Shown here in pieces: positions 1 to 64,000 of a stretch of 64,000 nucleotides of DNA. Below the pieces are notes generated by a model. That model was given only the letters and a program-made list of their open reading frames with translations, was not told the DNA's origin and searched no databases. Position numbers and translations under genes: made by a program. How positions within the stretch are numbered: position 1 is the stretch's first letter; every line of letters starts with the position of its first letter. This stretch comes from Acidobacteriota bacterium (lineage in GTDB: Bacteria > Acidobacteriota > UBA6911): NCBI GenBank assembly GCA_012729555.1, contig JAAYCX010000059.1, positions 15,588 through 79,587 on the forward strand, read 5' to 3'.

Positions 1-1136
1 GCCGTCAACAGCTCGCTCTGATCGAACCGGCAGTGCCCGTACCGCACAACCGGGATGTTCAGGTGCCGCAGCAGGGACCCGGCGATCAGCGTCTTGAGGT
101 TGTAGATCGGTTCGTGCCAGTAGGGAACGGTGGGATCGGCCGTGGTATGCAGCGTCACCAGCGGCCCGAGCAGGCTTCCCGAAGTCCGGTATCCCTTCCC
201 CATGGCGACCACGGCCTCGGCGTCGGCATGGAAGCGCGGGATCCTCAGGTTCAGCCGGAAATCGTTTTTCGAGCCCGTGTACCAGCGGCGGCTGTTGTCG
301 TAGGGACGCCCACCCAGCTTGTCGATCGCGTCGTTGGTGGCGAAGATGCCATACCAGAGCACGGCCAGGACCGACTGTGCCGACAGGGGATCCTCGGGAT
401 CGGCCGCGATCCCGGAAACCCTCAAAAGCTGTGACCGGGCCGGGGGATTACGCTCCAACGCCGCGAGCGCGGCCGCCTGCACCGCATCCCAGCGCTCCAT
501 CAGTTCGGCGGGAATGTGCTCCGGCGTCGGAGCCTCCCCCGAATCGGTGAACGACGCAAGCACTCCGGGGAAGAAATAGTTGAACAACACCAGGAAGTCC
601 CCGAAATAATCGATCTGTTTCCTGAAGTCCCCGACCGGGCCGCACGCTGCAAGGCCGCCGGTGAACACCGGGTTGCGCTCCATGGCAAGGGCGGCCACCA
701 GACCTCCCTCCGACGCCCCGACCATGTAGACGCGGGCCGGGGAAACCCCGGTTTCGCTGATCGACGGAAAGAGCTCCACCAGCACGCGGATATCCTCGAC
801 CGCCTGCGCGATGACCAGGCCGTTGTCGCTGTAGCTGGTGCTGGCGTAGGCATAGCCCATGCCGGTGATGATGCCCGACACCGGGGCCCCGTCGGGCGGC
901 AGGGTATAGTCCACGACCGCCAGTGGTTCCTGCGGGCCGACGTAGCCGTGGGCGAACACCACCAGGTCGCCGTTCCAGTCGTCGGGCACGCAGACAAGAT
1001 AGCTGGCTGGGTTTGCCCCGCCCGCGTCGTAGGTTCCAGTCCTGCACTCGCCCCTCGCTTCGAGGGGGACCAGCATGGACGCCAGAAGCGCCATGCACAC
1101 ACCCGTGATGGTTGTCCTGCGCTTGAGGAACGACAT
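1..1136 (-). CDS. secreted alpha/beta-fold serine hydrolase (C-terminus lies beyond the window start)
   Basis: Absent from the ORF track because it is open at the window edge. My minus-strand translation from ATG at 1136 gives MSFLKRRTTITGVCMALLASMLVPLEA (signal peptide). It continues to ...RVYMVGASEGGLVAALAM, a GxSxG nucleophile elbow. The frame stays open to position 3. Confidence 0.7.
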   Translation of the reverse strand, partial: MSFLKRRTTITGVCMALLASMLVPLEARGECRTGTYDAGGANPASYLVCVPDDWNGDLVVFAHGYVGPQEPLAVVDYTLPPDGAPVSGIITGMGYAYASTSYSDNGLVIAQAVEDIRVLVELFPSISETGVSPARVYMVGASEGGLVAALAMERNPVFTGGLAACGPVGDFRKQIDYFGDFLVLFNYFFPGVLASFTDSGEAPTPEHIPAELMERWDAVQAAALAALERNPPARSQLLRVSGIAADPEDPLSAQSVLAVLWYGIFATNDAIDKLGGRPYDNSRRWYTGSKNDFRLNLRIPRFHADAEAVVAMGKGYRTSGSLLGPLVTLHTTADPTVPYWHEPIYNLKTLIAGSLLRHLNIPVVRYGHCRFDQSELLT

Positions 1137-1429
1137 GATCCCGTCTCCTTTCCCGATCGCGCTCCGCGGGGCACCAAAGCGGGTCCCGCGCGCGCAGAAG
1201 CGCCTTCCGGTCTTCCGGCGCCCGCCTGCAGGAGATCGTGTCAACAAACCGACAGGGAACGCGTGCCTCGAAACGTCGGTCCCGGAGGGCTGGTTCCGTG
1301 GGGGGGAATATGGATCCAATCATAGCACAGGTTATGCGCCAGAGACACATCCGCGGGGAGGGAGTCGGCCGAGCGCGGTTGACGCCCGGTCCGAAGGTGG
1401 ATAAGCTGGGCGCTCCAGGGGGAAACGCC

Positions 1430-3730
1430 ATGAACGACGGAAACAGGGCCGAAGAACCGGGGGTGGAAGTCAAAAAGACGCTGTGCTGGCCCTCCCCGGG
1501 CTGCCACTGCAACTGCGGCCTGCTCGTCAAGGTCCGGGGCAACCGGATCCTCGACATCAGGGGAAACCCCGATTTCCCTTACAACCGCGGGGCGGTGTGC
1601 GCCGAGCGGGTGCCCCACTTCGTCCAATGGCTGGAGCACCCGGACCAGCTGATGCACCCGCTCAAACGGCGGGGGGAGCGGGGGGAGAACCGCTGGGAGC
1701 GGGTCTCCTGGGACCAGGCGCTCGACGAGATCGCGGCCCGCCTCGAGGATCTCAAGGCCCGGTACGGCGCCGAATGCCTCTCCACCATCGAGGGGACCTA
1801 CCGTTCCGACTTCTACCCGATCCGCGCCCGGTTCCTGAACCTGTTCGGCAACCCCGGCAACGTGGGGGCCGCGGGGACCGCCTGCGCCTGCAACAAGGTC
1901 GCCCTCTCCTTCGCCCTGGCGGGGACGACCATCCCCTGCGTCCTGGCCCCCCCGATCAAGCGCCTCAACTGCCTGGTGCTGCTCGGGAGGGACTACTGGG
2001 ACTCAAACCCCGTGCGGCGCCGCCCCATGAGGAAATGGCGCGAACAGAACCCCGGCGCGAAGCTCATCGTCGTCGACCCGCGCCGGACGGAGATGGCGAA
2101 GATGGCCGACATGTGGCTCCAGATCCGCCCCGGCACCGACACGGCCCTGCTCCTGGCCTGGATGCACGTGATCATCGAGCGCGGCCTCTGCGACCATGAA
2201 TTCGTGGAGCGATGGACCCACGGCTTCGACCGGCTGAAGGAGCGCGCCGCGGAGTACCCGCCCGAACGGGCGGCCGCGATCACCTGGATCCCGCCCGAAC
2301 AGATCGTCGCCTCGGCCGTCGCCTATGCCGAACACGGGCCCGCCTGCATCATGAGCGGCCTGGCCCCCGATCAGCTGGGGCGCAACGCCACGCGGGTCGA
2401 GCAGGCCAAGCTCTGCCTGCACGCGATAACGGGGAATATGCGGGGAACGGCGCCCGGGCTGGCCCCCGAGGGCCCCGGGCCGCTGATCGACGGGGTCATG
2501 GCCGTGCGCGACTCCATGCTGCAGATGGCCGAACGCTGCTCCCCCCGGCAGCGCGCCCGGCAACTGGGAAGCGACCGGTTCAAACTGATGACCTGGCCCG
2601 CCTGGGAGCGGATGAACGCGCTCTACGAGGAGACCTACGGCGTCCCCCTGCCGATGAGCGGCCACAGCTTCACGGCCCCGGAGCCCGCCATCTGGCGCAG
2701 CATCGTCGCCGGCGCACCCTACCCGACCAGGGCCCTCATCACCTGGGGGAGTAACCCCCTGCTCAACGCCGCCAACACCAAAATGGTTTACCGGGCGCTG
2801 AAAAGCCCCAACCTGGATCTGCACGTGGTGCTCGAGCACTTCATGACGCCGACGGCGATGCTGGCCGACTACGTGCTTCCGGCGGCGAGCAAGCTGGAGC
2901 GCGGAACGCTGTCGACGATGGAGGATTTCACGAGCGTGCTGGTCGCCGCCGAGCGCGCCGTGGCCCCGCTCGGCGAGCGCAGGACCGACTACCATTTCTT
3001 CCGCGAACTCGCCCTCCGCCTCGGTTTCGGCGAACACTTCCCGTGGCGGACGGAGGAAGAACTGTACGACTGGCGCCTCGCGCCGCTCGGCATCACCTTC
3101 AAGGAAGCGGCCACGAAAAGGTATGTCATCACGAGTTCGAAACCCTGGACCCACGAAACGATCAATCCGCGCACGGGGAAACCAACCGGGTTCGCGACGC
3201 GGAGCGGGAAGTTCGAGCTCTGCTCGAACCTGCTGGAGGAACTGGGCTACGACCCCCTCCCCTGCTACGAGGAGCCCCCCGAAAGCCCCGTCCGCACCCC
3301 GGAGATCGCCGCGCAGTACCCCCTCATCCTGATCAACGGGGGGCGGTTTCTGCCCCAGTTCCAGTCCGAGCACCGGCAGCCGGGGATGGGGATGCGCGAG
3401 CAGCACCCCGACCCGCTCGTGGAGATCCACCCGGACACCGCCGGCCGGCTGGGAATCCGGGAGGGGGAATGGGCGACGATCGAGACCCCGCGCGGATCGA
3501 TCGTCATGAAGGCGCGTTTCTCGACCGGGATCGATCCCCGCGTGGTGCACGCGGAGCACTGCTGGTGGTTCCCGGAGCAGCCGGGGGCGGAACCTTCTCT
3601 TCACGGCCTCTGGCAGTCGAACGTGAACGTGCTGACGACGGACGAGCCCGATGCTTGCGATCCCCTCACCGGCAGCTGGCCCGGCAGGGCCCTGCTGTGC
3701 CGGATGCGGCCGGTCAGTCCCCCGGCGTAG
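1430..3730 (+). CDS. molybdopterin (Mo/W-bisPGD) oxidoreductase family protein, no Tat signal
   Basis: ORF 1238..3730. I moved the start to ATG 1430, which has GGGGGA upstream; the region before it is R/G-rich. The N-terminal Cys cluster is C-x5-C-x-C-x-C-x27-C (LCWPSPGCHCNCG...AVCAERV), an FeS site typical of this family. Length and the C-terminal beta-barrel-like region (EGEWATIETPRGSIVMKA) also fit. Confidence 0.8.
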   Translation: MNDGNRAEEPGVEVKKTLCWPSPGCHCNCGLLVKVRGNRILDIRGNPDFPYNRGAVCAERVPHFVQWLEHPDQLMHPLKRRGERGENRWERVSWDQALDEIAARLEDLKARYGAECLSTIEGTYRSDFYPIRARFLNLFGNPGNVGAAGTACACNKVALSFALAGTTIPCVLAPPIKRLNCLVLLGRDYWDSNPVRRRPMRKWREQNPGAKLIVVDPRRTEMAKMADMWLQIRPGTDTALLLAWMHVIIERGLCDHEFVERWTHGFDRLKERAAEYPPERAAAITWIPPEQIVASAVAYAEHGPACIMSGLAPDQLGRNATRVEQAKLCLHAITGNMRGTAPGLAPEGPGPLIDGVMAVRDSMLQMAERCSPRQRARQLGSDRFKLMTWPAWERMNALYEETYGVPLPMSGHSFTAPEPAIWRSIVAGAPYPTRALITWGSNPLLNAANTKMVYRALKSPNLDLHVVLEHFMTPTAMLADYVLPAASKLERGTLSTMEDFTSVLVAAERAVAPLGERRTDYHFFRELALRLGFGEHFPWRTEEELYDWRLAPLGITFKEAATKRYVITSSKPWTHETINPRTGKPTGFATRSGKFELCSNLLEELGYDPLPCYEEPPESPVRTPEIAAQYPLILINGGRFLPQFQSEHRQPGMGMREQHPDPLVEIHPDTAGRLGIREGEWATIETPRGSIVMKARFSTGIDPRVVHAEHCWWFPEQPGAEPSLHGLWQSNVNVLTTDEPDACDPLTGSWPGRALLCRMRPVSPPA

Positions 3731-4913
3731 AACTCACGGCGCCCTTCCGCTCCAGCTCCCCGATGGCGGCAGGGCCGTACCCGAGTTCGAGGAGGATGCG
3801 CCCGGTGTGCTCCCCGACGAGGGGGGGCGGGCCCGATTTTTCGGCGTCCAGGCCATGGTAGCGGACCGCGGAACCGACGTACCGCGCCTTCCCCGCGACG
3901 GGGTGTTCCACCTCCTCGGTAACGCCCAGGTGAACGACCTGCGGGTCCTCCAGAACTTCCCCGATGGTGTACAGGGGGCTCGAAGGGACGTCCTTCGCCC
4001 CGAGCAGACGCAGCCATTCGGCCCGCGTCCGGGTGGCGAAAACGGCGGCGATCTCCTTTTCCAGGACCTCGAAGTTCCTGCGGCGGTCGTCCCGCGTCCT
4101 GAACCTGGGATCCTCGGCAAGATCGGTCCGTTCGATCGCCTCGAGCAGCGCCAGCCAGAATTTTTCCGGGACCGAGCAGTGGATGGCCAGCGGCAGGTTG
4201 TCCTTGGCCACGACCGCGAAGGCGTGCCCGTTTTTGACCCGGTCGATCCGGTTGGGCACCGTACCGGTCTTGTAGTAGGTGGCCGCGGCCTCCCCGATGA
4301 AGGAGAGGGTCGCCTGGAGCAGGGAGGTTTCCACCCTGCACCCCTTCCCCGTCTTCTGCCGCGCCATCAGGGCGCCCAGGAGCCCGTACCCCGCCGAAAA
4401 GCCGGTGACGTAGTCGCTCAGGGCGATGCCGGGGATCTTCGGGTCGAGGGGATCGGCCAGCAGGCCCATCAGGCCGCTCATCGCCTGGCCGAGGGTATCG
4501 AAGCCGGGTTTTTTCGCGTCGGGCCCCGACCGGCCGAAAGCCGATATCGAGCAGTAAACGAGGCGGGGGTTCAGGGCCGAGAGCGCCTCGTATCCCAGGC
4601 CGAGGCGGTCGGCCACCCCGGGGCGGAAGTTCTCGACGAACACGTCGGCCCGGCTCACCAGGTCGAGACACGCCTTCTTCCCCTCCTCCGATTTCAGGTC
4701 GAGGGCGATGCTCTCCTTGTTCCGGTTCAGGTGCGCGAAATTGGCGCTGAAGTGCGGACCGGGGGCGAAATGCCGGTAGGGGTCCCCCGAAGGCGGCGAT
4801 TCGATCTTGATCACCCGCGCTCCCAGGTCGGCCAGCAACGACGTCGCGTAGGGTCCGGTGACGTAGGTGGCGCACTCGACGACGGTGATGTCTTCCAGAA
4901 CGGCAACGCGCAT
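3714..4913 (-). CDS. family III CoA-transferase (CaiB/BaiF type)
   Basis: ORF 3714..4919. The N-terminus RVAVLEDITVVECATYVTGPYATSLLADLGARVIKIE is typical of the family. GAGGAGG abuts the first ATG, so the second ATG (4913, 6-nt spacer) is preferred. Its 3' end overlaps the convergent Mo-enzyme gene by 17 nt. Confidence 0.8.
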   Translation of the reverse strand: MRVAVLEDITVVECATYVTGPYATSLLADLGARVIKIESPPSGDPYRHFAPGPHFSANFAHLNRNKESIALDLKSEEGKKACLDLVSRADVFVENFRPGVADRLGLGYEALSALNPRLVYCSISAFGRSGPDAKKPGFDTLGQAMSGLMGLLADPLDPKIPGIALSDYVTGFSAGYGLLGALMARQKTGKGCRVETSLLQATLSFIGEAAATYYKTGTVPNRIDRVKNGHAFAVVAKDNLPLAIHCSVPEKFWLALLEAIERTDLAEDPRFRTRDDRRRNFEVLEKEIAAVFATRTRAEWLRLLGAKDVPSSPLYTIGEVLEDPQVVHLGVTEEVEHPVAGKARYVGSAVRYHGLDAEKSGPPPLVGEHTGRILLELGYGPAAIGELERKGAVSSTPGD

Positions 4914-5039
4914 TCCCATCCTCCTCGGGTCAGAAGCCCTGTCGGTTCAGCCGCCCGAGCGGCGCCAGACCCCGTCGGGCAAAAGGGGGGAATTATAGCG
5001 GATCGCCCCCCCACCCGACAAGGGCGGGGCCAAGACCGG

Positions 5040-5068
5040 TTGAACAAACGGTCGGGTTGGGTTACAGT
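5040..5068 (+). promoter_or_regulatory. sigma70-type promoter upstream of the DHS-like gene
   Basis: TTGAAC (5040..5045), a 17-nt spacer, then TACAGT (5063..5068). This implies a leader of about 170 nt before ATG 5246. Confidence 0.4.
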
Positions 5069-5245
5069 CCCCGTAGCGGGCCGTTCGGGCGTCCTTTCTC
5101 CAGGATGACGGCAACGGTTTGGGCCATTCACCGCAGTTCGGCTCCCCCGCTGACCCACCGGTCCCATGACCTTTTCAGAGCATCCGGCCCGGCGGCTTTT
5201 CAGGAAACCAAACTCACCCCGGTGAACCCTCACGAGGAGATTTCG

Positions 5246-6238
5246 ATGCATGACGGCAACCATTCCGGCTTTCCCCCGGTAAAGACCTTCCTCAGGCATA
5301 ACTACCGCCACTTCAATTCCGCCGTCCTGGTGGACGCCGCCGAGGCCTACGCCGACCATATCCGCGGCGGCGGAAAGATGATGCTGGCGCTGGCGGGCGC
5401 CATGAGCACGGCCGAACTCGGCATCACCCTGGCCGCCATGATCCGCGGCGGCAAGGTGCATGCGGTGTCCTGCACCGGAGCAAACCTGGAGGAGGATCTC
5501 TTCAACCTGGTCGCCCATGATCAATACCGGCGGTTGCCCCATTACAGGGATCTGAAGCCGGAGGAGGAACTAGCGCTCTTCCGCGACAAAATGAGCCGGG
5601 TCACGGACACCTGCATTCCCGAAGATGAGGCCATGAGGAAGGTCGAGGGGGTAGTTTTCGATTTCTGGAAAAAAGCGGAGGATGAGGGCCGCCGGTGCTT
5701 CCCCCCTGAATTCATCCTGGACGTCATCCGGAGCCGGGCCCTCGCGCCTCATTACCAGATCGATGAGGCTGATTCCTGGCTGGTGGCCGCCTGTGAAAAG
5801 GGGATTCCCATCTTCGTCCCCGGGTGGGAGGATTCCACGCTCGGCAACTTCTTCGTCTCCTGCGTCCGCGGCGGACGACTGAAGGATTATGCGACCGTGA
5901 AATCGGGGCTGGAAACGATGGAGGCGCTGGTCGACTGGTACCTGGCGGAGTCGGCCTCCGGGGAGATGGGCTTTTTCCAGATCGGCGGGGGCATCGCCGG
6001 GGATTTTGCCATCTGCGTCGTACCCCTGATCCGGCAGGATCTCAGGATGGACTGTCGGCTGTGGTCCTACTTCTGCCAGGTTTCCGACAGCACCACCTCG
6101 TACGGCTCCTACAGCGGCGCCGTCCCCAACGAGAAGATCACCTGGGGGAAGCTGGGCGTCGATTCGCGGAGGTACATCATAGAAAGCGACGCGACGATCG
6201 TGGCCCCCCTGGTCTTCGCATATGTTCTCGCCGGTTGA
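5246..6238 (+). CDS. deoxyhypusine synthase-like protein
   Basis: ORF 5057..6238. I moved the start to ATG 5246, which has GAGGAGA 5 nt upstream. DHS-family landmarks are AGAMSTAELG, VSCTGANLEEDLF, GWEDSTLGN, QIGGGIAGDF and SGAVPNEKITWGKL. The Lys in the GGGxxK motif appears to be replaced (see findings). Confidence 0.7.
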   Translation: MHDGNHSGFPPVKTFLRHNYRHFNSAVLVDAAEAYADHIRGGGKMMLALAGAMSTAELGITLAAMIRGGKVHAVSCTGANLEEDLFNLVAHDQYRRLPHYRDLKPEEELALFRDKMSRVTDTCIPEDEAMRKVEGVVFDFWKKAEDEGRRCFPPEFILDVIRSRALAPHYQIDEADSWLVAACEKGIPIFVPGWEDSTLGNFFVSCVRGGRLKDYATVKSGLETMEALVDWYLAESASGEMGFFQIGGGIAGDFAICVVPLIRQDLRMDCRLWSYFCQVSDSTTSYGSYSGAVPNEKITWGKLGVDSRRYIIESDATIVAPLVFAYVLAG

Positions 6239-6305
6239 TGGCGCGTGGCGCCGCCGATCGAGACCGGGACCCCGGGGAGTCGGCGCCCGCTTGCGCTTGT
6301 CCCGT

Positions 6306-6863
6306 TCATGGAGTGCTGGAGGAGGTGACCACCCCCAGGGTGGAATAGACGTGCTTCCGGATTCCGATAAAGGTCAGGTGGACGTGGCGCTGCTCGAAGG
6401 AAGCGGCCTCCAGGGTCGCAGGCAGGCCATCGCCGTCGAACTCCACCCCGTCCCTGTCGATCCATTCCACGTAGAAATGGGCCGGGATCTCATTTTCGTA
6501 AATGGAACCGGAGAGCGCGGCGCTGGCGACGAAGGAATCCGCCCCCGGCAGGTTTCTCACTTCAATGAAGTTATCCTGCCCCCCGGGCCCGATCTCCCAC
6601 CGGTAATACTCTTGCCCGTTATAAACGACGAGAGCGCCCGACCGGAGCGCGCCGACGTAACTCCCGGATTCGGGGTCGCCCGGGCGGCCGTCGTCCGTCG
6701 TCCGCTCGAAGGTGAAGGTCAGCTCGAACGGGTGACCGCTGAGGTAGAGGAATTCCCCATCCATCTCATGCACGGTACCCCTGAAACTGAAGGTCACCTC
6801 CTCGCCGCGAGCGGAAGCCCCCAGCAAAAAAGTCATCGCAAACAAGCCCAGAAGCTTCTCCAT
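6306..6863 (-). CDS. secreted hypothetical protein
   Basis: Has a signal peptide (MEKLLGLFAMTFLLGASARG) and GGAGGGAGG upstream of the ATG. Codon usage is coherent. I recognised no family. Confidence 0.6.
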   Translation of the reverse strand: MEKLLGLFAMTFLLGASARGEEVTFSFRGTVHEMDGEFLYLSGHPFELTFTFERTTDDGRPGDPESGSYVGALRSGALVVYNGQEYYRWEIGPGGQDNFIEVRNLPGADSFVASAALSGSIYENEIPAHFYVEWIDRDGVEFDGDGLPATLEAASFEQRHVHLTFIGIRKHVYSTLGVVTSSSTP

Positions 6864-7114
6864 GACCGACCTCCCTCCGCCCGGGCGTCCGCGCCCGGAA
6901 AGACCCCGTCGTCACGTAAGCCCGATGACATTATGACCCGAAACCCTGCGCCCCGGAATGGCCATTCTTCCCGGCGGGCGGGGAATCCGCAAAAACCGTC
7001 CGCATCCGCCAATAACGAATTTGCATTCCGGGGCCGAAATGCCCTACCATAGAGGGACGTCTTCGGAAAACACCGGGGCGATCACTCATCCACGGCAGCG
7101 GTTCGGAGGGATTC

Positions 7115-8017
7115 ATGCCAGGAAAAGGAACGACGCTTACATTGATCACCCTTGGGTGCGTGTTGTTTTTGATGAAGCCGACCGGCTCCAGGGCGGGAAA
7201 CGAGGAAGCCCTCAACCCCAAAAACCTGGTCGCTGCACACGTCCGATCGCTCGGGGATCCCGAGACCGTGGCGAAGAAGCAGTCCCGGACCTTCATCGGC
7301 ACTTCCGAGGTGAAGCTGATCCAGGGCGGCAACTGGACCCTCAAGGGCAATTCCATGTTCCTGTCCCAGGGGCCCAGCCTGGGAATCGTGCTCAGCTACG
7401 GGGACGTCAATTACCCCGGGGAGTATTTCGCCTACGACGGCGAGAGCGTCACGGTGAAGCATATCAGCCCGGGCCGGAAGTCCCCCGTTGCCGACTTCCT
7501 CTATCGTTTCGACACCATCATGAAACAGGGACTGCTCGGCGGGGCGCTTTCCGCCTCCTGGCAGCTGTTGTTCGAGGCCCGGACCGCGGACGCACAAATG
7601 AAGAGCCGCAGGGTTGAACTCGAAGGACGCGAACTGTACGCGCTCGAATACCGTCCCAGAAACAACGTCGGCAACATGAAGGTCGAGATGTTTTTCGAGC
7701 CCGACACGTTCCGGCACGTGCGCACGGAATACCGGGTCCAGGACAGGGACGACGCGACGGTGGGATACAACTACCTCGAATCCGCCATGACCCACATCGG
7801 GGACATCGGCAGGGCGCGCGAGGATTCCTATTACAGGCTGGTCGAAAAATTCGACGACTACCGCAAGGTTGGGGGCATGATCCTTCCCCACCGCTATGTT
7901 CTGGAATACTCCCAGGAGGGGGGCGCCGGATCCTTCATCGCCCACTGGACCATGAACGCCCGGGTGTGGGCCTTCAATCCTGTCCTGGACGAGAAGCTGT
8001 TCCAGGCCGAAAAATAA
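7115..8017 (+). CDS. secreted hypothetical protein
   Basis: Has a signal peptide (LTLITLGCVLFLMKPTGSRA) and a GGAGGG ribosome-binding site. The composition is non-repetitive. No family recognised. Confidence 0.6.
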   Translation: MPGKGTTLTLITLGCVLFLMKPTGSRAGNEEALNPKNLVAAHVRSLGDPETVAKKQSRTFIGTSEVKLIQGGNWTLKGNSMFLSQGPSLGIVLSYGDVNYPGEYFAYDGESVTVKHISPGRKSPVADFLYRFDTIMKQGLLGGALSASWQLLFEARTADAQMKSRRVELEGRELYALEYRPRNNVGNMKVEMFFEPDTFRHVRTEYRVQDRDDATVGYNYLESAMTHIGDIGRAREDSYYRLVEKFDDYRKVGGMILPHRYVLEYSQEGGAGSFIAHWTMNARVWAFNPVLDEKLFQAEK

Positions 8018-8044
8018 CCACAGGGTCCGCACCCGGCAATCAGG

Positions 8045-8719
8045 ATGAACCCTCCCCTCGTTGTATACGGAAGCAGAATGCTGGCGGCCATGCTCTATTA
8101 CGACGCCTGCCGGCACCCTGACTTCAACATCGCCGCCTTCGCCCAGGACGAGGGCTACCTCGATCCTTCGGGCCGCTGCCTGGGCCTGCCTCAAGTCCCC
8201 CTGTCGGAGGTCACCCGACTCTACCCGCCCCGCTGCCACGACATGATCGTTCTGACCGCCTCGTACCACGACATGCGCCGCCGTGACGGTCTCTACCTGA
8301 AGGCCAAGGCCCTGGGCTACCGCCTGCGCAGCTATATCAGCCCCTCGGCCATCGTGTCCCCCGGGGTGGAAATGGGGGAGAACAATTTCATCTGCGAGCA
8401 GGTTTTTCTGGGCGCCGGGGGGACTCTCGGCTCCTGCAACACCATCCGGCAGCAGGTCTACATCGGCCATGATTTCCACCTGGGAGACCATAACGTGATC
8501 ACCCCCGGATGCAAGATCGGCGGCCAGTGCCGCATGGAAAACAACTGTTACATCGGCATCGGCGCGACCATCCGCAACGGCGTGAGGATCGCGGAGGAGA
8601 GCCTGGTGGGCGCCGGAAGCCTCGTCCTCAGGGATACGGAGCCCTACTCCAGGAACGTCGGTCATCCCGCCCGCGTTATCGGCTACCACCGGGAAGAGGG
8701 GCTGGGAGTGAAACTGTGA
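8045..8719 (+). CDS. left-handed beta-helix (hexapeptide-repeat) acyltransferase, NeuD/PglD-like
   Basis: The C-terminal half shows hexapeptide periodicity (VEMGENNFICEQVFLGAGGTLGSCNTIRQQVYIGHDFHLGDHNVITPGCKIGGQCRMENNCYIGIGATIRNGVRIAEESLVGAGSLV). A small Rossmann-like N-domain precedes it. Confidence 0.75.
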   Translation: MNPPLVVYGSRMLAAMLYYDACRHPDFNIAAFAQDEGYLDPSGRCLGLPQVPLSEVTRLYPPRCHDMIVLTASYHDMRRRDGLYLKAKALGYRLRSYISPSAIVSPGVEMGENNFICEQVFLGAGGTLGSCNTIRQQVYIGHDFHLGDHNVITPGCKIGGQCRMENNCYIGIGATIRNGVRIAEESLVGAGSLVLRDTEPYSRNVGHPARVIGYHREEGLGVKL

Positions 8720-9618
8720 CGGGCAAAATCATCGTGAATTTCACTCCCACCGGAATGCTCCCCCGGAAACGGGAGACCCCGCACGTCCCGATCTCCCCCG
8801 CGGAAATCGTCCGCGACGTGCACTCCGCCTGCCGCCTGGGCATATCCATGGTGCACCTGCACGCCCGGAACAGCGACGAGACCCCCGGCTATCAAAAGGA
8901 AATCTACGGGGAAATGATCGCCGGCATCCGCGCTTTCGCCCCGGAGCTGGTGATCTGCGTATCCACCTCGGGACGGGTGCACAACACCCTGGCCGCACGT
9001 TCGGAGGTGCTGGCGCTCGACGGGCCCCTGAAGCCCGACATGGCGAGCCTCACCCTGAGTTCCTTGAATTTCAACCGGACGGCCAGCGTCAACGAGCCCT
9101 CCATGATCCTGGCGCTTGCCGGAATGATGAAGGAACGCGGCATCCGGCCCGAACTCGAACTCTTCGACGTCGGGATGGTCAACTACTTCAGGTACCTGGT
9201 TAAAAAGGAGCTGATCCGACCCCCCTATTACGCCAACCTGATCCTGGGCAACATCGCCTGCGCCCAGGCCGACCTGCTCCATATCGGCTGCATGATCCGG
9301 GATTTCCCGGAAGGCACCCTCTTCTCCCTCGGAGGGGTGGGCGGCCCCCAGCTGGCCGTGAACTCCCTGGCCATCGCCATGGGCTGGGGGGTGCGGGTCG
9401 GCCTGGAGGACAACTACTGGTATGACGAGGCCCGGACCACCCTGGCGACCAACGACTCCCTGCTCGGCCGGGTCCACAGGATCATCGCCGCCGGGGAAAG
9501 GGAAGTCATGTCTCCCGGGGAATTGAGGTCCCGGCTTGGCCTCGAGCCCGGGCGCGGCCGCTACGGCGCGGCCGCGCCCCCTCCCGCCCCGAAGGTGGAA
9601 AACGGCCATGGACCTTAG
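8716..9618 (+). CDS. beta-keto acid cleavage enzyme family (BKACE / DUF849, 3-keto-5-aminohexanoate cleavage enzyme-like)
   Basis: ORF 8509..9618. The likely start is GTG 8716, overlapping the upstream stop as GTGA. Landmarks are IIVNFTPTG, MVHLHARN (an HxH metal site), ELELFD and GLEDN. Confidence 0.75.
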   Translation: MTGKIIVNFTPTGMLPRKRETPHVPISPAEIVRDVHSACRLGISMVHLHARNSDETPGYQKEIYGEMIAGIRAFAPELVICVSTSGRVHNTLAARSEVLALDGPLKPDMASLTLSSLNFNRTASVNEPSMILALAGMMKERGIRPELELFDVGMVNYFRYLVKKELIRPPYYANLILGNIACAQADLLHIGCMIRDFPEGTLFSLGGVGGPQLAVNSLAIAMGWGVRVGLEDNYWYDEARTTLATNDSLLGRVHRIIAAGEREVMSPGELRSRLGLEPGRGRYGAAAPPPAPKVENGHGP

Positions 9619-10822
9619 CCCGGACAGGCCGCTTCCGGCCGGGATCGACACCCCCTGCTTCCTCATCGACGAAGAGGAACTCTCCGCGAACCTGGACCGG
9701 TTCCTGGCCGCGCTCGGGGCCCGCTGGCCCCGTTCCGTTACGGCCTATTCGCTCAAGGCCAACGCCCTCCCCTGGCTGCTGGCCTATTTCAGGGACCGCG
9801 GTCTGCACGCCGAGGCGGCTTCCGACGACGAGTACCGGCTGGCCCTGGCCATGGGATACCCCCACGAGAGAATCATCTACAACGGCCCCTGCAAGACCAG
9901 GGAGACCTTTTTCGACGCCGTCACGGGCGGCGCGTTCGTGAACCTGGATTCCGGGCAGGAACTCCTCTGGCTGAAGGAGCTGGACCACCCCGGCAGCGGG
10001 CCGTTCCGGGTCGGCATCCGGGCCAACATCGACCTCGAAGCCCGTTGCCCCGGGGAATTCGGACTGGGGACCGAGGGGAGCCGCTTCGGGTTCTGCCACG
10101 AAAACGGGGAGTTGGGCAACGCGGTCGCCTTCATCCGCGGTTTGAAGCGGATCCGCCTGGAGGGCCTGCACCTTCACCTGAGCTCCAGGACGCGGAGCCT
10201 CGCGGTCTACCGGACCCTGGCCGGGGCGGCCGGCGAGATCGCCGCGGCCCACTCCCTCGACCTCTCCTTTGTCAACCTGGGCGGGGGCTTCTTCGGGGGC
10301 CTCCCGGACAAGCCCTCCTTCGACGAATATTTCCGGGAAATCGCCGCCGAACTGGGCCGCCGGTTCGATCCCCGGGAGACGACCCTGGTGGTGGAGCCGG
10401 GGACCTCCCTGGTCAGCTCCCCGTTCTCCTATGTCACCGAGGTGACGGACGTGAAACGCACCGTCGCCGCCACCTTCGCCGTCACCGACGGCAGCCGGGT
10501 GCACATCGACCCCCTGATGCGTAAAAGCGGGTATTTCTTCGAAGTCCTTCGCCGCAAACCTCCCGCGGGCCCGCCCCTCCCGCGCCAGGTGATTTCGGGC
10601 TTCACCTGCATGGAGTTCGACCGCCTCTTCGTGCTCCGCGACCACCCGGAGCTGTCGGTCGGGGACCGCATCGTCTACCACAGGACCGGGGGCTATACCC
10701 TCTGCCTTTCCCCGATGTTCATCAAGCATTTTCCGGCGGTGGCGGTGCGGCGCGGGAAAGAGTGGACCGTGGTCAGGGGGCGGCCCGCCGCAGAGGACTT
10801 CATCAGGATCCACAGCGCGTGA
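9608..10822 (+). CDS. PLP-dependent decarboxylase, Orn/DAP/Arg decarboxylase (alanine-racemase fold) family
   Basis: ORF 9536..10822. The start is ATG 9608, an 11-nt overlap with the upstream gene. AYSLKANALPWLL matches the PLP-lysine signature and FVNLGGGFFG matches the second family signature. Confidence 0.8.
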   Translation: MDLSPDRPLPAGIDTPCFLIDEEELSANLDRFLAALGARWPRSVTAYSLKANALPWLLAYFRDRGLHAEAASDDEYRLALAMGYPHERIIYNGPCKTRETFFDAVTGGAFVNLDSGQELLWLKELDHPGSGPFRVGIRANIDLEARCPGEFGLGTEGSRFGFCHENGELGNAVAFIRGLKRIRLEGLHLHLSSRTRSLAVYRTLAGAAGEIAAAHSLDLSFVNLGGGFFGGLPDKPSFDEYFREIAAELGRRFDPRETTLVVEPGTSLVSSPFSYVTEVTDVKRTVAATFAVTDGSRVHIDPLMRKSGYFFEVLRRKPPAGPPLPRQVISGFTCMEFDRLFVLRDHPELSVGDRIVYHRTGGYTLCLSPMFIKHFPAVAVRRGKEWTVVRGRPAAEDFIRIHSA

Positions 10823-10829
10823 GCCATTC

Positions 10830-11828
10830 ATGAACGACCCCGTCAACGTCCTGATCCTGAGCGCCGGCACCCGCAACCGGATCGTGGATTATTTCAAAAA
10901 AGAGCTGGGAGGCCGCGGCATGGTGGCCGCCACCGACTGCAGCCCCCTGGCGCCCGCCCTCTACGCCGCCGACCGCAGCTTCGTGGTGCCCCCCGTCGGC
11001 AGCGGGGCCTACCTGGAGGCCCTCCTGGCGATCTGCAGGGACTGCGGGGTAAAATGCGTCCTGTCGCTCATAGACCCCGAGCAGCAGGTCCTGGCGGCCC
11101 ACCGGCGGGACCTCCTGGAAACCGGCGCCGTGCCCCTGGTCTCGGGGGCCGAAGAGGTCGAGCGGTGCATGGACAAGTATGCCATGTACCGCTTTTTGAA
11201 GCGCCACGGCTTCAGCGTGGTCCGGCACTACGTGGACCGGGAGACGTTCTACCGCGACGAGGAGGCGGGAGTCGTGCGCTACCCGGTGATGGTGAAGCCG
11301 CGGCGCGGAAGCGCGAGCCTGAACACGGGCAGGGCCGTATGCCGGGAGGATGTCGACCTCTGCTTCCGCCTCCACGCTGACCTGATGATCGAGGAGTTCA
11401 TCGAGGGGCGGGAATTCGGGGTGGACGCGTACGTCGACCTGCTGTCGCGCAAGCCGGCGGCGATCTTCGCCAAGGAGAAGCTCAGGATGCGGGCGGGGGA
11501 AACGGACAAGTCCCGCTCGGTCCGGGACGAGGCGCTTTTCGACCTGGTCGGCGCTTTCCTCGGCGCGTCCGGTCTCGTGGGCGTCGTCGACATCGACCTC
11601 CTGCAATCGGGGGGGGAGTACTTCATCACCGACGTCAATCCCCGCTTCGGGGGCGGCTATCCCCACGCCCACGAGTGCGGCGTCAATTTCGTCAGGTTGA
11701 TCCTGAACAATATCGCGGGGCGCGAAAACGCCGGCGCGGTGGGAGAGTACGAGGAAGACACCTTCATGATGAAATACAGCGAGGCCACCCTTCTCAAAAA
11801 AACCGACCTCATCGGGGAGGCTCCATGA
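10830..11828 (+). CDS. ATP-grasp ligase (carbamoyl-phosphate-synthase-like ATP-binding fold)
   Basis: Landmarks are DKYAMYRFLKRHG, YPVMVKPRRGSAS, IEEFIEGREFGVDAY and ITDVNPRFGGGYP. Confidence 0.8.
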   Translation: MNDPVNVLILSAGTRNRIVDYFKKELGGRGMVAATDCSPLAPALYAADRSFVVPPVGSGAYLEALLAICRDCGVKCVLSLIDPEQQVLAAHRRDLLETGAVPLVSGAEEVERCMDKYAMYRFLKRHGFSVVRHYVDRETFYRDEEAGVVRYPVMVKPRRGSASLNTGRAVCREDVDLCFRLHADLMIEEFIEGREFGVDAYVDLLSRKPAAIFAKEKLRMRAGETDKSRSVRDEALFDLVGAFLGASGLVGVVDIDLLQSGGEYFITDVNPRFGGGYPHAHECGVNFVRLILNNIAGRENAGAVGEYEEDTFMMKYSEATLLKKTDLIGEAP

Positions 11829-12589
11829 ACCACCTGGCACGGTACCAGCGGTTTCTGGACCTGGAGAACCACCTGCTGGTGGTGCGCGGGGGGATCGCCC
11901 CCGTGATCGCCGGCATGCACGCCTACCACGCGCGCCACGCTATCGAGCCGCCCCGGACCGGGCTCGAGCCCCTGGTCCGGGAACTCCTCGCGGCCACGGC
12001 GCTCGGCGCCCTCTCCCTTGCCGAAAGGGAGTCCTGGGGCTGGTCCCTGACCTTCGAGGGGATGGACACCGGTTTTTTCGCCGGGGTCGAACCGGAGGGG
12101 ATGGTGTGCGTGCGGGTGCGCGAGGCCGAGACCTCGAAGGCCTCCGTCATGGTTCAGCGCCAGAAGGCGGGACTGCCGATGACCCAGAGCCACATCCGCC
12201 CGCAAACCGCGAGCCCGCGCGGCATGGTCGAGCAGTATTTCGCGGAAGTGGCCCAGACGAGGGTCCGGCTGGAGATCGCCGGGGACGGGGACGGCGTCCT
12301 GGTGCACGCCCTTCCCGGCGGGCACTTCGACGCCGTGGAGGCGATCGGGCCCGGCGGACTCCTCCCCTATTTCGATTCCGCGGCGGCCGCCGGGCGCCTC
12401 AAGGAACTGGGCGAGGTGGTCCTGTTCTACGAGTGCCGCTGTTCGGATGAGATGATCCTGGACATGATCCTCGGCATGCCGGAGCGCGACCGCGGGGAAC
12501 TGTTCGGCGACCTGCCGCAGATCGGAATCGAATGCCCGCGCTGCGGCCGGAGGTACACGATGGCCAGGACCGACCTCAGCGTCCACTGA
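11825..12589 (+). CDS. hslO: Hsp33-family redox-regulated chaperone-like protein (short, divergent)
   Basis: ORF 11675..12589. The start is ATG 11825, overlapping the ATP-grasp stop as ATGA. The C-terminal zinc motif FYECRCS...x...ECPRCGRRY is the CxC...CxxC of Hsp33. MVEQYFAEVAQTRVRL aligns with the Hsp33 core. Confidence 0.7.
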   Translation: MNHLARYQRFLDLENHLLVVRGGIAPVIAGMHAYHARHAIEPPRTGLEPLVRELLAATALGALSLAERESWGWSLTFEGMDTGFFAGVEPEGMVCVRVREAETSKASVMVQRQKAGLPMTQSHIRPQTASPRGMVEQYFAEVAQTRVRLEIAGDGDGVLVHALPGGHFDAVEAIGPGGLLPYFDSAAAAGRLKELGEVVLFYECRCSDEMILDMILGMPERDRGELFGDLPQIGIECPRCGRRYTMARTDLSVH

Positions 12590-12664
12590 AGGCCCGTCGG
12601 GTTTCCCTACCCGCCGAAAGGCCCATGCGGATACAATAGCGGCACTCATCGGAGGGACACGACC

Positions 12665-13411
12665 ATGAAACCAGGACTCAAGCAGCAATTCGCCGAGCGC
12701 TGGAACCGGTACTTTCCGGGCGCCGCGCTTCCCGTGGTCTTCTTCTACACCGACGACCCGGGGGCGGCCCCGCTCCACCGCGTCACCGACGGTCGCCATT
12801 GCTTCGTCGACGAGCTCGCCGCCGTCCGGGCGGGGAACACGCTCGGTTTCGACACCAGGTCGATCGCCTGCCCCGGGGGGAAACGCTACCTCGGGTTCAG
12901 CCGGGCGCTGATGCCGAACTTTGAATTCTTCCTGTCGTGCGGGATCGAGGGAAAGCTCGAGGGGGAGCGGTACAAGAAATCGCCCGAACTCGTGAAGGAG
13001 TGGCTCGCGCAGGCCCCCGCCTTCGCGGCCCCGGCGAGGTACATCGTCTTCAAGCGATGGGACGCGCTCGATGAGACCGACCGGCCCGCGGTGGTCGTCT
13101 TCTTCGCGAAGCCCGACGTGCTTTCCGGGCTGTTCACCCTCGCCAATTACGACGAGCCGACGAACCAGGCCGTCTATTGCCCCATGGGGGCCGGCTGCAG
13201 CACCATCGTCCAGTACCCGCTGATCGAAGGCGCCTCCGATCATCCGCGCGCGGTGCTGGGGATGTTCGACGTCTCGGCCCGTCCCGGGGTCGCCCCCGAC
13301 ACCCTGACCTTCTCCGTTCCGATCGGGAAGTTCGAGCGGATGGTCGCGGACATGGACGAGAGCTTCCTGATCACCGAGTCCTGGCGGAAAATCAAAGACC
13401 GGCTCCCCTGA
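12665..13411 (+). CDS. DUF169 family protein
   Basis: Has a GGAGGG ribosome-binding site. The overall pattern is typical of DUF169/COG2043 as I remember it (FFYTDDP, CPGGKRYLGF, VVFFAKPDVLSGLF, CPMGAGCSTIV). Confidence 0.65.
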   Translation: MKPGLKQQFAERWNRYFPGAALPVVFFYTDDPGAAPLHRVTDGRHCFVDELAAVRAGNTLGFDTRSIACPGGKRYLGFSRALMPNFEFFLSCGIEGKLEGERYKKSPELVKEWLAQAPAFAAPARYIVFKRWDALDETDRPAVVVFFAKPDVLSGLFTLANYDEPTNQAVYCPMGAGCSTIVQYPLIEGASDHPRAVLGMFDVSARPGVAPDTLTFSVPIGKFERMVADMDESFLITESWRKIKDRLP

Positions 13412-13432
13412 TTCTCCCGTCCACCAGGCGGG

Positions 13433-13936
13433 TCACACCTCCGGGGCCGGGGCTCCGAAATCGGCCCATTCCTCTTTCGACGGGCCGTAGACTCCCGGGA
13501 CCCGGAGCCCCGCCTGGCGCATCAGGACCGTCATCTGGCCCCGGTGGTGCGCCTGGTGATCGACGAGGACGCGCGCGCTGCTCCCGCGCGCCCACTTCTC
13601 CCCGTACATCTCGTCCTCGACCGCCAGGGTCCGGTCGTTCCAGCCGGACCTCACCCGCTCGAGCAGCTCCGCCGCCGCCGCCGCGTACGCCTCCCTGATG
13701 GCGGCGGCCGCCGCCGGCACCGGCGCGTCCGCCTCCACCGCCTCCAGCCTGAGCCCCGTTTTCGCCATCATCTCGGGAATCGTGGTCACGATATGCCACG
13801 CGATGCGGCCCAGCGTGCGGTGCCCGTCCGCGACCGCCTGCCCGATCGAGGAGTCGGTGAGGGCGTCGAACAGCTTTTGCGTGAGTCCCGATTCGGTTTC
13901 CCAGTCGCCGATGAAGTCCTCGATTCTGCGATACAT
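13433..13936 (-). CDS. DinB-family (DinB/YfiT-like four-helix bundle) protein
   Basis: Has an AAGGAGG ribosome-binding site. Landmarks are RTLGRIAWHIV and VDHQAHHRGQMTVLMRQAG. Confidence 0.75.
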   Translation of the reverse strand: MYRRIEDFIGDWETESGLTQKLFDALTDSSIGQAVADGHRTLGRIAWHIVTTIPEMMAKTGLRLEAVEADAPVPAAAAAIREAYAAAAAELLERVRSGWNDRTLAVEDEMYGEKWARGSSARVLVDHQAHHRGQMTVLMRQAGLRVPGVYGPSKEEWADFGAPAPEV

Positions 13937-14023
13937 GGTGCCTCCTTTTCGTGGTACGTCCGATTTCCCCTGCGCCGTCTGGAATCCATGATAGCAGGCC
14001 GGAATTTCACCCCGAATTCTTTT

Positions 14024-14053
14024 GTCCGGTGACGGGCACAGATCCTATAATCT
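14024..14053 (+). promoter_or_regulatory. sigma70-type promoter upstream of membrane protein gene 14103
   Basis: TTGTCC (14024..14029), an 18-nt spacer, then a perfect TATAAT (14048..14053). Confidence 0.45.
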
Positions 14054-14102
14054 CCGGGCGGTCAGATCATGCGGGATAACGATCCGGGACAGTGAACCAC
14101 AG

Positions 14103-14534
14103 ATGATCACTAACGATAACCGAACCCTCGACCGGCTGGTCCGATACCTGATTTCCAGCCACCGCCTGCGCGGGATCCTTTTCCTCCCCGTTTTCGCGGT
14201 CGTTTTCATTCTCTTCGCGGCGGTGTTCAGGTTCGCGGGAACCCCGGACAGGTATCTGTGGCCCTTCTCCCTCGCGGCCATGATTTTCACCGCGGGCGTC
14301 TTCGAGTTCCGGCAACACTGGAGAACGAAAACATTCCGGGTCTGCCTGGCGTGCCTTCTTTCCTGCCATGTAGGCGTAACGATCCTGGCCCTGCGCACAT
14401 TCCCGCCGGAAGTCGATGACCGGAGATGGGAAGCCCTCTACCTCGCGGAGATCCTCCTATTCCTTTTCGCCTATTGGGTCTTCGCGAGATTGAGGCCGTG
14501 GCTGAGAAAGTTCGCGGCGCTCGTCCGACACTGA
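14103..14534 (+). CDS. integral membrane protein, unknown function
   Basis: ORF 14022..14534. The start is ATG 14103, downstream of a TTGTCC-18-TATAAT promoter. It has about four hydrophobic helices. Confidence 0.55.
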   Translation: MITNDNRTLDRLVRYLISSHRLRGILFLPVFAVVFILFAAVFRFAGTPDRYLWPFSLAAMIFTAGVFEFRQHWRTKTFRVCLACLLSCHVGVTILALRTFPPEVDDRRWEALYLAEILLFLFAYWVFARLRPWLRKFAALVRH

Positions 14535-14680
14535 CGAATCGGGGACGGACCAGATATGTCGCTCATCCATGTCGATTTATTGTCATGCGTCCCCGGCACC
14601 CCATATTTCCTGAGCCGTTTTGCCCGCCAAATACGCACTTCATCATGATTCGATACGACCCATTTCCCCGAGGAGGTGTG

Positions 14681-15952
14681 ATGAACCCGCAGATTCCGCA
14701 GAGCGGCTGGAGGCTGGCCGCACTTTCTCTTCTGCTGATCCCGTTATCTTTCTTTAGTTTTTCCTGTGGAGAAAAAGTCTTTTCCCGGGAGATGAAAGGC
14801 ATTGACAAAGGAGGCTCTGCGCCGAGCACCTGGCCCCCCCTCTTCGTGGCGCCGGAACATTGTGATTCTGCCGACCTCTCGCCGGACGAACGCCTGCTGG
14901 CCGCCCACTGCGTCCGCGCCGACTTCCCCACGGGACCCGAACCGCGATACCTGGAAACGATCCAGCTCTGGGATTTCGGGCAGAAAACAATGCTTAAGGA
15001 AACGGAGCTCGAGGGAGCCGGTGGCGGAATGGGGGCCGACGGCTCGTCCCCCCGGCACGGGAGGGTGTGGTTCTCCTCCACCGGCCGCGAAATGGTCGTC
15101 CTGGCGGGCACCATGGTACACATTCTCGGGACGCAGGGCCTGAAGCCTGTCAGGACGTTTCGCCTGACCGCGCCCTCTTCGAGCGTGCGCAGCGCCACAA
15201 AGGGAATCCTGGAATTCAAACCGCGCCTGCTGTCAGCGGAGGTTTCGCCGGCGACCGACCGGATCGCGGTCCTCTGGAACCGAGAGTATTCCTATGGAAG
15301 AATCGACGTGTACGATCTTTCGACAGGCAACCACTTTCACAGCTGGGAAATGCCGTCGGCCGGCAACATCCATTCAACCAACGGACTCGCGTGGAGTCCT
15401 GATGGGGCGATGCTTGCCCTGGCCGTCCCGCACGAATCCCCAAAAGCGGACATCCTGGTGCTCGATGTCGGGTCCCGGGAATTGAGGATAACGATCGCTT
15501 CCAGCCTGGTTGCGGCAAGCGTGGCCTTCATTTCCGGCGATCGCATCCTGACCGTAGAAAATCGAGACCGAGGTCTGGTCTTCAATCGCCAACCCGCACT
15601 TCATGTTTTCGACATCGCAAAAGGCACACTCGTAAGAACGCTATCCGGGAGAGGTGGGGGCGTTCGCTACTTCGTCCACTCTTCCGGCGACGGCAAACGG
15701 TTCCTGGCATATACGGGAAAAAGTCGGCCCGTTTTCGATTATGAGGGCCTCTCCTTCGTGGCGGCCCCGATCGACCATACGATCACGGTCTGGAGCAGCC
15801 AAACCTGGGAGGAGATCTTCACCACCCCGGACATTCCACACGCCTCCATCGCCAAGGATATCCGCCTGAGCCGCCGGGGCACCTATATCATGATTGGTGG
15901 CGACGTCTACCCGATCGGGGACGGGCCGGCAAACATCGCTCCTCCCCGATGA
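14681..15952 (+). CDS. lipoprotein with WD40/TolB-like beta-propeller repeats
   Basis: ORF 14426..15952. The start is ATG 14681, with AGGAGG 5 nt upstream. It has a lipobox-like FFSFSC. Recurrent SPDxxxLA / DGxxLA blade motifs are present (SPDERLLAAH, SPATDRIAVLW, WSPDGAMLALA, SGDGKRFLAY). Confidence 0.7.
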   Translation: MNPQIPQSGWRLAALSLLLIPLSFFSFSCGEKVFSREMKGIDKGGSAPSTWPPLFVAPEHCDSADLSPDERLLAAHCVRADFPTGPEPRYLETIQLWDFGQKTMLKETELEGAGGGMGADGSSPRHGRVWFSSTGREMVVLAGTMVHILGTQGLKPVRTFRLTAPSSSVRSATKGILEFKPRLLSAEVSPATDRIAVLWNREYSYGRIDVYDLSTGNHFHSWEMPSAGNIHSTNGLAWSPDGAMLALAVPHESPKADILVLDVGSRELRITIASSLVAASVAFISGDRILTVENRDRGLVFNRQPALHVFDIAKGTLVRTLSGRGGGVRYFVHSSGDGKRFLAYTGKSRPVFDYEGLSFVAAPIDHTITVWSSQTWEEIFTTPDIPHASIAKDIRLSRRGTYIMIGGDVYPIGDGPANIAPPR

Positions 15953-16091
15953 TCTATCGTGATCCGTCCCGCACTCTCTGCGATACGCCGCATGGCGGCG
16001 GAACGTTGTATACTGCATCTCATCAAATGGGGATTTTTCAGCTCAAGGGCGTCACGATCCCCGTTCATGGGACATCGGAACTGGAAGGAAA

Positions 16092-16559
16092 ATGAACGGG
16101 AAATTTTTGCGCAAGGCCATCGACCTGGCTTTTGAGGGGATGCGCACGAGACAGGGGGGGCCGTTCGGCGCGGTGATCGTGCGGGACGGGAAAATCATCG
16201 GCTCCGGTTGCAACCGGGTGACCTCCACCAACGACCCCACGGCCCACGCCGAAATAGTCGCCATCCGCGAGGCCTGCCAAACCGCCGGCCATTTCCACCT
16301 GCCGGACGCCGTCCTCTATGCCAGCTGCGAGCCCTGCCCGATGTGCCTGGCCGCCATCTACTGGGCCGGCATCAGGACCGTCTATTACAGCGCGGACCGA
16401 AACGACGCCGAAAGGATCGGGTTCGGAGACCGCTTCATCTACGACGAACTCGCCCTGCCCCCTGCGGCCCGAAGCGTCGCACTGGAGCACATGGAACTGC
16501 CCGAGGCCCGGGATCTCTTCGAAGAATGGGAACGCAACGGCGATAAGGTGATGTACTGA
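16092..16559 (+). CDS. guaD: guanine deaminase, cytidine-deaminase-fold type
   Basis: Zinc motifs HAE and PCPMC are present. Similarity to Bacillus GuaD as remembered runs end to end (GGPFGAVIV, NDPTAHAE, SCEPCPMCLAAIYWA, FIYDEL). Confidence 0.75.
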   Translation: MNGKFLRKAIDLAFEGMRTRQGGPFGAVIVRDGKIIGSGCNRVTSTNDPTAHAEIVAIREACQTAGHFHLPDAVLYASCEPCPMCLAAIYWAGIRTVYYSADRNDAERIGFGDRFIYDELALPPAARSVALEHMELPEARDLFEEWERNGDKVMY

Positions 16560-16568
16560 CCAGCTGCT

Positions 16569-16595
16569 GCCGGGCCGCGCCAAGCGCGGCCCGGC
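16569..16595. terminator. GC-rich hairpin between convergent genes (candidate bidirectional terminator)
   Basis: GCCGGGCCGCGC-caa-GCGCGGCCCGGC is a perfect 12-bp stem with a 3-nt loop. It lies between the guaD stop (16559) and the autotransporter stop (16602). There is no clear U-tract. Confidence 0.5.
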
Positions 16596-16601
16596 CCTCG
16601 A

Positions 16602-19600
16602 TCAGAACCTGACGAAAATATTCCCCGCCACGCCCTCGCGCTTGCCGCCGAAACCCTGGACGCCCACGTTGATGGAAGTCTGTCCGGTTGCTGAGGGCTT
16701 GTAGGAGAGGATGAATTCGCCTATGCCGGTGCCCCCCTTGAGGGTGGGGGCGTCGATGACGTAGGAAGCGACGGTGGCGTCCACCCAGCCGTCCAGCTGG
16801 TGCTCGTAGGCGCCGCCGAAGAACAGGGTCGTGCGCTGCCCCGCCCTGAGCGATAAGCGTGCGCCGCCCCGCAACCGATGGGACGTCACCTCGTCAAAAT
16901 GGATCGGCTCCCCGCTCGACAGAGCCACAGCGTCGCTCTCCCCGCGCGAGTAAAAGTACTTTCCGTAAACATCGAGCCCGGTCCGTTCACTGAGCTTCCA
17001 GGCTCCGCCGTAACCGAAGTGCATACCGTAATAGACCGCCGAGGAGTCATAGGATGTCGGTTGTTCCGATTCCGGATGGATATCGCTGCTGGAGAAGTCG
17101 TTGGTCAACCGTCCAACCCGGAAGGAGGCTTCCGCAAAGTACCGCCCCATACCGGCATCCTTTTCGTCCCAGCGAAGAAGAAAGCCGCCGCCCATGTACT
17201 CGGAGTCGCCGCTCCCCCGGATTTCCCGCTCACCGTCCTGATTGAGGGTATCGTAATCGCCCTTGCCATACTCCAGAAATGGCCCCATCGTGATGTATCT
17301 TTCGTCGTAGTTAATCCCGTAAGCAAGACCCGCCGCCGCGGAGACCCCCAACATATCTACATAGGATCCCGTCTTGTGGCGGGATTTCCCGGCCACGAGC
17401 GAACCGAATCCGCCCAGACCCGTTTTCGCACCGGCATGAACCGATGACAGGGCGCTGTCCATGGCCGGGCCGGCGATGGCATCGGCTCCCAGGTTGTTCA
17501 GGACGACGCCGCTGACAAACCCTTCCGACAGGGATGTTGCGGCCTCGCTCCCGTGGGCCTCAGTGATACTCGCCAGCAACTGATCCTGAACCACCGACAG
17601 GTCGAATTCGTAATCGAGCAACCCGACCGTAGCCCCGTTGCTGGTAGCATTGGCCGGAGTCCCGTCAAAGCCGAAACCTCCTCTTTCATCGATGAGGACG
17701 ATGCTGTCGCCGGCCTTCAGATTGGTGTTGGGCTGCTCCAATCCCACCATCACCTGGGTACCGCCGAGGTGTACCGGGCCGGCTTCGCCATTCCCCGCAG
17801 TCACCGTTATGAAAGTGTCTCCCGCCACCATCTCGGGGGGGACGATAAAATTGTAATTTTCGAAATTGTCGAGACCCCTCACACTGACAGGGCTTCTCAG
17901 GTTCAGCGTGTTCCCGCTGCGGCTGTCCATCCCGTTACCAGACCAGCCGCCGTAGAGCAGGACACCGGCATTGAAGATGGCACCCTCTCCGATGGTAACG
18001 GTGTTTCCGGTGGCCGAACCTGAGAGGCTATATCCGCCCGCAATCGTGCCGCTGTATCGACCGGCCGCAAGCTCGAGCCAGTTTCCGCTGGCGGCACCAT
18101 TCCCCGCCCTTCCACCGTATGCACTGCCGAACGTCCCGTTGCTGTCGATCACGAGGCTGTTGTTGCCAGCGCTGCCGGATTCGCTGTACCCACCGGCCAC
18201 AGTGCCGCCCGAGAACGCGCTCCCTGTTATGGAGACGCTGTTTCCAGCAGCGCTCCCTTCGGCGGCGTATCCACCATAAACATGTGTGGTGCCCATGGCG
18301 CCACGGGCCCCGGTGATGGCGACGGTGTTTCCGTCGGCACTGCCGGCCGCGAGACTGTAGGCGCCTGCGATCGTGCCCCCCGCAAACTGGCCGTCGGTGA
18401 TTTCCACCGTCCCCGTCGCACTCCCGTGTCCGGCGTAGCTACCGTACACGTTGCGAACCGTGCCGCCTATTACGTCTACACTGTTGCCGGTGGCGGTACC
18501 CAATGCACTGTATCCCCCGGCAATGGTACCGCCCGAGAAAGCATTCCCCTCCACGACAACGGCGTTGTCGTTTGCGGTCCCGTCTCCAGCATAGCCGCCA
18601 TAGACGTGCGTGGTGCCTGAGGCAGTCCTGGCATCCGTGATGGAAACCGAATTGCCATCCGCGCTGCCTCCCGCAGCACTGTAGGCACCCGCGATCGTAC
18701 CGCCAGCGAATTGGCCGCCCGCAATGGCCACGCTTCCAGCCGCAACGCCCGATTCCGTATAGCTGCCATAAACATTACGGACCGTGCTTCCCGTTATGTT
18801 GACACTGTTATCCGTCGTGGCGCCGAGTTCGGAATAGCCTCCAGCAATGGTGGCACCCGAAAACGCATTGCCCGTTATGGAAACGCTATTGTCATTAGCC
18901 GTGCCAACGGCTGCATGTCCACCATAAACGTTCGTTACACCCGATGCTGCACTCGCATCAGTGATGGTAACCTCGTTGCTGTCGGCGTTACCGTCCGCCT
19001 CGGTGTAGGCGCCCGCAACCGTTCCGCCGTTGAACCGGCCGCCAGTGATCATCACCGTGCCGGCGGCGTTCCCCGATTCGGTATAACTGCCGTATACATT
19101 TCTCACACCACTGCTGGAGATCTCGACGGTATTGCCTACCGTGTCCCCTTCTCCCGCGATGCCCCCATAAATGCTTGAGAATTCGCCGGAGCTGCTGATC
19201 CTGACGTCGTTCCCTGTAGCCGTGCCCGATTCGCTGTATCCCCCTGCGACCGTACCGGCCCCAGCGCTACCAGCATTGATATCAATATCGTTATCCGCAG
19301 CGTCCCCCAGTTTTGTCCAACCCCCATATATATTACCGGCGTTGCCGCTGCTGTTGCCCTCGATCAAAACACTGTTGCCGTGGGTATTGCCGGACTCCCG
19401 GCTGGCACCCCCTGTGATCGTTCCGCCCGTCAATCTGCTATCACTTACATTCACACCATTATCAGCGGCATCACCAAATCCTGAGGCTCCGCCATAGGCG
19501 TTTGCGATTCGCCCTCCCTCAACGGTAACGGTGTTATTACTCGACATGCCTTCGGAGCTATACCCTCCAGTAGCGGTAGCGATATTGAGCGTATCAGTGC

Positions 19601-20978
19601 TGATGAGAACGTGGTTCTCCGTTACATCGCCGTCAATCGCAGTTCCGCCGTAAGCGTTATCCACAACGCCGATTCCGCCGTTAATAACCACTTGGTTATC
19701 AGTGGCGTTGCCGGAAACCATGCTGCCACCACCCGAGAGAGTTCCCCCGGTGAAATTTCCGTTTTCAACCGTGATGAGGTTAGATAAGGCGTCTCCTTGG
19801 TTTGATTGTCCGCCGTAGATACTGGTCACGCCCTTGACATTCTCAATCGTGACGCTGTTATCGGACACATGCCCTAAATCATTGAAGCCACCTGCAACTG
19901 TGCCGACAATCGCAGTGCTCCCGTTTATGGAGACGGAATTGTTTTCGACGATTCCATCCACCGTGTATCCGCCATAAACGGTCTGGGCGAAACCACCTTC
20001 AATTGCGACCGAGTTATCCGTTGTTCGACCATGGTCGGAACGACCTCCTGTTATGCCGCTGACATTGCCACTTTGCAGGATGACGGTATTTCCCCTGGTA
20101 TCGCCAAAATCGCTGCGGCCGCCAGAGATCATGCCGTTTGAGGTTCCGCCGAAATCGATGACTACCTGATTTTCTCTGGCGACCCCACCCGCCGAGACAG
20201 AATATCCGCCCGAGACATCACCGTTGATAGTACCGGTGTCTGCAGTCAGGTTGACCAGATTCCCCCAAGATTCACCCAGGACCGTATATCCCGCTGCGAT
20301 GCTATTGAGCGTACCTCCATCGAATGTGAATACATTCTCCCACACATCCCCGAGGGCGCTGTAGCCGCTGTAGGCGTTGCCGACTGTACCGCTCTTTACC
20401 ACTATGCTGTTATCAATCGCATTTCCCAAATCCGTGTAGGCACCATAGGCCGAATTTATGGTGGTTCCACCAATAATGGACAGATCATCTTCGATTAAAA
20501 TGGAGTTTTCGGTGACATTTCCCGATTGTTCGGCATAAGCGCCATACACGCCGCCACCGATGGTACCACCACTTATGTGAACTTCGGTGCTGTCCTGAAT
20601 ATGTCCCGATGTTGTGTATACCCCGTAGACATCATTACCTATCGCACCTCCAGAAACATTTATAATGTTGCTGCCGGTGACATCGCCAGAATACTTTCCT
20701 CCGTAGACGTTAACCCTTATACTGCCCCCGGAAATGTTTATGGTATTTCCAATGGTTGGGTCATCGATGGGATGTCCATAAACATTCCGTTCAACAACCG
20801 CGCCCTCCACAATTTCGACCACATATGGCGGAGGCGGCGGAGGAAAAACGTCTTGAATAGGTGAATTGTATTCATCAATTGTAATGGTTCCCGCGGAAAC
20901 CACGGGGATATTGCACAGGCATAAGGCGATGCATGCGCGGACGATGGCGAGCGCTCGGGTTACGGGTGCTGGGTTCAT
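16602..20978 (-). CDS. classical (type Va) autotransporter with a long repeat-rich beta-helical passenger
   Basis: ORF 16602..21149. I moved the start to ATG 20978 (GGGAGAA ribosome-binding site; signal peptide MNPAPVTRALAIVRACIALCLCNIPVVSA). The passenger is built from about 27-aa units (YGG...G.A..N.V.I..G). The C-terminal ~280 aa has alternating beta-strand character and ends in ...GNIFVRF (terminal Phe). Confidence 0.85.
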   Translation of the reverse strand: MNPAPVTRALAIVRACIALCLCNIPVVSAGTITIDEYNSPIQDVFPPPPPPYVVEIVEGAVVERNVYGHPIDDPTIGNTINISGGSIRVNVYGGKYSGDVTGSNIINVSGGAIGNDVYGVYTTSGHIQDSTEVHISGGTIGGGVYGAYAEQSGNVTENSILIEDDLSIIGGTTINSAYGAYTDLGNAIDNSIVVKSGTVGNAYSGYSALGDVWENVFTFDGGTLNSIAAGYTVLGESWGNLVNLTADTGTINGDVSGGYSVSAGGVARENQVVIDFGGTSNGMISGGRSDFGDTRGNTVILQSGNVSGITGGRSDHGRTTDNSVAIEGGFAQTVYGGYTVDGIVENNSVSINGSTAIVGTVAGGFNDLGHVSDNSVTIENVKGVTSIYGGQSNQGDALSNLITVENGNFTGGTLSGGGSMVSGNATDNQVVINGGIGVVDNAYGGTAIDGDVTENHVLISTDTLNIATATGGYSSEGMSSNNTVTVEGGRIANAYGGASGFGDAADNGVNVSDSRLTGGTITGGASRESGNTHGNSVLIEGNSSGNAGNIYGGWTKLGDAADNDIDINAGSAGAGTVAGGYSESGTATGNDVRISSSGEFSSIYGGIAGEGDTVGNTVEISSSGVRNVYGSYTESGNAAGTVMITGGRFNGGTVAGAYTEADGNADSNEVTITDASAASGVTNVYGGHAAVGTANDNSVSITGNAFSGATIAGGYSELGATTDNSVNITGSTVRNVYGSYTESGVAAGSVAIAGGQFAGGTIAGAYSAAGGSADGNSVSITDARTASGTTHVYGGYAGDGTANDNAVVVEGNAFSGGTIAGGYSALGTATGNSVDVIGGTVRNVYGSYAGHGSATGTVEITDGQFAGGTIAGAYSLAAGSADGNTVAITGARGAMGTTHVYGGYAAEGSAAGNSVSITGSAFSGGTVAGGYSESGSAGNNSLVIDSNGTFGSAYGGRAGNGAASGNWLELAAGRYSGTIAGGYSLSGSATGNTVTIGEGAIFNAGVLLYGGWSGNGMDSRSGNTLNLRSPVSVRGLDNFENYNFIVPPEMVAGDTFITVTAGNGEAGPVHLGGTQVMVGLEQPNTNLKAGDSIVLIDERGGFGFDGTPANATSNGATVGLLDYEFDLSVVQDQLLASITEAHGSEAATSLSEGFVSGVVLNNLGADAIAGPAMDSALSSVHAGAKTGLGGFGSLVAGKSRHKTGSYVDMLGVSAAAGLAYGINYDERYITMGPFLEYGKGDYDTLNQDGEREIRGSGDSEYMGGGFLLRWDEKDAGMGRYFAEASFRVGRLTNDFSSSDIHPESEQPTSYDSSAVYYGMHFGYGGAWKLSERTGLDVYGKYFYSRGESDAVALSSGEPIHFDEVTSHRLRGGARLSLRAGQRTTLFFGGAYEHQLDGWVDATVASYVIDAPTLKGGTGIGEFILSYKPSATGQTSINVGVQGFGGKREGVAGNIFVRF
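18135..19106 (-). repeat. three in-frame tandem copies of a 324-bp (108-aa) higher-order repeat inside the autotransporter passenger
   Basis: Copies start at 19106, 18782 and 18458 on the minus strand. Each begins VRNVYGSY and continues ...GG.F.GGT.AGAY...ITDA..ASG.T.VYGG...GNAFSG.TIAGGYS. The copies have diverged (roughly two-thirds identical residues by eye). Confidence 0.85.
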
Positions 20979-21364
20979 TGGATCGTTCTCCCTGCTGAAA
21001 AAATTATGGCTGGGGCGGCAATGGGTTGTCGATGGGATGGGCAGATTCTGATTATTCCGCCGGGTACGAGATGGTCCGCGGAGGGGGCTTCCTGCAAACC
21101 GTGGCGGCACAGATGCGCACATGCCGGATGCGGCGGAGTCCCCGCGCAACGGAACAGTTCAAAAGAACAGTCGGGACAATGAGGCTGCTGGATCATGCTT
21201 ATCCCTGCTTGGATCTCATAACATATTCCACATGAGCTATTTAGGGATTAAGACATCCGATGTTGCCATTTTTACGGATCAGGCGCCATCCTACACCAAA
21301 ATGCAGGGCTCTGCATAGGCTTTTATCAATAAATATTACAATTCCTAATTCTTTGGTAGGGGCT

Positions 21365-21388
21365 GACGGCGCGGCCGTGCCGTCTTTT
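21365..21388. terminator. short hairpin with a T-run next to the GNAT-GrpB stop
   Basis: GACGGC-gcggccgt-GCCGTC is followed by TTTT on the plus strand. It sits at the 3' end of the minus-strand gene 21387..22508, so the T-run is on the wrong side for that gene. Confidence 0.25.
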
Positions 21389-22508
21389 ATACGCGATCGT
21401 CGCCTGGGCCCAAAATCAGCCCGGCCGCGCGGAAGGCGCGGTCGTAGATCTCCCGGATCACGGCCTGCTTCGCCCGGTTGTATTCCTCCACCGAGCGGGC
21501 GCCGGGGCCGGCGGCGCGCTTGGCGCGCGCGTACAGCTCCCGCTCATCCGGGTACCGCCGCAGCCGGTTGCGAAAGAGGAGGTGGCGCACCGTTTCCGGG
21601 CAGCCGGGTGCAAAGACGTGGAGGTTGGCCCGAGGGGCGTCGAGCCGGAAACAGCGATGCCGGTGCCAGTGGGGCTCCCGGATGGTGAGGTCGTAGCCGA
21701 TCTTCTCGAGGCGCGGCACGTAAGCGTCCTCCCGGTCCGGGTCCTCGACCGCCAGGTCGATGTCGATGACGGGTTTGGCCTCGAGGCCGGGAACGGCCGT
21801 GGAGCCGACGTGCTCTAGGGCGAGCGCGGCCCCGCCGAGCGCGGCCCGGATATCCCCGGCGAGGCGCTCGAACAGGGCGGGCCAGCCGGGATCGTAAGGG
21901 ACGACTTCGATCTTCTCCTCGCGCGGTCCGCCGTGCACCCAGGGATTCACCCCGGGTACGGGGTCATGGTGGCGGACGATGTCTCTCACCCGCCGGGCGT
22001 CGGCGCCGAAGGCTTCGTGAAAACGGACGGTCCCGCGCGGGACAGGGCCGTCGAAGGGGAGGACGAAGAAGGCTTCGGGAGGGACCCCGTCGACCCCGAG
22101 CCCTTCCGCGTTGCGGAACCCGAAGCGGGGGTAGTAGTCCGGGTGCCCCACCAGGCAGCAGCCGCGGGCGCCCAGGGCGCCGAGGCGTGCGAGCCCCCCC
22201 TTGATCAGGCTGCCACCGATTCCCCGCCCCTGCCTTTCGGGCAGGACCGACACCGGGCCGAGGCCGTACCAGCCCGGGGTCCCGTCGGAGACGATCACCG
22301 GGGAGAAGGCGATATGGCCCACCACGCACCCGGCCTCCTCCGCCACGAGCGAGAGGGTGAGCGCATCGACCGCGCGCAGCACCGCGATGATGAAGTGTTC
22401 CGTGTGACGGCTGAGGGCCAGGGTCCGGAACGCCGCTTCGGTCACGCCGGCAATGGCGCCCACGTCGGCGGCGGTTTCGTCCCTGACGGTGGCGTCATCC
22501 CGCTTCAT
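21387..22508 (-). CDS. GNAT N-acetyltransferase (YhbS-like) fused to a GrpB (nucleotidyltransferase-fold) domain
   Basis: The N-terminal half has LVAEEAGCVVGHIAFSPV...VLPERQGRGIGGSLI...GCCLVGHPDYYPRFGF (GNAT motif A). The C-terminal half has IEVVPYDPGWPALFE...LEHVGSTAVPGLEAKPVIDIDL...HVFAPG...LLFRNRLR (GrpB landmarks). Confidence 0.75.
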   Translation of the reverse strand: MKRDDATVRDETAADVGAIAGVTEAAFRTLALSRHTEHFIIAVLRAVDALTLSLVAEEAGCVVGHIAFSPVIVSDGTPGWYGLGPVSVLPERQGRGIGGSLIKGGLARLGALGARGCCLVGHPDYYPRFGFRNAEGLGVDGVPPEAFFVLPFDGPVPRGTVRFHEAFGADARRVRDIVRHHDPVPGVNPWVHGGPREEKIEVVPYDPGWPALFERLAGDIRAALGGAALALEHVGSTAVPGLEAKPVIDIDLAVEDPDREDAYVPRLEKIGYDLTIREPHWHRHRCFRLDAPRANLHVFAPGCPETVRHLLFRNRLRRYPDERELYARAKRAAGPGARSVEEYNRAKQAVIREIYDRAFRAAGLILGPGDDRV

Positions 22509-22526
22509 TAAAAAACCGCGACCCGG

Positions 22527-22829
22527 CTAACGGGTTTTGGGAACTTCGGTCCCCAGGTAGCTGTTGCTTTCGGAGTACCGGAACCAGTCCAGGTCGACGA
22601 GCAGGGTGTGAAACTTCTGCACCGCTTCGATGTTCGGGAACCTCTCGACCCCCCAGCCCAGGTACTGTTCGGAATTCCACCCCGAGAAGCACTCGACGAT
22701 TTCCTTCCCCCCCACCTTCTTGAGCGCTTTGGCCAGTTGCTTCCTGAGATTGTCCTTCTTGTCGTCGGGAAGCTGGTACCAGGCTTCGGTCGGCTTGAAC
22801 AGGTAGACTTTATAGATCGGGCGTGCCAT
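22527..22829 (-). CDS. small alpha+beta protein, unknown function (possibly darcynin / Dabb-like)
   Basis: 100 aa with an AAGGAGG ribosome-binding site. It lies 18 nt upstream of the GNAT-GrpB gene. The family assignment is only a resemblance in size and pattern. Confidence 0.5.
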   Translation of the reverse strand: MARPIYKVYLFKPTEAWYQLPDDKKDNLRKQLAKALKKVGGKEIVECFSGWNSEQYLGWGVERFPNIEAVQKFHTLLVDLDWFRYSESNSYLGTEVPKTR

Positions 22830-22846
22830 GGGCGACCTCCTTGAAA

Positions 22847-22870
22847 TGCATGTCCGCGTACGGGCATGCA
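22847..22870. promoter_or_regulatory. 10-bp inverted repeat just upstream of the RBS of gene 22527..22829
   Basis: TGCATGTCCG-cgta-CGGGCATGCA, with one mismatch. It ends about 10 nt before the AAGGAGG on the minus strand. It could be an operator or a 5' UTR hairpin. Confidence 0.35.
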
Positions 22871-23127
22871 GTGTGGTAATCGCGATCGGATCGATAGGGA
22901 TATTGTAATCCCTTTCCCTCTTTTTGGGTAAAGAAACCTTACCGCAAGGTTGCCCCGCCCCGTCGTCTGCCGCGCCGATGGCCGGGCAAACATCTATATT
23001 GCCCTTTATTTATAAGCTGTTTCTGTATATTTCTTGATGTTTTGCTTTAACGGCCGCAAGGACGGATCAATCCCAGGTCGGCTCGGAGAGGCCGCTTCCA
23101 TGGCACTGCATTCTTCTCGCGTGAAGA

Positions 23128-23143
23128 TGGGACATCCCGCACG
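23128..23143. repeat. partial inverted copy of the REP-like element core
   Basis: GGGACATCCCGCACG is the reverse complement, with one mismatch, of CGTGCGGGACGTCCC at 23247..23261. Confidence 0.5.
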
Positions 23144-23161
23144 CTTGACATTGCGCGGAGA

Positions 23162-23219
23162 CCCGCCCTCGAGCGGGGGTCCCGGAAATGGTCTACGTGT
23201 GGGACGTCCCGGTTTTTCC
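23162..23219. repeat. REP-like intergenic repeat, copy A
   Basis: CCCGCCCTCGAGCGGGGGTCCCGGAAATGGTCTACGTGTGGGACGTCCCGGTTTTTCC. It contains the 10-bp palindrome GGGACGTCCC and CTCGAG. Confidence 0.8.
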
Positions 23220-23265
23220 CTCGAGCGGGGGTCCCGGAATGGGAAACGTGCGGGACGTCCCGGTT
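23218..23265. repeat. REP-like intergenic repeat, copy B (tandem with A)
   Basis: CCCTCGAGCGGGGGTCCCGGAATGGGAAACGTGCGGGACGTCCCGGTT. It ends 8 nt before the PEP-CTERM gene stop codon. Confidence 0.8.
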
Positions 23266-23272
23266 ATGACGC

Positions 23273-24001
23273 CTACTTCATCATTCTTCTTGCCCCGACA
23301 AGGCCCAGCAGCCCGAAACCGAAAAGGAGCAGGGTGGAAGGCTCGGGGATGGGGTTCTGGACGATCATGTTCTGGCCATCGCTATTGATGGCGAGGACCC
23401 AGGAGGCACCGGGGACATAGCCCGAAAGGTTTGCGAGCGTATAGGCCTCATAAATGGCCTGGGCATCTTCGTGGAATATCATCCCCGTAGTGCCTGGATC
23501 GTATTCCTGCGCGTAGAAGACACCTTCGCTCAGATTGAACTGGTCGGCGCCGTCCTCGAGGATTTCCCACATGGCAAGCTGCGCCTCCGCTTTCTGGGTC
23601 GCGCCGTAGTTTTCGGCGATCCATGCCGCGGCGAGGTATCGTGCTACGTCAAGCTCCAGATCACCCAGCTGGCCCGAATCAATGGTATAGAGGGCATACT
23701 CCATCGGAGTGGGGTATATGTTTTCAAACACCTGGGTGCAGAAGGCTTCATAGTCGCCAAGGATGTACTCCCCGGCTTCGTACTCGGTCCACGAATTTAC
23801 TGGATCCAGCGTCGAGCCGTCAAACGACACGCTGTAGTTCAGGGACCAGTTTGCGTATCCTCCGCCTCCATTGGCTACGCTGTGAAACGGGTAGTCCCAC
23901 GATCCCGACATCAGGAAGGTGCCGATGGTTCCGGCACTCGCGACGCCGGGGAAGAGAAAAATCAACGACGCAAAAACCGCCACTGCCCATGCCTTTTTCA
24001 T
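23273..24001 (-). CDS. PEP-CTERM sorting-domain protein
   Basis: Has a signal peptide (MKKAWAVAVFASLIFLFPGVASA). The C-terminus PIPEPSTLLLFGFGLLGLVGARRMMK is the PEP motif, a TM helix and a basic tail. G+C is visibly lower: my hand count of 23701..23760 is 30/60. Confidence 0.85.
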   Translation of the reverse strand: MKKAWAVAVFASLIFLFPGVASAGTIGTFLMSGSWDYPFHSVANGGGGYANWSLNYSVSFDGSTLDPVNSWTEYEAGEYILGDYEAFCTQVFENIYPTPMEYALYTIDSGQLGDLELDVARYLAAAWIAENYGATQKAEAQLAMWEILEDGADQFNLSEGVFYAQEYDPGTTGMIFHEDAQAIYEAYTLANLSGYVPGASWVLAINSDGQNMIVQNPIPEPSTLLLFGFGLLGLVGARRMMK

Positions 24002-24060
24002 TGCCCTTCCCCCTTATCTTGATTTCCGGGACGCCCCCTGTTCCCGATTTCCGCAAGCCC

Positions 24061-24118
24061 CCCGCCCTCGAGCGCCGGCCCCGAAAATGGTAAACGTGTG
24101 GGACGTCCCGGTTTTTCC
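24061..24118. repeat. REP-like intergenic repeat, copy C
   Basis: CCCGCCCTCGAGCGCCGGCCCCGAAAATGGTAAACGTGTGGGACGTCCCGGTTTTTCC. It abuts the stop codon (24118..24120) of the GlsB-like gene and differs from copy A at about 7 positions. Confidence 0.8.
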
Positions 24119-24405
24119 TACTTTTTGGCCAGGGCGTTGCGGATGAGGCCGATGATGGCCATGAACACGCCGCCGCCGACTCCGCCTCCCAGGATGCTGC
24201 CGATGATGCCCCCCAGGTCCATGCCGCCGCCGGCCGCGCCCATCCCCAGCAATCCGAGCAGCTGGCCGCCCAGCCCGCCCCCCAGGATGCCGACGATGGA
24301 ATTGCCCAGGGTCCCCAGGGAATATTTCTTCATGACCGAGCCGGCGACGTTGCCGCCCACGGCCCCGCAAATCAGCTGAACGATCAAAGGTAACAGATTG
24401 CCCAT
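24118..24405 (-). CDS. GlsB/YeaQ/YmgE (transglycosylase-associated) family stress membrane protein
   Basis: ORF 24118..24441. The start is ATG 24405 with a GGGAGGAAG ribosome-binding site. It has Gly-rich TM helices (GNLLPLIVQLICGAVGGNVAG...GILGGGLGGQLLG...GGVFMAIIGLI). Confidence 0.8.
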   Translation of the reverse strand: MGNLLPLIVQLICGAVGGNVAGSVMKKYSLGTLGNSIVGILGGGLGGQLLGLLGMGAAGGGMDLGGIIGSILGGGVGGGVFMAIIGLIRNALAKK

Positions 24406-24486
24406 GGTCTTCCTCCCGGTTCCTTGTGGTTGTGGGTCCATGGCGGTGCGGCGCGCCTCCGGTCCGGGACGCGCGCCGCGCGCCGA

Positions 24487-25653
24487 CTATTTTGCGGTGA
24501 CTCTCAGGTCGATTCTCCGGTTGTTCTGCCGGCCCTCTTCGGTGGCGTTGTCTGCGACCGGGTAGCTTTCGCCATACCCTTCAGCCTGCAGCCGCACCGG
24601 GTCGATCCCCATCCGGATCATCTCCTGCATGGTGTTTTCCGCCCGGCGCTGGGAAAGTTCGAGGTTCGAGACCGGGTCCCCGGTATTGTCGGTGTACCCT
24701 CCGATCTTCAGCCTTGTCGCCGGGTAGGCTTTCAGGATCTCCACGATGTTTTTGAGCTGTTCGGCCGAGGAAGGCTTGAGTGTCGCGCTCCCCGTCTCGA
24801 ATTCCAGCCGGTCGAAGGTGAACCAGGTCGTCTCGTCGAGGGGCCTCGCCGTGTCCTCGATGAAATCGACCAGTTTCTTCTCGACGCCGAACTCGGGGAC
24901 GTTGAGCTCGATCCCGGAGGGGAGCCGGACCATCAGGAATCTGCCCAGTCTGTCTACGGCCTCGCCGATCCCGGCCGCGCCCTTTTCCGCCGAATCCCGA
25001 ACGGGGGCGCAGCTCTTGAACGCGAAATAGAGGATGCCGGCCAGAATGAGGAGGGGGATGAGCCATTTCCAGACGGAAGGCTCCGGGTGCTCGGGCGGCT
25101 CCGGCGGGGCGAAAGCCGTCATCCCCAGGGCGCCGCTCAGTCCTGCGGGGATGAGGTCCTTCAAAAATCCCGCCTGTCCGGCCAGGAGGCTGCCGAGCCC
25201 CGTGGCGTCGAGGTTGGAACTCTGGACCCGTTTTCCCAGCAGCCCCAGAACGGCGGGGGCGACCAGGCGCGTGAGCGAAGCGGCCGCCTCCTTGCCCAGC
25301 CCCCCGGCTCCCGCGATCCAGTCGAGCACCCTGGGACCCCGGGTGCCCAGGATCCCGTCAAGCAGGCCCGCCCCCGAAGCCATCATCTCCCTGGTGGCCT
25401 CGCCGCCCGAAAACGCCGAGGACAACCCCTTCAGGGTGTCGGCGCCGTACCCCCCTTTCCGAATCATGTCGAGGATCTCGGAAGCCCCCTGGGAGGTGGA
25501 GCCCTTGTTCACCAGTGCCCCCAGGAGCGCGGGGAATATGGCGCTCAACCCGGATTGGATCTTGTCCGCATCGAGACCGATGAACGCGACGAGCTTGCCC
25601 ACGACCTCTTCGCTGAATTCATTCTTCAATAATTCGACAATGTTCACCGCCAT
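24487..25653 (-). CDS. DUF937-like N-domain / TM / OmpA-like peptidoglycan-binding C-domain protein
   Basis: The C-terminus LKIGGYTDNTGDPVSNLELSQRRAENTMQEMIRMGIDPVRLQAEGYGESYPVADNATEEGRQNNRRIDLRV is an OmpA/MotB motif. The N-terminus (VELLKNEFSEEVVGKLVAFIGLD...ALLGALVNKG) is DUF937-like as remembered. Confidence 0.75.
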   Translation of the reverse strand: MAVNIVELLKNEFSEEVVGKLVAFIGLDADKIQSGLSAIFPALLGALVNKGSTSQGASEILDMIRKGGYGADTLKGLSSAFSGGEATREMMASGAGLLDGILGTRGPRVLDWIAGAGGLGKEAAASLTRLVAPAVLGLLGKRVQSSNLDATGLGSLLAGQAGFLKDLIPAGLSGALGMTAFAPPEPPEHPEPSVWKWLIPLLILAGILYFAFKSCAPVRDSAEKGAAGIGEAVDRLGRFLMVRLPSGIELNVPEFGVEKKLVDFIEDTARPLDETTWFTFDRLEFETGSATLKPSSAEQLKNIVEILKAYPATRLKIGGYTDNTGDPVSNLELSQRRAENTMQEMIRMGIDPVRLQAEGYGESYPVADNATEEGRQNNRRIDLRVTAK

Positions 25654-25738
25654 TACATAGCCCTCCCTGGCTGAATCGGCTCGGTCCGGCCCCCTCCCGG
25701 TTTTTCCGGGCAGGGGGCCCGATCGGCTTCATGCTGCC

Positions 25739-26146
25739 CTAATAACGGATGGCCGCCTCCAGGCGGGCCGCCTGCGCGATCCATTTCGACACCGCGGCCG
25801 CTCCCGGCGAAACGCGGCAAAGCCGCTTCCGGGCGTTGACCTCGGCCATCCTGGCGGCGAGGTTTTCGGGCACGCGGTGTTTCAGCTCCATCACCGTGTC
25901 CACGCCGGACGCCTCCAGGAGCTCGGCAAACTGGCGCCCTATTCCCGAAATCCGCATCAGGTCGGCGTGGTTGGCCCACTTCAGCAGCTGCTCGGCACTG
26001 ATGCCGGTCCTGGAACTCAGCGCTTGGCGGTCCTTCGGGCTCCCGCACGACTCCAGCAGGGACGACGTCGTGTTCACCCCCGCCTCGGTCAGCTTGAGCG
26101 CAAAAACCGGCCCGATCCCTTCGATCTGTTCAATCTTGTATGCCAT
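25739..26146 (-). CDS. DUF4332 (helix-hairpin-helix) domain protein
   Basis: ORF 25739..26332. The start is ATG 26146 with a GGAGGA ribosome-binding site. The N-terminus MAYKIEQIEGIGPVFALKLTEAGVNTTSSLL is typical of the family as remembered. Confidence 0.7.
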   Translation of the reverse strand: MAYKIEQIEGIGPVFALKLTEAGVNTTSSLLESCGSPKDRQALSSRTGISAEQLLKWANHADLMRISGIGRQFAELLEASGVDTVMELKHRVPENLAARMAEVNARKRLCRVSPGAAAVSKWIAQAARLEAAIRY

Positions 26147-26258
26147 ATCACGATCCTCCAGAGCGGGGCGCCGTGCGGCGCCGTTTCGCATAAGCCTGAA
26201 TGAATGAGGTCCGACGATATCCGCGCCTCCTGCTGGTTTAGACCGGCCGGTCCATGGA

Positions 26259-26294
26259 AAGTCACACGAAAATTTCGGATCCATGATGTGACTT
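26259..26294. promoter_or_regulatory. 8-bp inverted repeat in the divergent intergenic region
   Basis: AAGTCACA-N20-TGTGACTT, lying between the DUF4332 operon and the ECF sigma gene. Confidence 0.3.
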
Positions 26295-26370
26295 GCCCGG
26301 AGCGGGGCGGTCCAAGCAAGGGTGGCGGGCAACGGCCGGGAGGGAAAGGCCCAGCGGGATGCATAATGCG

Positions 26371-26399
26371 TTGACCGGCGGCACCCCCCCTAGTATCCT
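26371..26399 (+). promoter_or_regulatory. sigma70-type promoter for the ECF sigma operon
   Basis: TTGACC (26371..26376), a 17-nt spacer, then TATCCT (26394..26399). It lies downstream of the two upstream candidate starts, which supports the GTG 26425 start. Confidence 0.45.
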
Positions 26400-26424
26400 G
26401 AGCCCGACCATACGGGGGGCTGGT

Positions 26425-27033
26425 GTGAGCGATTCGTCAAAGCCCGAGCAGGAGCTGCTGGAGAGCGCGCGCAGGGCCGGCGAGGGGGATTACCGCGCGT
26501 TCGAACAGCTGGTGCGCCGCTACCAGAAAAAGGTGATCGCCAATTGCCGCTTCCTGACGCATAGCCCCGACTCCGCCGAGGACCTGGCCCAGGAAGTGTT
26601 CGTGAAGGCCTATTTCGGGCTCGCGCGTTACGAGGGGCGTTCGGCTTTCAGCACCTGGCTGCAGCGCATCAAGATCAACCATTGTTTCAACTACCTGAAG
26701 AAGCAGCGCGGGAAGACCTTCGTCGATATCGAGGACATGCAAACCCGGACCCCGGTCGAGCTGGTGCGACAGCCGGAAGCGGAGCGGGCCCTGATCTCCG
26801 CCGGGCAGCGGGAGCGCATCGTCCAGGTCCTCGACGCGATGCCCGACAGTCTCCGGATCGCCGTGATCCTCCGGGACATGGACCAGATGTCCTACGAGGA
26901 GGTGGCCGGGGCGATGGGCATCAGCCTGGCCGCGGTAAAGATGCGGATCAAGCGGGGGCGCGAAGAGTTCCGGCGCAGGTTCCGAGAGTTGAACGGGGGG
27001 ATGGATCCCGCGTTCGTCCGCCATCAACATTGA
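26425..27033 (+). CDS. ECF-type RNA polymerase sigma-70 family factor
   Basis: ORF 26293..27033. I prefer the GTG 26425 start (GGGGGG upstream, promoter at 26371). Region 2 is EDLAQEVFVKAYFGLARYEGRSAFSTWLQRIKINHCFNYLKK. Region 4 is RDMDQMSYEEVAGAMGISLAAVKMRIKRGREEF. Confidence 0.85.
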   Translation: MSDSSKPEQELLESARRAGEGDYRAFEQLVRRYQKKVIANCRFLTHSPDSAEDLAQEVFVKAYFGLARYEGRSAFSTWLQRIKINHCFNYLKKQRGKTFVDIEDMQTRTPVELVRQPEAERALISAGQRERIVQVLDAMPDSLRIAVILRDMDQMSYEEVAGAMGISLAAVKMRIKRGREEFRRRFRELNGGMDPAFVRHQH

Positions 27034-27049
27034 CCGGTTTCAGGAAACC

Positions 27050-27304
27050 ATGGACTTCGATCCGACTTCCCGCACACCCGGGCCCGATGACGAGGACGAA
27101 CCGATCGAGGCGCTCTCGGAGCTCGGCCTGGAAGCGTCCGGCGGCTTCTGGGCCAGGGTGCGGAAAAAGATCGACCGGCGCGTCTCGGCCGGCCACGTGG
27201 CGTCGTTCGCCTGGGATCTGCCCAGGCTGGTTTTCATCGAATTCCTGGAAATGGTCTTCAGCCTGTTTCCCGCGGCGAAGGACCGAAAAGGAGGCCCCCG
27301 GTGA
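27050..27304 (+). CDS. small protein, candidate anti-sigma factor
   Basis: 84 aa, 16 nt after the sigma gene, with an AGGAAA ribosome-binding site. It has an acidic N-terminus and one hydrophobic C-terminal segment. Its stop overlaps the next start as GTGA. No zf-HC2 motif is present, so the role is inferred from position only. Confidence 0.4.
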   Translation: MDFDPTSRTPGPDDEDEPIEALSELGLEASGGFWARVRKKIDRRVSAGHVASFAWDLPRLVFIEFLEMVFSLFPAAKDRKGGPR

Positions 27305-28104
27305 AAGAGAAACTCGTTGCGTCTTTTCAGGGACTGCTCGACACGGTTGCCGGAGCGGCCCCCAAGGTCCTGCTGGGCATTCTGTTCCTCTTCATCGCCG
27401 TCCTGGTGGCCAAGGGGATCGAGAAGCTGTTGCGGATGCTGCTCGTGCGGGTCCGGCTGGACACCCTGGTGCAGCAGACGGGGCTCGACAGGACGCTCCG
27501 GAGCATCGGGATCCGCCAGAAGCTCGACTTCTTCATCCCCCGCCTGGTGTACTACCTCATCCTCTGCCTCCTGGCCAAGACCCTGGCCGACTCCCTCGGC
27601 CTGACGGCGATTTCGGAGGCGCTCGGGGCCTTCTTCTCCTACCTGCCGAACCTGATCGCGGCGTTCCTGCTCCTGTTGCTCGGCAGCGCCGTTTCCCAGT
27701 TCGTGGGCACCACCGTGCGCCAGGCGGCGGAGAACGCCGGCCTCGACTTCGCCTCGGCGCTCGGGCGCCTCGTCTCGGGCCTCCTTTTCTTCATCATCGC
27801 CGTGATGGCGGTGTCCCAGCTCAAGGTCGACACCGAGATGCTGCGCCTGGTCACGGCCATCGTGCTCGCGGCGGGCGCCCTGGCCTTCGGGATCTCCTTC
27901 GGCCTGGGCGCGCGGGACATCGTCCGCAACATCCTCGCGGGCTTCTACGCCCGCAAATTCCTCGAGGTGGGCAAGCCGCTCGAAATCGTCGGCCAGAAGG
28001 GGACCCTGCGGGCCATCACCGCCACCCACGCCCTCCTCGATTCGGAGGAGCGGAGCATCAGCGTATCCAACTCCCGCCTGCTGGATGAAATCAGCAAGCA
28101 GTAA
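27301..28104 (+). CDS. membrane protein with TM-helix repeats and an MscS-like beta-domain (mechanosensitive-channel-like)
   Basis: Repeated TM units are present (VLLGILFLFIAVLVAKGIEKLL; LIAAFLLLLLGSAVSQFVG; LLFFIIAVMAVSQL; IVLAAGALAFGISFGLGARDIVRNILAGFY). The C-terminus is GKPLEIVGQKGTLRAITATHALLDSEERSISVSNSRLL. Confidence 0.6.
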   Translation: MKEKLVASFQGLLDTVAGAAPKVLLGILFLFIAVLVAKGIEKLLRMLLVRVRLDTLVQQTGLDRTLRSIGIRQKLDFFIPRLVYYLILCLLAKTLADSLGLTAISEALGAFFSYLPNLIAAFLLLLLGSAVSQFVGTTVRQAAENAGLDFASALGRLVSGLLFFIIAVMAVSQLKVDTEMLRLVTAIVLAAGALAFGISFGLGARDIVRNILAGFYARKFLEVGKPLEIVGQKGTLRAITATHALLDSEERSISVSNSRLLDEISKQ

Positions 28105-28114
28105 GGGGGCGGTT

Positions 28115-28145
28115 CCGGGAGGGCGGCGGGGGCCCGCCCTCCCGG
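28115..28145 (+). terminator. GC-rich hairpin after the ECF operon
   Basis: CCGGGAGGGCGG-cgggggc-CCGCCCTCCCGG is a perfect 12-bp stem starting 11 nt after the stop at 28104. No U-tract. Confidence 0.45.
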
Positions 28146-28269
28146 CCCCTCCCGCGCCTGCCGCACCATGGCGCTAGGGAAAACGGCCGGAGTCTGCTAT
28201 AACGGTTCGGAATTTTTCCCGGGCGGGCGGACGCCCTGAGGCCCGCGAGACCCGGCGGAAAGGAAGACC

Positions 28270-29487
28270 ATGACGGGCGCCGTCCCCATCTCGGAATCGA
28301 CTGAAAGGCCCCCCCCCTACGCGTGGACCATCCTCCTGGTGCTGTGCGTCGCCAGCGTGGCATCCTCGCTCAACCAGTTCAAGGTGCCGCCGGTCCTGCC
28401 CGTCCTGATCCGGGATTTCCACCTGAGCCTCGGCAACGCCGGCATGCTGATGTCGGCCTTCTCGGTGACCGGCCTGCTCCTGGCCCTGCCGGCAGGCTTC
28501 ATTTTGCAGCGCCTGGGCCCCAAGGCCACCGGCCTGATCGCGGTGGGCGCCGTCTCCTTCGGCTCGGTCCTCGGGACGTTCAGCGCCACGGTGCCCCTGA
28601 TGCTGGCCAGCCGCTTCATCGAGGGGGCGGGCCTCGGCCTGATCACCATCGTGGCGCCGGCCGCCATCGCCCTCTGGTTCCCGGAGGCGCGGCGCGGCAC
28701 CCCCCTGGGGATATGGACGACGTGCATGCCTTTCGGGAACATCCTCACCCTCAACCTGGCGCCCTGGCTCTCTTCGCTCGGCGGCTGGCAGCTGGTGTGG
28801 AAGGTCGGCGCGCTCTTTTCCCTGGCCGCCTTCGTCCTCTTCTGGTTCCTTTTCCGCATGCCCGGTCAGCAGGCGGCAGGCGCGAAACCCCAGGACCGCG
28901 GGGAGGGCGGCGTCCTGTCGGGCTACGGGAGGGCGATGCTGAACCTCGCCCTCTGGCTGATCGCCCTGCAGTTCGTCTGCTACAACGTGGTCTGCCTGGC
29001 GCTCGGCACCTATTTCCCCACCTTCCTCAATTCGGTCCGCGGGTATCCGTTGTCGACGGCCGCCTTCATCGTCAGCCTGAGCACGATCACGGCCCTGTTT
29101 TCGCAACCCCTCGGCGGCTGGCTCTCCGACCGGCTGGGGATGCGCCGGCGCCTGATAGCGGTCTCCTCGCTCCTCATGGCCCCGATCTGCTTCTCTCTCT
29201 TCCTGGCGACCGGGTGGCTGGTCCCGGCCCTGATGATCACCTTCGGCCTCGTGGCCGGGACCATCGTGCCGGCGACTTTCGCCGCCGTGCCGGAAGTGAT
29301 GGCGTCGCGCCGGATGGCGGGTTCGGGGATGGCGGTGCTGGCCCTGGGTCAGAACCTGGGGATGTTCGTCGGCCCGATCCTCTTCGGGAAACTGGCGGAC
29401 GCGGCCGGCTGGACGGGGGCCGGGTTCATGCTGGTCCCGGTGTGCGTCCTCGCCGCCGCCGCCGTCTGGCTGGCAAGATTCCGCTGA
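28270..29487 (+). CDS. MFS transporter
   Basis: About 12 hydrophobic helices. The loop 2-3 motif is GFILQRLGPK. A GGAAAGGAAG ribosome-binding site is present. Confidence 0.8.
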   Translation: MTGAVPISESTERPPPYAWTILLVLCVASVASSLNQFKVPPVLPVLIRDFHLSLGNAGMLMSAFSVTGLLLALPAGFILQRLGPKATGLIAVGAVSFGSVLGTFSATVPLMLASRFIEGAGLGLITIVAPAAIALWFPEARRGTPLGIWTTCMPFGNILTLNLAPWLSSLGGWQLVWKVGALFSLAAFVLFWFLFRMPGQQAAGAKPQDRGEGGVLSGYGRAMLNLALWLIALQFVCYNVVCLALGTYFPTFLNSVRGYPLSTAAFIVSLSTITALFSQPLGGWLSDRLGMRRRLIAVSSLLMAPICFSLFLATGWLVPALMITFGLVAGTIVPATFAAVPEVMASRRMAGSGMAVLALGQNLGMFVGPILFGKLADAAGWTGAGFMLVPVCVLAAAAVWLARFR

Positions 29488-29524
29488 CCCGGGTGCGCGT
29501 CCATGACGACGCGCGGAGATCATC

Positions 29525-31459
29525 ATGGGCAAGAAACCGGTTTTCCTCGGCTTGTTTCTCATCCTCCTCGCTTCTCCCCTGGCGGCGAGGGTCGAACTGC
29601 CGCCGCTCCTCGGCGACGGCGCCGTGATCCAGCGCGGGGAGCCCGTCGTCGTGTGGGGGTGGAGCGAGCCCGGGGCGGAGGTCACGGTCCGCTTCGCGGG
29701 AGAGGCCCGGACCGTGCACGGCGACGGGCGGGGCGCCTGGCGCGCGGAGTTCGCGGCGCGGGAAGCGGGTGGGCCCCATGCGCTCGAAATCAGCTCCGGC
29801 GCCGAGACCTTGTCCGTCAGGGACATCCTGGTCGGCGACGTGTGGCTCTGCTCCGGCCAGTCCAACATGGAGTGGGTGCTGCGTAACGCCGAGGGCGCGG
29901 CCGAAGATATCGCAGCATCGGAAAACACGAACATCCGCCACTTCCTCGTCCCCCACTCCTGGGCCGCTCTCCCGTCCGACCGGCTGGCGGGCGGAAGCTG
30001 GAAGGCCGCGCACCCGGCGTCCGCGGGGGATTTCACGGCGATCGGCTATTACTTCGCCCGCAGGGTCCAGGCGGAGACCGGGCTCCCGATCGGCCTCCTC
30101 CACTCCTCCTGGGGCGGGGCCAACATCGAGTCGTGGATGAGCCCCGAAGCGCTGGGCGAGAGCCCGGAGGAGTCCCATGCGCGCATCGGCCGACTGGAGG
30201 CCGAGGCCGAAAAGCGCGCGGCCGCCCTCCGGGAGAAGTTCCGCCGCTGGCCCGGCGCGGTCACCGACGGGGTGGAAGCGGCCGCCGCCGACTGGAGCGC
30301 CGCCATCCTGGACGAAAGCGGCTGGATGGAGCTTTCGGCGCCGATGCTCTGGGAGAGCCAGGGATTCGACGGCGTCGACGGCGTCGTCTGGTACCGGAAG
30401 AAGTTTTCCCTCGATGCCCGCCAGGCGTCCGGCGGCGTCCGGCTCCACCTGGCCCGGATCGACGACAGCGACACGACCTGGGTCAACGGGCACAGGGTCG
30501 GCGCGACGGAGCGGTACGACCAGGTCCGCAGCTACGCGGTCCCGGCGGAATTCCTGCAGCCGGGAGACAACGTGATCGCCGTCCGCGTCACGGACACCGG
30601 CGGGGGGGGCGGGATCTATTCCGATGCCGGCCTGCTTTACGTCGAGGCCCCGGACGGGGCAAGAATCCCGCTGGCGGGAAAATGGAAAGCGAGGCCCGAC
30701 AGGGTCACGATCCCGGCCGAGATCAACGCCAACCACACCCCGAGCGCACTCTACAACAAGATGATCCACCCGCTCATCCCCTTCCCCGTCAAAGGGGTGC
30801 TCTGGTACCAGGGGGAATCGAACGCCGACGACGCCGGGGAGGCGGTCCGGTACCGGGAGCAGTTCAAAAATTTCATCACCGACCTGCGCCGGCTCTGGCG
30901 CCGGCCCGGACTGGCGTTCTACTGGGTGCAGCTGGCCAACTGGATCTCGGGAGGAGACACCCCGGACTCGAGCCCATGGGCGCTGCTGCGCGAGGCCCAG
31001 ACCGCGGCCCTGGAGCTTCCGAACACGGGACAGGCCGTCACCATCGATATCGGCGACCCCCGCGACATCCACCCGAAAGACAAGAAAACGGTCGGCACGC
31101 GCCTGGCCCTGATCGCGCTCCATAAAACCTACGGCAAAACGGACGTCGGTTATGTCGGCCCGCTCCCGGAAAAGGCCACGAGCGAGGGGGCGGCCGTCCG
31201 CATCGGGTTCAGCTCCGCGGCGCCCGCACCCGCCGCGCGCGGAGGCGCGCCCCTTCTGGGCTTCGAGCTGGCGGGGAAGGACGGGAAGCACGCGCCGGCC
31301 GACGCCAGGATCGAGGGACGCACCGTGGTCGTCGCCAGCCCCGCCGTCCCGCGCCCGGTGTCGGTGCGCTACGCCTGGAAGGACAATCCCGAAGACGCCA
31401 ACCTGGCCGGGGACAACGGCCTCCCCGCCGGTCCCTTCAGGATGACGCTGACCGATTAG
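29525..31459 (+). CDS. SASA-family (sialate O-acetylesterase-like, SGNH-type) carbohydrate esterase, secreted
   Basis: Has a signal peptide. GDVWLCSGQSNME is the GQSNM catalytic block. WGGANIESW and GVLWYQGESN are also present, with a central beta-sandwich insert. Confidence 0.8.
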   Translation: MGKKPVFLGLFLILLASPLAARVELPPLLGDGAVIQRGEPVVVWGWSEPGAEVTVRFAGEARTVHGDGRGAWRAEFAAREAGGPHALEISSGAETLSVRDILVGDVWLCSGQSNMEWVLRNAEGAAEDIAASENTNIRHFLVPHSWAALPSDRLAGGSWKAAHPASAGDFTAIGYYFARRVQAETGLPIGLLHSSWGGANIESWMSPEALGESPEESHARIGRLEAEAEKRAAALREKFRRWPGAVTDGVEAAAADWSAAILDESGWMELSAPMLWESQGFDGVDGVVWYRKKFSLDARQASGGVRLHLARIDDSDTTWVNGHRVGATERYDQVRSYAVPAEFLQPGDNVIAVRVTDTGGGGGIYSDAGLLYVEAPDGARIPLAGKWKARPDRVTIPAEINANHTPSALYNKMIHPLIPFPVKGVLWYQGESNADDAGEAVRYREQFKNFITDLRRLWRRPGLAFYWVQLANWISGGDTPDSSPWALLREAQTAALELPNTGQAVTIDIGDPRDIHPKDKKTVGTRLALIALHKTYGKTDVGYVGPLPEKATSEGAAVRIGFSSAAPAPAARGGAPLLGFELAGKDGKHAPADARIEGRTVVVASPAVPRPVSVRYAWKDNPEDANLAGDNGLPAGPFRMTLTD

Positions 31460-31471
31460 GGGCGCCCCTGT

Positions 31472-31885
31472 CTAGGCCCTCAGGGTGCGCCAGGTGAGCC
31501 AGCCGGAGAGGCCGAGCGCAAGAGCGGCGGACACCCAGGCTACTGCCAGGGGATCGGGATCGCGCAAAACGACCATGCTCAGGACCGCCGTCACCGCTCC
31601 CAGCGTCACCGGACCGAAAAAATCACCGGGCTCCAGCCGGACCCTGCCTCCCACCGTCGAAGGAGTGGACCGCCGCACCGCCAGGCCCTGTCGACCCACA
31701 CGTTCGCCGAATCCGGGGGGGGGCTGCCATGAAGGTTGCTCCTCCAGCGTCCGGTCGATCCGGGCATAGAGCGCCTGCACCTCCCTGCACTCCGGACATC
31801 GGGCCAGATGGGTGCGGACCCGGGGGGACAGCCTCCCGGCCCGGGGGTCAAGAGCCAGTTCTTTCTGAACGTGTCTGCATCGCAT
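31472..31885 (-). CDS. anti-sigma factor (zf-HC2 type) with a C-terminal TM segment
   Basis: THLARCPECREV is H-x3-C-x2-C. It has hydrophobic C-terminal helices. It overlaps the upstream ECF sigma gene by 38 nt. Confidence 0.75.
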   Translation of the reverse strand: MRCRHVQKELALDPRAGRLSPRVRTHLARCPECREVQALYARIDRTLEEQPSWQPPPGFGERVGRQGLAVRRSTPSTVGGRVRLEPGDFFGPVTLGAVTAVLSMVVLRDPDPLAVAWVSAALALGLSGWLTWRTLRA

Positions 31886-32429
31886 AAAGGATCTTTTCCT
31901 TCAGCATCTTCTTGCCGCGAAAAACATGGGTTTTCAAGGTACCCGGCGGTATACCCATCATGGCCGCGACCGTGCGGCCATCCAGTTCCTCCATCGCCGT
32001 GTACTGGAGGGCCAGCCGGTAGGTTTCCGGCAGCCGCGCCATTTCCCGCCGAACCAGGGCCCCCATTTCCTCCTGCGCCAGTTCGTCCTCCGGGGTGGGA
32101 AGATCCGCGGCGAACCCCCCATGGAATTCCGGTTGGTCAGGGAGCGCTTCCTCGCGCCGCCTGGAGCATCGGCGCAGGTGATCGATCGCCACGCGGTGGG
32201 CGATCGTGTAGATCCAGGTGGACAGCTTTCCCCGGCTGTCGAAATACGCGAGGGCCCGAAACACCCTCAGGAAGGTCTCCTGGGCCAGGTCCTCGACGAC
32301 CCCGTCGTCCCCCGTAGCCCGCCATATCACCGTCCCGACCATGCGCGCATAGTCATTCACGAGCCGCGCGGCCGCCGCCTGGTCGCCCGACAGGACCTCG
32401 TCGACCAGCGCCTGCTCGTTATCGTCCAC
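31848..32429 (-). CDS. ECF-type RNA polymerase sigma factor
   Basis: GTG start at 32429. Region 2 is EDLAQETFLRVFRALAYFDSRGKLSTWIYTIAHRVAIDHLRR. Region 4 is ELDGRTVAAMMGIPPGTLKTHVFRGKKML. Confidence 0.85.
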   Translation of the reverse strand: MDDNEQALVDEVLSGDQAAAARLVNDYARMVGTVIWRATGDDGVVEDLAQETFLRVFRALAYFDSRGKLSTWIYTIAHRVAIDHLRRCSRRREEALPDQPEFHGGFAADLPTPEDELAQEEMGALVRREMARLPETYRLALQYTAMEELDGRTVAAMMGIPPGTLKTHVFRGKKMLKEKILYAMQTRSERTGS

Positions 32430-32455
32430 GGCATCCCGTCCCGGCCATATCCCAT

Positions 32456-32483
32456 GATACGCCCGTGGCGGCGGCCGGTTTCA
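32456..32483 (-). promoter_or_regulatory. ECF (sigmaW-like) promoter upstream of the ECF sigma gene
   Basis: The minus strand reads TGAAAC (32483..32478), 16 nt, then CGTATC (32461..32456). This matches the TGAAAC-N16-CGTA consensus known for Bacillus sigmaW-type ECF promoters. It lies about 27 nt upstream of the GTG start. Confidence 0.5.
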
Positions 32484-32492
32484 ACCGATTGT

Positions 32493-32519
32493 TGAAACCG
32501 CCGCGCGGATCGCGTCGTC
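32493..32519 (+). promoter_or_regulatory. ECF-type promoter for the divergent small membrane protein gene
   Basis: The plus strand reads TGAAAC (32493..32498), 17 nt, then CGTC (32516..32519). Its -35 element is the other arm of the 9-bp palindrome GGTTTCAAC-cgatt-GTTGAAACC (32477..32499). Confidence 0.4.
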
Positions 32520-32571
32520 GTATGGAGTTGCGGGGGACAGTGAACAATCGGAATATCGAAAAGGAGAGATC

Positions 32572-32964
32572 ATGCCCATCGAAACATTGGCACCGCCGTT
32601 TGGAGAAATCATTCCGATCGTGGCCATCGTGTTCGGAATCGGGGTGGCTTTCTGGGCCATCTACTGGGATTACCGGGGCAAACAATTGAAGTACCGCGAA
32701 CGCGAACTGATGATCGAGCGCGGGATGACGCCGCCCGAAATCGAACCCGTCAAGAAACCTCTGACAGCGGAGACCTGCCTGCGCCGGGGACTGATCCTGC
32801 TGTTTCTCGGGATGGGGTTCGGCGCCGTCACCGTGATCAGTCACTATTCCGGAGGAAGCGCCTCCTTCGGGGCGCTGTTCGCCACGGCCGCCTGTATCGT
32901 CGGATTCCTGGGGATCGGGTTCCTCGTCTACTGGGCCGTCGCCAGGAAAGGGGCTTCCCGGTAA
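32572..32964 (+). CDS. small integral membrane protein
   Basis: Has an AAGGAGAG ribosome-binding site. About three TM helices are separated by a charged linker (KQLKYRERELMIERGMTPPEIE). Confidence 0.6.
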   Translation: MPIETLAPPFGEIIPIVAIVFGIGVAFWAIYWDYRGKQLKYRERELMIERGMTPPEIEPVKKPLTAETCLRRGLILLFLGMGFGAVTVISHYSGGSASFGALFATAACIVGFLGIGFLVYWAVARKGASR

Positions 32965-32988
32965 AGGGGAAAAGCGGCGGATTTTGCC

Positions 32989-34635
32989 TTACACCGGCGC
33001 GGTGAATTCCATGTCGGCGGCGCGGCGCGGGAGTGTTCCCCGGATGATCCGGGCGAGGATGCCGTTGACGACCAGGGCGGCGGCCAGCCAGGCGGAGTAC
33101 CCCGCGTAGCCTCCATACCCGACCGCGGTGACGATCCCCATGGGAACGCACATCACGATGATCGACAGGATGACCAGGACGAAGATATAAAGGGTGCGCT
33201 GCCCCGTTTTCGGCGGCTGGGAAAACGGGATGCGCGGATACATGAGGGTCAGGATCCTGGTCTGGATCACCATGATGGAGTAGATCACCAGGCAGTGCAG
33301 CACGGCGTGCAGGGCGCTGCCGAAATACCAGGTGAAGATGCCGGCCAGCAGAAGGGTGAAGGGGAGGCAGAACCAGACCAGGGCGTACCGGGCCGGGGAA
33401 AGGATGATGCGCGCCCGGTCGGCGGGCGAGGCGTAGAACACCCAGGCGCTGCGGTAGGCGTCGCTGTTCACGGTCCCGAGAGTGATCATGTAGGGGAACA
33501 GCGCCGCGGCGATATAGAGCAGGGAGCCCCCGGCCGCCGCATCCCCCGGCGGCCCCAGGAACGGGTCGGGCGTCATCCTCCCTTCCGAGACGGCGAGAAA
33601 CACGTAAATGGCCGTAAGGGGGACTATCGACAGGATCGACATCTTGAAGCGGTTGTCGTATTTGAACTGCTTCCGGATCAGCGTCCAGACGGCCCGGTCC
33701 TCGCTCGCCGCGACGAGGCCGAGCAGGCGGGAACCCCACCCGCTTCCCCCGCTCTTTCTGAGCGGCTCGTCCCGCCCGACCGTGTCGGCCAGCGTTCCCG
33801 CATACTCGAGCGACAGTTTGGACATGGCGGCCCGGAAGGCCGCCGCCAGGAGCAGGAGGGCGAACAGGGAGGCAGCGGCGTCCCTCGGGGCGGCTTCCCC
33901 CGCCAGGAGCTTGACGATGGCCGCGAACCACGCCGGCGGCGCCAGGTAGACCCAGCCGGAACCGAATCCGGGAATGGCCGACAGGGCGCGCCCCTCGAGC
34001 AGCCTCGGCGCGACGAAGTATCCGAGGTACACGACGAGCGTCAGCGCCAGGTTCGCGTATGCCAGCACCCGCTGCATCGCCTCCCGGTCGACGATCCTCA
34101 GCAGGAGGGCGTACAGGAGCACCAGCGACAGTCCCATGGCGGTCGCGGCCAGCGCCCCCGCGGCCAGGAACCCGGGAAGGAGGAGCGGGTTCCGGTTGGC
34201 GACGGCCGAGGCGATCGCCGGCGGCAGGTAGAGGAGCAGACCGAGCGCGTTGACGTAGGCGAGGAGGTGGATCATCTTCGCGGCGAAGAAGGTCTTCGAA
34301 CCGACGGGGAGGGCGGCGATGATGGGATAGTCGTCCGGGCGCAGGATCAGGTTGGAAAATTCGAGCAGCACGGTCATGGTCAGAAAGACCGCCATAGTGG
34401 AAAAGACGAGGAAGGCGGCCGTGAAGGGCTCCCGGACGACGAAGACCACGGCGCCGAGGCCCAGCCCGATGAAGAGCTTGAGCGCCATGACCGCCAGGAT
34501 CGGCGGCACTTTCCCCGACCCGCCCCCGGACGGGTCCATCGGGTTCCCGGAACCGCGCAGGTCGGTCTTCCAGGCCGCGCGGAGGAGCGCCTGCAGTTGC
34601 CGCCGGTCGATTCTCGACTCCGACAGGGCGCTCAT
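32989..34635 (-). CDS. polytopic ABC-transporter permease (unclassified)
   Basis: ORF 32989..35112. The start is ATG 34635, overlapping the ATPase stop as ATGA. About 548 aa with at least 10 hydrophobic helices. The upstream part of the ORF is an off-frame read-through of the ATPase gene. Confidence 0.65.
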   Translation of the reverse strand: MSALSESRIDRRQLQALLRAAWKTDLRGSGNPMDPSGGGSGKVPPILAVMALKLFIGLGLGAVVFVVREPFTAAFLVFSTMAVFLTMTVLLEFSNLILRPDDYPIIAALPVGSKTFFAAKMIHLLAYVNALGLLLYLPPAIASAVANRNPLLLPGFLAAGALAATAMGLSLVLLYALLLRIVDREAMQRVLAYANLALTLVVYLGYFVAPRLLEGRALSAIPGFGSGWVYLAPPAWFAAIVKLLAGEAAPRDAAASLFALLLLAAAFRAAMSKLSLEYAGTLADTVGRDEPLRKSGGSGWGSRLLGLVAASEDRAVWTLIRKQFKYDNRFKMSILSIVPLTAIYVFLAVSEGRMTPDPFLGPPGDAAAGGSLLYIAAALFPYMITLGTVNSDAYRSAWVFYASPADRARIILSPARYALVWFCLPFTLLLAGIFTWYFGSALHAVLHCLVIYSIMVIQTRILTLMYPRIPFSQPPKTGQRTLYIFVLVILSIIVMCVPMGIVTAVGYGGYAGYSAWLAAALVVNGILARIIRGTLPRRAADMEFTAPV

Positions 34636-35405
34636 GGTTCCCGGCCCCCGATGGCGTCCAGGATCCCGAGCGCCTGCGACTCGATGTCCACGGCCCCCGT
34701 CAGCCGGCTGAAGGCGCCGCCGAGGCTGTCCGTTTCCGTCCCGGCCATGATCTCGCCCGGCGTCCCCTCGATCATCTTGCGGCCCCGGTGGAGGATCATC
34801 AGGCGGTCGCACAACCGCTCCACCACCTCCAGGATGTGGGAGCAGAAGATCACGATGCGCCGGTCGCGGACGAATTCGCGGATCAGCCGGCGGATCACCG
34901 ACTGGACGTTGGCGTCGAGCCCCGACATCGGCTCGTCCAGGATCAGCACCCGCGGGTTGTGGATGATGGCGCCGGCCAGCAGCAGCCGCTGCTTCATCCC
35001 CTTGGAATACCCGGCGATGCGCTTGTCGGCGGCATCGGCGAGTTCGAGCGCGCCCAGCAGCCGTCTCGCCTGCCCGTCGATCCTGCCCGCATCCATGTGA
35101 TGCAGGTGGCACACCATCTCCAGGTGCTCCCGCCCGGTCAGGTTCTCGTAGAGGGCGCTCGACTCGGGAACGTACCCGAGGTCGGCTTTCACCTCGAGCG
35201 AGCGGCCGACCGCGTCGAGGCCGTTGACGGAGATGGTGCCCGCGTCGGGCCGGAGCATGCCGATCATCATCTTGACGATGGTCGTCTTTCCGGCCCCGTT
35301 GGGGCCGAGGAGCCCGAAGATCTCCCCGTCCGCGATTTCGAAAGAGACGTCGTCGACGGCCTTGAGCCGCCCGTAACTTTTTGCCAGGCCGGATATCGTG
35401 ATCAT
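34632..35405 (-). CDS. ABC transporter ATP-binding protein
   Basis: Walker A is GPNGAGKTT. The signature motif is YSKGMKQRL. Walker B is VLILDEPMSGLD. Confidence 0.9.
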   Translation of the reverse strand: MITISGLAKSYGRLKAVDDVSFEIADGEIFGLLGPNGAGKTTIVKMMIGMLRPDAGTISVNGLDAVGRSLEVKADLGYVPESSALYENLTGREHLEMVCHLHHMDAGRIDGQARRLLGALELADAADKRIAGYSKGMKQRLLLAGAIIHNPRVLILDEPMSGLDANVQSVIRRLIREFVRDRRIVIFCSHILEVVERLCDRLMILHRGRKMIEGTPGEIMAGTETDSLGGAFSRLTGAVDIESQALGILDAIGGREP

Positions 35406-35498
35406 GGTCCCCCGTCGCCGTATGGCGGCATTTTAGCCGAAGGACGGTTTATTGGATATCGGTTTCCGGCGCCTCCGGGGGTGACAAGGCGGGACCCC

Positions 35499-36713
35499 AT
35501 GACCCATAATGCCCGGGCACTCATGTTTCCGACGGGGGTTCGCGTGGCCGTGGTCATCGAAAAAGCGGAGGTGCGGGGGTCCGCGGCGGGCCGGACCCGC
35601 CTGGTCGCCACCCTGTCCGGCGACAGGCCCGGCGAGCTGTTCTTCGAGGTCGAGGAGCGTCTCGCCCGGCATTTCCGCCCCGGGCGGGCCGACTGCTTCG
35701 TGGCGGCCCTGCTCCCCGAATCGGCCATGCACGGGATCGATATCGTCTCCAGGGTGCCCGTGGGCGAGCGGCTCCTCTTCCAGCTGAATACTTTCCTGTG
35801 CCCGGTCCTCGCGACCGTCTATGGGGCACGCACGATCAAAATCACCGCTCCCCTGGCCGCGGAGAATACCGCCGCGGCCGGCGCGGTGGGGACCGGGATC
35901 ACCTGCGGAGTCGACAGCCTCTACACCGTCGCCCGGTATTCGCACACTTCGTTCCCCCGCCACGACCTCACCCACCTCTGCCTTTTCAATGTCGGGAGCC
36001 ACCATATCGGCGCGGACGATCCCGAAGAGCTGGAGGAGTTCCGGACGGACCTGGCCCGGCGTTTCTGCACGGAATACGGCTACGAATTCCTGAGCGTCGA
36101 ATCGAATGTCCATGAGTTCGCGCCCCGTTACGCCCGCTATTATTCGGTGTTGAACGCCGCGGCGGCGCTCTCGCTCCCCGGACTCTTTACCCGGTACTAC
36201 AGCTCGTCAGGATACGCGCTCGCAGGATTCAGCCTGAGCGCGGTCGACCTCGCCCATTTCGAGACCTTCATCCTCGACGCCCTTTCAACCGGGACGCTCG
36301 GGTTCTACAGCACCGGCTCCGAGCGGTCCCGCCTTGAAAAGGTGCGGACGCTGGTCGATTACGCTCCGAGTCACCGATACCTGAACGTGTGCAACACCCG
36401 CCGGCGCAATTGCGGCGTGTGCGTCAAGTGCCTGCGCACCCTCTACGCCCTGGACATCCTGGGGGCGCTCGACCGATACGGCGAGGTGTTCGACCTCGAT
36501 CGGTACCGGCGGCGTCACTCCCGCCACCTGGCCGAGTGCTGGGTGCGCAAGGTCCTGGCCCGGGACTCCTATTGCCGCGAAATGTGGCCCGGACTGCGGA
36601 AGAAGTACGGCTTTCCCTGGACCAGGGTGCTCCAGGAGATTTTTCGCTTCATCCGTTCCCGCCTCGGGATCTATTCCTGGTCCGTCATCCGCCACCGCCT
36701 GCGGGGTCGTTAG
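35499..36713 (+). CDS. hypothetical protein, possibly a degenerate PP-loop (QueC-like) ATP-pyrophosphatase fold
   Basis: ORF 34788..36713. The start is ATG 35499; upstream is antisense to the ABC ATPase. GTGITCGVDSLYT resembles the SGGxDS PP-loop. NCGVCVKCLRT resembles the CGxCxxCxxR zinc motif of QueC. This is a weak, by-eye assignment. Confidence 0.5.
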   Translation: MTHNARALMFPTGVRVAVVIEKAEVRGSAAGRTRLVATLSGDRPGELFFEVEERLARHFRPGRADCFVAALLPESAMHGIDIVSRVPVGERLLFQLNTFLCPVLATVYGARTIKITAPLAAENTAAAGAVGTGITCGVDSLYTVARYSHTSFPRHDLTHLCLFNVGSHHIGADDPEELEEFRTDLARRFCTEYGYEFLSVESNVHEFAPRYARYYSVLNAAAALSLPGLFTRYYSSSGYALAGFSLSAVDLAHFETFILDALSTGTLGFYSTGSERSRLEKVRTLVDYAPSHRYLNVCNTRRRNCGVCVKCLRTLYALDILGALDRYGEVFDLDRYRRRHSRHLAECWVRKVLARDSYCREMWPGLRKKYGFPWTRVLQEIFRFIRSRLGIYSWSVIRHRLRGR

Positions 36714-36760
36714 ACAACCGGGGGCTCGATGAACTCCACCGCTTTCCGGCTCCGGCCCCG

Positions 36761-36769
36761 TGGTATACT
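36761..36769 (+). promoter_or_regulatory. candidate extended -10 promoter element for the AOR operon
   Basis: TGgTATACT lies about 50 nt upstream of ATG 36820. There is only a weak -35 (TTTCCG). Confidence 0.3.
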
Positions 36770-36819
36770 CGGCCCACCGGCGCACCATCCGGAAAGGCAC
36801 CGAAAGAACAGGGGGAGCG

Positions 36820-38898
36820 ATGAAAGGCGGCTACACGGGTAAGATCCTCAGGGTGAACCTGACCGCAAGGTCCATCGGCACCCTCCCCACGGAGAAGTAC
36901 GAGGAATACGGCGGCGGCCACGGGATGGGGTCCGCCATCTTCTTCGACCTCGTCGGCGCGGAACTCCCCTTCCCGGCCTTCGACCCCCGCAACCTCGTCA
37001 TCATGATGGCGCACCCGTTCGCCGGCACCTCGGTGCCCGCCTCGGGCCGGTGCGAGGTGCAGGGGCTCGGCCCCATGCTCCACCCGGTCGAATGGTTCGC
37101 GCACAGCAATTTCGGGGGCCGCTTCACCTCCCAGCTCAAATTCGCCGGTTGGGACGGCATCGTGATCGAAGGGGCGGCCGACGCCCCCGTCTGGATCAAC
37201 ATCGTCGACGACCGGGTCGTGATCGAGAGCGCCGCCGGCATCTGGGGGATGGACACCTGGGACGCGCAGCAGGAGATCTCCCGGCGCGTCGTGCCCGGTC
37301 TCAGGCGGGGTGAGTGGGCGGCGCTCGACCACGGACAGACCACCCAGGTCCCGGCCGTGGTCTGTTGCGGCCCGGCGGGGGAGAACGGGAGCCGCATCGG
37401 GGCGCTCCTGCACGGTCCCGGTTCCCAGGCCGCGCTCGGCGGCTTCGGGGGGGTCTTCGGCTCCAAGCGCCTCAAGGCCGTCAGCGTCATCGGCACCGGC
37501 GGCGCGCCCGTCGCCGACCCCCGCGCCTTCATGGACGCCCGGCTCTGGTTCCGCCGCTTCCAGTACGACGTGGACGACCCGCGGCGCAAGGAGATGACGG
37601 GGGGGATGTTCTTCTGGGTGAACGGCTCCCCCGCGGGGGCCAACGTGACCAACAACCCCTACTTCGATCCCAAGGTCCTCCCCCTGGTCCCCAGCCGCGC
37701 CGCCGCCTGCGCCTCCTGCCCCAGGGGGTGCCGCCAGCGCCTGGCGAGCGCCGACAGCAACGAGTCGGTGTGCGCCGGCGCCGCGGCCGTCCGGCTCGAG
37801 GGGGCCAGCCCCAAGCTCACCCGCCAGGGGAACGACCTGATGCAGAAACTGGGCCTCGGCCACTGGCAGTTCATGTGGATGCAGTCGTACGTCCACGATC
37901 TCTACCAGCGGGGCCTGCTGGGCAAAGGAAAAAAAATCGAGTCCGACCTGCCGATGGACCGGTACGGCACCATGGGGTTTCTGGACCTGTTCATGCGCCA
38001 GATCTCGGACCGCGAGGGGATCGGCGCCGACCTGGCCGAGGGGCTGGCGCGGGCGGCGATCCGGTGGGGCACCTACGACCAGGACATGAAGAGCGGCGCC
38101 CTGAACCTCGCCTACTGGGGGACGGTGGACCACTACGACCCCAGGGTCGAGGCCGAATGGGGCTTCGGCTCCCTCATGGGGGAGCGCGACCTGATGCTGC
38201 ACAACATCGCCAACTACCCCCTTCACTGGACCCCGGTCGCCTTCCAGATGGCGGGGGAGGAGCCCTACCTCGGGGCGGAGGAGGCGGTCCGGATCACGGC
38301 CGACGCCATGGTCCCCTACCAGGGGGACCCCTTCATGCTCGACTACGGCGACGGGCCTACCGGCATATACTCCGAGCACAAGGTCAAGCAGGTCGCCTGG
38401 GTCAAGCACTACGAGAAATTCTGGATCGGCTCCAACGGCTTCTGCGGCTGGATGTGGCCCATGTGTTTCACCAACAACTCCCCCGACGGCAGGGGCCCGA
38501 CGCCGGAGGCCGAACCGCGCTTCTTCAACGCCGTCACCGGAAAAAACCTCACCTTCGCCGACGGCATGGAACTGGGGCGCAGGATCTTCACCCTGGACCG
38601 CGCGATCTGGACGCTGCAGGGGCGTCACCGGGACATGGAAGTGTTCCCCGAGTACATCTACGAACAGGGCTCCAAGGGCGCGCTCCTGCCGATGTACGAC
38701 GACGGCGCCAAAAAATGGACCTACGCGACCGGCGAGGGGCGCCGGCTCGACCGAGCCCGGTTCGAACAGTGGAAGACGAAGTTCTACAAGTTCGAGGGCT
38801 TCGGCGTCGAAAGCGGCCGCCCGACGCGCGCGACGCTCGAGGACCTCGGCCTCAAAAAAGTGGCCGACCTCCTGCAGAAGCGGGACAAGCTCGGTTAG
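36820..38898 (+). CDS. aldehyde:ferredoxin oxidoreductase (AOR) family tungsto/molybdopterin enzyme, long form
   Basis: ORF 36760..38898. The start is ATG 36820 with a GGGGGAG ribosome-binding site. The N-terminus is GYTGKILRVNLT...GGGHGMGSAIF. It also has GWDGIVIEGAADAPVWI, CCGPAGENGSRIGAL and a C-x2-C-x3-C motif (CASCPRGC). Confidence 0.8.
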   Translation: MKGGYTGKILRVNLTARSIGTLPTEKYEEYGGGHGMGSAIFFDLVGAELPFPAFDPRNLVIMMAHPFAGTSVPASGRCEVQGLGPMLHPVEWFAHSNFGGRFTSQLKFAGWDGIVIEGAADAPVWINIVDDRVVIESAAGIWGMDTWDAQQEISRRVVPGLRRGEWAALDHGQTTQVPAVVCCGPAGENGSRIGALLHGPGSQAALGGFGGVFGSKRLKAVSVIGTGGAPVADPRAFMDARLWFRRFQYDVDDPRRKEMTGGMFFWVNGSPAGANVTNNPYFDPKVLPLVPSRAAACASCPRGCRQRLASADSNESVCAGAAAVRLEGASPKLTRQGNDLMQKLGLGHWQFMWMQSYVHDLYQRGLLGKGKKIESDLPMDRYGTMGFLDLFMRQISDREGIGADLAEGLARAAIRWGTYDQDMKSGALNLAYWGTVDHYDPRVEAEWGFGSLMGERDLMLHNIANYPLHWTPVAFQMAGEEPYLGAEEAVRITADAMVPYQGDPFMLDYGDGPTGIYSEHKVKQVAWVKHYEKFWIGSNGFCGWMWPMCFTNNSPDGRGPTPEAEPRFFNAVTGKNLTFADGMELGRRIFTLDRAIWTLQGRHRDMEVFPEYIYEQGSKGALLPMYDDGAKKWTYATGEGRRLDRARFEQWKTKFYKFEGFGVESGRPTRATLEDLGLKKVADLLQKRDKLG

Positions 38899-38913
38899 GG
38901 GCAGCGGCCGGCC

Positions 38914-40095
38914 GTGAAGCCGAAACTCCTCTTCTGCAACGTGGACGTCGACACCGACCTGGCCTCCGTCCGGTCGGCCCGGCAGCGGCAGTCGTGCCTC
39001 GACGCCCGCTTCTACTTCCTCCCCTGCGGCGGCCCGGAGGACAGGATCCTGCTCGACGCCGCCGCGCCCGAACCCTACCGGTCCTACCTGTCCGGGCTCG
39101 GCCTCGGCCTGCCCGGGGCGTGCTCCGAAGGAGAGGGCCTCCCGGGCTACGCCGCTTTCCCCTGGGGGTGGAGCCGGTCGGCCATCGACCGTTTCAGGCG
39201 GCACGGCGCCGATCTCCGCCACCCGCCGCTCGAGGCCGTCCGGGCCGTCAACAACCGCCGCTTCTGCCACGAGGCGGCCAGGGGCCACGGGCTGGGGATC
39301 GAGGGGTCGGTCCTGTGCGCCTCGGCCGCCCAGGCCCGGGCCCATATCCGCGCCTCCCGCACCTTCCCCCTGGTCCTCAAACCGGAGCACGGCAACGCCG
39401 GGATCGGCCTAGTCATCGTCGGCTCGCCCGGCGAGGCCGACGCCGTCGACCGGATCTATTCCCGCCCGGGCTCGTCGGCCGTCATCGAACCCTGGGTCGA
39501 CCGCTCGGCCGACCTCTCCTCCAGGATGGAACTGGACCGATCGGGCCGGGTCGTCGCCCTCACCCACCACCGCGCCCTGGTCAACCGGGCGGGGGTCTAT
39601 TTCGGGAACCTGCTCCTTCCCGAAGATCCGGTCCTGGCCCGGTGCCGGCACAGGATGGAGGAAGGGGCGACCATCGTCGCGCGCGGCCTTCACGCGGCCG
39701 GGTATTTCGGCCCCGCGGGGCTCGACTGGGTCGTCCACACGATCGATGGCACGGAACGCTGCGCCCTGGTTGATGTCAACGCCCGGCAGCCGATGAGCCT
39801 CCTGGCCTACAGCCTGCGCGACCGGCTGGCGCCGGGCAGGGCGTGCCTGCTGCTCTTCGCGCCGCGCCGCCGCCACCCCGCCCTGACCGATTACGCCTCG
39901 TGGCACCGGCGCCTGGAAAAATACGCCTTCGACCCGGGGCGCGGGACCGGTATCCTGCTCTTTACGCCCCTCTCCTATACCGCGGGAGGGACCCGGTACC
40001 GCCCCCTGCGGCACGGGTTCTTCATCGCCGCGGATACGGGGGAGGAACTCGGGGATTACGGCCGGCACCTCAGGAACGCATTCAAAACGGACTGA
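38914..40095 (+). CDS. ATP-grasp-like ligase (possibly pre-ATP-grasp / PGM1-like peptide-ligase type)
   Basis: GTG start 15 nt after the AOR stop. FPLVLKPEHGNAGIGLVIV is an ATP-grasp Lys strand, and GPAGLDWVV...ALVDVNARQ is also present. The subfamily call is tentative. Confidence 0.5.
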   Translation: MKPKLLFCNVDVDTDLASVRSARQRQSCLDARFYFLPCGGPEDRILLDAAAPEPYRSYLSGLGLGLPGACSEGEGLPGYAAFPWGWSRSAIDRFRRHGADLRHPPLEAVRAVNNRRFCHEAARGHGLGIEGSVLCASAAQARAHIRASRTFPLVLKPEHGNAGIGLVIVGSPGEADAVDRIYSRPGSSAVIEPWVDRSADLSSRMELDRSGRVVALTHHRALVNRAGVYFGNLLLPEDPVLARCRHRMEEGATIVARGLHAAGYFGPAGLDWVVHTIDGTERCALVDVNARQPMSLLAYSLRDRLAPGRACLLLFAPRRRHPALTDYASWHRRLEKYAFDPGRGTGILLFTPLSYTAGGTRYRPLRHGFFIAADTGEELGDYGRHLRNAFKTD

Positions 40096-40100
40096 ACGTC

Positions 40101-41036
40101 ATGGCTTCACCGTCCAGGAACTGCCTCGTCATCTGCGGCCCCACCGCATCCGGGAAGACGGCCCTGGGCGTCGCCCTGGCCCTGGAATTCGGGGGCGAAA
40201 TCCTCTCGGCCGACTCCCGGCAGGTCTACCGGGGGATGGACATCGGGACCGGAAAAGACCTCGACGAATACGACACCCCCCGCGGAGCCGTTCCCTATCA
40301 CCTGATCGACATCCGCGCGCCGGGGGAGATCTACACCCTCCACCATTACCAGCGCGACTTTTATGCCGCCTTCCGCGACATCCGCGCGAGGGCCCGCCTC
40401 CCGGTCGTGGTCGGCGGCACCGGGCTCTATATCGAAGCGGTGCTCCGGCGATACCGCATCCCCAACGTCCCGGAAGACCCGGAATTGCGGGAAGGGCTGA
40501 TGCGCGCCGGCGCCGACGACCTGCTCCTGCGACTCCGGGAACTCGATCCCGCCCTGTACCGCAGCACCGACCGGAGCAGCAAAAAGCGGGTGGTGCGCGC
40601 GCTCGAGGTCGCGCTGTACGCCCGCGGGCACGAGATCGAGTGGGGCGATGAGAACCCGCCCCCGATCGAGCCCCTGGTCCTGGCCGTCCGCTGGCCCCGG
40701 CATGAACTCCGTGCCCGGATCGACCGCCGCCTCGGGGAGCGCCTCGCCGGCGGCATGATCGATGAAGTGGAGCGGATTCTGCGGAGCGGCATCCGGCGCG
40801 ACCGGTTCGACCTCTTCGGCATGGAGTACCGCCACGTCGCCGCCTACCTCGACGGCACCGTTTCCCGCCGGGAGATGGAGCAGAACCTGCGCCGTGCGAT
40901 CCATCAACTGGCCAAGCGCCAGGAAACCTGGTTCCGGGGGATGGAGCGCCGCGGCATTCCCCTCTACTGGATCGATCGGGCCGACGCGGCGCGGGCCGCG
41001 GACATCGTCCGGAAGTCGGGCGCACAATCATCCTGA
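40101..41036 (+). CDS. miaA: tRNA dimethylallyltransferase
   Basis: ORF 39843..41036. The start is ATG 40101. Landmarks are the P-loop VICGPTASGKT, SADSRQVYRGMDIGTGK, YHLIDI, VVVGGTGLY and AKRQETWFR. Confidence 0.9.
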   Translation: MASPSRNCLVICGPTASGKTALGVALALEFGGEILSADSRQVYRGMDIGTGKDLDEYDTPRGAVPYHLIDIRAPGEIYTLHHYQRDFYAAFRDIRARARLPVVVGGTGLYIEAVLRRYRIPNVPEDPELREGLMRAGADDLLLRLRELDPALYRSTDRSSKKRVVRALEVALYARGHEIEWGDENPPPIEPLVLAVRWPRHELRARIDRRLGERLAGGMIDEVERILRSGIRRDRFDLFGMEYRHVAAYLDGTVSRREMEQNLRRAIHQLAKRQETWFRGMERRGIPLYWIDRADAARAADIVRKSGAQSS

Positions 41037-41046
41037 AGGAGGCTTC

Positions 41047-42405
41047 ATGCGCGTCGTCAACCCCACCACCGAAGAAAGCTCAGAAATCCCCGAAACCCCC
41101 GTGGGCGACATCCCCCGGCAGCTCGGGCTCGCCCGGGAAACCGCGGAACCCTGGGGCCTCATGCCGGCGGCCGAACGCGCCGCGGTGCTGCTGCCGCTGG
41201 CGGACGCCCTGGAGGCGAACGAGGAGGGGCTGGCCCGGCTGATGGCCGAAGACATGGGCAAGCCGCTGGCCACCGGGCGCAAGGAGGCCCTGCGCACGGC
41301 CGGGGGGATCCGCTACCTGTGCCGGACGGCTCCGGAGTGGCTGGCGCCCGAGGTCACGGACGCGGGACCCGAAGCGGGTTACACGGAGTTCGCCCCGCTG
41401 GGGGTGGTGGGCGTCATCACCCCCTGGAACGGCCCCCTCTGGCTGTCGACCGTCAGCCTCCTCTCCGCCCTCCTCCCCGGCAACGGGGCGCTCTACAAGC
41501 CCTCCGAACACAGCCTGCGCACCGGGTTGGCGCTCGCCCGCCATATCCGGGAGCTTCCCGGGCTCCCCGCCGGGCTGGTCCAGCTGGTCGTGGGGGGGAA
41601 GGACCACGGCCGCGCCGTAGTGGAGTCCGATGTGTCGATGGTGGCCCTGGTCGGGTCGACGGCCGCGGGAAAGGAGATCATGAAGGCATGCGCCGCCGGG
41701 CTCAAGCGGGTGTCGCTCGAGCTCGGGGGGCTCGATGCGGCGATCGTGCTGCGGGACGCCGATATCCCCGCCGTCGCCAGGAGGATCGTGCGCATCCACT
41801 GCGCCAACAGCGGCCAGATCTGCTGCTCCATCAAGCGGGTCTACGTGGAGCGCCCGGCTTATTCCCGCTTCCTCGAGGAGGCGGCGGCGGAAGCGGGAAG
41901 GGTGCGGGTCGGGGATCCGAAGGGCGACGTGGACATGGGGCCGCTGGCCGGGGCGTTCCAGCTCGAGAAGGTGGAGGCCGCCCTGGCCGACGCCGTCCGC
42001 AGGGGGGCCCGGGTGCTCACCGGGGGGCGGCGCCTCCCGCGCCGCGGTTTCTTCTTCCCCCCCACGGTCCTTGCCGACGTCGGCCCCGAAATGGACCTCA
42101 TGAACCACGAGCCCTTCGGGCCCCTGCTGCCGGTCGCCCCGGTGGACGACTGGGCCGAGGCGGTGCGCCTGGCCAACGCCACCCGGTACGGGCTGACCGC
42201 CTCGATCTGGACGAACGACGTCGCCCTGGCGCGCGCCATCGCCTCCCGGCTCGACGTCGGCGTGGTGGGGTGGAACGCCCACGGCGTCCCCCCGCTGGGC
42301 GCCCCGTGGGGAGGGGCCAGGGAGAGCGGCATCGGGCGCACCCGCTCCCGGGAAGGGCTGCGGGAATTCTCGAACGTCAGGTTCGTGAGGATTCCGGCGG
42401 TCTGA
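41047..42405 (+). CDS. NAD(P)+-dependent aldehyde dehydrogenase family protein
   Basis: ORF 40762..42405. The start is ATG 41047 with a GAAGGAGG ribosome-binding site. Landmarks are GVITPWNGPL, LELGGLDAAIV, the catalytic-Cys block NSGQICCSIKRVYV and EPFGPLLPV. Confidence 0.85.
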   Translation: MRVVNPTTEESSEIPETPVGDIPRQLGLARETAEPWGLMPAAERAAVLLPLADALEANEEGLARLMAEDMGKPLATGRKEALRTAGGIRYLCRTAPEWLAPEVTDAGPEAGYTEFAPLGVVGVITPWNGPLWLSTVSLLSALLPGNGALYKPSEHSLRTGLALARHIRELPGLPAGLVQLVVGGKDHGRAVVESDVSMVALVGSTAAGKEIMKACAAGLKRVSLELGGLDAAIVLRDADIPAVARRIVRIHCANSGQICCSIKRVYVERPAYSRFLEEAAAEAGRVRVGDPKGDVDMGPLAGAFQLEKVEAALADAVRRGARVLTGGRRLPRRGFFFPPTVLADVGPEMDLMNHEPFGPLLPVAPVDDWAEAVRLANATRYGLTASIWTNDVALARAIASRLDVGVVGWNAHGVPPLGAPWGGARESGIGRTRSREGLREFSNVRFVRIPAV

Positions 42406-42426
42406 GGGGAGGAACCGCGCCCCGGG

Positions 42427-43605
42427 TCAGCGCAACCGCATCCTCTCGAAGCGCGGGCGGGAGACGGTCCAGTAGACGGGGATGCTCAGGGCGCACAGCG
42501 TGGAAGCGGTCCGATACATCGCCTCGAAGGACCAGGTGCCCGAGATGTAGCCGCCGGCCAGCATCCCGAGCGACAGCCCCAGGTCGAACCCGACCAGGTA
42601 GGTGGAGTTGGCCGTCCCGCGCTGGCTGTGCTCTCCCATGTTGATGTAGAGCGTCTGCAGCGCCGGGAACATCATCCCGAAGCCGACACCGATCGAGAGC
42701 CCCGACAGGCAGAAGGCGTAGATGTTGTGAAAGGAGGCGAAAACGAGGAAGGCGACCGCGACGATGGCCATCGCCACCGCGTTCACCAGGTGGATGTGCC
42801 CCCTGTCCACCAGGCGCCCGGAGAAGATGCGGGACACCATGATGCCGCCCGCCCAGAAGAGGAAGAAAATCCCCGCGTTCGGGATCTCGATCCTCTTGCC
42901 GTACTGGGCGACGAAGGCGCCGATGGTGCCCCAGGCGAAGCAGAGGAGGAGCTGGTTCAGGAAGATGGGCCAGGCAGGAAGCAGGAAGAAGCGGTCGAGC
43001 GAAATCTTCTCCCTGGCCACCCTGGGCCGCGCCGGGGCCTTGATCAGCAGAACGGCGACGATCCCCAGAACCCCCATCCCCATGGCGTACCCGAGCAGGG
43101 TCTGGAACCCCGCCGTCTGGTAGATGTGGATGGCGATGAAGGGCCCCACCGCCATCGCCACGTTCATGAAGGTGCCGTAATAGCCGATCCCCTCGGCGCG
43201 CCGTTCGGTGGGGACGACGTCGATCGCCAGGGTGCTCGAGGAGACCGTGGAACCGCCCCAGGCGAGGCCGTGAAAAAAGCGGATGATCACGAAGAAGAGG
43301 ACCGTGGTGGCGAAGAAGTACCCGGTGAAGATCGCCACGTAGCAGACGAAGCTGACGAGCAGGATGCTCTTGCGCGAATAGAGGTCGACCAGGAACCCGG
43401 AAAAGGGGCGGATGAAGAAAACGGCCAGGGCGTAGGAGGCCAGCACGATCCCCGTCTGCGTCTGCGGCACCCCCAGCTGCTCGGTGATGTAGAGCGGAAT
43501 GGACGGCATCAGCAGGTTGAACGAGCACGCCATCAGGAAATTGGCGATGCAGACGTTCAGGAAGCCCAGGGTCCATAACGGGGGTCGTTGTTTCGTGGCT
43601 TTCAT
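42427..43605 (-). CDS. MFS transporter
   Basis: ORF 42427..43644, whose first codon is TTG. I prefer ATG 43605. It has 12 hydrophobic helices and GFLVDLYSRK loop motifs. Confidence 0.75.
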   Translation of the reverse strand: MKATKQRPPLWTLGFLNVCIANFLMACSFNLLMPSIPLYITEQLGVPQTQTGIVLASYALAVFFIRPFSGFLVDLYSRKSILLVSFVCYVAIFTGYFFATTVLFFVIIRFFHGLAWGGSTVSSSTLAIDVVPTERRAEGIGYYGTFMNVAMAVGPFIAIHIYQTAGFQTLLGYAMGMGVLGIVAVLLIKAPARPRVAREKISLDRFFLLPAWPIFLNQLLLCFAWGTIGAFVAQYGKRIEIPNAGIFFLFWAGGIMVSRIFSGRLVDRGHIHLVNAVAMAIVAVAFLVFASFHNIYAFCLSGLSIGVGFGMMFPALQTLYINMGEHSQRGTANSTYLVGFDLGLSLGMLAGGYISGTWSFEAMYRTASTLCALSIPVYWTVSRPRFERMRLR

Positions 43606-43663
43606 AAGAAGCGTAAGTATGCGGAATCTTCCCTGAGAATGCAAACGGCCGCCCGGGGCGCCG

Positions 43664-45451
43664 TTACCGGAGGCGGCTCAGGGTGCCGGAGATCTTGTCG
43701 AGGTTGAGGCTGCGGGCGGAGGCGTTGAAGATCTCGAAATAGGCTCCCCCTCTCGCGTACAGCTCCCCGTGATTGCCCGTTTCCACCAGGCTCCCTTCCT
43801 TCAGGACATGGATCACGTCCGAATCGATGATCTGTGAAATGCTGTGGGAGATGATCACGACCGTCCGGTTCTCCTTGATGGCGTCCAGGCTGTTCTTGAT
43901 CTGCTCCGTCGCGATGGCGTCCAGGCTGGCCGTGGGCTCGTCGAGGAAGATGATCGGGGGGTCCTTGAGGAACAGCCTCGCGATGGCGATCCGCTGCTGC
44001 TGCCCTCCAGAGAGCAGTTGCGCCTCGCTGGCGTACCCCTCCGGCAGCCCGACGATCTGTTCGTGCAGGTAGGCCTGCTTCGCGGCGGCCACGACCTCGC
44101 CCTGCGTGGCCTCCATTTTGCCGTAGCGGATGTTTTCTTCGACGGACCCCCTGAAGATGTGGTTCTTCTGCAGCACCAGGCCGATGTTCTTCCTCAGCGC
44201 GTGGGTGTCGAACTGCCCGAGGTCCCGCCCGTCGAGCAGGATCCGCCCCCCGCCCGGGGGGTATAGCTTGCAGAGCAGGTTGATGAGCGTGGTTTTGCCC
44301 GCCCCGGAGAGGCCGACGAAAGCGACGGTCTTTCCCGCGGGAATGGTCATGCTGACGTCCCGGATGGCCCTCGTGCCGTTGGGATAGCTGAAGTCGACGT
44401 GTTCGAGGACGAATTCGCCGCGCGGCTTTTCCGCCGTGAACAGGCCGCTCTCCTCCACCGCGCCGTCGGCGTCGAGGATTTCGAAGAAGCCCTCTGCGTA
44501 GGTCAGCGTTTCGTTCATCTGGTCGTAGATGCGGTGCAGCTGGCGGATCGGGGCCGAGACGTTGTTGAAGAGAAGGATGTGAAACATGATGGCGCCGATC
44601 GTCATCTGCCGGTCGAGCACCAGGTAGGCGGTGAGGATGATGACGAGGGTGACGCCCACCTGCTCCACGAACGACTTCAGGGCGTCGAAGGTGTAGTTGG
44701 TCCTGCGCAGTTTCAACTGGGACCGGATCAGGTTCTGCTGCAGCTGGTACTGCTTGCCGGCCTCGTATTCCTCCCTGACGAAGGATTTGATGACGACGAT
44801 CGACTCGATGATGTTGAACAGCCCGTTGATCTTGGCCTCGCGCAGCGCCCGCAGGCCGCGCCTGACCCCCCGGAGCATGAAGGCCTGCCGCCAGCTGAGG
44901 AGGAAATAGCCGGGCAGGATGATGAAGGCGATCAGGCCGACATAGGCGTTGGCCTGAAACATCAGCACGAGGGCCAGCGCGGAGTTGGCGAACAGGGGCA
45001 GGAGTTCGATGAAGATGTTCTGGACGAAGCCCGTCAGGCTCTCCACGCCCCGGTCGATCCTGGTCTGGAGCTTGCCCGTCGCGTTCTCCTCGGAGGTGTA
45101 GAACGCGTATTTGTAGGTCAGGATGCGCTCGACGGCGTGCTGCGCCAGCGCACCGGTCAGGTTGACGCGCAGCCTTTCCCCCACCATGCTCTGTCCGTAT
45201 TTGACGGCGATGTTGGCGAGTTCCTTGAGGAACAGCACCATGGAGATGAACAGGAGCAGGGAGCTGCTCTGGCGGGCGGGGACCCCCTCCCCCAGCAGCC
45301 GCTCCACCGTGTCCACGGTGTACCGGAGCACGAGGGGATTGACCTGGGCCGCCAGGGCTCCCAGCGTGGTCAGGATCAGCGACGCCGCTATCAGCCCGCG
45401 CCAGGGCCGGACGAAGGGGAAGAGCCGCCGGATGATCTGCCAGATGTTCAT
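43664..45451 (-). CDS. ABC exporter, fused TMD-NBD (MsbA/lipid-A-exporter-like half transporter)
   Basis: ORF 43664..45460 has a TTG start; I prefer ATG 45451. Walker A is GLSGAGKTT. The signature is LSGGQQQRIAIAR. Walker B is IIFLDEPTASLD. A six-TM domain lies at the N-terminus. Confidence 0.9.
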   Translation of the reverse strand: MNIWQIIRRLFPFVRPWRGLIAASLILTTLGALAAQVNPLVLRYTVDTVERLLGEGVPARQSSSLLLFISMVLFLKELANIAVKYGQSMVGERLRVNLTGALAQHAVERILTYKYAFYTSEENATGKLQTRIDRGVESLTGFVQNIFIELLPLFANSALALVLMFQANAYVGLIAFIILPGYFLLSWRQAFMLRGVRRGLRALREAKINGLFNIIESIVVIKSFVREEYEAGKQYQLQQNLIRSQLKLRRTNYTFDALKSFVEQVGVTLVIILTAYLVLDRQMTIGAIMFHILLFNNVSAPIRQLHRIYDQMNETLTYAEGFFEILDADGAVEESGLFTAEKPRGEFVLEHVDFSYPNGTRAIRDVSMTIPAGKTVAFVGLSGAGKTTLINLLCKLYPPGGGRILLDGRDLGQFDTHALRKNIGLVLQKNHIFRGSVEENIRYGKMEATQGEVVAAAKQAYLHEQIVGLPEGYASEAQLLSGGQQQRIAIARLFLKDPPIIFLDEPTASLDAIATEQIKNSLDAIKENRTVVIISHSISQIIDSDVIHVLKEGSLVETGNHGELYARGGAYFEIFNASARSLNLDKISGTLSRLR

Positions 45452-45619
45452 CCGGCACAATCTACCACAAAGGGGAGCGCCGCGGCCGGGGAAACCCGGG
45501 TCCGCCCCCGTCCCCCGACGGCTTCACCTTGACTCCGGGCGGGCTTTTGCACCAAGATCGTGACGTCGGTCCGTCACCGGCACCCGGCGGCACCTCATCG
45601 CAAAGGAAAAGGGATAGTC

Positions 45620-47890
45620 ATGAAAAGGATATTCGCACTGGCGGCCCTCACGCTCCTGCTGGCGGGGCTGGGCTTCCCCTCGTCGCGCACCTCCGCGCTG
45701 CTTCGGTACGACCGGCAGATCGACGACCTCCTTGGCAAAATGACGCTCGAGGAAAAGGTGAACATGCTTCACGCCAAGCACATGTTCGTCTCCGCCGGGG
45801 TGGAGCGGCTCGGGATCGCCGACCTGAAATACGCCGACGGGCCCTTCGGGGTGCGCGAGGAGATGGAGCCCGACAGCTGGACGCCGCTGGGGTGGCAAAA
45901 CGACCAGGCCACCTTCTTCCCGACCGGTTCTGCCCTGGCCGCCACCTGGAGCCCCGAGCTGGCCTACGCCTACGGCGCCGCGCTCGGGCGGGAGGCCCGG
46001 TTGCGGGGAAAGGACATGATCCTGGCCCCGGCCATCAACATCCAGCGGATCCCCACCGGCGGGAGGACGTTCGAATACCTGAGCGAGGACCCCTTCCTGA
46101 GCGCCCGGCTGGCGGTCGGCTATACCCGGGGGGTCCAGGACAACGGGGTGGCCGTCTGCCTGAAGCATTTCGCCCTCAACAACCAGGAGAACAACCGCAG
46201 CACGGTCGACGTGATCGTGGGGGAACGCGCCCTGCGCGAGATCTACCTCCCCCCCTTCCGGGCGGCGGTCGAGGAAGCGGACGCCTGGGGGGTCATGGCG
46301 GCCTACAACAAGGTCGGGGGGAAATGGTGCGCGGAAAACGATCGGCTCCTCAACCGGATCCTGCGCGACGAGTGGGGTTTCGCCGGCCTGGTCGTCTCCG
46401 ACTGGGGGGGGACGCACAGCACGGTCGACGCGATCCGGAGCGGCCTGAACGTCGAAATGCCGGGGAAGCAGTTTTTCGGGAAGGCGCTGCTCGACGCGGT
46501 AGCCCGTGGGGAAGTCTCCGAGGGGCTCGTCGACCGGCGGGTGCGCGAGGTGCTGCGCGTGAGACTGGCCGTCAAGCCGGTCCCCGACTCCGAGGCGAAC
46601 CGGGCGGTGACGTCCCAGCCGGCGCAGCAGAAAGTCGCCTACGACGTGGCGGCCAGATCGATCGTGCTGCTGAAAAACGACGGGGTGCTCCCGCTCGAGC
46701 TGAAGAACCGGCCGCTCATCGCGGTCATCGGCGCCAACGCCACCCAGGCCATGGCCACGGGGGGCCTGGGCGCGGGGGTAAAGGCCCTGTACGAGGTGAC
46801 GCCGCTCGAGGGGCTCAAAAACCGGGTCGGCGAAAGGGCGAGGATCGTGCACGCCCGCGGGTACGAGCCGGTCGAGTATGCGGGTTTCGGCGGGTTCAGG
46901 AAAAAGGCCCCGGCGGAGTTGGAAAAGGAGGCGCGCGAAAAGGAGCTGCGCGCCGAAGCCCTGGCGCTCGAGGCGATCGAGGCCGCCTCCGGGGCCGACA
47001 TCGTCCTCTTTGTCGGCGGGAACAACCGCGCCGTCGAAACCGAAGGGAGCGACCGCCGGGACATCTTCCTCCCCTCGGGGCAGGACCGGTTGATCGGCCG
47101 GATCGCCGCGGTGAACCCCAACATCGTCACCGTGCTGACGAGCGGCGGCCCCAACGACCTGGGCGTGGTGAACCGGGTATCGAAGGCCCTCGTCCTCTCC
47201 TGGTTCAACGGATCGGAGGGGGGGAACGCCCTGGCCGACGTGCTGCTGGGGACGATCTCCCCCTCGGGCCGGCTACCCTTCACCCTCCCGGTGAAGCTCG
47301 AAGACTCCCCCGCCTACGCCCTGGGCAACTATCCCCAGGGGGGCCCGGGCTCCGACGTGTTCGCGCGCCTGGTGGCCAAAGCGGAAGCGGCGCCGGCCGC
47401 AGAGGCGCGCGAGAAACCCGCAAGGGACCCGAATGCGGCGCATTATTCCGAGGAGTCGCTGGTCGGATACCGCTGGTTCGACACCCGGAAGATCCCGGTA
47501 ATGTACCCCTTCGGGCACGGCCTCACCTACGCCTCTTTCGAGTACGCCGGTCTCGAGACCGACCGGAAGAGCTACGGCAAAAACGACGTCATTTCCGTGA
47601 CACTCGATCTGAAAAACACGGGGGAAACGACGGCGGACGAGGTGGTCCAGCTCTACGTTCACCGCGTCGATCCGTCGGTCGAGTGGCCGGAGAAGGAACT
47701 CAAGGCCTTTGCGAGAACCACCCTCCGCGCGGGCGAGAGCAGAAAGATAGGAATGGAAGTCCCGGTCTCGAACCTCCGCTACTGGAACGAAAGCACCCGG
47801 TCCTGGGACGACGACCCGTGCATGATCGAACTGCGTGTCGGCCCCTCGGCGGGCGACATCCGGCTGAAAAAACGGGTCACGCTCCGGTAG
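45620..47890 (+). CDS. glycoside hydrolase family 3 (beta-glucosidase-like), secreted
   Basis: ORF 45560..47890. The start is ATG 45620, followed by a signal peptide. Landmarks are KHFALNNQE, GLVVSDWGG (nucleophile Asp block) and a C-terminal fibronectin-like domain (VQLYV). Confidence 0.85.
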   Translation: MKRIFALAALTLLLAGLGFPSSRTSALLRYDRQIDDLLGKMTLEEKVNMLHAKHMFVSAGVERLGIADLKYADGPFGVREEMEPDSWTPLGWQNDQATFFPTGSALAATWSPELAYAYGAALGREARLRGKDMILAPAINIQRIPTGGRTFEYLSEDPFLSARLAVGYTRGVQDNGVAVCLKHFALNNQENNRSTVDVIVGERALREIYLPPFRAAVEEADAWGVMAAYNKVGGKWCAENDRLLNRILRDEWGFAGLVVSDWGGTHSTVDAIRSGLNVEMPGKQFFGKALLDAVARGEVSEGLVDRRVREVLRVRLAVKPVPDSEANRAVTSQPAQQKVAYDVAARSIVLLKNDGVLPLELKNRPLIAVIGANATQAMATGGLGAGVKALYEVTPLEGLKNRVGERARIVHARGYEPVEYAGFGGFRKKAPAELEKEAREKELRAEALALEAIEAASGADIVLFVGGNNRAVETEGSDRRDIFLPSGQDRLIGRIAAVNPNIVTVLTSGGPNDLGVVNRVSKALVLSWFNGSEGGNALADVLLGTISPSGRLPFTLPVKLEDSPAYALGNYPQGGPGSDVFARLVAKAEAAPAAEAREKPARDPNAAHYSEESLVGYRWFDTRKIPVMYPFGHGLTYASFEYAGLETDRKSYGKNDVISVTLDLKNTGETTADEVVQLYVHRVDPSVEWPEKELKAFARTTLRAGESRKIGMEVPVSNLRYWNESTRSWDDDPCMIELRVGPSAGDIRLKKRVTLR

Positions 47891-47931
47891 CGCCCGGGGG
47901 CGCAGTGTCCTGATAAGAATGGGAGACGAAA

Positions 47932-48204
47932 ATGGGAAAGACCAGCGTCCTTAAAATCGTGAACCCCGTCATCGCCCTGCTCCTGCTCTGCCAAGTCTGC
48001 AGCGCGCTGCTCATGATCACACTGGGAGATGAAATCTTCGAAACGCTCCACAAAACCGGCGGCGTCCTGCTGGCGGGAGGGGTCCTCCTGCACCTCTCCC
48101 TGAACTGGAACTGGGTCAAGGCGAGTTATTTGGAAACAACCGGAAGAGCTGACGGGTCGCTCCCCCGCGGCTGTCTTGACCCCGGTGGGCGGGCACACCC
48201 TTAG
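47932..48204 (+). CDS. small membrane protein
   Basis: Has a GGGAGA ribosome-binding site and two hydrophobic helices (PVIALLLLCQVCSALLMI; GGVLLAGGVLLHLSL). It is followed by NWNWVK. Confidence 0.5.
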   Translation: MGKTSVLKIVNPVIALLLLCQVCSALLMITLGDEIFETLHKTGGVLLAGGVLLHLSLNWNWVKASYLETTGRADGSLPRGCLDPGGRAHP

Positions 48205-48399
48205 CGGAAAACCCCCTCCGGCCGATCGCAGTGAGGGCTGGCGACGCCGACCCCTCGGCACCGCTCGTCGCCAGCCCCCGATCCGCACCCCGAGGTCCTG
48301 AACCGTCTCCAGGGCCGGAACCCGCGGGGCGGGACCCTTCAAATGGCTTAGACCCGGACTCCCCCGTGCGGGTCACATGAAAAGTGACCGATGGTGGCG

Positions 48400-49389
48400 C
48401 TACAGCAGGAGGTGCGGCAGGGATGCGACAAAACGCTCGACAGCCCTGATCTGGGCGATGCCGGCTATAAATTCCCCGGTCGAAGCGGTCCCCCGGAACT
48501 CCGGCGCTCCCTCTCCGCGACCGGCCCCTCGGCCGGCCCGATCCTTCAGGGACCGGACATAGTTTTCCCTCACGGTGTCTGCAAAGGCGTCGCGCGCGCT
48601 CCCGGGGCGGCCCGGCTTCCATTGCCGTGCAGACGCCAGAAAGGCCGCCGCCCCGACCGGATCCACGTACCCCTCGCGCGCGCGCCGGGCCTCCCGGTCC
48701 GCAGCGATATCGGACATCACCCGCTCGCCTTCGGTCAGCAGCTCGTACAGTCCATCGTCGCCGTCGATCTGTCCGGCATCGATCCGCGCGCACCCCTCCA
48801 TCAGTTTCCCGAAAAACCCGGGGTAGCCATCTTCCAGTTCGAGGAGCACCAGCAGCACGGCGTCCCAGAACGCATCACTCTTCGAAACCACCGTGTAGCC
48901 GCTGAATTCGTGCCTGAGGCTCCCTTCGAGCGCCTTCTCGGCCCATTCCGCCCGCTCCCATTCGGAGGGGTCGACGTCTGAGCCGTCCGAAAAGGCCATC
49001 ATCCGCAGCGCCGTCCACGCTTCGTCCAGGACCAGGACATGCCGGGAAAACGCTCCGGTCACAAAATCGAGGTCCATCCCCGCGATCTTCTCCGCCGCGA
49101 CGTGTGGCCCCATTCCGGCCAGGACCTCCAGCCACAGCCCGAAACGCTCCGCGTCGAACCGTTCCTCCTCCCCCGCCCGCGCGCTCTGCCACAGATCTTC
49201 GTCAAAGAGGTGCATGAGCTGCCCGGACGACGCCAGCGCGATCACTTCGCCCGAGTCCTCGAGCCCGCATCGTCGAATGAGCTGGTTCAGGACTCTCGGC
49301 TCGAGACTCCGGATGGCCCGGGCGAGATCGGGTCGATCCAGAATGCGGTCCAGCAACTGTCGGCCCGCCGGTGCCATCGGATGGATCAT
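48400..49389 (-). CDS. conserved hypothetical protein
   Basis: ORF 48400..49422. The start is ATG 49389 with a GGGGGGA ribosome-binding site. It is acidic, helical and non-repetitive. No family recognised. Confidence 0.55.
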   Translation of the reverse strand: MIHPMAPAGRQLLDRILDRPDLARAIRSLEPRVLNQLIRRCGLEDSGEVIALASSGQLMHLFDEDLWQSARAGEEERFDAERFGLWLEVLAGMGPHVAAEKIAGMDLDFVTGAFSRHVLVLDEAWTALRMMAFSDGSDVDPSEWERAEWAEKALEGSLRHEFSGYTVVSKSDAFWDAVLLVLLELEDGYPGFFGKLMEGCARIDAGQIDGDDGLYELLTEGERVMSDIAADREARRAREGYVDPVGAAAFLASARQWKPGRPGSARDAFADTVRENYVRSLKDRAGRGAGRGEGAPEFRGTASTGEFIAGIAQIRAVERFVASLPHLLL

Positions 49390-49436
49390 GGTTTCCCCCC
49401 GACTGAACTTATACCATGACAACTCAGTCGCATCCC

Positions 49437-49499
49437 CTTATTTATCTATATTTTACAAAATTTTTGCGCTTGACCCGCCCGCTAAGCCCGTGCTATGAT
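49437..49499 (+). promoter_or_regulatory. sigma70-type promoter with an AT-rich UP-like tract, upstream of argA
   Basis: TTATTTATCTATATTTTACAAAATTTTT is followed by TTGACC (49470..49475), an 18-nt spacer and TATGAT (49494..49499). Confidence 0.45.
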
Positions 49500-49595
49500 A
49501 CGCGCCATACGACGATGGACAGGAACGGCGCCCGGGAGCCCGTGGAGTGTCGATCCCCCATCCCAATCGGCCTGGAAACCTGAGCCGGAGAAACC

Positions 49596-50945
49596 ATGGG
49601 CAAGAACAGTCTGAAAGAGCAGGTCGAGATAATCCGGCAGGCTTTCGGCTACATCGAGCGGTTCAAGGGCGAGACCTTTGTCATCCGGATCTCCAGCGAA
49701 CTCATCGCCAGTCCCTTCATCCCGGTGCTCCTGAAGGACCTGGTGCTCCTTCACCGCATGGGGATCAGGATCATCCTCGTTCCCGGGGCGCGGAGCAGGA
49801 TCGACGAGGTGCTGGCCACCTACGGGGTGGCGTGCCGCCGCCTCGGCGGGATACGCATATCCCCGCCCGAATCGATCCCCTTCATCCAGATGGCGGCCTT
49901 CGACGTTTCCAACAGGATCATGACCGTGCTGGCGGAATTCGGCGCCAACGCCGTGATCGGCAACTGGGTGCGGGCGCGCAGCATCGGAGTCCGGGACGGG
50001 GTCGATTACCAGAGCGCCGGGATCGTCGACAAGCTCCAGACCGACGTCCTGGTGAAGGTCCTCGATGAGGGGATGATACCGATCTTCCCCAACATCGGGT
50101 GGAGCGCCCGGGGAACACCCTACAACCTCTCCTCCAATGAACTGGCCGCCACCATCAGCGTCCTGCTCAAGGCGTCCAAGCTCTTCTTCCTTACCAACCG
50201 CCGCACCCTGTCCGCGGACGCCTACACCGTTCCCGACGAGGTGCCCGTGGCGGAAGACGGGACCATCACCCAGATGACCGTGGATATGGCCGGGACCTTC
50301 GTCGATCTCAATGCCGGCAAGAAGGAGGATTTTCTCCTGACGCTGGTGGACCTGGCCTTCAGCGCCTGCCGCGACGGCGTCCACCGGGTCCACATCATCG
50401 ACGGGGCCGCCGACGGGATGATCCTCAAGGAGATCTTCTCCAACCGAGGGCTCGGGACGATGATCTACTCCAACCAGCACGAAAACATCCGGCGCATGAC
50501 GCGGACCGATGTCCCGGCCGTGCTCCGCCTCATGCAACCCGCCATCGAGGACGCCGTCCTGGTCCCGAGGACCGCGGCCGACCTCGAGGAGAAGGTGGAC
50601 AACTACTGCGTGTACGAGGTCGACGGCACCCTGCACGGCTGCGCCGCACTCGAGGTTTTCCCGGACCGCCAGGGGGAAATCTGCGCCGTCGTTGTGGATG
50701 ACACCTACGCCGGCATGGGAATCGGGCGGAAGATGATCGAGTACCTCATAGACCGGGCGTCGGCCTTGCGCCTGAAAGCGGTGTTCGTCCTGACGACCCG
50801 GACTTCCGACTGGTTCCAGCAGCTGGGCTTCGTCCCCGCGACGGTGGAGAATCTGCCCCCGCAGCGCCGCAGGAGTTACGACAGGAAGCGGCAGTCCCGG
50901 ATATACAGGAAGACGCTCTCCCGCCGCAGGTCGAAGCTCCTCTAG
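49596..50945 (+). CDS. argA: amino-acid N-acetyltransferase (N-acetylglutamate synthase; amino-acid-kinase domain plus GNAT domain)
   Basis: The N-terminus is RQAFGYIERFKGETFVIRISSE...LHRMGIRIILVPGA (AAK fold). The C-terminus is VDDTYAGMGIGRKMIEYL (GNAT motif A). Confidence 0.85.
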   Translation: MGKNSLKEQVEIIRQAFGYIERFKGETFVIRISSELIASPFIPVLLKDLVLLHRMGIRIILVPGARSRIDEVLATYGVACRRLGGIRISPPESIPFIQMAAFDVSNRIMTVLAEFGANAVIGNWVRARSIGVRDGVDYQSAGIVDKLQTDVLVKVLDEGMIPIFPNIGWSARGTPYNLSSNELAATISVLLKASKLFFLTNRRTLSADAYTVPDEVPVAEDGTITQMTVDMAGTFVDLNAGKKEDFLLTLVDLAFSACRDGVHRVHIIDGAADGMILKEIFSNRGLGTMIYSNQHENIRRMTRTDVPAVLRLMQPAIEDAVLVPRTAADLEEKVDNYCVYEVDGTLHGCAALEVFPDRQGEICAVVVDDTYAGMGIGRKMIEYLIDRASALRLKAVFVLTTRTSDWFQQLGFVPATVENLPPQRRRSYDRKRQSRIYRKTLSRRRSKLL

Positions 50946-50962
50946 CCGACGGGACCGGAACC

Positions 50963-52192
50963 CTATTCGTAGCGGAGGGCGTCGATGGGGTCGAGCAGGG
51001 CGGCCTTGCGCGCGGGCCAGACGCCGAAGACCAGGCCGACGGCGATCGACACGCCCAGGCCCGTGAGGACCGCCCACAGGGGAATGGTGGCGGGCAGGCT
51101 CGGCACCAGGGCGACGACGACAAGGCTGATGGCCACCGCGAAGAGGACGCCGAAAATCCCTCCCATACCGGTCAGGGTCATCGCTTCAAACAGGAACTGC
51201 AGCACGATATCGCGTTTTGTGGCGCCGAGGGCCTTGCGCGTGCCGATTTCCCTGGTCCTTTCGGTGACCGACACCAGCATGATGTTCATGACGCCGATCC
51301 CCCCGACCAGCAGGCCGACGCTGGAGACGGCGATGACGACCAGGCCGAAGATGGCGGTGATGGAATTGAGCTGCTTGATGATCATGTCCGGGGTGGTCAG
51401 CGAAAAGTTGCTGGGCTCGGAGTGCCCGACCTTGCGCCGCAGTCGCAGCAGGCTCTCGCTCTCGTCGAGCGCCTGGGTTCTCATGCCGGGACGGGCCTGG
51501 ATGTAGAGGTAATGGTCCTCCTCCCACGGCATGAGCTTGTGGAAGGCGCCGTAGGGGATATAGACGTAGTTGTCCGCCGCCCCGAGCATCGATCCGGTGC
51601 GGCTCTGTTCGGCCACCCCCAGGACCGTGAACGGGCGCCCCAGGATCAGGATCCGCTTCCCTACCGGATCCGTCTCCCCGAAGAGGGATTTGGCGGTCTC
51701 GGGGCCCAGGACCGCGACCGGCATGCGGTGGTCGTCCTCCGCCTGGGTGAAGAAGCGCCCGTTGGCCAGCTTCAGGTCATAGATGTTCGCGTAATTATAG
51801 GAAACGCCCATGAAATCCCCCCCCCGCACCGAGGTCTTCTCGTTGCGGATGGTGATCCGGGTCCTGGTGGGGACTCCGATCCAGCACACGTCCTGGACCG
51901 ACGGGCACTGATCCCGGATGGCCTTGGCGTCGGCCACCGTGAGCGGCCGCCGCATCCTCTCCTCGCGCGTGGGGCGCCCGCTCGGCATCATGTCCCGGTG
52001 GTAGGCCAGGATGTTGTTGGCCCCGAGCGACTCGATTTCCGCAAGGACGTTCTGCTTGACCCCCGAGAGGATCGACGCGATGACGATCACCACCGACACC
52101 CCGACCACGATTCCCAGCACGGTCAGGAAGCTCCTGAATTTGTGGGTGAGGAGGGTGTCGAAAGCCATGCCGAAGGTCTCGCGGTAGTCCAT
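50963..52192 (-). CDS. MacB-like ABC permease (FtsX domain plus periplasmic MacB_PCD-like domain)
   Basis: The N-terminus is LLTHKFRSFLTVLGIVVGVSVVI. The C-terminus is VGGIGVMNIMLVSVTERTREIGTRKALGATKRDIVLQFLFEA. Confidence 0.85.
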   Translation of the reverse strand: MDYRETFGMAFDTLLTHKFRSFLTVLGIVVGVSVVIVIASILSGVKQNVLAEIESLGANNILAYHRDMMPSGRPTREERMRRPLTVADAKAIRDQCPSVQDVCWIGVPTRTRITIRNEKTSVRGGDFMGVSYNYANIYDLKLANGRFFTQAEDDHRMPVAVLGPETAKSLFGETDPVGKRILILGRPFTVLGVAEQSRTGSMLGAADNYVYIPYGAFHKLMPWEEDHYLYIQARPGMRTQALDESESLLRLRRKVGHSEPSNFSLTTPDMIIKQLNSITAIFGLVVIAVSSVGLLVGGIGVMNIMLVSVTERTREIGTRKALGATKRDIVLQFLFEAMTLTGMGGIFGVLFAVAISLVVVALVPSLPATIPLWAVLTGLGVSIAVGLVFGVWPARKAALLDPIDALRYE

Positions 52193-52204
52193 CCTCGCTC
52201 TCTC

Positions 52205-53488
52205 CTATTCCCGGGCCAGGGCGGCGATCGGGCTCAGTTTGGATGCGCGGTACGCCGGGTAGATCCCGGAGATCATCCCCACCCCGCCGGAGGTGAAGAT
52301 GGCGAGCAGGACGTAGCCCGCCGTGATCCGCATCGGGAACCCGACGGCGCCTTCGATGACGGCGCAGAGAACGTAGGCCAGGCCGAGGCCGAGCACGCCT
52401 CCCAGGGTGGCCAGCAGCGCCGATTCCACCAAAAACTGCAGGAGGATGTCGGCGCGCCGGGCGCCGACCGCCTTGCGCATTCCCACCTCGACCGTTCTTT
52501 CCGTCACGGTGACCAGCATGATGTTCATCACCACGATCCCGCCGACCACCAGGCCGACCAGGGTGATGGGGATGATGGCCACCGCGATCATGCCGATGAT
52601 CCCGTCGATGGTTTCCTGGATGGCGCTGCTGGTGAGCATGTCGAAATCGTCCGCCTTCTGCGGCTTCAGCTTGTGCCGAGCCCTCAGGATCATCCGTACC
52701 TCGTCCTCGGTGCCCTGGATGGTCTCCCCCGAGGAGGCCCGGACCTGGAAGGCGATCGACTGGCGGGACCCGTACTTTTTCAGGAAGGCCGTATAGGGGA
52801 TGTAGAGGGAGTTGTCCGCCGACTGTCCTATGCCGCTGCTCCCCTTCTGCTCCTCGACCCCGATCACGCTGAAATTTTCGCCCCCGATCTTGATCTGCTT
52901 GCCCAGCGCGTTCAGGGGCCCGAACAGCTCCTCGCGCACATTCCACCCGATGACGGCGACCGGGCTCGCGTGCGCCACGTCCATCTCCGCGATGAACCGC
53001 CCCTCGTAAAGGTCGACGGCCTGGATTTTGGGAAGATCGGCGCTGATGCCGGAGATCGAGGCGTCATAGAAGATCTTGTTGCCCCTCTTGATGGTGTCGG
53101 TCCCCTGCAGCATGGGAGAAATCGCCTCGCAACCGTCGCACAGGGCCTCCACCGCCTTCATGTCCTCCGGGTACAGGTTCTTGTTGCGCCGGATCTTCTC
53201 CTCGAATTCCTCCATGGAGGCCGCCCGCACGATCCGCGCCACGATGAAGGTGTTGCTGGCGAAGGTGGAGGAGAGCTGTTTCCAGATGTAGTCGCCCACC
53301 CCCTCGATGGCGCCCCCGACGGTCACGACCGAGGCGATCGCGATGATGATGCCGATCAGGGTGAGCACGGACCTCAACTTGTGGGTCCAGATGGAATCGA
53401 CGGCGATCCGGAAGGCTTCCCAGAGCGCGGCGCTCGTGCGCATCTTCCGGGGGTCCGGATCTTTCCCCGTGGGGCGGGCGGTCGGCAT
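52205..53488 (-). CDS. MacB-like ABC permease (paralogue of the downstream gene)
   Basis: The N-terminus is IWTHKLRSVLTLIGIIIAIASVV. The C-terminus is VGGIVVMNIMLVTVTERTVEVGMRKAVGARRADILLQFLVES. An alternative start is at 53443. Confidence 0.85.
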   Translation of the reverse strand: MPTARPTGKDPDPRKMRTSAALWEAFRIAVDSIWTHKLRSVLTLIGIIIAIASVVTVGGAIEGVGDYIWKQLSSTFASNTFIVARIVRAASMEEFEEKIRRNKNLYPEDMKAVEALCDGCEAISPMLQGTDTIKRGNKIFYDASISGISADLPKIQAVDLYEGRFIAEMDVAHASPVAVIGWNVREELFGPLNALGKQIKIGGENFSVIGVEEQKGSSGIGQSADNSLYIPYTAFLKKYGSRQSIAFQVRASSGETIQGTEDEVRMILRARHKLKPQKADDFDMLTSSAIQETIDGIIGMIAVAIIPITLVGLVVGGIVVMNIMLVTVTERTVEVGMRKAVGARRADILLQFLVESALLATLGGVLGLGLAYVLCAVIEGAVGFPMRITAGYVLLAIFTSGGVGMISGIYPAYRASKLSPIAALARE

Positions 53489-53683
53489 GATCTGTGTCCT
53501 GTACGGGGGATCCGGGGGCGGGTGGCTGCCAATGTGCCCTGCCCCGCGGACGCCCTCACGGCTGTCGTTGAATGTCGAAAACCAGGAAACGGAATTTTAC
53601 CGCATAAGCGGGTCGCGTGAGGAGCGAATACGCTTTTCGGGTGCTTTTTGTCGGCGGGCCGGGCGTCCCCCGTTCCGGCGTCG

Positions 53684-55144
53684 TCACGGCCCCGGGGGGC
53701 CGGTTTCCTCCGGGACGATCCCGGGCTTGCCGAGGGTGAGCGTGATCGGCTCCATCGCCGCATTCGTTACGATCCCCACCGGTTCGGACTGGGTCCCGGT
53801 TCCGGCCAGGTAGTTTTCGGCGACAAATGCCCGGACCCGGTATTTTCGATCCGCGATCCCCGTTACGGCGAACATCCCGTCGGCACCGGTCTGAAACAGC
53901 TTCTCGGGCTTGTCCGCGACCTTTCCATATTCCACATCCACGATTTCGATCCGGGCTCCCGCCGCGGGTCTGCCCGTGCCGTCGACGACGACGCCCCGGA
54001 TAACGAATGACGGTATTGGCGCAGGCAGGTGGATATCGATGTTCTCCAGCGTTGTCACGTCACGAAGATGCAGGATTTCGGGCCCGCCCGGCGCCGCACT
54101 CGGGTGATGGTAGACGGCGCTATACGGGGAACGCCAGTTCGGCGGCTCGAGGAGCCCCACCCCCACGATGTAGTCCCCCGGCCCCAACCCGTTGAATTCG
54201 TAGCGGCCTTCGTCTTTGGTCCAGACGGAGGCCCCCTCGAAGGCCCCCAGCCCCTTTCCCGCGGAATCGGCGAACACCAGCGAAACCTCGATGTTCGGCT
54301 GGGCCGGCCTCCCCTCCCCGTCGAACAGCTGCCCCCTGATCACTCCGCTGCCCTGAAGCAGAAAAATGGAATCGCTGCCGCAGAGGCCGGGGGGGCGGAT
54401 CTCCACGACATCGACCGGATCCCTTCCCAGGTAGCCGCTGTGCGTGGCCCCGAGGACCGGCCGGACCTCATAGCGGCCGGGCGCGACGGCGAGGATTCGA
54501 AACCCGCCGCTCTCGTCGGTAACGGCCTCATGAACCCTCGCCCCGTCGCGGGCGACGATCTTCACCCCCGGGACGCCGCTCATTTCCCCCTTCGCGAAAA
54601 GCCCTTTCCGCAAATCCCTTTCGACGAGCACCACTTTTCCGAAGATCCTGGACTCGGGTCTGCCGCCAAGCATCGCTTCGACCAGGTCGACGTCGTCCTG
54701 CCCGTCGGGCAACGGCCGGGTACGGGAGCACCCATTGACGGCCAGGTCGTACTTCAGGTCGCCCCCGCGAAATTGGCGCTCATCGTCGGGGCCGACAGCG
54801 CCGGCGTAAACGATGTATCGCCGGCCTTCCTCAAAGTGGTAGCCGCAGCTGCTGAAAACGAAGGAGCCCACGTCTGCGGTTTGCCGCCCCGCGGGGATCC
54901 CCTTGAAGCTCCGTTCCACGCTGAAATGGGCGAGCATGTCGGTCAGGACTTCTTCCGTCTTGCCGCGTCGCTCTACGGTCGCCCTGGTCACCTCGATCGA
55001 CCTCACGCTCCCGACGAAGACCGCGGCCGCCTGCTCCAGGCCGGAACAGGGGGACGATCCAGCCAGACAGGTGCAGGCCATGGCGTCGTTGACGGCAAAA
55101 CAGGATGCCAGGGCGGCACAGATCAGCAACGGTATCGCCCGCAT
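53684..55144 (-). CDS. secreted protein: TIMP/NTR-like N-terminal module followed by three CarboxypepD_reg-like beta-sandwich repeats
   Basis: ORF 53684..55231. The start is ATG 55144 with a GGGAGGAA ribosome-binding site. The signal peptide MRAIPLLICAALASCFAVNDAMA has an AxA cleavage site, so the mature N-terminus is CTCLAGSSPCSGLEQAAAVFVGSV. Later landmarks are SSCGYHFEEGRRYIVYAGA and LAVNGCS. Three repeats follow, of the type GVIRGQLFDGEGRPAQP...DEGRYEFNGLGPGDYIV. Confidence 0.7.
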   Translation of the reverse strand: MRAIPLLICAALASCFAVNDAMACTCLAGSSPCSGLEQAAAVFVGSVRSIEVTRATVERRGKTEEVLTDMLAHFSVERSFKGIPAGRQTADVGSFVFSSCGYHFEEGRRYIVYAGAVGPDDERQFRGGDLKYDLAVNGCSRTRPLPDGQDDVDLVEAMLGGRPESRIFGKVVLVERDLRKGLFAKGEMSGVPGVKIVARDGARVHEAVTDESGGFRILAVAPGRYEVRPVLGATHSGYLGRDPVDVVEIRPPGLCGSDSIFLLQGSGVIRGQLFDGEGRPAQPNIEVSLVFADSAGKGLGAFEGASVWTKDEGRYEFNGLGPGDYIVGVGLLEPPNWRSPYSAVYHHPSAAPGGPEILHLRDVTTLENIDIHLPAPIPSFVIRGVVVDGTGRPAAGARIEIVDVEYGKVADKPEKLFQTGADGMFAVTGIADRKYRVRAFVAENYLAGTGTQSEPVGIVTNAAMEPITLTLGKPGIVPEETGPPGP

Positions 55145-55482
55145 GGAATTCCTCCCGGCCATGATCCTCGGTTTTCGGATGAGCCGCTGACCACGGGGCC
55201 GCGTACCTCGGCCCAGGTTTCCCCGAATCATTCGCAGGACATCCGGTTCCGGTCCATTCCGACCCTGGGCCCAAGCCGGCAGAGGTCCGTCACCTGCGAT
55301 TTCCCCGAATGCCAGACAGATGGATCAGGGTCAATTTTTCATCAATGGAGCGGAAAAAGCAATATCCCATTCCCTAAGGAGGTCGTGGGCGGGGGATGGG
55401 CCGTGCGGGCGGATTCCCGGCTCCATTCCAGGGATCCCGGCCGGGAGGAGATGCGAGCGGAAAGTCCGGCGATAAATATTTC

Positions 55483-55520
55483 TTGACATGATTCGATACA
55501 AGTACTATTCGTTAGTACTA
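55483..55520 (+). promoter_or_regulatory. promoter and operator region of the BlaI-family repressor gene
   Basis: A perfect -35 TTGACA (55483..55488) is followed by 17 nt and a weak -10 TATTCG (55506..55511). Two palindromic AGTACTA boxes lie at 55501..55507 and 55514..55520. There is no Shine-Dalgarno before ATG 55520. Confidence 0.35.
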
Positions 55521-55906
55521 TGAGACCGCAAACAACGCATCTTACCGTGCCGCAACTGGAAATCATGAAGGAGGTATGGCGCCTGGAGGAGGCTACGGTG
55601 CGCGACGTCTATGAGGCACTGCGCACGAAGCGTTCGATCGCCTATACCACCGTCATGACGATGATGAAAACCATGGAGGCGCGTGGACACCTGCGCAAAC
55701 GGGTGGAAGGACGCGCTTTTGTCTACCAGGCGGTGGAACCCCAAAGCAGCGCGCTCCGCCGCATCGTCGGAGACTTTCTGGACAAGGTGTTCAACGGCGC
55801 CGCCGAGCCCCTGCTCGCCCATCTCGTGCAGGAACGCAGGCTGTCGCAAAAAGACCTGGATAAGGTCGCCAGGATGATTCGCAGCAAGAACGACCCCGCG
55901 CAGTAA
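55520..55906 (+). CDS. BlaI/MecI/CopY-family winged-helix transcriptional repressor
   Basis: LTVPQLEIMKEVWRLEEATVRDVYEAL...IAYTTVMTMMKTMEARGHLKRV-type pattern, at the typical ~128 aa length. Confidence 0.85.
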   Translation: MRPQTTHLTVPQLEIMKEVWRLEEATVRDVYEALRTKRSIAYTTVMTMMKTMEARGHLRKRVEGRAFVYQAVEPQSSALRRIVGDFLDKVFNGAAEPLLAHLVQERRLSQKDLDKVARMIRSKNDPAQ

Positions 55907-55942
55907 CCGGCGGCCGCTGCCGGCAGCGTGAAGGAGGACGCC

Positions 55943-57895
55943 GTGGCCTTACCTGTCTGGTTACAGAACCTGATCGCATTCAGTCTGCAGCTGGCCGTGC
56001 TGGCTTCGGTCGGCACGCTGCTTCTCTACCTGTTCCGCCTGCGCGTGCCGCGCGTCGCGCTCCTGTATTGGCAGGGCCTGCTGCTCGTGTGCCTGCTGCT
56101 TCCCTGTTTGCAGCCCTGGGAGCATCCCCGGATACTTCCTGGCCCGCCCGCGCTCCTGGCCGCAGAGGTCGCCGGCGAGGCGGTGGCTGAAATCGCGACA
56201 GGCGAAGCATCGCCTCCGCCAAAGCCCATCCCATGGAAGTACGTCCCCCAGATTCTCGGAGGCGGCATCCTCCTGCGCTTTTTGTGGCTCTTCATCGGAT
56301 TCCTGCGCCTGGGCCGGTTCAGGCGGAAATCCCGGGCATTTGGCGATGGTCGTCCCGCCATCGAGGACATGCAGCGGCGCACGGGAGTGCGGGCGGCGGT
56401 GCTCCTCTCCCCGGCCGTCCATGGTCCGGTGACTTTCGGGTGGCGGTCCCCCACCGTGATCCTGCCTTTATCGTTCAGAAGTCTGAGCGAACCGTGCAAA
56501 CGCGCGGTTCTCTGCCATGAATTGATTCATGTGCGTCGCGGCGACTGGATCGCGATCCTGGCCGAAGAGAGCATTCGTTCGCTCCTCTGGTTCCATCCGG
56601 CCGTCTGGTGGCTGTTGGGCCGGATTCGGCTGAGCCGGGAACAGGTGGTCGATCAGGAAGTGGTGCGGTTGATGGGGGACAAACAACCTTATTTGGATTC
56701 ACTGCTGGAATTCGCGCGGACGCACCGGCGTCTCCAGGCGGCTCCGGCACCGCTTTTCCTGAGCGAGCGCCATCTCGTACAACGCGTGGCGCTGCTGTTG
56801 AGGGAGGTTTCCATGAATCGGACCCGTCTTGCTTTCAGCATGATCGGAATTTCCACACTGATGCTTGCCACGCTCCATTTTGCCGCGGGATCCTTCCCCC
56901 TGACCGGCGCTCCCGCCCTTCGGCAGGAACCGATTCTCGCACAGGCGCCGGAACCGGCGTCGGAGCCAGGGCGCGCGGATTCCCCTGCGCCGGATCGTCC
57001 CCAGGTTGCGGAGTTGCAGGCCCCGCCGGTCGTCGCGACGGCGGCGGTTGCAGCCGTGGCGCAGACGCCCGGAACCGAAATCGAGGCGCCCCGCGGCAAT
57101 CCCATTCGCGTCGGCGGCAATGTCCAGGAGTCGCGCCTGATCCATCGAGTCATCCCCGAATACCCGGCCCTGGCGAGGAAGACGCGCGTCACGGGTACCG
57201 TCAGGCTCGTGGTTACGATCAACGAAGAAGGGTGGGTGTGGGATATCGAGGTGGCGGAAGGGCATCCGTTGCTGGTGGACTCGGCCGTCGCTGCAGTGAG
57301 GCAATGGCAATATCATCCCACCCTGCTCAACGGCGTTCCCGTCCCCGTGATCGCGCAGGTGGACGTCACCTATAACCTGCGGAATCCCGAAGATCTTATG
57401 GTGTCCATGGCCAGGTCCGGAGACCTGAATCCAGAGCCGGACGAAATCGTGCAGACGCCGGGCACAGTGTATCTTGCTGTGGAGCAGGGAACCCCCTATG
57501 ACGTGGCACAGGAAGCGGTGCGCGCTCTCATCGACAGGGGGATTCGGCGGCTGCAGTTATCGGGCGGGCCCTATTTCCTCTTTCGGGGAAAACTCTATCT
57601 TTCGGGGCCGGTGGATCGCGCGGTGAATCCCCTCTCCCGGGATGCGATCATGGACGCTTTCGGATCGGTCCTGGCGGCCGGGGAGGGGAACCCGATCAGG
57701 ATCAATTACCGAATTTTCATCAATGAAGCCGGAACCGTGGACGGGATGGAGCAATTGGGCGGGGATGCCTACCCGGAATTCGAGGATGCCGTCCTGCGCG
57801 CCCGGGTCGAGCCGGCGCTGCTCAACGGCAGCCCGGTCCCCTATGCCAGGACCCTGACCCGTTACTCCGTCGCCTCCGGGGCCGGCCCGCGCTAA
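55943..57895 (+). CDS. BlaR1-like M56 metallopeptidase sensor fused to TonB C-terminal-like domains
   Basis: ORF 55928..57895. I prefer GTG 55943, 5 nt after AAGGAGG. The N-terminal TM helices are followed by the zinc motif HELIHVRRGDW (HELIH at 56516..56530). The TonB_C-like module is RVIPEYPALARKTRVTGTVRLVVTINEEGWVWDIEVAEGHPLLVDSAVAAVRQWQYHPTLLNGVPVPV. A second, weaker copy sits at the extreme C-terminus. Confidence 0.8.
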   Translation: MALPVWLQNLIAFSLQLAVLASVGTLLLYLFRLRVPRVALLYWQGLLLVCLLLPCLQPWEHPRILPGPPALLAAEVAGEAVAEIATGEASPPPKPIPWKYVPQILGGGILLRFLWLFIGFLRLGRFRRKSRAFGDGRPAIEDMQRRTGVRAAVLLSPAVHGPVTFGWRSPTVILPLSFRSLSEPCKRAVLCHELIHVRRGDWIAILAEESIRSLLWFHPAVWWLLGRIRLSREQVVDQEVVRLMGDKQPYLDSLLEFARTHRRLQAAPAPLFLSERHLVQRVALLLREVSMNRTRLAFSMIGISTLMLATLHFAAGSFPLTGAPALRQEPILAQAPEPASEPGRADSPAPDRPQVAELQAPPVVATAAVAAVAQTPGTEIEAPRGNPIRVGGNVQESRLIHRVIPEYPALARKTRVTGTVRLVVTINEEGWVWDIEVAEGHPLLVDSAVAAVRQWQYHPTLLNGVPVPVIAQVDVTYNLRNPEDLMVSMARSGDLNPEPDEIVQTPGTVYLAVEQGTPYDVAQEAVRALIDRGIRRLQLSGGPYFLFRGKLYLSGPVDRAVNPLSRDAIMDAFGSVLAAGEGNPIRINYRIFINEAGTVDGMEQLGGDAYPEFEDAVLRARVEPALLNGSPVPYARTLTRYSVASGAGPR

Positions 57896-57925
57896 ACCAT
57901 TGCCTAATAGTGTTGTGATCCAAAG

Positions 57926-57968
57926 AAGGCCCCCGCGAGAGGCCGACCGGCCTTCCCGCGGGGGCCTT
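57926..57968. terminator. long GC-rich hairpin between convergent genes (candidate bidirectional terminator)
   Basis: AAGGCCCCCGCG...CGCGGGGGCCTT is a perfect 12-bp outer stem. The inner stem is AGGCCG-ac-CGGCCT. It lies between the BlaR1-like stop (57895) and the cyclophilin stop (57990). Confidence 0.55.
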
Positions 57969-57989
57969 ATTACGCCGGTATCGATGCCT

Positions 57990-58502
57990 CTATAATTCTC
58001 CGCAGTCAACGATCATGATCTTCGCCCGGGGGTTGCCGGAGCCGGAGCCGTAGCCTTCCATCTTTTCCACGACGTCCATCCCTTCGACCACCGATCCGAA
58101 CACCACGTGCTTGCCGTCGAGCCAGGGGGTCTTCACGGTGCAGATGAAGAACTGCGAACCGTTTGTATTCGGGCCCGCGTTGGCCATGCTGAGGACGCCG
58201 GGGCCGGTGTGTTTCAGGGAGAAGTTTTCGTCCGCGAATTTCTCCCCGTAGATCGATTTCCCCCCGGTGCCGTTGTGCCGGGTGAAATCGCCCCCCTGGC
58301 ACATGAATTCCGGGATGATCCGGTGGAACCCGGATCCCTTGAACCCGAATCCCTTCTCCCCGGTGCAGAGGGCCCGGAAGTTGTCGGCGGTTTTGGGAAC
58401 GACGTCGGAACGTAATTCGAACACGACCCGCCCGATAGGGGCGTCATCGGCGGTGATATCCATGAAACATCTGGGAAGCTTGGGATTTTCGGCTGCGCTC
58501 AT
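57990..58502 (-). CDS. peptidyl-prolyl cis-trans isomerase, cyclophilin A (eukaryote-like) type
   Basis: ORF 57990..58520. The start is ATG 58502. Long runs are identical to human cyclophilin A as I remember it: [72 protein letters not shown] and [10 protein letters not shown]. Confidence 0.9.
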
Positions 58503-58699
58503 GCGAAAGACTCCAATCAAGGGGTGTTTGTAGAATCAACCAAATTCGCTTCATGATAGGGGGTTTAGGCGCAAAAATCCAGACCGGGTGGCGGGCCGGG
58601 CGCCGAATCGATCCCCGGAAATTGCCGGCGGATGCTACACTTTTCCCTAAGAAACGACCGGGGAACGACGTCTACTAGATACACGGAGGCGGAATTGCC

Positions 58700-61600
58700 A
58701 TGATCCAGACCCGATACCGGATTGCGCTCCTGGTTTCACTCTTCATCGTCTTGAGTATGGGCTTCATGGCGGGACAGACATCACCCCAGGCGCCGGAGGC
58801 GCAAGCCGCGGAGTGGGACGGGGACTTCATGAAAGGGTGGCAAAGTCACGATCGACTGGTCAAGGAGCAGAAGTACGAAGCCGCGGCGTCGCTCGTGGAA
58901 AGGATGCTGGAAAAGGCCCGCGGCGCAAAGGACAACACCGAGTGGACCCGTTGCCTGGTCCGGGTCACCCGGTTGCGCATCGCGCTTGCCGGCCACGAGA
59001 CGGCCGTCCGCTTCCTGAAAGAGCAGCCCTGGCCCGAGGACCTGGCAGGGTCCTCCATCCTGAACCTGTACTACGCGCACGCCCTGACCGACTACGCGCG
59101 CACCCATTCCTGGGAGATCAACAAGCGCGAAAAGCTCGAGACCAGCGGGGTCGCGGACCTCGAGGTGTGGACGCGGGAGCAGATCTACCAGGAGGTGGAG
59201 AAGGCGCTCGAGGCCGTGTGGCAGGTGCGCGACCGGCTCGAAAAGCCTGTCGACGAGTGGAAGGAATTCCTGACTCCCAACACCTACCCGCGCGGCGTGC
59301 GCCCGACGCTGCGCGACGCCGTGTCCTACCTGCGCGTCCACAATCTGGCCGACACCAACGGTTGGCGGCCAGACGAGCTCAACGAGATCTTCCGCCTGGA
59401 CCTTGAAAGCCTGATCGCGGGGGATGCCGACGGAATCTCGCTCGTCGACCCCGCCCGGCACCCGCTCGAAAAGATCGGCGCCGTCCTGGCCGACCTGGAA
59501 AACCGGCACGCGCAGAAGGGGGAGCCGGAAGCCGCCCTGGAAGCCCGGCTGGAACGCTGCCGGCACCTGCATCGGCATTTCACGGAAGCGGAGGACCAAA
59601 AGCGCATCCAGGAGGACCTGGAACATCGGCTCGAGGGATACAGGGGGGTCCCGTGGTGGGCCGAGGGGATGGCCCAGCTGGCGGAATTCATCCGGGGCGG
59701 CAGCGAGCCCGATTCGATGAACCGCGCGCGCGAGCGCGCCATCAGGGGAAGAAGTGCTTTCCCCGATTCGCCCGGTGGAAAGCATTGCCTCGCCATCGAG
59801 CATCAGATCGAGGCGCCGGAATTCACCCTCGCCGGGATGCAGAACGACAATTTTCTCAAAAAATCGCTCCTGGTCACGCACAAGAACCTGGAGAAGGTCC
59901 ATTTCAGGGCCTATGCGGTCGATCTCCTGCAGGCCGTCGAGACCTCCGACGATTACAACCTCCTCCCTTCCGGCCGTGAACTCGAAAAATGGATGACGGG
60001 AAATGCCCCGGTCCGGCAGTGGGAAACCCCCCTGCCGGCCACCCCCGATTACCGTATGCACAAGACCTTCGTGACCCCGCCGCTCGAGCGCGCCGGGACC
60101 TACCTGATCGTCGCCTCCGCCCGGCCGGACTTCGGGAAGAACGACAACAGGATCGCCGGCCTGTACCTGACCATCGGGGACCTGGTGATGGTCACGCGCC
60201 ATGAAGGGACCGGAGCCGAAGTCACGGTCCTTTCCGGCGCCTCCGGCAAGGGGGTGGCGAATGCCGAGGTGATGCTTTACCAGTTCGGCTATAACCAGCG
60301 CCACCGGCGGGCGGAGACCAGGCTCACCGACGCGCGCGGCCTCGTCGAGTTCCGCACGGCGCAGCAAAACGTCCAGTATTTCCTGGTGGCCCGGAAGGGG
60401 GACCAGGTCGCCTTCGACCCGCAGCAGCTGTATACCTACCGGCAGGGCCGCCGGCCCGACACCTCTTCGACCCTGCTCTTCACGGACCGCAGCATCTATC
60501 GGCCGCTTCAGAAGATGTTCTGGAAAGCGGTGCTCTACCGCGGCGACGGAACACGGTTCGAGACCTCGCCCGGAAGCACCGTTACGGTCACGCTCAGGGA
60601 TATCAACGGAGAAGAGGTCAACTCGAGAACGGTGACGATCAACGGTTTCGGGACGGCTTCCGGCGAGTTTACCATTCCGCCCGGGAGGGCGTTGGGAGAG
60701 TGGCGGATCACGAGTTCCGCCGGCGGGGAGACCCCGGTGCGGGTGGAGGAATACAAGCGGCCCACCTTCGAGGCGAAAATGCTCGACCCGGAGGAGCCGC
60801 TGCGCCTCAATCAGACCGCCCTCCTGAAAGGGGAGGCGAAATATTACTTCGGCCTCCCGGTCACCGGCGGCCAGGTCCGATGGCTGGTCCGCCGCGAGCC
60901 GGTGTTCCCCTGGTGGTGGCGCTACGGCGGGTGGGGGGCGTTCGCCTCGCCCCGCTCCCAGGTGGTGGCGAGCGGCAGCACTGCGCTCGATCAGGACGGC
61001 ACCTTTTCCATCGGCTTCACCCCCGGAATCGACGAACGGCTCGGGAAAAACAGGGACGTCTCCTATCGCTACTCGGTCGAGGCGGACGTGACCGACGAAG
61101 GGGGGGAAACGCGCTCCACCGCGCGCTCCTTCCGGCTCGGTTTCGTCTCGGTCGAGGCTTCCGCCATCATGGACAAGGCCTTTTTCCTGGAGACCGACCC
61201 GGTGGGGATCACCCTCCGGCGCGCCAGTCTCGACGGGACGCCCAAAGCGGGCCAAGGGAGCTGGCGCATCGTTTCCCTGACCGGTCCGGAACGCGCGCTG
61301 CTCCCCGCGGAACAGCCGCTCTTCGTCCCCGGGGAGGTCCAGGCGAACCGCGGCTATCAGACACCGGGAGACCTGGAGCGCGAGCGCTGGAACCCCGGCT
61401 ACGACACGGAAGCCGTCCTGCTCGGGTGGGCCGAGGGCGCCGTGCGGGCATCCGGAACCGTCATTCATTCCGAAAACGGGGAAGGAAAAATCTCCGCCGG
61501 CAGACTGGCGCCCGGGGCCTACCGCCTTGTCTATGCGACGGCCGACGATTTCGGCGCGAAATGCGAGCTTCGGGAGAACTTCATCGTCGCCGCCCCCTCC

Positions 61601-64000
61601 ATGAAGCTCCCCCTCCCCGCTTTGTTCCAGGTCGAGACGCCTTCCATACGAGTCGGGGAAACGGCGCGCGTGCTGGTCCACTCCGGGCTCGACGATCAGA
61701 CGGCCGTTTTCGAAATCTACCGGGATCGGAAACGCATCCGGAGGCAGGAGGTCCGCTCCGGCATCGATTCCTCGCTGGTGGAAATCCCGATCACGGAAGC
61801 GGACCGCGGGGGCCTCGCCGTCGTCATGACGATTGTCCGCGACCACCAGTTCCTCCGTTTCGAGCAATCCCTGCTCGTTCCCTGGGACAACAAGGAACTG
61901 AAAGTGGAATTCTCAACCTTCCGCGACCGGCTCCGTCCCGGGCGGCAGGAGAAATGGAGCGTCAGGGTCTCCGGTCCCGCGGGAGCGGAGGTCGCCGTGC
62001 CGGCGGCCGAACTGCTGGCGTACATGTACGACCGCAGCCTCGACGCGTTCGGGCCCCATTCGACACCCGATCCCCTGTCACTCTACCCTTACCGGGCGCG
62101 TGCCCTCCACCCGCGCGCCAATCTCGGTCAGGCGAATCAGCAATGGATCGACAGCAGGGGCTTCAGCCGGGGGCCTTTGCCGCCGACTTTTGCGGGAGAC
62201 GTTCTCGAGCTCTACGACGGATACGGCATCGGCGGACCGGGCAGGAGGATGATGTCTGGCAGTTTTGCCGGCATTGCTGCAGAGCAAATTAACGTTCAGC
62301 GCGACCGGATCACCGCTAATGAGATTCGCTACAATTCCGGCATAGTCACTCCGATGGCCCTCAATCCCGAAGCGATCGGCGAATTCAAGATGGTGCTGGA
62401 ACCGGTGGATGCCGAGATGGCCCGGGGAGACCGGCAGGAAAACGGAACGCCAGCCGCCGTCGAACTGCGCAGCAATTTCAGCGAGACCGCCTTCTGGGAG
62501 CCGCACCTGCTCAACGGCCCGGACGGCTCGGTCACCTTCGAATTCAAGGTCCCCGATTCCGTCACCTCCTGGAACGTCTGGGTGCACGCCATCACCCGCG
62601 ACCTGCAGTCGGGCTCGGTCACGCGCGAAGCCAGGAGCGTCAAGGAACTGATGGTGCGCCCCTACCTGCCGCGCTTTCTGCGCGAGGGGGACCTGGCCGA
62701 AATCAAGGTCGTCGTCAACAACGCGTCCGACCGGGAACTGACCGGGACGCTCGCGTTCGACATCATCGACCCCGATACGGACCGGAGCCTCCTCGAACGG
62801 TTCGGGCTGGGTGAGGCCGGGGCGGGGGAAAAGCCCTTCACCGCCCCCGCGGGGGGAGGGACGAACCTCACCTTCCCGATCCGGACCCCTGCGAAGGTCG
62901 GACCGATCGCCTTCAAAGTCACCGCGACTTCGGGCGACTTCTCCGATGGCGAACTGCGGCCGCTCTCGGTCCTGCCGGGACGGGTGCACCTCGCGCAGTC
63001 GCGCTTCGCCGCGCTGCGGGAGCCGGGGGAGCGCATCCTCCGCTTCGAGGACCTGGCACGCGACGACGACCCGACGCGGATCGACGAGCGGATGGTGGTG
63101 ACGCTCGACTCGCAGCTCTTCTATTCGGTCCTTTCGGCCCTTCCCTACCTCGTGAACTACCCCTACGAATGCACCGAGCAGACGCTCAACCGCTTCGTCT
63201 CGACCGGCATCCTCACCTCGCTCTACGGCCGGTACCCCGCCGTGGAAAAGATGGCGCGGGAGTTTTCCTCGCGGCAGACGCAGCTGGAGCAGTGGGACGC
63301 GGAAGATCCCAACCGGAAGATGGCGCTCGAGGAGACGCCGTGGCTCCAGGAGGCAAAGGGGGGGGAAGCCGGCCCCTCCGACCTCATCAACGTACTCGAC
63401 TCGCGCATCGCGAGAGAAGAGCGCCGATCGGCGCTGGCGAAACTCGGCCAGGCGCAGACCTCGAGCGGCGGTTTCCCCTGGTTCTCCGGCGGCGCCCCGT
63501 CCCCCTACATGACGCTCTACACCCTCTACGGCCTGTCCAAGGCGCGGGAATTCGGCGTCGAGGTGCCCCGCGACATGGTGCTCGCGGCCTGGAATTACCT
63601 GCACCGGCACTATCTCGACGACGTCGTCCGCGAGATGACCAGGGACGACGCCGGCTGGGAATTGGTCACTTTCGTCAACTACGTCCTGTCGAACTATCCC
63701 GACCCTTCCTGGTATGAGAACACCTTCACTCCCGCCGACCGCAAGACGATGCTGGAGTTCGGATTCAGGCACTGGACGAGGCACAGCCCTTACCTGAAGG
63801 GGCATCTCGCCCTCACGCTCAAGCGCATGGGGCGGCCCGAGGACGCCCGCCTGGTGTGGGAGAGCGTGATCGATTCCGCCCGGACAACCGAAGACCAGGG
63901 CACCTTCTGGGCGCCCGAAGAGCGCGCCTGGCTCTGGTACAACGACACGATCGAGACCCACGCCTTCGCCCTCCGGACCGCCATGGAGCTGACCCCCGCC
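58700..64000 (+). CDS. bacterial alpha-2-macroglobulin family protein with CxEQ thioester motif (3' end beyond the window)
   Basis: Absent from the ORF track because it is open at the window end. My translation from ATG 58700 (GGAGG 10 nt upstream) stays open for 1767 codons to 64000. It starts with a signal peptide (MIQTRYRIALLVSLFIVLSMGFMAGQ) and a helical N-terminal region. MG-type beta-sandwich domains follow (VRVEEYKRPTFE, ETAFWEPHLL). The thioester block is VNYPYECTEQTLNRF (CTEQ at 63170..63181), followed by SSGGFPWF. Confidence 0.85.
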   Translation, partial: MIQTRYRIALLVSLFIVLSMGFMAGQTSPQAPEAQAAEWDGDFMKGWQSHDRLVKEQKYEAAASLVERMLEKARGAKDNTEWTRCLVRVTRLRIALAGHETAVRFLKEQPWPEDLAGSSILNLYYAHALTDYARTHSWEINKREKLETSGVADLEVWTREQIYQEVEKALEAVWQVRDRLEKPVDEWKEFLTPNTYPRGVRPTLRDAVSYLRVHNLADTNGWRPDELNEIFRLDLESLIAGDADGISLVDPARHPLEKIGAVLADLENRHAQKGEPEAALEARLERCRHLHRHFTEAEDQKRIQEDLEHRLEGYRGVPWWAEGMAQLAEFIRGGSEPDSMNRARERAIRGRSAFPDSPGGKHCLAIEHQIEAPEFTLAGMQNDNFLKKSLLVTHKNLEKVHFRAYAVDLLQAVETSDDYNLLPSGRELEKWMTGNAPVRQWETPLPATPDYRMHKTFVTPPLERAGTYLIVASARPDFGKNDNRIAGLYLTIGDLVMVTRHEGTGAEVTVLSGASGKGVANAEVMLYQFGYNQRHRRAETRLTDARGLVEFRTAQQNVQYFLVARKGDQVAFDPQQLYTYRQGRRPDTSSTLLFTDRSIYRPLQKMFWKAVLYRGDGTRFETSPGSTVTVTLRDINGEEVNSRTVTINGFGTASGEFTIPPGRALGEWRITSSAGGETPVRVEEYKRPTFEAKMLDPEEPLRLNQTALLKGEAKYYFGLPVTGGQVRWLVRREPVFPWWWRYGGWGAFASPRSQVVASGSTALDQDGTFSIGFTPGIDERLGKNRDVSYRYSVEADVTDEGGETRSTARSFRLGFVSVEASAIMDKAFFLETDPVGITLRRASLDGTPKAGQGSWRIVSLTGPERALLPAEQPLFVPGEVQANRGYQTPGDLERERWNPGYDTEAVLLGWAEGAVRASGTVIHSENGEGKISAGRLAPGAYRLVYATADDFGAKCELRENFIVAAPSMKLPLPALFQVETPSIRVGETARVLVHSGLDDQTAVFEIYRDRKRIRRQEVRSGIDSSLVEIPITEADRGGLAVVMTIVRDHQFLRFEQSLLVPWDNKELKVEFSTFRDRLRPGRQEKWSVRVSGPAGAEVAVPAAELLAYMYDRSLDAFGPHSTPDPLSLYPYRARALHPRANLGQANQQWIDSRGFSRGPLPPTFAGDVLELYDGYGIGGPGRRMMSGSFAGIAAEQINVQRDRITANEIRYNSGIVTPMALNPEAIGEFKMVLEPVDAEMARGDRQENGTPAAVELRSNFSETAFWEPHLLNGPDGSVTFEFKVPDSVTSWNVWVHAITRDLQSGSVTREARSVKELMVRPYLPRFLREGDLAEIKVVVNNASDRELTGTLAFDIIDPDTDRSLLERFGLGEAGAGEKPFTAPAGGGTNLTFPIRTPAKVGPIAFKVTATSGDFSDGELRPLSVLPGRVHLAQSRFAALREPGERILRFEDLARDDDPTRIDERMVVTLDSQLFYSVLSALPYLVNYPYECTEQTLNRFVSTGILTSLYGRYPAVEKMAREFSSRQTQLEQWDAEDPNRKMALEETPWLQEAKGGEAGPSDLINVLDSRIAREERRSALAKLGQAQTSSGGFPWFSGGAPSPYMTLYTLYGLSKAREFGVEVPRDMVLAAWNYLHRHYLDDVVREMTRDDAGWELVTFVNYVLSNYPDPSWYENTFTPADRKTMLEFGFRHWTRHSPYLKGHLALTLKRMGRPEDARLVWESVIDSARTTEDQGTFWAPEERAWLWYNDTIETHAFALRTAMELTPA

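Follow-up and report, generated by a model that had tools for sequence, protein, structure and literature searches.

A bacterial protein from Acidobacteriota with a TIMP/NTR-like N-terminal domain and a predicted mature N-terminus of Cys-Thr-Cys

A stretch of 64,000 nucleotides of Acidobacteriota DNA (here called the window) encodes a 486-residue protein whose N-terminal domain has the TIMP/NTR fold and is homologous, at the level of sequence profiles, to the N-domains of metazoan TIMPs; we hold this assignment with high confidence. By analogy with the animal proteins, we consider the odds to lean slightly towards the protein acting as a TIMP-type metalloprotease inhibitor.

Gene layout and the predicted mature N-terminus

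The open reading frame spans 53684-55231 on the reverse strand and its start was taken at the ATG at 55144 (Table 1). Public gene callers agree, giving the same start and a product of 486 aa. A search of Pfam with the window protein passed the threshold for CarboxypepD_reg (PF13620; 70.6 bits against a gathering value of 32.3, E 1.5e-19) in three stretches, which bears out the three repeats that an earlier, sequence-only reading of this DNA had placed downstream of the N-domain.

Table 1. Features of the TIMP-like gene, in positions of the window
Feature	Position	Strand	Basis and remarks
Whole gene	53684..55144	(-)	486 codons + stop; signal peptide, TIMP/NTR-like N-domain, three CarboxypepD_reg beta-sandwich domains
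Shine-Dalgarno GGGAGG	55151..55156	(-)	6-nt spacer to ATG 55144; read directly
Signal peptide, residues 1-23, MRAIPLLICAALASCFAVNDAMA	55076..55144	(-)	predicted SPase I cut after A-M-A; sequence and homologue statistics
TIMP/NTR-like OB-fold domain, precursor residues 24-~165	54650..55075	(-)	profile and model matches; approximate boundaries
Codons Cys24-Thr25-Cys26, mature residues 1-3	55067..55075	(-)	proposed zinc-chelating N-terminus and S1'-entering residue; homologue conservation
Cys33 (mature C10)	55046..55048	(-)	97% conserved; putative partner Cys255
Cys100 (mature C77, motif SSCGY)	54845..54847	(-)	99% conserved; putative partner Cys24, compare TIMP C1-C70/72
Cys139 (mature C116, motif NGCSRTRPL)	54728..54730	(-)	88% conserved; putative partner Cys26, compare TIMP C3-C99/101
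Cys255 (PPGLCGSD), first CarboxypepD_reg domain	54380..54382	(-)	putative interdomain disulfide with Cys33, from covariation
Three CarboxypepD_reg / transthyretin-like beta-sandwich domains	53735..54649	(-)	PF13620; approximate boundaries; first also in AlphaFold/Foldseek

The precursor opens with MRAIPLLICAALASCFAVNDAMA, followed directly by CTCLAGSSPC. The stretches quoted in the sequence-only reading, SSCGYHFEEGRRYIVYAGA and NGCSRTRPL, were both found in the protein as quoted. That reading had also placed an A-x-A cleavage site immediately before Cys-Thr-Cys. The site is present as A-M-A followed by CTC, and the predicted cut fits both the -3/-1 rule and the homologues, which are the two grounds for the cleavage-site call. 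CxC was observed at the start of the domain in 125 of 152 family sequences, where the median position of Cys1 is residue 26. Of 121 homologues, 119 have A/V/S/T/I/G at position -3 relative to Cys1 and 120 have A/G/S at -1, and position -2 is variable, D/E/R/K included. Of the CxC members checked, ~98% (119-120/121) thus have Cys1 immediately past an A-x-A type site. The second mature residue is Ser in 78 and Thr in 18 of the 121 (96 together); the window protein has C-T-C. These patterns suggest that Cys24 is the first residue of the mature chain and that SPase I cuts after Ala23. Processing as an SPase II lipoprotein was considered and rejected: the lipobox is not conserved, with Leu at -3 in 1 of the 121 homologues and D/E/R/K often at -2.

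Homology of the N-domain to TIMPs, its cysteines and its spread

When Pfam was searched with the window protein alone, nothing was matched on residues 24-165, and TIMP (PF00965) was unmatched even at E<=10. Sequence searches of Pfam, NCBIfam and the PDB with the same single protein gave no N-domain match. As a word-indexed homologue search with the N-domain returned a single match, an exhaustive HMMER search was required; it recovered 3347 cluster representatives at E<=1e-3. The domain begins at about residue 24-30 in nearly all of the best 150 of the 3347 matches. The family has thousands of members in many phyla, and a few relatives are automatically named "TIMP" in the databases. Related loci were sought with a degenerate DNA motif encoding CGY.F..G..Y[LIV]VYA. 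A hydrophobic C-terminal segment, anchor-like by eye, ends some of the Firmicute, planctomycete and archaeal relatives.

The top PDB match to a profile of 60 family sequences was TIMP-2 (2tmp_A at E 0.02, marginal taken alone, and 1br9_A at E 0.039). Profile positions 1-105 were aligned to TIMP-2 1-103 with C1, C3, the CG motif and the fourth Cys in register. Alignment of the family profile with TIMP-2 residues 1-103 by hhalign gave a probability of 93.1% and E 3e-7. Comparison with Pfam TIMP by HMMER, suggested in the sequence-only reading, had a mixed outcome: the window protein was unmatched, and 20 of 60 family members matched PF00965 at E<=0.01, the sole match to any other family being a stray one. 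Single-domain relatives from a cyanobacterium and Paenibacillus exceed the Pfam TIMP cut-off (25.0 and 27.1 bits, respectively, against 23.1), and some relatives match PF01759 weakly.

AlphaFold produced a model with pLDDT 87 and pTM 0.81 from a 122-sequence alignment; the run without an alignment reached pLDDT 40 and gave no usable model. Passing the model to Foldseek, as had also been suggested, placed TIMP-2 at the top of the PDB ranking (1br9, E 4e-6). TIMP-1 and N-TIMP-3 (TM 0.61) were also matched, as were agrin NtA and the PCOLCE NTR domain (TM 0.52-0.58). Together, the family profile, hhalign, Pfam and Foldseek results support the OB-type beta-barrel with flanking helices and the profile-level homology behind the TIMP/NTR-like landmarks noticed at the outset.

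The five N-domain cysteines are kept among the homologues at 86-99% (mature C1 93% and C3 86%; the other three in Table 1). Their losses are paired. Among 139 aligned sequences, 117 have all four of C1, C3, C77 and C116, 12 are without C3 and C116, and 2 are without C1 and C77. The partner cysteines align in register with C72 and C101 of TIMP-2. We infer that Cys24 pairs with Cys100 and Cys26 with Cys139, matching TIMP C1-C70 and C3-C99. C10 and a Cys of the second domain occur together in 104 sequences, are jointly missing from 3 and disagree in 1, which points to an interdomain disulfide, Cys33-Cys255, between the N-domain and the first CarboxypepD_reg domain. Relative to TIMP C13, C10 is placed about four residues closer to the N-terminus, and there is no Cys at the N-domain end. 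The TIMP-like Cys spacing originally claimed is therefore right for C1, C3 and their partners, and wrong for the third Cys, which is off TIMP Cys13 and co-varies with the Cys of the next domain.

Proposed mechanism and alternative explanations

In the mechanism that we propose, the protein would be exported by Sec and cut by signal peptidase I after Ala23, leaving a mature chain that opens with Cys-Thr-Cys. Residues 24-~165 would fold as a TIMP/NTR-type OB domain, in which Cys24-Cys100 and Cys26-Cys139 would pin the N-terminal segment against the SSCGY loop and the core (compare C1-C70 and C3-C99 of TIMP-1). Cys33-Cys255 would tie this head to the first of the three CarboxypepD_reg beta-sandwich domains, which may provide a stalk or a means of attachment. 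The rigid N-terminal ridge would then, as it does in TIMPs, enter the active-site cleft of a zinc metalloprotease; Cys1 would chelate the zinc through its free alpha-amino and carbonyl groups, and Thr2 would be directed toward the S1' pocket. The protein may be a stand-alone periplasmic or extracellular inhibitor of the cell's own or its competitors' metalloproteases, like ecotin or bacterial alpha-2-macroglobulin; the stand-alone reading is adopted because no gene for a cognate protease is linked to it. In the window, 3.5 kb separate an alpha-2-macroglobulin gene from the TIMP-like gene. Counting against an inhibitor are the lack of a Pfam TIMP match for the window protein, the shifted third Cys, the lack of a C-domain and the lack of a consistently adjacent metalloprotease gene.

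No conserved partner gene was found around the family. All-against-all clustering of neighbouring ORFs for a conserved partner found lineage-local synteny only. Scans of 119 loci for HExxHxxGxxH and HExxH gave one real metzincin neighbour (locus L023) and two M56 genes, and phmmer searches of the same loci with the window's BlaI, M56, TonB_C and MacB proteins matched 2-3 loci each. In the window, a BlaI-type repressor (55520-55906) and beyond it an M56+TonB_C protein (55928-57895) are encoded divergently. The M56 neighbour remarked on in the sequence-only reading is thus present, beyond the BlaI-type gene, but no functional meaning attaches to it, as BlaI/M56 genes were found near family members in 2/119 loci and in 0/4 other contexts examined. 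A functional coupling, in which the protein would inhibit M56 or belong to the same regulon, is very improbable. The divergent arrangement over 375 bp of intergenic DNA and a palindrome, AGTACTA-N5-TAGTACT, at 55501-55519 would fit such a coupling. However, the counts of 2/119 and 0/4 are close to a rough chance estimate, given the abundance of these genes that we assume for Acidobacteriota from general knowledge, and the palindrome is directly next to the blaI start and 350 bp away from the TIMP-like gene. Moreover, the zinc site of BlaR1 is not on the periplasmic side, so from this topology the M56 zinc would be out of reach of a periplasmic inhibitor. M56+TonB_C fusions and CarboxypepD_reg repeats are, as a general impression, common in Acidobacteriota.

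Many NTR modules (netrins, complement C345C, PCOLCE, agrin NtA) bind and do not inhibit. The TIMP/NTR fold may likewise be a binding or recognition head on a CarboxypepD_reg stalk, for a polymer, an envelope component or a protein, with no inhibition. We regard this as unlikely, though a serious contender. The extreme N-terminal position of the domain, with Cys1 right past the cleavage site in ~98% of the CxC members checked from many phyla, argues against it, as do the conservation of Ser/Thr at position 2 and of both N-terminal disulfide partners. To our knowledge, TIMPs are the only NTR homologues that require Cys1 directly after the cleavage site, and the top sequence and fold matches are TIMPs rather than other NTR modules. 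Consistent with a binding head are the Foldseek matches to the non-inhibitory agrin and PCOLCE NTR domains (TM 0.52-0.58), the lack of a conserved protease partner gene nearby and the anchor-like hydrophobic C-terminus (by eye) of some Firmicute, planctomycete and archaeal relatives, as for a surface receptor. A TIMP-like protein of Listeria also acts on the cell wall, with inhibition not demonstrated (PMC8235301). Signal peptidase II could instead cut at LASC (Cys15), giving a lipoprotein in which Cys-Thr-Cys is internal (mature 10-12) and alpha-amino zinc chelation is lost. L-A-S-C at residues 12-15 fits a lipobox, Arg is found at position 2, and in a subgroup of the family '...LASC' or 'FASC' immediately precedes a single N-terminal Cys. 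This is nevertheless improbable: the signal peptide left by this cut would be 14 residues long, with just ~9 in its hydrophobic core, the closest homologue, P0005, lacks LASC (...AVIAGFAVTDADA followed by CMC), and the 121 homologues, with -3 Leu once and -2 often charged, follow the SPase I pattern. Quite improbable, too, is a free-thiol metal or redox site (e.g. for Cu(I) or Zn) formed by the N-terminal Cys-x-Cys on an OB-fold scaffold. CxC motifs often bind soft metals, and a predicted ABC-transporter ATPase recurs near the family gene in 7/119 loci. Yet C1 is lost with C77 and C3 with C116, and since each Cys is lost with a specific distant partner, disulfides are expected and a metal site is not. 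The partners also match TIMP connectivity, and the protein is predicted to be exported to an oxidising compartment.

Relation to known systems

The reviews consulted describe TIMPs as a metazoan family whose origin is tied to the extracellular matrix (PMC9409782), and a word search of PMC4860685 found no discussion of bacterial homologues there. Our literature searches on bacterial TIMPs found the Listeria Tim paper alone, whose authors likewise found no earlier bacterial TIMP-like protein (PMC8235301); an experimental study of the present family was not found in these searches. The statement in the sequence-only reading that no bacterial TIMP-type inhibitor had been characterised is thus nearly right, and needs amending for one Listeria TIMP-like lipoprotein that has been studied, with no inhibition demonstrated (PMC8235301).

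Returning to the inhibitor reading, we tentatively extend it, at somewhat less than even confidence, to a large, ancient bacterial family of true TIMP-type inhibitors with an animal-like, zinc-chelating N-terminal Cys wedge. In Acidobacteriota its members would carry several domains; those of Bacillota, Cyanobacteria, Chloroflexota, Myxococcota and further phyla would have a single domain and in many cases an apparent membrane anchor. Soil bacteria would use them as stand-alone defence against, or regulation of, secreted zinc proteases. If this is true, TIMPs did not arise first in metazoans, and a bacterial ancestor may have given rise to the TIMP/NTR module of animals. A widespread family with the TIMP hallmarks (a predicted exposed Cys1, Ser/Thr2 and two stapling disulfides) would reopen the question of TIMP/NTR origin, would join, as a new class, the few kinds of bacterial protein that inhibit metalloproteases, and would supply small disulfide-stabilised scaffolds, producible in bacteria, for protease-inhibitor engineering.

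The family shares with metazoan TIMPs (MEROPS I35, PF00965) the OB/NTR fold, a predicted mature Cys-(Ser/Thr)-Cys right past the signal peptide, counterparts of the C1-C70 and C3-C99 cysteines and, with TIMP-1, the 'CGY' motif. In contrast to them, the window protein is under the Pfam threshold (23.1 bits), C13-C124 is absent, and the third disulfide would go to the neighbouring beta-sandwich rather than to the N-domain end. The C-terminal TIMP domain, with its three further disulfides, is replaced by three CarboxypepD_reg domains, the host is a bacterium, and inhibition is here a prediction. Agrin NtA, the PCOLCE NTR domain and netrin/complement C345C (PF01759) are alike in fold (agrin and PCOLCE with Foldseek TM 0.52-0.58). 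The NTR modules of netrin, complement and PCOLCE are internal or C-terminal, and agrin NtA is N-terminal but without a mature Cys1; we know of no non-inhibitory NTR module with a free Cys1. In contrast, the N-terminal position and CxC are the most conserved features of the bacterial family.

Among bacterial inhibitors, AprI/Inh (MEROPS I38; Pseudomonas, Serratia, Erwinia) act on metzincins in the periplasm. They insert their N-terminal residues into the active-site cleft and coordinate the zinc through the N-terminus, so exact cleavage of the signal peptide matters; they are unrelated eight-stranded beta-barrels with no N-terminal Cys, encoded in the protease operon. The likeness to the present family would lie in reliance on an exact N-terminus, and the differences in the fold, the lack of Cys1 and the linkage to a protease operon. 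These inhibitors are cited in PMC8235301 too. The Tim protein of the Listeria monocytogenes Mtz/Tim pair is, like the family here, bacterial, exported and TIMP-like by predicted structure, although for Tim the structure is the only TIMP-like evidence and no inhibition was demonstrated (PMC8235301). Tim, a lipoprotein processed by SPII at the lipobox LTAC, always occurs together with a metzincin that removes ~50 of its N-terminal residues, and it acts on the cell wall (PMC8235301). Compared with that description, the present family is detectably similar to TIMPs in sequence, carries a predicted SPase I site ahead of Cys1 and has a metzincin nearby in 1/119 loci. Alpha-2-macroglobulin and ecotin resemble the proposed role in their setting, as stand-alone periplasmic protease inhibitors with the cognate protease unlinked, and differ from it in having unrelated folds and mechanisms, a trapping thioester cage in the one and serine-protease inhibition in the other.

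Fold and homology of the N-domain

The TIMP-like protein of the window has 486 aa, and the same product is called in four independent public assemblies. Its N-terminus reads MRAIPLLICAALASCFAVNDAMA up to the predicted cut and CTCLAGSSPCSG behind it. The sequence-only reading had quoted SSCGYHFEEGRRYIVYAGA and NGCSRTRPL as landmarks of a TIMP/NTR-like domain followed by CarboxypepD_reg repeats; both strings are present, and Pfam places three CarboxypepD_reg stretches after the N-domain (70.6 bits, residues ~180-445). The search with the Pfam TIMP profile failed on the protein itself, as residues 24-165 matched no Pfam model, even as a segment alone at E<=10, and direct searches of the N-domain against NCBIfam and PDB sequences gave no match. 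The family is present in a single copy within the window.

A word-indexed search with the N-domain returned one relative. An exhaustive search by HMMER, with a profile of two sequences, gave 3347 cluster representatives at E<=1e-3, of which 457 reached E<=1e-10. When a profile of 60 family sequences (A2) was compared with all PDB sequences, the two best matches were TIMP-2 (2tmp_A, E 0.02; 1br9_A, E 0.039), with profile position 1 on chain residue 1 and the alignment extending to position 105. The same register was obtained with hhalign against TIMP-2 residues 1-103 (probability 93.1%, E 3e-7). Scanned singly against 24,736 Pfam models, 20 of the 60 members matched PF00965 (TIMP) at E<=0.01 (best 5.9e-6), and other families gave one stray match only. 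Precomputed PF00965 matches exist on several relatives, and one relative bears an automatic TIMP name given by JGI. AlphaFold gave a pLDDT of 40 for the N-domain without an alignment, and a pLDDT of 87 and pTM of 0.81 for the N-domain plus first beta-sandwich with 122 sequences. In a Foldseek search of the PDB, the two top-ranked entries were both TIMP-2, 1br9 (E 4e-6) and then 2e2d_C, in line with the proposed structural likeness. Further matches were TIMP-1 (7s7m_B), N-TIMP-3 (3cki_B, TM 0.61 on target), agrin NtA (1jc7, 1pxu) and the PCOLCE NTR domain (1uap); the rest, pilin, SdrD and CnaB-type, all fell on the second domain. We are highly confident that the N-domain has the TIMP/NTR fold and profile-level homology to TIMP N-domains.

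Predicted mature N-terminus and disulfides

For almost every one of the best 150 of the 3347 representatives, the domain match begins at protein residue 24-30. Cys-x-Cys stands at the domain start in 125/152 sequences, the median position of Cys1 being residue 26. Position -3 to Cys1 is A/V/S/T/I/G in 119/121 sequences and position -1 is A/G/S in 120/121, with position -2 variable and frequently D/E/R/K; the x of CxC is Ser (78) or Thr (18) in 96/121. The N-domain holds an invariant position directly behind a signal peptidase I-type site, with Ser/Thr at position 2. As a sequence pattern, the residues before Cys1 are those of signal peptidase I and not a lipobox, since a single sequence has Leu at -3. 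The window protein does have a stretch resembling a lipobox, LASC at residues 12-15; however, this stretch is absent from the closest relative, P0005, and cleavage there would give a very short signal peptide, so that lipidation at this site is a minor alternative to cleavage by signal peptidase I before Cys24.

Five cysteines of the N-domain are conserved (mature numbering: C1 93%, C3 86%, C10 97%, C77 99%, C116 88%). C1, C3, C77 and C116 are all present in 117 of 139 aligned sequences; C3 and C116 are jointly missing from 12, C1 and C77 from 2, and the other 8 are 3 ORFs truncated at the N-terminus and 5 sequences whose N-terminal Cys falls outside the aligned segment. The pairing predicted from these joint losses is that of TIMPs (C1-C70 and C3-C99, TIMP-1 numbering). 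The Cys spacing proposed in the sequence-only reading holds in part: C1, C3, the "CG" motif and the fourth Cys are in register with TIMP-2 in the A2 search of the PDB, but C10 lies about one helical turn before TIMP Cys13 and is not aligned with it. The end of the N-domain carries no Cys, and a sixth Cys is found 70-90 residues beyond it, within the first CarboxypepD_reg domain (Cys255, in PPGLCGSD, in the window protein). Because C10 and the sixth Cys co-occur (104 sequences have both, 3 have neither, and 1 is discordant), we infer an interdomain disulfide between them in place of TIMP C13-C124. The two-domain model has a high pTM, which is consistent with domains held in a fixed arrangement.

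A subgroup of homologues (P0001-P0004, P0006, P0009, P0014, P0016, P0031, P0042, P0073, P0124) has only one N-terminal Cys, within the motif '...A-S-C-P' and in many cases after a lipobox-like LAS or FAS, and jointly lacks C3 and C116. In these proteins the counterpart of TIMP Cys1 may carry a lipid, and its alpha-amino group would then be unable to chelate zinc.

Proposed function and genomic context

After removal of the signal peptide, the alpha-amino group of Cys24 would be free. The ridge stapled by disulfides (CTCL plus the SSCGY loop) would enter a zinc protease cleft, where Cys1 would chelate the zinc and Thr2 would go into S1', and the beta-sandwich repeats would serve as a stalk or attachment module. 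By analogy with TIMPs, we lean slightly towards metalloprotease inhibition by the window protein. The main rival, a binding module of NTR type that does not inhibit proteases, is rather unlikely: the strict N-terminal position across the family counts against it, and to our knowledge TIMPs alone among NTR relatives require such a position. The favoured inhibitor would be a stand-alone one, periplasmic or extracellular, because no protease is linked to it.

Features of the TIMP-like gene and its surroundings (window positions)
Feature	Position	Strand	Details
Two tandem MacB_PCD+FtsX permease genes	50963-53488	-	427 and 409 aa; directly downstream of TIMP-like gene, same strand, 195-bp gap
TIMP-like gene, ORF	53684-55231	-	ORF reading
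TIMP-like gene, start codon ATG	55144	-	GGGAGG upstream, 6-nt spacer
Perfect palindrome AGTACTA-N5-TAGTACT	55501-55519	intergenic	ends one base before ATG (55520) of BlaI-type gene
BlaI-type repressor	55520-55906	+	divergent neighbour of TIMP-like gene
M56+TonB_C protein	55928-57895	+	divergent neighbour, after BlaI-type repressor; TonB_C = residues 410-484
Bacterial alpha-2-macroglobulin gene	~58700 to beyond 64000	+	2026 aa; MG2, A2M, bMG10 domains; runs off window end

The divergent M56 protein, to which the sequence-only reading had pointed, is present, but loses its weight as context: BlaI/M56 relatives occur at only 2 of the 119 listed family loci (L027, L061). If a 6-Mb genome is assumed to hold ~30 such systems, roughly 4% of genes would lie within a few kb of one, and the adjacency seen, 2 of ~55, is close to this assumed value. 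The BlaR1 zinc site is, by its topology, not known to be exposed to the periplasm. Being this rare near family members among the 119 listed loci, the adjacency is best read as coincidence. In the window M56 (BlaR1-like) protein the TonB_C domain stands where a penicillin-binding sensor domain would be expected, and L061 carries a relative with the same arrangement. The palindrome, 350 bp from the start of the TIMP-like gene, is a plausible candidate for an autoregulatory operator of the blaI-M56 operon.

Neighbour clustering across the listed loci revealed lineage-local synteny only, and the contexts of the homologues P0062, P0215, P0205 and P0005 have nothing in common with the window. MacB-type permeases lie near family members at 2 of 119 listed loci; no ABC ATPase is among the listed neighbours beside the window pair. 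An ABC-transporter ATPase gene lies near single-domain members from several phyla at 7/119 listed loci (L040, L048, L060, L084, L101, L109, L130). The alpha-2-macroglobulin gene is 3.5 kb from the TIMP-like gene, so that two unrelated protease-inhibitor-type genes lie close together. A metzincin neighbour was found at one of 119 listed loci only, L023 (Pseudobdellovibrionaceae MAG, 5454-7999; >629 aa, motif HEMGHNLGLRH), 192 bp from the family member, a possible natural inhibitor-protease pair as judged from gene order. In a single case (L005, 7174-7803, context of P0062), the gene directly upstream of the family member has GldB_lipo and DUF2268, the latter annotated as a predicted zinc-dependent protease.

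Distribution and comparison with known systems

A degenerate DNA motif for CGY.F..G..Y[LIV]VYA, scanned over one genome per species, matched at least 120 loci, and 119 of 120 among the matches listed carry true family members by HMM. Hosts among these include Acidobacteriota (Pyrinomonadaceae, Bryobacterales, Terriglobia, Vicinamibacterales, Paludibaculum), Myxococcota (Cystobacter fuscus, Polyangiaceae, Sandaracinaceae), Bacillota (Paenibacillus, Lysinibacillus, Brevibacillus, Cohnella), Cyanobacteria (Mastigocoleus, Microcoleus), Chloroflexota, Bacteroidota, Planctomycetota, Verrucomicrobiota and others. Most acidobacterial members are built like the window protein, with C10 and a tail of ~290-310 aa; most others are single domains, 150-190 aa long, that have precisely four cysteines. 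By eye, single-domain members from Paenibacillus (L028), Brevibacillus (L031), a planctomycete (L043), a Micrarchaeota MAG (L071) and Lysinibacillus (L084), one of them labelled archaeal, close with a hydrophobic segment and basic residues behind it. Such an end resembles a membrane anchor, by which the TIMP-like head would be displayed at the cell surface.

The TIMP similarity of the family is not unseen, because databases auto-label a minority as TIMP. Two single-domain members pass the Pfam TIMP gathering score, and no NCBIfam model covers either; the Paenibacillus apiarius member is named "Tissue inhibitor of metalloproteinase" in UniRef and hypothetical at NCBI. Neither experiments on this similarity nor a comparative study of it were found in a literature mostly without subscription journals. 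TIMPs are presented as metazoan in one review (PMC9409782), and the text of another (PMC4860685), searched by term, holds nothing relevant on bacterial homologues. The authors of a study of Listeria Mtz/Tim found no prior record of bacterial TIMP-like proteins (PMC8235301), and we found no further paper on such proteins within the same literature. The earlier statement that no characterised bacterial TIMP-type inhibitor is known therefore stands for demonstrated inhibition within this literature, but the TIMP-like Tim has been studied. Tim is a lipoprotein whose likeness to TIMPs is confined to predicted structure. A metzincin that cleaves Tim always accompanies it, and inhibition by Tim was not demonstrated (PMC8235301). 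As read from its sequence, the window protein is a bacterial protein of TIMP fold whose predicted third disulfide is re-routed and whose CarboxypepD_reg repeats form a putative stalk.
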